Shown here: positions 1 to 31,314 of the stretch, piece by piece
Position numbering within the stretch: position 1 is the stretch's first letter
Layout: each line of letters starts with the position of its first letter
Source: Bugula neritina
Lineage: Eukaryota > Animalia > Bryozoa
NCBI GenBank assembly: GCA_964035545.1
Contig: CAXIUT010000210.1
Location: 1 to 31,314 of the forward strand
Reading direction: 5' to 3'
DNA length: 31,314 nt
Translations under genes and position numbers: made by a program
The notes under the pieces: generated by a model
Told to the model about the DNA's origin: nothing
Database searches by the model: none
What the model saw: the letters and a program-made list of their open reading frames with translations, nothing else

Positions 1-77
1 CCCAACCCCAACCCCAACCCCAACCCCAACCCCAACCCCAACCCCAACCCCAACCCCAACCCCAACCCCAACCCCAA
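1..77 (-). repeat. Left telomere, CCCAA + (CCCCAA)12
   Basis: Perfect C4A2 repeat at the sequence start; the Tetrahymena-type ciliate telomere repeat. Confidence 0.98.
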
Positions 78-78
78 G

Positions 79-3000
79 TTTATAGATTTTATCGAATAAG
101 GTCTGAAAAAAGGATAATAGAAACAATTAATAGTAAATTTATTGCTACCTCAACATATATTTAATCAATTATTCTCAATTCCTGACTTTATTTAGTCTAA
201 GGGTAAGCCAAAAGAATCAACTAAAAAAGCTATCCTAGACTGTATTTAAAGAATGCACATTTTTTGGGGACAAAATATGGTTGGTTATTTGGTTAAATAA
301 ATCAATTTTTCTGACTTTCTTGATAAAATATATTTCCAGGATAATTTGGAATTTATCAGACAAAAAATAAATAGAAAAATCATCATACACTTGGATTCGA
401 TTGATAAGTTATAGATCAGTGTCTAGGAATATCTTTTGGATTTGTTTATTAACAATTTTTACTTAAAAATCAAATAGTATTAAATGAAATCAGACAATAA
501 AGATAACTAAAATATCAGATAATTTTTCCTAATTCTATCTAAAATAATAAAATTGATCAATCCTTAAAGATTCTATGATACTTAAGTATTAGTTGGTAAT
601 AGTTTTTTCAATTTATAATTAATGTTTGAATCTTATCGACAACTTGAAGCAATCTAGTCATAACTTCAGCGGTGACTATCTAATAGGACATCTAAAAATC
701 TTGACTAACATATTCGAAAAAAGACCTTAACTAATTCAACCAAAAATAATCGACTTCATACTTGATGATTGTTTAGTTTTGAGTGCTTAATCTAACCAAT
801 ATCTTTTGTATCAAGAAGAATAAGTAGGCGAATATCTTAAAATAATAAATAAAATACTAGAGTTAACTCAATAATCTTTTTATCTAGAAAAGTTAATAAA
901 AATTTTGAAACAATCACAAAAGTTCATGTTGAGCGATTAGGATTTTTGGAAAAGTAAGCCTAAAAAAGAAAAGAAAAAGGAAAAAGAAAAAAAACAAGAC
1001 AAAAAACAAGACAAAAAACAAGTTTTCAGAGGACTAGAAAATCCTGGATCTATATGTTATATGAACAGCTTCTTGCAGCAGTTGTTTATGATAGAGTAAT
1101 TTAGAGAAAAGCTATTGAATGTTGGTTAGTAACGTAACTAGATGGTCGACAAAAAAGCTGAAAATGATGCGGTCATGGTGAATACTCTAAAAGAACTATT
1201 TTTAAATTTACAACACTCGTAGTAAAACCATATTAATCCTATGAAATTCTTTAAGTCCATAAAAAACTAAAAAAACTAACTAATTCTGCCATAAAACAGA
1301 CAATATGATGCAGATTAATTTGCTTTAACGCTTTTTGTAAATTGTAGAAAGGAATCGAATAGCTAGGTTCATCTAATTTTATTAAAAGTTTATTTGTTGG
1401 CACTTATTATAATCACATCAGATCACAAGAATGTAAACATCATCCTCCAAGAAGGTAGTAGTAATTCTAAACTATGATTTTATAGGTAAAGAATTCAATA
1501 ACTCTTTCATTGGATTCACTGGTGAAGGAAGAACTATTAGATGGTCTTAATTAATATTATTGTTAGTTATGCGATCGTAAAGTAAAAGCTAAAAAACGAC
1601 AAACTATAGCATAGTTACCACCTTATTTGATCATGAATTTGAAGCGTTTTTAATATAATCTTCTGACATAAAAAAAAACAAAAATAAATTCTCATTGTTA
1701 ATTTCAAGTCTAATTGAACTTATCTCCTTATTCTGAACAAACAATATCCAAAAAATTAGGTTTATAATAAGGAAATTAACAAAAGCATAAGGAGGAATAC
1801 TTCAAGTATAGGTTGAGAGGAGTAGTAGTGCATTCTGGAAAAGCTGATAGTGGACATTATTATTCTTACATTAGTCCTTCACCTAGAAAATGGTTTAAAT
1901 TCAATGATAAAAAAGTTGATCGTTTTGATATTCCTAGCTCGAAAAAGAATGTTTCGGTAGTCATGATTTTTAAAATGATATTAAATAAAATAATGCCTAT
2001 TTGATAGTATACTAGCGTATCGAACATAGATATTAATCGATGACTCTAGGGACTTAAAATATTATTGAAAAGAAGATGGAATAGTAGAAGATGGAATAGT
2101 AATACTTGAAAGCTGTACAGATTCATTCGAGTAATATGAAGTAGAGACAAAAATAAATAATTTTTTCTTCAGCATATGAGCAGATGATTCAGAAAATGGA
2201 TAAATTTGTTGGAAAATTCGATGAACCAGACTTATTAAAATCATGGTATAAGTTTGAATTATAATTCTATATGTATGTCGAGATAAGGAAAGGTTAATTT
2301 AATGAGATAATCGAGTTTTCAAAAAACATCTAGAAGCAAATAATTGAAAGTTCCTAAATGAGATAGCTATTTTTGAATTTTTTCTAGAATTCTTAAGTTT
2401 TTTAGAAATATTTTGTGTTTAATACCTCAAGGAAAAGAAGTGAAGTCCTTGCTCATCTCTTATCAACTGCTATGTAAACCGAATTAACTTGACTGTTTTT
2501 CCATCAGCTGACAACTTAAATCTATTTACTAGAATATTGAAATGCTTCAAAAATATTTTCCTTGAACACGGTCCTATCTCATAATTGTTGACAACTTTAC
2601 GTAAATTAGTTGAAATTCTTGTTGGCAAAAAATAATATTCTTTTCTTCTTCAAATTATGAGTGATTCAGAAATGGATGAGGAGGTTGTTACTTTATCTTT
2701 GAAGTTATCGATTATTTAAACAGAGAAGAAAGAAACTTATGAATAACAAGAAGATAAGATTCAAGATAAAAGAACTTAACCAGAAAGAAATCTTGATAAA
2801 AAATCCTCAGAAGTTAATGTGGATGAACCTTTAAAGATTGTGTCTATATTTGCTCTTGATGTCCATCATTGTACTAAGAGAGAAAGAGATGGTAAAAATC
2901 ATATTCAAATTCAACAATATCAAAGAATGAAGGATATTTTCAAATAGCAATTGTATTAAAAAATTATAATCAGAGAATAGTTTGCTCTAGGATATGTCGA

Positions 3001-3812
3001 CTCAAAAAGCTTTATATTATTTCTGTCAATTATAAAGGGTTGGCATCTTTAATAATAAATGTTATCAATCATATAGAGATTTTTAATAAAATAAAAGTCT
3101 AATTTTCTAGCGCTCAGGTTGCATTTCCAATTTCTAGAATATTTCCTGACAGTTGAAAAGATAACAGAAAAATATTTTCGAATAATGGCTTCCTTGGTCT
3201 AAAAGGTATTTAAATAAAAATATGATCAATTTTTTGAGATCAATGTAATCATCTATGGATGTTAAAGGTACATATGAAGTGATGTAGTTTGCATGTATAA
3301 GTGAAAATTTTTTAACGTTTATAAGTAAAAATAGACGACTTAGACAGATAGAAAATAAGTTAAAGAAGATATCTTCTTAGTAACATAAATCATAAATAAG
3401 AAATTTGTATTTTTATCAATATGCAGGAAAAATATAGAACTGAAATAATTTACTACAGAAAAATAGGATCCCCAATATTGAAAAGGAAAAATGATCCTTT
3501 GATACTTAGCGTATGAAAAAAATAATCACTGAGATTAAGAACTAAACTTTCAGGGCTAATCAAGTCACCAGGATACCATGTGACAAATATTATAAAGGCT
3601 AGTAAGGTTGAAGTTTTGTATTTATCTATTTATTTAGTGATGAGATTTCATTTAAATGGAAAAAAGCAATAGTGGCTAAGAATGACTTTGGATATTTATC
3701 TTTGTAGATGACAAATAAATAGATGTTGTTCAAATGGGAGAATTCTGAGTCAATAAGAATGTATGTGGCTCCTGAGGATCCAGAGATGGTTGAGGAAGAA
3801 CAATGGCCATGA
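79..3812 (+). CDS. Ubiquitin-specific protease (peptidase C19, USP9/24/34-like), 5'-truncated at the telomere, several frameshifts
   Basis: With UAR=Glu: Cys box [19 protein letters not shown] (Cys at 1055-1057), RQYDAD-E-F, YYC-E-LC zinc finger, NLKRF-E-Y, His box [25 protein letters not shown] and NAYLIVY-E-R. Frame changes near 673, 1336, 1935 and several at 2400-3650. Ends ...EEQWP-TGA. Confidence 0.85.
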
Positions 3813-3870
3813 TATATACCCGTCAATTATCATATTATTATTACATTAATGATAATAATGATTGAAGTTA

Positions 3871-5345
3871 TCATGAAGAGTTCACTATCCTATGACTTGA
3901 TGATTCTTTTTGATCGCCTAGAGATCGATCTTGATGAATATCGTTAAATCCTACTTTATGCATCCCTCCTCCAAAGACAATCATTTCCGTTGCCTCGTTA
4001 CTGACCCAAAGATCAGCTGATGAGTTATCTCTGGCTTTGGGATTTTTCCTTCTAAAATCACTTATGGTCTAGTTCTTTTATTCTTTTCCTGAACTAGTCC
4101 TTATTGGACATGAGCAGAATGGAGTTAGTCAGGATCTAAAAAGTTGAAGTAAGATTGAATCCTTAACTTTATTTGTTTTGTGCCTTTCCTATTTATTTTA
4201 AAAGTGGATTCTTTCTTGTTTTTTTATCCATGAGATCTTACCTTTAATGTCTATCCATATAAAGAGTTATAGTATTATACTTCTTTCAGTTGATTTCTAT
4301 ATTTTTTAAGAGATTCTTTTTTTGGTTGGGTTGTCTATTCTACTGGTAAGAAGTTGCATAGCCAATTAACTGCTTTTTTTTGCTGAGTCTCTTCTTGTTT
4401 TTTTGATAAGTTGGCTTGTAGATTCTCCTCTGATCTTTCTCTTTTCTTCTTGAGAATCAACCCAACATGTCTTAATGTATTTATTTTTGAGGTCAATTAA
4501 AAGAAGATCATTTCTTTCGTGAGTGACTCCATGTGTTCCACCAAAAATGAAGATAGTATGGTTGTCAAGAGTAGAAACATGTCCAAATCTACCAGGAATT
4601 GAGTTTTTTAGAGGTATTTATGAGTATTTAAGGGTGCTGAGATCGAAAGACCAGAGATCACCAAAGATGTTATATGCATCTTTTCCTCCATAGATGAGTA
4701 GATATTTTTTATATATGTTGAAAGTAGTATGAGTTCGAGGTTGTGGACTAGCCTCATCATTTGTTTTGGAATTGAACAAGACTTGCCAAACAAATGTGTC
4801 CAGATTCAGTGAGTATATGTTAGAATGATACTCATGTTCTGAGTAGCCCATGCCCATGATCATTTAGTTGCTATATAGCACACATCTATGAGAGTCAATA
4901 GATGGAGGGGTATTTTTAGTTTATATTTTCTTCCAGGTTGAAGTCTAGAAGTTAAATTAGTGGAGTTGGTTAGTGTTGGTCATGAACTAGTACATACCTC
5001 CAAAGAGATACATTTTATTGTTGTATATTACTGCTGAATGCGAGTGTCTCTGTCCTGGTTTATCTCCTTTCTGTAAAATTTATTCCCATTTGTTGTTGGT
5101 GAGTGAGTATTTGAAGAAATTTTCATAGATTTGTGGGGAGTTGCTATCATATCCTCCATAGATGTAGAGGCTAAATTGATATTATCTTACTTGTTTTGAT
5201 GAATAGATGAGGAGTGGCAGGAGCGTCGGTCGATAATGGTTGAGGTGGTTTTGATTTATGTCCATTCTTGGGGTTAGTTGGTTTTGAATCCATGGAGAGA
5301 CTACCTCTAGTAAACTTTGCTTTACTTCTTGAAGAGACTTAGCAT
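3871..5345 (-). CDS. Kelch-repeat protein (3' end approximate, frameshifts at ~3900-4260)
   Basis: Repeated kelch motifs LYIYGGYD, RHSHSAVIYNNKMYLFGG, LLIYGGKD, GRFGH..IFIFGG, PKARD..MIVFGG..FND. ATG at 5345; one 20-nt intron. Confidence 0.85.
5171..5190 (-). other. 20-nt spliceosomal intron GTAAGATAATATCAATTTAG
   Basis: GTAAG..TAG ends; removal joins QN-N-LYIYGG in frame with the ATG at 5345. Confidence 0.85.
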
Positions 5346-5453
5346 TTAGAATATTATAGAAATAGAATATTATTCCCTATTAAACAGTAATTATTCATAA
5401 AAATCATCTTTATTTTATCTTATGATTTACCAACTATTGGGCAATGTCTTAAT

Positions 5454-6141
5454 TCATACTTCTTCTTGTTGTTATTGATTCATTTCTATAGGAGAAATTT
5501 TTAAAAACTAGTCAGATATTTTTATTTTGAATTAATTCTCCACCGTTGTTTTCGGTGATTTTTTCCCTAAAAAATACTCTTCTTTATCTCTCTTCCGAAT
5601 CATCTTCTTTTTCTTCTTTATTTAACATTCACTCTTGCCCTATGATATTGTTTGACAAAGCCGTTCGATGTCTAAGTTGAATTCATTGTGATGAGAACGA
5701 AGCATATGTCCTTTCTGTTCAAGATGAAGGTCATAGTCTTTGAAGTGTTATTGGCATATTTGACAGTATTTTGAAGATGGAGCCGGGTCTTAAATTTTCT
5801 GAATAAGAGATAAGATACTGTGCATGATGAAGAGCAGATAGTTGACCGAACTCTATGTTCAAAAAGTAGTTTTTCTGTTTGTTTGTCCTTTCCTTGGGTT
5901 TTCTACATAGATTTAAACTTACTGTTTGAGTGGGAAGGACGAAAGCAGGTGTGAAGTGTTGTTGGTCGTGGTTGAAAGAAGGAATAATGTTTCTTGGTAT
6001 GGTGTTCGGGACTAAATGATAAGAAAGGTACCAGAAGAGAGGTTAGAAGTCTACGTTGGTAGGTATGATTTTACACTCATGTTTGAGTCTGATAAGTGAG
6101 AAGAGATAGTCTTTGGGATTGGGTTTAGCATTATCTGTCAT
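5454..6141 (-). CDS. DBF4-type zinc-finger protein (~215 aa, two introns)
   Basis: After removing two 20-nt introns, the frame runs from ATG 6141 to TGA 5454 and contains KYCQICQEHFKDYDLHLEQKGH (C2H2 spacing like zf-DBF) followed by a Lys-rich stretch. Confidence 0.65.
5799..5818 (-). other. 20-nt intron GTATCTTATCTCTTATTCAG
   Basis: GT..AG ends; removal puts the zinc finger in frame. Confidence 0.75.
5903..5922 (-). other. 20-nt intron GTAAGTTTAAATCTATGTAG
   Basis: GTAAG..TAG ends; together with the 5799-5818 intron it restores one continuous frame. Confidence 0.8.
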
Positions 6142-6169
6142 TTGCAACTATACAATTTTAATTAAACAT

Positions 6170-7163
6170 CTTAAACATTATAGAAGCTTATAATTGAGGC
6201 AAGCTTTAATTACTCTTGATATATAGTTCAGGAAAAGACATGAGAACTGTTTTGAGATAGGAGTAAGTAATATAGGCTATATTTTCTTCAATTGTTAAAT
6301 AAATATTTAAGATTCTTGATTTTCTGATGACAATCTATATCATATTTGTGATTTATCTCCTTTAGAATGCTAATTTATTGAAATATTATGATATTAACTC
6401 TGAATAAATCATTTTTCTTAGAAAGGTTGAATAATTCAAGCCCTTCTTACTGTTTTGGCTCCCATATTTTTATGGGTTTTGAGGAAGCTAAGAACTGATC
6501 TTTTGGGGGTCTATCTCCTCAATATTAGTTTAGATTATTGAGTCTTTGCCTCGGAATGAAAGGCATCAGCACTAGCATCTTGAAGAAAGTTGGAGAACTT
6601 TTCAGTTTGATTTTGTTTGAATTTGATGGGTCTGAATATAAGAAAGAGTACTTGAAGAGTGGAGAAGAAGGTTCACTGAAATCGTTCTAAATTTCCATGT
6701 TTGGGTATGATGCTAAGTAATTATTATAAACATCCTAATTAAGTTCAGAATAAATATTCTTGATTAAACTTAAATTTAACTGAGGTTTTAAATGTTTATA
6801 AAGGATCTATCTATACTATTCTTTCATAATTTGAAAGAAACAATCAATTTAAGGTTTTGTTTGTTTTGTATTTTGGAATGATAGCTACCATCCATTTTAG
6901 AATTATTGGAGAAGCTATTTATTGAGAATAAGGTTAGAAAGGATTTTCTTGCTTTAGAATTTTTTATTAATTGACTAGGTTGATCGGGAAGAAAGGTCCT
7001 TTTGATTGAGGTTGTATTTTATTGGTTTGTCTATTTTCAAATATTTTACATGGAGCTTTAAGTATCTATTTTCTTCTTTAGATGAACTAAAATGAAGGGT
7101 TAAAGCTAGTGGTCAATAATTAAATTTGATATATTTGTCGAAAAGAGAACTTTATTTAAGCAT
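6170..7163 (-). CDS. Hypothetical protein, frame broken, boundaries approximate
   Basis: Long TGA-free segments in shifting frames downstream of ATG 7163; no motif recognised. Confidence 0.35.
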
Positions 7164-7203
7164 TAATGATGATATGATCAGATTCAATTATTGATAAAGA
7201 TGA

Positions 7204-7436
7204 TCAATTCCAGAGACTTTTCATTTATAGCCAAAATTATTGTCTAAATTGACTGAAATTATCTTGAAAACTTTCACTATTGAACCCTTTTCCCATGAAT
7301 CTTGTATTATCTTTTGCTTCATAATCACATATGAAGGATAATTATACTTTCCAGTCTGTTAATTTTGGTGTGCATAATGATACATAGCATAGAAACTTCC
7401 CCAGAAAGCAATCGCTTTGATTATTGGACCTGCCAT
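7204..7436 (-). CDS. Small hypothetical protein with hydrophobic N-terminus (~77 aa, probably one frameshift)
   Basis: MAGPIIKAIAFWGSFYAM... then ...FRQEFWLEMKSLWN-TGA in an adjacent frame; flanked by AT-rich spacers. Confidence 0.4.
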
Positions 7437-7709
7437 TTAATTATTAATTGGTAAATTATAGATAAATCATATTTAATGAGTTCATTGTTTACAAGTAGGG
7501 TGACTTATTGGATATCTGGACCAAAGAAGTGATCTCATTGATTGAAAGGATGATTTTTATTCAAAAATTTAGTATTTGTTTGATTTTTATGAAGATTTGC
7601 GATCAAGTCTATGATTATTTTTTGCAAAGTAAGAATATTATTTCCATAAGCAGGTACAATAGTCCTCCTGCTAAATATAATAAAAGAATAGCAATTATGT
7701 AAACATTAA

Positions 7710-9216
7710 TCATTATTAATAAATTCCGCTTGTCGATTCCCTTTGTTTAAGAGGATCAAGCATATTTTCTTAAACTAGCGATTTGAAAGATTTCGATCTT
7801 TATTAAAGGGCGTTTTCATCTACTATAATCCTTACTTGATAAAAAAGCCAGGCCATAAATCTTTGAATTCATTTCTTTTAAAAGATAAGAGAAAAATGAC
7901 TAATATGAGACTCAGATAAACTACAAGACAGAATGGAATACTGAAAGGATAGACTGCTTCAAGTCCTATCCATAAAATGGTGGAAATGATCACTGTAGCA
8001 TTTCCCCAGATTGTGTAGACCCAGCTGCTTCTGTTCTAGTCAAATTGTCTGTGATAGGAAAGGACAATACCAGGAAAGATGACGTCTGTTACTAGTAGCC
8101 ATGAACACTTTTTGTAGAGATTGTTGACTAGATCTGGAACTACAAGGAATAATGGAGAAGAGATTTCACTTGCATAGTCATTGTAAGATTAATTTAGAGT
8201 ATAATGTAAGATGATTGTGGGTGGTTGTGGACTACTATGACAACTACTAGTTGTGAGATTATGCTTATTTTAATGAGGAAAAGTGAAAGAATTTAATACT
8301 TGCTATGCAGATGCAAATGGCCATGAAATCATAAAGGATCCAGTTTTATGAGAAAATTGAAGCTATGACAACACCTAATGCTAGGAAAACACTGATGATA
8401 TCACAATATCTAATCACTTTATATACTTATTTACTAAGTACTCTTACAAGGAAAAACATTTAGTTAAAGCAGATATAACAACAAAAGGATGAGTACTGTG
8501 ATACCTACGTATCGAAGAGTGATAAAGGCGTCGTCTGGGTTGAGAAAAGTAAAAAATATAAAAGAATTCCTCCTAATATGATGCAAATAGCAAGGACATA
8601 AGGCCATCTTACTGTAAACCAGATAGTTTTTTTATTATACTTAAGTGACCATATTTTAGAATTGATAGCTACACCGATTAGTATGAAAGCATTGCTTGCA
8701 GCTATGATCATATATCCATATTAAAACTTTTTGTGTCTGCTATCAGGATCTGGATCACAATCTAAAAGAAAGCTGAAATTATGGAAATTAGTGATAGCTA
8801 TATTGACTTTATTGTAGTAGTTGTCATTATTGATATTTGATTTCGATGAGCAATTGAAAGCCTAGAGTGAAAGTATTTGTTGTAAATTATACTATGGCAC
8901 AGTTGGGGTATTAATTAGGATCTAGGGTGACTTTAGTGTTAGTTGAATTAAGAGGTCCAATTCCAGCATATCCAAAAATGATAAAATCACCATTGGTATT
9001 GTTGATAAGGTTAAGTTTTCCATTTTTACAGTTCATTACTTAGTTAAATGTGCTATCATTGTATCTGCTATTGAGTTGTCCATTTGCAACAACATTGCTA
9101 GTTTATTATTCTGAAAGGATTTCTTTGTTTATGATATCGATCGATGGAATTCTTTGTTGTTGAAGAGTAATGGCTAAAAGAAAAGTGATGGATAGGATTT
9201 TTAGATTTATTATCAT
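7710..9216 (-). CDS. Signal peptide peptidase-like (A22B) multi-pass membrane protein with degenerate catalytic motifs
   Basis: N-terminal signal peptide, Asn-rich luminal region, NWILYDFMAICICIASIKFFHFSSLK, SWLLVTDVIFPGIVLSYHRQFD (cf. SMLGLGDIVIPG...RFD), KRNEFKDLW. Possible 31-nt intron at 8862-8892; indels near 8220-8270. Confidence 0.7.
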
Positions 9217-9261
9217 GGATTATAGATATAATTTATAAGGTAATTATGCTAGAATCATGGT

Positions 9262-10170
9262 TCAGAGGAGGAAGGGGAACATTTGCTTTTCTTCCTTTAG
9301 GATAGGTGTCTTTGAATTACTTGCGGTAAGCGTTTATGTTTTTGAAGAGCCCAGTTTGCCATTTGAACTACTGAAAAGATAGTTAAAATATAAGGCTGTC
9401 CAGTTTCTTGTCAAAAGTGAATAAGTTATCCAAACAAGAGCCTACCAGAAATAATTGGCACATGATACAAAATCAAAGCCAAAGCCATAGGGAATCTTAC
9501 GTACTTTACTTGCATTTTAGTATTAGTCAACCTTTTATTTCGATGGTTTGCGGAATCCTCCAAGAATTGAATGACATTTAAAATTCATGATCTTGACAGA
9601 GAAACCAGAAGGCCGAAAGACCTGCAAGGACTGGTTTACTATAAGTATGTCCAGAGGGGAAGAGGTAAAGTTCAACAGCATTGAAGAGAGCAAAAAGAAT
9701 CCAAATAGTGGAAGCTGTTGATGAGTACTCTTTTAAAGGGCATTGACTATCTGCTGAAGACATGCACATAAGCTGTTTCATACTCTCTCTTGAGTAGTGA
9801 AGAATAGCCATAGCGAGTGCAATGTTTTTGAACATCAGTATAGAGTTATTTTTTTCCTAAAAGATAAAAAAGTGGCATGATGATGATTGGTCCAAAATAT
9901 TCAATATAGAAGACTTGTTTCCCATCTGATTTGTTTTCCTAGATTTTTGAGGATGAGCAAGTTGGATGGAAGTTTGATGAATTTGAATGTTTTATCATTA
10001 TCTGTGAGAACTATTTTGTTTTATCCTTATTTATATGATAGTTCCTTGCTGAGTAAGGGAATGCGAGTTTGTTTCTCAAGTTATTGCTTGAGTTGTCGGA
10101 CAGAGGTATCTGGTTGTGCTGTAACTGGAATCTACTTGTCTTTGTATTGAACTGTGAGATCAGGGGACAT
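9262..10170 (-). CDS. TECR: Very-long-chain trans-2,3-enoyl-CoA reductase (TECR/Tsc13), multiple frameshifts
   Basis: Ubiquitin-like N-terminus, then LKNLGKQIRWET-VFYIEYFGPI, KREYETAYVHVFS, IPYGFGFDFVSCANYFW-E-ALVW, QMANWALQKHK, YRK-E-FKDTYPKGRKA. Confidence 0.9.
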
Positions 10171-10807
10171 ATCTTGATATTTATTACAACAATCGTGGTA
10201 TTTATAAAAGTAAAAAGATAGTATAAAAGTAAAACTAACTGGCGGAGTAATTTAAATGTAGGAGTAAAAGTAATCCATATTCAACTTGGATATTCTGAGT
10301 GAAGCCATAAGAGGAGATACCAGGTATTTTATTTTCTATTTAGGCCTACTTTCAGTTGAAATGTCAAGATGAGGACCTCTCTTCTACAATAAAACATCAT
10401 TTTGATCATTAGTTACTTGTTTTGAAGCAGAAAAATCCTTAAGTGAGAGAGAATCAAAGTTTGAGATAGAAATCTGATAAAAAATGATTTTTTTTTGATG
10501 TATGCTGAAAAAATATCCCTATTTAATGTTTTTGTAGTAGATATTGCTCTAAGTGTTCTTATTTTACTGATAATCTATGCTGTTTTTTTGACTTTTTTGA
10601 AGACGACAATACTATTAGAGTTAAACTTTGGCAAATCGCATGTTCAATATTTAATTTACAATAGTTTTGATATTTTTCTTACTTAAACTTTGCATAGGAT
10701 CTTTTGTAGGTAAAGATTTATTATCTAATTTGTACTTCTACTTCTCAATCCATTCTTTAAATAATATAAATGTAGCACGAGATTAAATGGTACGAATAAC
10801 GTGATAA

Positions 10808-11222
10808 ATGGAGACAACAAAGCAAACCATACCCTGCCAACTCCCCTGACGTCTACAAACCAAACTAACTCACCATGGAAGTCTGTGACATGATCAACGA
10901 TATCATCGTATCAACTAAAGGACCATACATTCCTTTCCAGAAAAAAATCAATTTAGCTGATTTAGCCAATATAGTTTAAGAAATTTGGGATGACCAAGAT
11001 GATTGAATCAGATAAATTTAAATTATGATTTAAGATATTATCAAAAATTGAGATTTGTTGCTTAGAAAATGGGGTCTAGGTCAATCTGAAGAGGCAATCT
11101 AGCGACCATTACACCGATTATAGTGGAGAACAAGGTGTCAGCTATCCAATGGCACATGTAATAGACTCGTCCGAGGCAAACTCATAGGTGAAAGAGTCAT
11201 AGTAATAGAGGGTTTATGTTGA
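10808..11222 (+). CDS. Hypothetical protein, frame broken
   Basis: Higher-GC coding-like segment after ATG 10808 (..PANSPDVYKPNELTMEVCDMINDIIVSTKGPYIPF..); needs several frame changes. Confidence 0.3.
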
Positions 11223-11412
11223 GAGTATTAAGGAAAACTATAAATACAGCTGATTGGAAGGCATCTCCACTTGGCATGGAGTTGTTTTTTATTTATTTCT
11301 GAAATGATATGTTTTTTCGACTCTCTATTGAGTTCTAATCTCGATCTGTTGACTTTAATACTTGAATAGAAGCTCTTAATATTAAAATTTTCACTATCAA
11401 TAAATATTACAA

Positions 11413-12152
11413 TCATTATTTCAAGGTCATTGAGTGTATGTATCTATTGATTTTTCTTCTTTTGCTGACATGGATTGATTTGGAGTGACTGCTGATTCTT
11501 TTAGAAGTGAGAATGGAGGTCAAACAGGTCTAGTTGATGAAGAAATAAAGGCATTTTCTCAATATAGTTGATATTTATTTGACTGAGACTAGTTCTAGGC
11601 TCTAGATGTTATCTATTTATTTTTTGAGCCATTATTCTGTGAAGTAGGTAGCTAGGATGGTTTTGTTGAGGTATTTTCTTCCTCTTTTCAAATTGATGAC
11701 TCTGATGATATTATAGAATGTCGTTATAACTTTTTAAATATCCGGAATATCCTTTTTAACTGACAAGATAATTCTTTGAATAATTTACTATGAGCATTCT
11801 CTAGCTACAAAATGTGTAAAAAAGTGATTGATGATGTTTGATTCACTATTTTTTTTTGCCGATACTAATTAACGATCCATGTTCTTTTCTCTCTTCTTCC
11901 TTGATTTCTGGTAATCTTCCTGCTGCCTTAGAGTAGGTTAAGAGGTCACTTTGGGAAGTTCCTGAGTGCTGTTGGAAGCCTGGTTCATTTGAGGCACTTG
12001 GACTGGCCATTGTAGATTGTTTTCTATTGGGACATGAGGAGAGAAGGAAGGAGGGGATCTAAATGAGGATAGAAGTACGGAAGGTAGGACGTATTTGGGT
12101 CGAAGTAGAAGGGAAATGGGGGGTTGTTTCCGAGAAAGACGTAGAAATTCAT
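11413..12152 (-). CDS. Hypothetical protein, Pro/Gln-rich N-terminus and basic helical C-terminus (one frameshift near 12040)
   Basis: About 200 TGA-free codons ending ..LTSILTSKRISSHSKSIHVSKRRKINRYIHSMTLKE-TGA. Confidence 0.6.
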
Positions 12153-12382
12153 GTTCAGAATTCTTTTAGAAATTTAAAATTTAATGGTAAATAGAGAGTT
12201 CTATTCTAATGTATACTCCCTAATATCCTAAAAGAATATTATCAGTCATTTTCAAAATAATTTATATATTTATTTTTGAACTTTTATTTTTAGAGATTAT
12301 CTTCTAATTTGTTTTTAATAAACTATTTTAAAGCAAATAAATTACAACTTTATAATAATAACAATAATTAACAAAAATAAAT

Positions 12383-12728
12383 ATGAATAAGCAAAATTGA
12401 ATATATTAAAAAGAAGATTATTTCGAATGATAACTAAGAAAGGAATAAAGTTGATAACAATAAGGCACAAATGATTTTCCAGAGAGTGGAGCGAGATCAT
12501 GGAAAGATAAAATATCAAGAAAGTGTAAATATTTTAGTCTCAATAAAGATGGAAACTTTGATGTTTCTGAGAAAAATCTATGTAATAAGATATGATCAAA
12601 GATCAATAGTTGACTAAATAAATAGATTTTTATCATAAAGATAAGGTACAAACAATGATTTTCATGATTTTTAGTTAAAATATAAATCAAACTTCAACTA
12701 ATATCAAAGATCATTAAAGTTTTTATGA
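12383..12728 (+). CDS. Small hypothetical protein (needs a frameshift just after the ATG)
   Basis: About 110-codon TGA-free frame (KIEYIKKKII...LKFL-TGA) converging on the next gene. Confidence 0.3.
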
Positions 12729-13897
12729 GTTTTTGACTTGTTCTTTTGATTGGGAGTTATTTATCTTTAATTTTTACTTTTCTAATTTTTATTTTATGTA
12801 TTAGCAGTTGTTCTTCCTTATTATATCTTGCCTTTTCTCAGCTATGTTTCTTGTTTCTTTTGAAGTTTAGATGATAACTAACTCAGAAAGTTATTTGACA
12901 CCATACTTGGTCTTTTTAATGTGGCTACTCTTACTGGTTATGGCTATTCTATTTATGCAATACTCTTTTTCTTGACGATATCTTATACTGTTATTTCTTT
13001 ATCTTTCTCAACTTTTTCTTCAGGTTTAGGGATTATTGATGTTTATATTTTAGGAATGGTTGGAAATTGAAGAAGAGGCGGTGGTGGTGGAGGTATTGGT
13101 GGTAATATTTATTATTTTATCTTTTCTTGAGGTTTAACTATAGATTTTTGTCTGGCTTGTGATCTATTTTATCTCGGGGGAACATTTTAAAACTATTTAT
13201 CTTTGAAGACAACATTTAATATAAATTCTATTCTTTGAATTCTACTATCTGAACTTTGTGGTTTAATGGGTATATATCTCATTTTATCAACAGCTTTTCT
13301 ATCTTGCATCTATTTCTAAGCAAAAGGTTTAGGAATAGGATTACTAATAGCCTGCATCATTTTCGATATCATACCTGAAAAAGGACCATCTTACTCCTTT
13401 GATTATATTTTTTTAGAATGAACTATCTATGTTTGAATTTTTATTTTCTACTACTAACTTTTGTCTTTAGAGTGGATTCCGTAGCGCATTCTAATTTTGC
13501 TTGATTCCATATTTTTTTATTATGTTTTTGTTAAAATGTCATCGAAATTTAACTAAATTTCTTAGATGTTGTGTTGAGGTTTTTTTAGTTTATCTGCATC
13601 TGATGATTTTGGTCGAACATGCTAACTCTACTGTACAGCATAGATACCAGTAACTTTGCCTATTTTTTTATTGAGTTATTCTATGAAGTTTTTATCTTGT
13701 GTTGCTGGTTTCTTTTATGTTTATTTTTATGGGGAAGATTATTTGACTGGTTTGTTGGTAGGTATCTAAGGTTTTTATGGTATTGGGAGGAATGTTGGTT
13801 GTGAGACGAGTCTATTTCTATTTTATTGTTTTTATTGAGCTATTTATGGTTTAATAGAGGCTCTTTCGAACATCTATTTCATCTTTTTTACATTCAT
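12704..13897 (-). CDS. Low-complexity Lys/Glu/Pro-rich protein, 397 aa, with polyproline tract
   Basis: Uninterrupted ATG-to-TGA frame under UAR=Glu; MNVKKMKEMFE..., LPPIPPPPPPLL, NFIEELNKKI and NFLSELSSKL. Confidence 0.8.
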
Positions 13898-14338
13898 TGA
13901 TAATAATTATAAATGTTAATCAGATTTTATTGATGAAAATCTTTATTTTTTCTTAATAAATAAAGAAATAGTCTTAGTTATCTATTGATTTTAGATAAAT
14001 TTAATCAAAAAAAGATAAAATATAAGTATTAAAAATCAAGAATATTTTTACTTCTTTTTTATCATTTAATGAGATTCATGAAAATAAGTTTTGTTTATTT
14101 GATTTAAACAATTACTTCATTTGATTTTATCGTCAAATGTAACTATCAAAAAGTTTTTAGAGTTTATGTTAATTAGCTATTTAAATAGGTGAAAAATTGT
14201 TGATAGAGTTGCCTTTATCCTTGTATTTTATAACTATGATTATGAGTTTAAGATAGAGCTGATATTATTTCTTATTCTAATTGATAAATAGATTTATCAG
14301 CTGAATTTAATTAGATTTGCACATAATAAATAAACTTG

Positions 14339-15661
14339 ATGGCTCTCAGAATCGGTGCTCTCATCCTAGCATCTTGTAATCTTCTCAGTGCAACTGTCCT
14401 TGACTATCATGACTACAAAAACCACCATGGAGCAAAAGGGAAACTCGCTCACGACCACTACGATCATCCTCACCCTCATGGACATAATGCCAAAAACTAT
14501 CACGAACCGCTTCCTAAACTTGGCATTGTCAAGACTAACTATGTCATTGGTGATTCTCCTTATGTTGAACATAAACACCACAATGATGATGATCATCATA
14601 GTCATAGTGGAAGAAGTTGGAGCTCTGATTCAAGCCATTCTCACCATTCTCATCACTCACACTACTTGGCTCATTCACCTGCTCATTCTCATCATTCAGC
14701 TCATTCTCATCACTCTCATCATTCTCATCACTCTCACTCATCTTCCCATTCTCACTCATCTTCTCACTCTCATTCCTCTTCCCACTTCTACTCTCATGTC
14801 AACCTCAACAATAACCCAGTGAAGTTCAAGTCATTAAAATACACTGCCAAAACCAAACAAATTGATGAGAAAGCTCCTATCACTATTGTGAATGTTCCTA
14901 GAATTTCAACTGCTCCTAAGACCAAGCACGTAGTTCCAAAAAATAAAAACATTAACAGATCCAACTTACCTGAATATCGCTACAAGAAAAACATTTCAGC
15001 TAAAAAGGAACTTTATTCTTATGATAACCTATTGAAGACTGCTGTTAGACCAGTCAAGAAAGTTGAAGTTGAGCTTAAGAAGACTAAGATCCGTGATGAA
15101 AAAAGCACTGATTCCAAAAGAGATCACTCTAAAAGTTCATTCTTGAAAAGATATCACTCTGAAAGTTCAAAAGGAGGACACAAATTAATGTACAAAAAAT
15201 ACAAGAGAAGCCACTCTGAAAGTTCAAAAGGACATAAAAGAATGTACAGAAAATATAAGAGAAGTCACTCCAAAGAAAGCAGAAGTTACAGTAGTGATAA
15301 CTACAAAAGAGTTCAGTTGGATAAGCTTGACAGAAAAGTAGCCAAACAGCTTCATATTGGAGATAAAATTGAAAGAATTCCTTTGAAAGTAACTAACTAT
15401 GTTGTTGGAGAAGAACATTCTTCAAGCCACAGTCACAGCTCTAGCCATGGTCATGGACATGGACATGGACATGTTCATGCTATCAAGAAAGTTTACAAAG
15501 GACATCAACACTTCAAGCATGAAGATCATGACTCTCACTCTGACTCAAGCAGTCACCACAGTCATGGACACGGACATAAAGCAGTTTATTTCAAGCCTCC
15601 ATGTGCTAACGTTTATGGATGTGTGAAGAAAGAAGTCAAAGTCTACAAAAACCACCACTGA
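14339..15661 (+). CDS. Secreted His/Ser-rich, Lys-rich repetitive protein, 440 aa
   Basis: Open even in the standard code; signal peptide MALRIGALILASCNLLSA; HSH/SSH/GH repeats; basic repeat KxYKRSHSESSKG; TGA stop. Confidence 0.9.
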   Translation: MALRIGALILASCNLLSATVLDYHDYKNHHGAKGKLAHDHYDHPHPHGHNAKNYHEPLPKLGIVKTNYVIGDSPYVEHKHHNDDDHHSHSGRSWSSDSSHSHHSHHSHYLAHSPAHSHHSAHSHHSHHSHHSHSSSHSHSSSHSHSSSHFYSHVNLNNNPVKFKSLKYTAKTKQIDEKAPITIVNVPRISTAPKTKHVVPKNKNINRSNLPEYRYKKNISAKKELYSYDNLLKTAVRPVKKVEVELKKTKIRDEKSTDSKRDHSKSSFLKRYHSESSKGGHKLMYKKYKRSHSESSKGHKRMYRKYKRSHSKESRSYSSDNYKRVQLDKLDRKVAKQLHIGDKIERIPLKVTNYVVGEEHSSSHSHSSSHGHGHGHGHVHAIKKVYKGHQHFKHEDHDSHSDSSSHHSHGHGHKAVYFKPPCANVYGCVKKEVKVYKNHH

Positions 15662-15740
15662 TTGACCCATCATTTATTTCAAATATGTAAATAATAACTA
15701 TATATATTATCAAATCTTTTATTGAAAGTTATATTATAAA

Positions 15741-18700
15741 ATGAGTCTTCTAGAGGATAACCAGATAGACTGTTCTGTTTACATTTGTTCATTTCAATGT
15801 TTTATTCGAGAGGCATCAATCAATATGAAGTTTCCCTGTTCTTATTTTGTGGAATGGAGTACTTCTAATAGCAAATCAATGGCAACTACATCTCGATATC
15901 GTCCTTAAAAAAATCAAGTATATATCAACTAAAAGCTAAATCTGACAACTGAGATGATATATGATCATAGTGCATTATAGTTTTCTAAGAAGGAGACTTT
16001 GGTGGAGTTATTTTTGGTAAGCAAAAGTCGTCCAGATCAGAATAAACTTGTCGGAAGGGTAACTATCGATCTTTCAAAGGTCGTAAATGTTTAAATGTAT
16101 GCTTAACCTACATAATTTAAGCTGAGTTTCTGTTCTGTTCATGGAAGTATCACCATGCAATTTATGGTCACAGAACAAAAACTTACCTCTATGAAGGTTC
16201 AAGACCTAGATAGATCATCCTTTATTGACTATATTTCTCAAATAGCTCTTAGACATCAAAAAGGTCAACCAGGAATGAAAGGAGAATCAGGACCTCATAA
16301 GATCTTATCAAATAAAAAATAAATAGATGGAAAAACATCTTTATAGAATGAAATAAAAAATTTACCATAAATAAATAGTCGTCAAGAAAGATCAAAATAT
16401 GCCAGATTGGGTCAAGGATAGCGATCATAACTCAAATAGATTAGTCAAAAGATGATTGGATAATAATAGTAGTAAGTAGTTTTATAGAAACATGTAAATA
16501 CCAATTCTAATAGGATGACTTTTGGAGGTAGAAATGCAGATAATACAATATTAGATAGATAAATCAAGAAAATTGGACTTGTAGATAAAATTAATTTATA
16601 AGAAAAATAAGAAAAATAAGATAAATATCAACATCAGAAGGTTTCTATTGATGTTCAGTTGAGTGAATAAGATAAAATGATGTAAGATGGAGGATTGTTC
16701 AGAAAATTCAAAGAAGATCTAAGAAAAAAGACTGAGCAGTCAGAGTAACCTTTATATATTGACTCAGATAAGGCTATTAAAGATATCAAAGGTATTGATT
16801 AGTTGAAAATTATAAACAATATCAAAGGAACTAGTAGTGATAAATAGATATAAAAAATACAAAAGTAGAATATTCCATTTGATAGTGATAAACCTTTTAA
16901 CAACTAAATACTTGAACAATAAAAGCAGAAATTGTTGGATTTGCAATTGTTATTATAAGAAAAATAACAAAGATAAAAATAAATGAATGAGCTCAATCAG
17001 AAGAATCTATAAGAAATAGATAATCAAGGTGGGTTAATAATTTAGCTATAATGTAAATTGGCTTAGCAGTCTAATAAGGTCTTATAAATGGAGGAATAGT
17101 TTCGGTCAATGGAATAAAAATATTTTAGTTTATTAGAACAACAGAACGAGGGTGAAGTGAAAGAAGGAGATAATTAATAGTTAAAAGCTAAATATTTTAA
17201 TTAAATTAACTAGCTTAATCAATTATTATTAGCAGGAGAACAAAAATAAAGCAAATATCAAACAAAAATAAAAGAACTTGAAGATAAAATTGTTAATCTT
17301 TAAACAAATCAACCCATAACCACTGTGGTTACTAACAATGAAGAAGAAGGGACAGATTTAATTCAAGTTATATCAGAGTTAAAGGGAATGATTGAAGTAT
17401 ACAAGAATAAGGTTGGATAGATGAGTGAGCAAATAAGTAGATTGGAAAGTAACAATCCTAAATAGCTAGAAAGTAACTATTCTAAATAGCTATAAATAAA
17501 GATTTAAGAATTGAGAATTATGACCAATAAATGTGGTGATTTAGACAATCATGTTCAAGCTTTATTGAAACAAAATAACTTTTTCTAAAGACAATTATAA
17601 GATAAAAAATCAGAATATTTGAAACTAACAAATGAACATTAGTATGCTCTTTAATAAATTAAAAATTTACAAATATAGTTGTAAGGTAAAGATCAGGAAT
17701 ATAATATGCTAGTTGCTGAATATTAGAAAGTTCTTGAAGGTAATAATAATAAAGTCTCAGAAGATATTCATGTGATATAGATGGTAGATATTGAAGGAGA
17801 ACAGAGTGATAAGAATATGAAATAGATGGTTTAATAGATATAATTTTTGAAGATGAGTCTGAAGAAGGCTTAACAATTTTCTATTGTAGATAATAAAAGT
17901 GAAGAAATAAATTAGTTATTGGAAGAAATATAATTTTTAAAAGAAAAATTAAATAATAATCCTAGAAATAAGTTTTAATAACTTAATTATGAAGGTTAAA
18001 ATAAAAAATTGTTAGCATAAATATAATTTTTAAAAGAAATACTGAAGAATAATGAATAAATTAATTCTAGACTACTTGAATAAATATAAGAATTGAAACA
18101 AAATCTTCAGAAAAGTTAAAATTTTAAAGAAGAAATAAAACAAAAATAACAATAAAATAGCATGTTGATATCTTAAAAATAATAGCTAAATGCAAAAATT
18201 AACAAACTTGAAACTGAACAAAAAGAGTTGATTAAACCTTAAAAACATAAAGAAATATAAGAATAACTAATAAAAACATCTTCTAAACTAAAAATTTAGG
18301 CAGAACGAGCTAGTACCTTTAATAGTCTTCTTTCTTCATAAAAAGAAAAGAACTCACAGATAAATAATGAAATAAAATAGTTAACTGAAAAAGTTGATAA
18401 CAATCTCAAACATATCCAGCTATTAGAGAATGAAAATAGTAATATTAAAAAGAAAATGGTTGAATATGCCAGTATTCCTTCTTAGTTATCTTCTGCAAAG
18501 GTTGATTAAAGTTAAAGTTGGTAATAAAGAAAGCAAGAATATCAGATGCGGCTGGATAGATTGAATTCTAATTTATAGGATCAGATTAACCAGAATAACT
18601 AACTTTCTTAAACTATCATTAAGTATATGTAGAAAGAAGCCAAGATGAAAGAAACTTTAAATATTTTAGAAGAATAATCTAAGTAGATATTTGTGTTATT

Positions 18701-19715
18701 TAAAGAAAAAGAACATAATGAATCAACTTACCAGAATATGATTGAAAATCTTCAGAAAGAGATGGATCGTTTGAAAACCAACTTTTATTAGATTCATAAT
18801 GAATAGCCATCTCCAATCAAGACTTCACCCAAACAATCCTCACCTAGTGCTGCTCCTGATGATAGAGATGAAACTATTACTCATCTACAGCAAGTCAATT
18901 ATTAGTTACAAGGATAAATACAAGAACTGACGATAAACTTTAATAGTTAAAAGATGTAGTTGGAATAAAAAATATTGAGAATGACTTAAGAATCAGTGGG
19001 AAGGCGAATAGAAGGGTTAGATAGTGGAGTTAAAGAGGAATTGAAGAGCATGCAACTATAGATAGGAATATGGAAATCAAGAAATAAAGATAATTAGTAA
19101 GGTCGTTTGAGGTTATAGAAAGAGTTGTTAGAGGTACAAAATTATATATAGTTAATGTAGTAATAGAAATTTGGTCTACAATCAACAAATAACGAAAAAG
19201 ACATAAAAATAATCTAACTATAGAAAGAGATGTTTAATTTATTGACTCAAATTGAATCGTTGTCGGCTTCTCCTTACTAGATAAAAATAACAACAGTATA
19301 ATCAGTTGATTCAATCGAATAGTAGCAACTTCAATCTTAACCTTAACATCTTATTTCTTAGCCACAACATTTAGTTTCTTCTGTAAATCCATCATAGTTA
19401 TCAGAATGTTTTTTATAATTAAAAAATCAGATGACAAGTCGAACAGTTAGTTCTGATTGGTAAATATTGATAAAAAATGTTCTTGATCGAAGTTTAGGAG
19501 GATAGTAAGCATCAAAATTGATAAATATCTAGTAGAAAAGTCGTTTATTATCAAAGTAGATGCAGAAGTTGAAATCTCAGTTATTGAAGAGTTCATCTAA
19601 AAATCAACAATAGAAATTGAGTTTTATGAATTTAGTTAAACGTTGTGAATCAATAATACCTTAAATAATATCAGCAGTATAATCTTTGAACCTGAATCAG
19701 AGTTCATTTTTATGA
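15741..19715 (+). CDS. NT-C2 (EEIG1/EHBP1-type) domain plus long coiled coil, 1324 aa
   Basis: 3975-nt TGA-free frame; N-terminus FVEW..IN-E-KLNLTTEMIYD..FSKKETLVELFLV..KLVGRVTIDLSKVV resembles NT-C2; the remainder is E/K/Q/L heptad-rich. Confidence 0.8.
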
Positions 19716-19762
19716 TATCAAACATAATTATTAATATCACTATAATTAGAAATATATCAACA

Positions 19763-20158
19763 ATGAAAGAATTTGTCAAAAAAGATTAAACCAAAAGAAA
19801 GAAAAGAACACCTTAACAAGAAGTAAAGAGTGAGGAACAACCTAGGAGAGATAAAATGTAGAATAGAAAAGATAGACCCTCTAGGAAATAGAGGATAGAT
19901 GCTAAGAGGAAGGCAATGGTTGATCGTTTGAGAGTATCTAAGTCTCAAATTTAACAAAATTTAGCTGTTGCTCAATCATCTACTAAGTCAGTTGGTCGAT
20001 TTGATAGGAAAGCTCATCAGTAAGAGAAAGAACATAAAGTAAAAAGGAGAAAGGAATATTGTAATTTTAGTTCAATTGATGATTAATTAGAAAGAAACAA
20101 ATAGATATTTGAGATAGTGAGAAAAAGTGGATTCAAAAAATTGCAACATAGTTTATGA
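19763..20158 (+). CDS. RRS1-like protein, C-terminal portion only, 131 aa
   Basis: SKSQIEQNLAVAQSSTKSVGRFDRK..KRRK..DD-E-LERNKEIFEIV resembles the RRS1 C-terminus (AMQVAKVSTASVGRF..KRK..AEK). Confidence 0.6.
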
Positions 20159-20369
20159 TCAATTTATCTTATTTTAAAATTATTTGATATTAAGTTTTAA
20201 TTTATTTGTTTGATAAAATAAAATACATAGGAACAAATTCACTGATCATTTGTTAGTAGTTTCTATTTTTTTGAATATAATGACTAAAATATTGAATAAT
20301 TGATATCTATTCTATATATATATGGCATATATGGTATTGAATGCTTCGGTTATTCAGAATTGATTAAAT

Positions 20370-21764
20370 ATGAATCAACAAAACCCTATAATTCCTGTCT
20401 CTATCTCTAAAACTCCCATCATTCCCATCATTAGCTATCCTGAAGTAGTTCCTTAAGTTTAACATGTTATAAAACCTGATCCCATCATTAAACAATAACA
20501 ATAATTGGCAATATTATAGTAATAACCGAAAATCAAATAATCTACTCTAGCTACTCCTAAAGCCAAAAAGATTAAAGAAGAGTCAATGTCTATTGACTGT
20601 GAAGGTTAAATAGTGAGGATAACAGGCAAAAGAGCACCATATAAAAAAGATAGGAAGGTTAGGACTCTGATTACCAAGGAGAAGTTGCTATAGATGAACA
20701 GAATATTTTCTGAATATATCAACACTAAGTAAAATACATAAGAAGGTCAAGAAGGTGAGTAGATTCCTGTCCAAGATGAGGAACAATAAGTCAAATGTGT
20801 CTGGAATCTAAGAATGATAGCTAAAAATTTAGATTTGGGGTATTCAACTATCTTACATAAATTTAGATAATTTCGAGCCAACAAGAAGGTGCGAGCGGGT
20901 GCTTTGATAACATCTATGCAAAAAAAACGTAAATACAAGAAATCGTTGTTGGTTTAAAAATTGATTTCTGAAGTAATGAGTGAACGTTAGTTTTTTACTG
21001 CCTGCTAGATGAATAAATATATCCAAGAAAAATATGGAAAGACGTTTTCAAGGTCAATTATCAGTCGGCATTTGGGTTAAATGGGATATAGCTATCGAAA
21101 TGTGAGTGCGCCTACTGAAACCAGAGAGAAAAAGTTTGATAAAGTCAGAAGGGAGTATGTCGAAGTGATGCAACCTTTGCTAGAACAGGAAAGGACACTT
21201 ATTTTTATTGATTAGATGAGTTGTTGTCTGTAGAAACCAAGAGACTAAGGAGAAGAAAGAATCGATTAATAAGTTCCTACTGTATCAGTACTAGTAGCTT
21301 GCACTGTTTATGGAGTTTTGTACTTCCATATTCAAGATGGATTCATCACAAGAAACAGTTTTTATTCAATATTGAAGGAGTTTTTGAGTAATCTTCGTGC
21401 AAGTCCTCTTTGTTCTAACATTCAAGGTCCTAAAGAGGAACTATATTTGGTTGTAGACATGAATTCTATTCATAGAGATAGTGATACTAACTATCCTGGA
21501 ATATCTACTATGTTGATTGAAGATAATGCAGAAATTTATTATATTCCTCCCTGTTCACCTGAGTTCAATCCTTTGTAACCTTTATTTTTGAAGATAAGGG
21601 AATAATTAGAGTAAAAAGTAGGAAAATAGAAAGAGATTGATTCAAGGATTTTGTGGGATAAGTTAGAGGAGATAATGGAGAGAGTTAAAAAGGAACCAAC
21701 TGATGACTATTTTTATGATATGTGCCAAGAAATGGAAAGATATGCAGATTGCATCTTAAAGTGA
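20370..21764 (+). CDS. IS630/Tc1/mariner-family (DDE_3-like) transposase, DD39E, 464 aa; no terminal inverted repeats seen
   Basis: HTH LRMIAKNLDLGYSTILHKF; second HTH FTACEMNKYIQEKYGKTFSRSIISRHLGEMGYSYR; LIFID-E (D at 21210), LVVDMNSIH (D at 21456), YIPPCSPEFNPL-E (E = TAA at 21576-21578). Confidence 0.88.
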
Positions 21765-21839
21765 TAAATAGTTATTATTAATGATGATATGTTATTATAA
21801 AATGCTTATGTAGAAAAAAATTATTACAATTACATTTAT

Positions 21840-23407
21840 TCATAATTATCTTAATAATCTCTTGAAAATCATTGTTCAATCTTAATTATAATATTTCAAA
21901 TTCTTCTTCTTCTTCTTCTCATCTAAGAAAATTATCTGTGTCTTTAATTTTAAGTTTCTTAGCACTAACAACATAGATTTGCTGCTGAGAACTTATTTTT
22001 TTAACTAACTGCAGATTCTAAAAGTTCAGAAACATTTTTACTATAATTGATTTAAAGAGCTTTTTTATAATATATGATTGCATCTTATATTTTATTCTTT
22101 TTCTAAAGTGCTAATCCTAAGTTTTTATATTGATTTGAAGAGTTTGGATATATTTAAATTGCTTTTTATAAACACTTGATTCCATCATCTATTTTATCTA
22201 TTTTGATATAAACTTTTCCTAAGGTATTGTAACTAGTCCAACTATTTTGCTATATTTAAATAGATTTTTAATAACATTTGATTGCCTCTTCATATTTATT
22301 TATCGACTAAAGTGATTTTCCTAAAGAATAATAGACTTTCCAATCATTTTAGTTGAGTTAAAAAGCCTTTTAAATTCTATGTTTTTCTTTTTAATTTATA
22401 TTGTATTTTAAATATTATTTAAATTATATTGACTTCATTGAATTTTAATTTTTCTGATATATAACTTTTAATTTCTTTGTTTTATTTTACTATTTACTAT
22501 TTTTAATATAATTTTGAGTTTATTCTTTAAATTCAATATTTTATCTTTATATTTCAAACATTTATGCTCCAAGTTTTATAGTTTAATTCTCTAATTAAGT
22601 AACTAACTAAGGAGTGATGACTCTTCCTGCATTTCCTTCGATTCCATCTTATTTTATTCCTCCTTTGTGAATTCCAATAATAGAAAGTTTACAATTTTAA
22701 CTAATTCCTATAAGTGGAGCACCACTTTGACCTTGTTAAGTTGATATCTGATGGATTATTTTCCAATTTTAATTATTTTTGCTGGAAATAATTTTTCCTT
22801 TTCGAATCAACCCATGTTGTTCTACAGATAAGACTTCCTATTCTGGACTGATTGGTTGATATTTATCTTAGGGATATCCAAAAATACCAATCTTTAATTG
22901 ATTATTAATCTTAGTAGTATCATAATTCAGAGGGATAAAATTTAGATTTGGAGTATTTAATTTTAGTTTTAAGAGTGCATAATCATATAAGCAACTATTC
23001 TTCCAAGTTTGAAATTACAAAGGTATAAAAAATGACTCTACTTAATAAAAAGACTCAAAAATACCTGAATGTCCTGGATAAAATTTGAAATCATTATTAA
23101 ATAAAGATGTATCTTTATTATATATGTTATGAGCACAAGTCAAAACAAGGTTTGGTGAGATAAGTATCCCAGTACCATGTAGAAGTTTTCTTTTTATTTT
23201 AGGTTTTCTTTTAATTATAGTTATGCAAGTTAAAACACCTATGTGTCGATGTAGTTGTTTGTTCATTTCATCAGGTTTTACAGGATAGAGATTCTATCCA
23301 GGAAAACATTTCTAATCTTCTAGGTAGATAGATTCTTATATGAGATTATTCTATCCATCTAAATCTTTGTTTTAGATTATTTGTATATTTTTTTAGATGT
23401 TTCCCAT
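21840..23407 (-). CDS. Trypsin-like (V8/S1B-type) serine protease fused to C-terminal TPR repeats (3' end approximate)
   Basis: GTGILISPNLVLTCAHN (His), YDYALLKL (Asp), GYP, HQISTEQGQSGAPL (Ser), IIGIHKGG; then TPRs such as YYSLGKSLESINKYEEAIKCYEKSIEI and YNTLGKVYIKIDKIDDGIKCLEKAIEIYP. A few indels in the TPR region. Confidence 0.85.
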
Positions 23408-23584
23408 TTTTGTACTTTTTATTTGATATTTTAAAAGATGTTAAATTATTATATATCAATCTTGATTTTTGAAATAATTTAGCAAAATTATCTTTATCAT
23501 AAGAAATTTATTTATTAATATTGATAATCATTCTTAAAATTTAGCTGTTTTATATTTAATAATCAACATCTTTATCTTATTTCA

Positions 23585-26011
23585 ATGAACCACTTAGTCT
23601 ACAATCCTAACACCAACCGTCAGATCCCAGAATGGATTCATGCTTATATTAGCGAATAGTAGATCAATCACTTTTAGTCAATTATTGAAAGAACTTGTGA
23701 TTATCTTTAAGTTATTACTACCAACAAAAACAAAAATAATATCGTCACTGATACAATGAAAAATTTGTTTACTTTTGGATCTAGTCCTTCGTTGGTATAA
23801 AAAAAAGCTTCAATTAAAGATGAGGGAGGAATAGATTTTTATATTGATGAAATCAATGAACTTCAAGTTAGGTTTGAAAATTAGAAAGAGTAGTTTTAAA
23901 AATTTTAGATTAAAATGAATAGAGAAGTCAATTAGAATTATGTTAGTCGTTAGGAATTGAATTAGTCACCTAATAAGTTGAAAAGTTAGGTTGTTGAACC
24001 AAATAAAGGAATTCATCGAAAAGTTGAAGGTTGCTAAAAACATCTTTTAACTCTAAAAACAAAAGCTATTATTTTTTATAATTAATTTTTACAACAAGAA
24101 GATGAATTATTGTCAGATTTTACTAAGATGAAGTTATACCAGTTGAGGAAAAAACTTCATCAAGTTAGTAACTATTTAGATGAGAAAGGAATGGGATAAT
24201 ATCATAAGGTAGAATAGAAGGTAAGAGTTTTATTTGACAATCTTTTTATTTAATGCGATTACTTGAAGATTTTTATAATGAAAAATGTGGATATCTTTGA
24301 AAAACATGCTGATAATGATCACAGTGGTGATGAACCTGAAGTTGCTGCTTTACGATAAAAATAGTTGCAGAAATTGAAGGATATAATGGGTGATATTGAA
24401 GATCTTAAGAAAGATGTTAGAGAATTATACTTTTTGCATTATAGTAAGAAGAAAATCAAGAAGATTAAAGACCACCAGAAGCTATAAAAACATATAAAAG
24501 ATGAGATAGCTATTCATTCGACATAATATGAGAGTTTGACTACTTTTTAGGCCTTGGGGACTGGATTTGTATTTGCTGTGTTGGTTGTGGCTCTTCTAAT
24601 TATCATTATTTTTAGACAGATAAATATAGAAGAATTAGAGTAGCAAGATGATTACAAAATAGATTTTCAGGTTTGGAGAGGTGCAAGTTATCTAATTTGG
24701 TTTAACTGGGTCTGCGCGATGGTATTCTTTTTGTTGACATATTCTGGAGTGAACTATAAATTGGCTTTATTATAAAACGATCAGGTAATAGGCAAGTATC
24801 AACCTTTCTTTTGGACTGCAAGTTTATTATCAGCAATTTATTTAAGTCTTTTTCTGGTGTACTTATTGCATCAGCTAAAAATCATCTAAGGATATGATTA
24901 AATATCAAATATGCCATATTACATGTGGATAATAAATTTGGCATTTATGTTGAATCCATTTAAGATATTAAATTACCAATCTCGTAAATATTTTCTTTAT
25001 CTTCTTCTTGAAAACTTTGCTTCTTTGTTCAGACCGATGAACATGAATATCTTCTGGCTGGGAGTAATAATAGGCAGTTGTATTCAACCTTTTAATGATA
25101 TGGCGTTTACTCTTTGTACTTTGAGATTTAATGATCAACCTCGATGTTAGTAACAGGCTCGTACTGCAACTTTTATCTTTGTGGCTGTTTATTCGTTTTT
25201 CAGAGTAGTTCAGAACTTTAGATTACATTTCCAGGGATTTACTGGCATCCTCAGTCGACCAAACGTTGGTTCTATTGCTGTGGTTAGTGGTCTCAATACA
25301 ATTATAGCTAGTTATCTGTATGGTAATAATGATACATCTGAGTTGTTGATTTATTGGATAGCTAGTGCTGTTTTATCAACTATTGCTGGTACTGTGGCTG
25401 ATTTTCATGCTGATTGGGGAATACTTAGCTGTTATCAAGATGATTGTGTACTGAGGCAGTATATTCATTTTAATAGAGGGACTTTTTACTTTTGGATGGT
25501 TGTTGATGGTATTTTGAATGTTGCTTGGGTGCTGACTATATCAAATACTTTAAGGGCTTTTTTGAGTATAAATATACTTTATTTTTTTATGGTACTTCAA
25601 TTTGTATAGTTTTCAAGAAAAGGAATCTGGATGTCTTTTCGGGTAGAATAAGATCATGCTGTTAATGTTGGATGTTTGAGAGCTTTGGCTGATGATACAC
25701 ATATTTCTAAAGAGGTAAATAAGGTTATCAATAGTCAACATGGTTCAGATAGTCAAAATAATAGTTAAAAGATGATACTTGATACAAAGAAGAAGATAAG
25801 ACCTTTTTTAATTGAGTTATCTCCTATCAAGAGGTAGTAGAGAAGAGAAATATTTCCTGAAGAAGTTGTTAGATTAGAGGATCTTCAGGTGAAGGTAATA
25901 TAAAAGAAGAAGATGTTGGAAAAAGTAAAACATTTTTTGAATACTCTTTAAGGTTATCTTGATAATATTCATAAAATATACAAAGATCTCAATTGGTAAG
26001 ATGAATATTGA
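23585..26011 (+). CDS. SPX-EXS family protein (XPR1/SYG1/PHO1-like phosphate exporter), 808 aa
   Basis: Continuous frame; QIPEWIHAYI (SPX start), GVNY, DFHADWGIL, LRQ, V-E-FSRKGIWMSFRVEEDHAVNVGCLRA (EXS end, cf. [27 protein letters not shown]); many TM segments. Confidence 0.88.
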
Positions 26012-26192
26012 TTAATTCTATTCTTATTATGATAAATTGTTTAACAATAACTGTATTAAATTAATATTGACTTCATTGATAATTATTTTATCACTCAAGG
26101 ATTCATATGGTTTTTAGTTGTAATTCAATATTTTTAAAATATGAATCATTATCTTTAGACTTACACTTGATATATTTCAGTTATAATAATAA

Positions 26193-26993
26193 ATGCCTCA
26201 TTATATCGATTCATAACAAATATTTCCAAAACGTCTCGGTCTCATGAATAGATCAACTCTTGTTCTCTAATACTACGATTTATCTCGTGACAAGTTCAAA
26301 AAGCATCTTATTGAGTTTGATTAATCAAAATAACCCAAGATAATAGTATAGGAAATTTTCAAAAATAGCAAACATGTTGCTTACTTGAGAAAGGTAAATC
26401 CTAAACATTTAAGATCTGTACTAGAAGGTTAATCTCTTATGAGTGGCAAAAAGAATAATAGCTATCCTTAATTTCCTGAAGTGCCTAAAGTGGTTTAAAA
26501 TGTGTATTAGAAAATGAGAGAAGTCTAAAAATAAAACATAACATATGACAATTTTCCAACTGAAAAGAAGTAAGTACCTTCATATGATGTCATTACACCT
26601 AGTATGCCAAAATAAGAACCAAAACCTGCTGTTCCTGATCCGGATTAATACTACAACGAATAGTTTTAAGAATTCGATGTTTCTTTATCAATGGACAAAC
26701 CTAATATTTCATCTTCTTTCTCAAAATCAAAAGCAGAGCCATCAAGTGACAAGCCTTCTGGATCTTATGAAGATTCAAATAGTATTAGTGCGATTCCTGA
26801 TAAGAAGAGCAAAATGTAGAAAGTAGAGAAAATAGAGGAATAGCCTCTTTAATTTTAATTTATTGATGAGTAGAAGAAGAAGAAAAAGAAGAAAGATAAA
26901 AGTAAGAGCAAGTAGAAGAAGGCTAAAAAAGAGAAGAAGGTTAAATAGGTGAAGTAGAGCAAACCTGCTGAATAATAGTTCTAATTTTTATGA
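26193..26993 (+). CDS. CEP19 N-terminal-domain-like protein with acidic/Lys-rich tail, 266 aa
   Basis: FPKRLGL..STLVLEYYD..EEIFKNSKHVAYLRKVNPKHL resembles CEP19 (KKCGI..AIILIY..EQLKNNPRHKSYLEQVSLRQL). Confidence 0.6.
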
Positions 26994-27066
26994 TATTAGT
27001 GATCATATAATCAATCATGATTAGATTTTTAATTCATTCTGTTTTATTTATCTTATATATCGCTTA

Positions 27067-27137
27067 TTGGGGTTGGGGTTGGGGTTGGGGTTGGGGTTGG
27101 GGTTGGGGTTGGGGTTGGGGTTGGGGTTGGGGTTGGG
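27067..27137 (+). repeat. Internal telomere tract (TTGGGG)11 + TTGGG in right-end orientation
   Basis: Perfect repeat, preceded by a 73-nt AT-rich spacer after a stop codon and followed directly by coding sequence. Confidence 0.97.
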
Positions 27138-30100
27138 ACGATCTAACCTGAAGTAGTACAGTTCGGAAGAGATGCTTCTCAAACTATCAAAATCATTAAT
27201 AATACTTCTTAAAAGATAACCAACTTCTTCTTTTGTCTTTTCAATCAATAAAAGTTTACATTTACTCCTTAATCATTTTCATTAGCACCCAACTAACATA
27301 AACTAATCGCCATTACATTCAAAATAAAATCATCAAAATCAATAGCTAAAGAATTTGCCTACCTTAAATCAACCTAAATCAATAAAAGAATTACTCTATT
27401 GATTAATCAGTTCCAATCTCCTGATGTTAGACATCGACCAATTGAAGAAGGAGTAGAAGATCTCAATACTTTAAGTTCAAGGGAGTACAAAGATATGCAG
27501 ACTGATGCTATTGAGAAGATGATTAGGTAGAAAGAAGCATATATTGCTATGTTGGAAAAAGAGAGGGAAGGAGTAAATCGAAGTCTTAATTTTAAAACTG
27601 AAGAAAGCGCATAAAAAACTTAAAAAATAAAACGTTAGTTTCAATAAGTTGAGATGAAATTGCTGATGGCATAGAATTAAAAACAAAGTTTGATGAAGGA
27701 AAATATGGCTCTTCAAAGTAAGTTCTAAGAATATAAAAAATTTTGCTAATCTGATCTAAAAAACTATGAGAAGATAAGTCATGATTATCGTTAGAAGTTA
27801 GAGTAAACTGCAAAGATGCAATAAGAAATAAACTACCTTTAACAACAGGGAAATCAATTTCTATCAAAAATTGAGTAGAAATAACAAAAGATAAAGGAAC
27901 TATAGCAGACGAATAGGAGAAGTATTGAAGATGCTAAAAAATAGACAGAAAAGAAATATGGATATATGTAGGAAAGGTTACAGGAACAGAAGAATATGCA
28001 TCAACAGTCATTGGCTTATGCAGAGGAAAGGATTAAGTAGTTAGAGAAACAATTAGATAATAGTAATTCTTCTAAATAGAAGACTCAATATTTTTAGAAT
28101 TAGTTAAAAAAGAGAGAATAAGAATTGAAAAAGATTATGGAGGCTTTTTAGAGTTAGAGAAGTAGTAATAAATCTTTATAAGCTGAAAGAAAAGATTGAT
28201 GAAGATCTAGCTATCTAATTAAAGTATATCTTAAAGAAATAACTAACTGACATCAAGATTGAAAGAAATGGAGAAAGTCAATCATAATTTGAAGGAAGAA
28301 ATGTATGTATTAAAATCTAAAAGAGTAGAAAAAGATTAATCTTCAGATAAAATGAATCAATATCTAGAGATAGCTCTTGAAAGTTGTAAAAATTAAAATG
28401 ATGCTTTGAAAAGAACCAAAAATTAACTATAAAAGTCATTGGATGAGTTCATGCTAATGAACAGACAGAGTCATGATAATAATAAAACTATGGGAGAGCA
28501 GGTGGTTAAATACAAGGAAGAAGTAGGATTACTTTTAGAGATAAGAGATAATTTATAAAGAAGAAATTAATAAACCAAACAAGAACATCATCTTGCTATC
28601 ATGCAACTTAAAACAGAGAACATCTAGTTGTTAGAGAAATTATCTCTAGGAGAGGCGAGTAAACGTGATGGAAAAATAGGAAAACTAGAAGACTAGATTG
28701 TTGTCTTGAGGAGAGAGTTGGCCAAGGTGACTGTTGATTTGGAAGAGCAAATAGTTAAAAATGAAGAAATGTTGGTTGATAACACCAAGTTGAATTAGAA
28801 AGTGAAGAAATACAAGAAAGATGCTAAGAAGGAATTGAAAAATATTAACGATACTGCTATTAATCAATTACAAAAGGAACATGAATAGAAGAAAACAATG
28901 GCTAGGAGAATAACTCAGCTATAAGAAGTAATCATTAACACTAATTGTGAAAAAGTACAAGATGAAAAAGATATGAATGCTAGAGAGACTAATGCCAGAT
29001 TAAGATTTGAGACAGAAGGAGAGATGAAGAAATAAAGAACTTCTACTCAAGTACTTGGTATTAGAAATCAAAGAAAGGAAATTCAATATTCTCAAGTTTC
29101 TTCTAATAATGATATACATGCTTAACTAGGATAACTCAGAGAGATCAGTAATTTTATTAGAAATGAGGAAGATCGCTTCAATAGATTATATTAACTAAAT
29201 AATTCTCATGAATAAGTTGAATAGAAGTATGAGCCAAGAGCAGTTATAAAGGTGATAAACTTTTTCAAGAGATTGTAGGGTAAATTGGAACAAGGCAGGA
29301 CTTCAGCAAATATTGATCATGTGAAGTAACTTTAATATTTGAAGGGCAGAATCCGTGAGTTGTAAAATGTAAAGGAAGATAAATAGAATATGTCATCAAT
29401 CAATTTGAGTAAAACTAGATAACACTGCAGTGAGTTGTTAGATTTTGTTCGTGAGTAGATGAAAAATCAATATAAAAAATTGAATTAAACAATTAAGCTA
29501 TCAGAACAAAAACATTAACTCTTAAAGAAGAAAATTTATTAAGAATATAGATCTCGTATTATTGATGCTCTCAACAAAAAAGATAAGAATACTATTGGAC
29601 AATTATAAAGTTTGTTGGAGCGATTTGTTGATGGAATGAGTAATTTGAGTCACAAAGAGGCTGTACTACATAAATAAATCAAGTTAAAACAAAATGCAAG
29701 AAAAAAAAATGCTGAATTAAAGGAGAAAGTTAATGAATTAAACTATCTATTACAAAAAAAGGGACATTGTTCAAGGGATCCAATCAAGTTGGTCTATAAT
29801 TAGACTTAAATATAGTGGCAAGAAAGTTTAAAGAGATAGGCTGAACATTTAACTTTGACTGCTGAACATCAAAGAATCAAAGAAGAGTTAGAATTGGTTT
29901 AGACTTAGTTGGCTGATCTAAGAGATGAATTTAAAATATTGGAAAAACAGTTAGATGATAAATCAGATGAAGTACTAAAGTTGAAAAGGTATCAGATAGA
30001 TATTCAAACTAACTATGATAAATAACTTCAGAAACAGTATGAAATAATGGAATAAAATAAAAAGAAAATAATGGAGATGACAAAAAATAGTAAAGAAGTT

Positions 30101-30807
30101 ATCAAATATGGAAAAGAAAAAGAAAATAGTCATTTGAAAGAAAGTCTTAATAAACAAAAATAAGTGATCAAACAGTTAAGAGAGAAAGAGAAAATATTTA
30201 AGAATTATTGGAAGAAAGTCATCGAGGTGAAGAAAAGGAAAAGAAAAGAATTCATGAAGAAAGTCGAGTTATTGAGTCTATGAGAGATTTGAAGGAGAAT
30301 AATCGATAACTAAGAGGATAAAATAGCAAATTAAAGGAAAAAGTAGCAAAAATAGAATAAGAATTGGAGAAGAAGAACACTTACATGAAGAATCTTAAAG
30401 GAGATATTGAAGATAATCGAATCAGAGTTCAGAAAAAAGAATAAATATAAAATGATTCTCTGAAACAAGAGATAAAGCAGTTGAATGATGAGTTGAAGAA
30501 AATTAGATAATAGATGTAGAAGTTGAAGAAAAAGAAAGAGAAAGAAGTATCATAACTTAGGAATGAGATCGATCGGCTGAAGAATGAAAATTTGATAACT
30601 TAGAAGTCTTTAGAGAGTATAACTAGAGCTTTGATGGACACTATTAGAAAGACATATGGGCGACTCAAGAGGTTAGTAAAGAGAAAGAAAGGACGAGATG
30701 TATAGGACAGACAAAAAGCATTTTAAAATCTACAAGGAGTGCATATAAATGCTTTAAAAATAGACTAAGCTTTTGAATAAGTGATGGCCATAATGTAGGA
30801 CGACTGA
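27138..30807 (+). CDS. 5'-truncated protein with N-terminal Ig-like (MSP/ASH-like) domain plus long coiled coil (~1220 aa; frameshifts near 28190 and 30195)
   Basis: Frame opens at the first base after the telomere tract: TIEPEVVQF..TIKIINNTSEKIT..FTFTPESFSLAPNEHKLIAITF; then E/K-rich heptads; ends AIMEDD-TGA. Confidence 0.7.
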
Positions 30808-30885
30808 TATTTCCATTTTATTTCATTAGTATTAACATATAGTCAAAATGCCTCTTTATTTATAATTTAAAATATATATTTCAAC

Positions 30886-31134
30886 ATGATCATTCCAGTG
30901 CGTTGCTTCAGCTGTGGGAAGGTGATAGCTCACAAGTGGGAGGAGTTTTGTATGATGGTCGGCTAGAGAGATGAAAACGGATAGGCTGGAGAAGATGTGG
31001 ATGTTGGAAAGATATTGGACAAGTTGGGATTCAGTCGATATTGCTGTCGAAGAATGTTTTTGTCACATGTTGATCTCATCGATAAATTGCTCAACTATAA
31101 CATCTACAAAATTGGAGTTAGTGATGCAAGATGA
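30886..31134 (+). CDS. RPB10: RNA polymerases I/II/III shared subunit RPB10 (RPABC5), 82 aa
   Basis: [18 protein letters not shown]...[28 protein letters not shown]; two in-frame TAG codons, TGA stop. Confidence 0.97.
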
Positions 31135-31238
31135 TTTTATGACTTTGTTTTAAAAATCTATTATTTTATTACGAGAATTTAATCAAGAGCTAAATCTATG
31201 ATTAATATATGTTTGAGTAATAAGTATTAATTATCAAA

Positions 31239-31314
31239 TGGGGTTGGGGTTGGGGTTGGGGTTGGGGTTGGGGTTGGGGTTGGGGTTGGGGTTGGGGTTG
31301 GGGTTGGGGTTGGG
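31239..31314 (+). repeat. Right telomere TGGGG(TTGGGG)11TTGGG
   Basis: Perfect T2G4 repeat at the sequence end, 104 nt after the RPB10 stop. Confidence 0.98.

Follow-up and report, generated by a model that had tools for sequence, protein, structure and literature searches.

A probable domesticated IS630/Tc1-type transposase gene on a somatic chromosome of a ciliate that reads TAA and TAG as glutamate

A transposase-like frame lies at positions 20370-21764 of the stretch of DNA analysed here (31,314 nt, hereafter the window). Such a locus raises the question of whether the frame belongs to a mobile element or to its host and, if to the host, what its product would do there. The initial annotation had read it as a candidate domesticated IS630/Tc1-type transposase on a somatic chromosome, and this reading was upheld by the telomeres of the window, the lack of flanking inverted repeats, the synteny of the orthologs, a dN/dS of 0.12 and the mariner/Tc1-like fold predicted for the core. 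Very probably, this is an immobile and vertically inherited host gene that descends from a cut-and-paste enzyme of the IS630/Tc1 type (DDE_3), carried in the macronucleus of a ciliate in which UAR codons (TAA and TAG) encode Glu.

Chromosomal Context

Telomere-type repeats were found at three places in the window:

1..77 (+), C4A2 telomere repeats, left end
27067..27138 (+), internal G4T2 telomere-type tract of about 12 repeats, at which a gene-bearing telomere-to-telomere unit of 27.1 kb has its right end
31238..31314 (+), G4T2 telomere repeats, right end of the window

Since C4A2 or G4T2 repeats cap both ends of the window, the gene lies on a telomere-capped macronuclear chromosome, as had been supposed. 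Unrelated coding sequence was observed beyond the internal tract (27067-27138). The window is either a 27.1-kb gene-bearing chromosome to which a 4.2-kb piece was joined by the assembly, or a chromosome with an alternative site of fragmentation and telomere addition.

The rest of the window consisted of dense TGA-terminated frames. The neighbours of the gene had been described as ordinary genes, and they proved to be so: pieces of the neighbouring frames matched the Pfam families EXS, Kelch and ubiquitin hydrolase (UCH) and, weakly, trypsin-like peptidase. The translation of the trypsin-like frame (21896-23407, minus strand) also contained TPR-like repeats. In contigs of two sequencing runs with the same species label, position 21783 was joined to 23480 or 23515, with about 1.7 kb skipped and other letters possibly in between. 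Given this joint over 21783-23515, a variant haplotype or strain seems to lack the trypsin-TPR gene or to carry other sequence in its place.

Two long frames were observed upstream. The frame at 14339-15661 (+) has 440 codons, is rich in His and Ser, contains no TAA or TAG, against a UAR share of about 3-10% in the other long frames, and had no Pfam match. The frame at 15741-19715 (+) has 1324 codons, is coiled-coil-like and makes extreme use of TAA/TAG (136 codons, about 10%). In each of two runs, two variants of 20179-20417, which covers upstream spacer together with the start of the gene, were present side by side. One of them had 16 gap positions, which points to differences between alleles or strains in the non-coding leader.

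Open Reading Frame and Pfam Assignment

The gene was delimited as follows:

20370..21764 (+), transposase-derived host gene, 464 codons and a TGA stop; 28 of the sense codons are TAA/TAG (Glu)

The frame had been claimed to be intact, and it runs through 464 codons to its terminal TGA with no in-frame TGA and 28 in-frame TAA/TAG codons. TGA makes up about 2.7% of codons (2.4-3.2% across the + strand frames of the window), and at the frequency of the window the probability that 464 codons lack TGA by chance was about 3e-6. The spacers beside the gene measured 654 nt upstream and 131 nt downstream; the initial annotation had called the spacers short, which does not fit the upstream one.

For the profile searches, the stretches between the UAR codons of the gene were taken one by one, with translation by the bacterial code. 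The profile search that had been proposed assigned the piece at 21273-21575 (101 aa) to Pfam DDE_3 (PF13358) with 33.1 bits (E 6e-8), above the cut-off of 28.6.

Relatives of the Protein

A word-index search with the 101-residue piece returned one protein, P0001 (170 aa, 71% identical), which also matched DDE_3 above the cut-off (34.2 bits); this search, over 90% clusters, was limited by its length filter and by UAR-broken gene calls in public data. The contigs that carry P0001, L001 and L002, came from a metagenome and had 45% G+C. They contained a TGA-free, full-length counterpart of 446 codons that aligned end to end with the window protein.

An exhaustive HMMER search with P0001 against 1.84 billion representatives gave only 22 hits at E <= 1e-3. 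Most of these were fragments of 55-170 residues, as is expected where UAR codons break genes in standard gene calls. Conventional IS630-like proteins with the DN motif (P0019 and P0021) reached only E values around 1e-4 to 1e-5.

Further full-length counterparts were found on L003 (44% G+C) and on L006, L007 and L008 (43-46% G+C). L004 (60% G+C) carried a more distant relative, and L005 a fragment of a second subfamily. The suggested ortholog search therefore yielded full-length orthologs in three other organisms with UAR as sense and TGA as stop. Their proteins were 52-54% identical in amino acids to the window protein, and those of the L001, L003 and L006 organisms were 62-84% identical to one another.

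NF033545 (IS630) was the sole NCBIfam match, and its alignment spanned the helix-turn-helix (HTH) and catalytic parts. The pieces scored 34.7, 21.8 and 14.7 bits and the near-full-length P0020 (290 aa) scored 65.4, all under the cut-off of 100, in part for the technical reason that the pieces are shorter than the model. The cut-off was passed by the distant hits P0021 and P0025, the latter a cluster-mate of P0019. Judged from the sequences recovered, the family is small, divergent and confined to UAR-sense, TGA-stop organisms.

Catalytic Domain and Predicted Fold

The catalytic part and its three acidic residues were located as follows:

21081..21761 (+), catalytic DDE_3 (RNase H-like) domain and C-terminal helices, from the Pfam DDE_3 match and the ortholog core model
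21210..21212 (+), D281 (GAT), first catalytic Asp; the next residue is a Glu with the codon TAG ('DE' motif)
21456..21458 (+), D363 (GAC), second catalytic Asp; the next residue is Met in place of the usual Asn
21576..21578 (+), catalytic Glu, E403, codon TAA (GAR Glu in L001 and L003, UAR in L006)

The first and second Asp are separated by 81 residues, and the second Asp and the Glu by 39. The latter spacing had been noted from the sequence; it was recovered with D281, D363 and E403, and the L001 ortholog likewise has 39 residues there. The alignment showed that D, D and E were kept in the four orthologs and in most family fragments. The catalytic acids and the motifs around them were invariant in the four orthologs despite saturated synonymous divergence.

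Replacement of DN by DM, also noted at first, was found in the relatives as well: the residue after the second Asp is Met in the window, in the three syntenic orthologs and in the majority of the recovered fragments of the family. This Met and the DD39E spacing characterise the family. Provided that UAR encodes Glu, the window protein has a complete D-D-E triad.

Sequence comparison of the 101-aa core with PDB chains gave a chance match alone, and fold comparison was used instead. The core of P0001, an ortholog 71% identical to the window piece and used as model input in place of the window protein itself, was modelled by AF2 with the family alignment (pLDDT 87.7, pTM 0.81). The elements of the model followed the order b1-b2-b3-a-b4-a-b5-a, which is RNase H-like. 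In this structure prediction, which the initial annotation had proposed for the active site, the three acids of the ortholog fell in the expected RNase H-like elements: D44 in the strand 40-51, D119 just behind the strand 114-118, and E159 where the helix 159-169 begins. The best PDB matches of the model in Foldseek were the catalytic domains of Mos1, Metnase/SETMAR and Sleeping Beauty, with TMq of 0.52-0.67 and a sequence identity of only 13-18%. The predicted fold of the ortholog core is mariner/Tc1-like.

Reading of UAR Codons

The triad depends on how the TAA codon of E403 is read. Across the ortholog pairs, UAR codons were mostly opposite Glu; between the window and L003, they were opposite Glu 17 times and opposite Gln twice. 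In the columns where the three orthologs agreed, window UAR codons were opposite Glu (or UAR) seven times and opposite Gln twice. At the Glu after the first Asp and again at the catalytic Glu, the window has UAR where L001 and L003 have GAR. This agrees with the earlier claim that the gene uses UAR for Glu even at the catalytic position, where E403 is TAA and two orthologs have GAA or GAG.

The same exchange was found at short range. L006 and L008 differ at 36 of 1350 bases, and from L006 to L008 codon 382 changes from TAA to GAG and the catalytic Glu codon, 387, from TAA to GAA. Such a swap of TAA for GAA at the catalytic codon of two near-identical sequences supports the reading of UAR as Glu and an intact triad. 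In addition, the TPR repeats of the neighbour gene carry UAR at positions which we take to be Glu in the TPR consensus.

If UAR were Gln here, the protein would be D-D-Q and a catalytically dead relic or pseudo-enzyme. The two conserved columns in which window UAR is opposite Gln in all three orthologs point that way, as do TAA/CAA changes at two N-terminal codons among the listed strain variants. However, Glu dominates over all pairs and by seven to two in the agreed columns, two codons, the catalytic one among them, are TAA in one of two near-identical strains and GAA or GAG in the other, and the UAR positions in the TPR repeats also speak for Glu; a D-D-Q protein is very unlikely. The ciliate of the window has a peritrich-type code (TAA/TAG = Glu). 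Because the catalytic Glu is written TAA or GAA interchangeably in close strains, the gene offers a natural and clean check on the reading of UAR as Glu.

Host Gene or Mobile Element

Flanking inverted repeats had been reported as absent by eye. A repeat search of the flanks at four loci, namely the window, L001, L003 and L006, gave only background-level, AT-rich pairs and no inverted repeats above the AT-rich background. The best flanking pair, 19727-19748 and 21837-21858 (22 nt, 77%), was considered as element ends and dropped, since nothing comparable was found at the orthologous loci. At the related loci, the spacers between the gene and its neighbours ranged from tens of bases to about 110 (about 35-110 nt).

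No second copy of the gene was found in the window. Two runs that bear the same species label gave contigs in which the gene was present at 95-97% identity and contiguous with its upstream flank, and contig depth, which is a rough guide, was about the same over the gene as over the flanks. These observations suggest one copy of the gene at the same place in the sequenced strains.

The order Polo kinase, Ser-rich gene (opposite strand), transposase gene, LRR-H2A gene was common to L001/L002 and L003, and the upstream part of this order was also present in L006 and L008. The synteny comparison that had been proposed therefore revealed a conserved neighbourhood among L001/L002 and L003, shared in part by L006 and L008, with the window copy outside the block; between the window and L001, L002 or L003, no synteny was found beyond the gene itself. 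The window gene may be a moved ortholog or, as its position outside the block of L001, L003 and L006 allows, a paralog of the genes there. In the LRR-H2A frames (L001:5252-6343 and L003:4666-6000), a leucine-rich-repeat region was seen to be fused in frame to a histone H2A-like C-terminal part; the L001 and L003 frames are 89% identical.

Selection was estimated by the Nei-Gojobori method with the peritrich code. Between the window and its orthologs, synonymous sites were saturated (pS 0.92-0.94), with 52-54% of residues kept overall and 71% in the core, and closer ortholog pairs were therefore used for dN/dS. The L001 and L006 genes gave a dN of 0.089 and a dS of 0.72, that is, a dN/dS of 0.12 (Fisher p 9e-46 against equal rates), far below the value near 1 that the initial annotation had named as contrary evidence. 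By region, dN/dS for this pair was 0.43 in the N-terminus, 0.04 in the DNA-binding region and 0.11 in the catalytic region. L006 and L008 differed by 26 synonymous and 8 non-synonymous changes. At least 19 strain changes were listed for the window gene; those in conserved parts of the protein were synonymous, and most of those in the acidic insert replaced a residue. These comparisons indicate strong purifying selection on the gene, strongest in the DNA-binding region.

A Tc1/IS630 element that is still mobile, or was until recently, and that avoided elimination and persists in the macronucleus would also present an intact frame with a full triad, and one of its ends could lie undetected in the 654 nt of spacer upstream. 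Against this, no inverted repeats were found here or at three orthologous loci whose spacers measure about 35-110 nt, synteny has been kept across organisms whose proteins are 62-84% identical, and the interspecies dN/dS is 0.12. Contig depth close to that of the flanks and a single related cluster at 90% clustering also argue against mobility, and we regard a mobile element as highly improbable. The gene is better read as a domesticated host gene.

DNA-binding Region and Possible Function

The part of the protein before the catalytic domain was divided as follows:

20370..20651 (+), N-terminal extension, Pro-rich and poorly conserved (residues 1-94), from the alignment of orthologs
20652..21089 (+), DNA-binding region (residues about 95-240), from weak HTH_33/HTH_32 matches, the AF2 model and a dN/dS of 0.04
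20751..20798 (+), acidic 16-residue insert (residues 128-143), specific to the window organism, from the alignment

The N-terminal extension had been described as rich in Pro and Glu. Its proline content was apparent, and it is otherwise better called Pro/Ile-rich, with a Glu content that depends on the reading of UAR. The acidic insert noted before the first HTH was found as 16 residues at 128-143, which in the alignment are missing from L001, L003, L006 and L004. The strain differences listed for the gene concentrate at 20757-20798, inside this insert.

The DNA-binding region consists, in order, of a conserved basic motif, HTH unit 1, a basic linker and HTH unit 2. HTH_33 matched the window piece 21009-21077 with E 0.023 and HTH_32 matched the ortholog with E 9e-4, both below the cut-off. 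For the L006 protein, an AF2 model of its N-terminal 138 residues (pLDDT 76) predicted two three-helix units and a basic joining segment, and Foldseek with this model gave weak homeodomain-like matches (E 0.2-0.7), in keeping with the HTH_32 match below its cut-off. The two HTH regions proposed at first are therefore putative, with two three-helix units in the ortholog model and family matches that are weak and sub-threshold.

On the 60% G+C contig, the distant relative (L004:611-1624) was seen to have a nearly identical HTH region, together with changes around the active site: His after the first Asp, Ile-Lys after the second Asp, and Asn-Phe for Asn-Pro before the Glu. Judged by these residues, it possibly represents a non-catalytic paralog line.

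The protein appears to keep the ancestral layout, in which the N-terminal two-unit HTH region would bind specific DNA and the RNase H-like core behind it would cut or join DNA with two metal ions. On the basis of the conserved triad, the protein is probably a sequence-directed, Mg2+-dependent DNA endonuclease or strand-transferase. In the developing new macronucleus, it would cut or mark DNA that is limited to the germline, acting as an excisase itself or alongside one. By analogy with the genes compared below, a part in new-macronucleus development or programmed DNA elimination is the likeliest job, and it is put forward tentatively. None of the listed sequencing runs in which the gene was found is catalogued as RNA, and almost none of the gene's words occurred in small runs, possibly of RNA, under the same species label.

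The most constrained part of the gene is the DNA-binding region (dN/dS 0.04 against 0.11 for the catalytic region, L001 against L006). This stronger constraint, together with the degraded active site in L004, suggests that the conserved core function may be DNA binding. Both observations also favour a domesticated DNA-binding factor that uses the HTH units without cutting DNA. Such a protein could act as a regulator, associate with chromatin or telomeres or, itself non-catalytic, assist or compete with another excisase, and its triad would have been retained to bind metal or DNA or to support the structure. However, the three acids and their motifs are invariant in four orthologs across saturating divergence, and the catalytic domain is itself strongly constrained (0.11). 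A non-cutting factor is accordingly rather unlikely, and an active nuclease or strand-transferase remains the preferred reading.

The class Oligohymenophorea includes Paramecium and Tetrahymena, the main excisases of both of which are PiggyBac-derived, and for this reason the window protein need not be the excisase. Peritrichs are placed in the Oligohymenophorea in the title of PMC12411067. A more specific scheme, drawn by analogy, would make the DD39E protein the catalytic subunit of a Tc1/IS630-derived DNA-elimination machine in peritrich-code ciliates, with L004-type degenerate relatives as non-catalytic partners, as PgmL proteins are for PiggyMac. We consider this scheme doubtful. If true, it would mean the independent recruitment of a second transposase superfamily as an excisase encoded in the somatic genome, in the class of Paramecium and Tetrahymena.

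Comparison with Known Transposase-derived Genes

The closest described case is that of the somatic DDE_3 genes of Blepharisma. Six such genes without terminal repeats have been reported, five of the six with full triads, and all were up-regulated during formation of the new macronucleus (PMC9942806 and preprint 10.1101/2021.12.14.471607). Like these 'additional domesticated transposases' of Blepharisma stoltei, the window gene is somatic, matches Pfam DDE_3, has no flanking terminal repeats and belongs to a set with mostly complete triads. In both cases the genes are nearer to IS630 than to classic Tc1, and for both a role in DNA elimination may be suspected. Unlike Blepharisma, the window represents another ciliate lineage with another genetic code. 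The two families are distinct, since no full-length annotated protein was among the 22 hits (E <= 1e-3). For the window family, orthology, synteny and dN/dS were shown, whereas developmental expression was shown for Blepharisma.

The TBE transposases of Oxytricha, for which a part in IES excision has been proposed (PMC9942806 and preprint), and the Tec transposases of Euplotes belong to the same Tc1/IS630 superfamily and share Pfam DDE_3 with the window gene. TBE and Tec genes lie inside multi-copy, germline-limited transposons with element ends. In contrast, the window gene appears to be single-copy, is somatic and has no repeats, and its orthologs are syntenic across species.

With PiggyMac of Paramecium and Tpb2 of Tetrahymena, the protein shares a somatic, immobile and transposase-derived nature and the retention of the catalytic acids, and the degenerate relative on L004 recalls Pgm with its PgmL partners. 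PiggyMac and Tpb2 come from an unrelated DDE superfamily (PiggyBac, DDD), and their role has been proven by knockdown, whereas that of the window gene is proposed by analogy.

SETMAR/Metnase and Mos1 were the best structural matches to the predicted core, and SETMAR is likewise a domesticated mariner. They are DD34D or DDN as compared with DD39E, and the window gene has no SET fusion and a different N-terminal region. Compared with the IS630 family (NF033545), the protein scored far below the cut-off and the gene lacks element ends. The gene is most suitably placed among the already described somatic transposase-derived genes of ciliates, as a new member restricted to its lineage.

The literature search found no description of excision machinery or of germline genomes for peritrich-code ciliates, and the papers on peritrich genomes did not mention transposases. 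With its apparently intact active site, constrained DNA-binding domain and comparable orthologs, the gene is a concrete excision candidate for these ciliates. If it has no part in DNA elimination, it would be one more in the growing set of somatic transposase-derived ciliate genes. If it does take part, somatic host genes for this task would have been drawn from Tc1/IS630-type enzymes, in addition to PiggyBac-derived ones or in their place.
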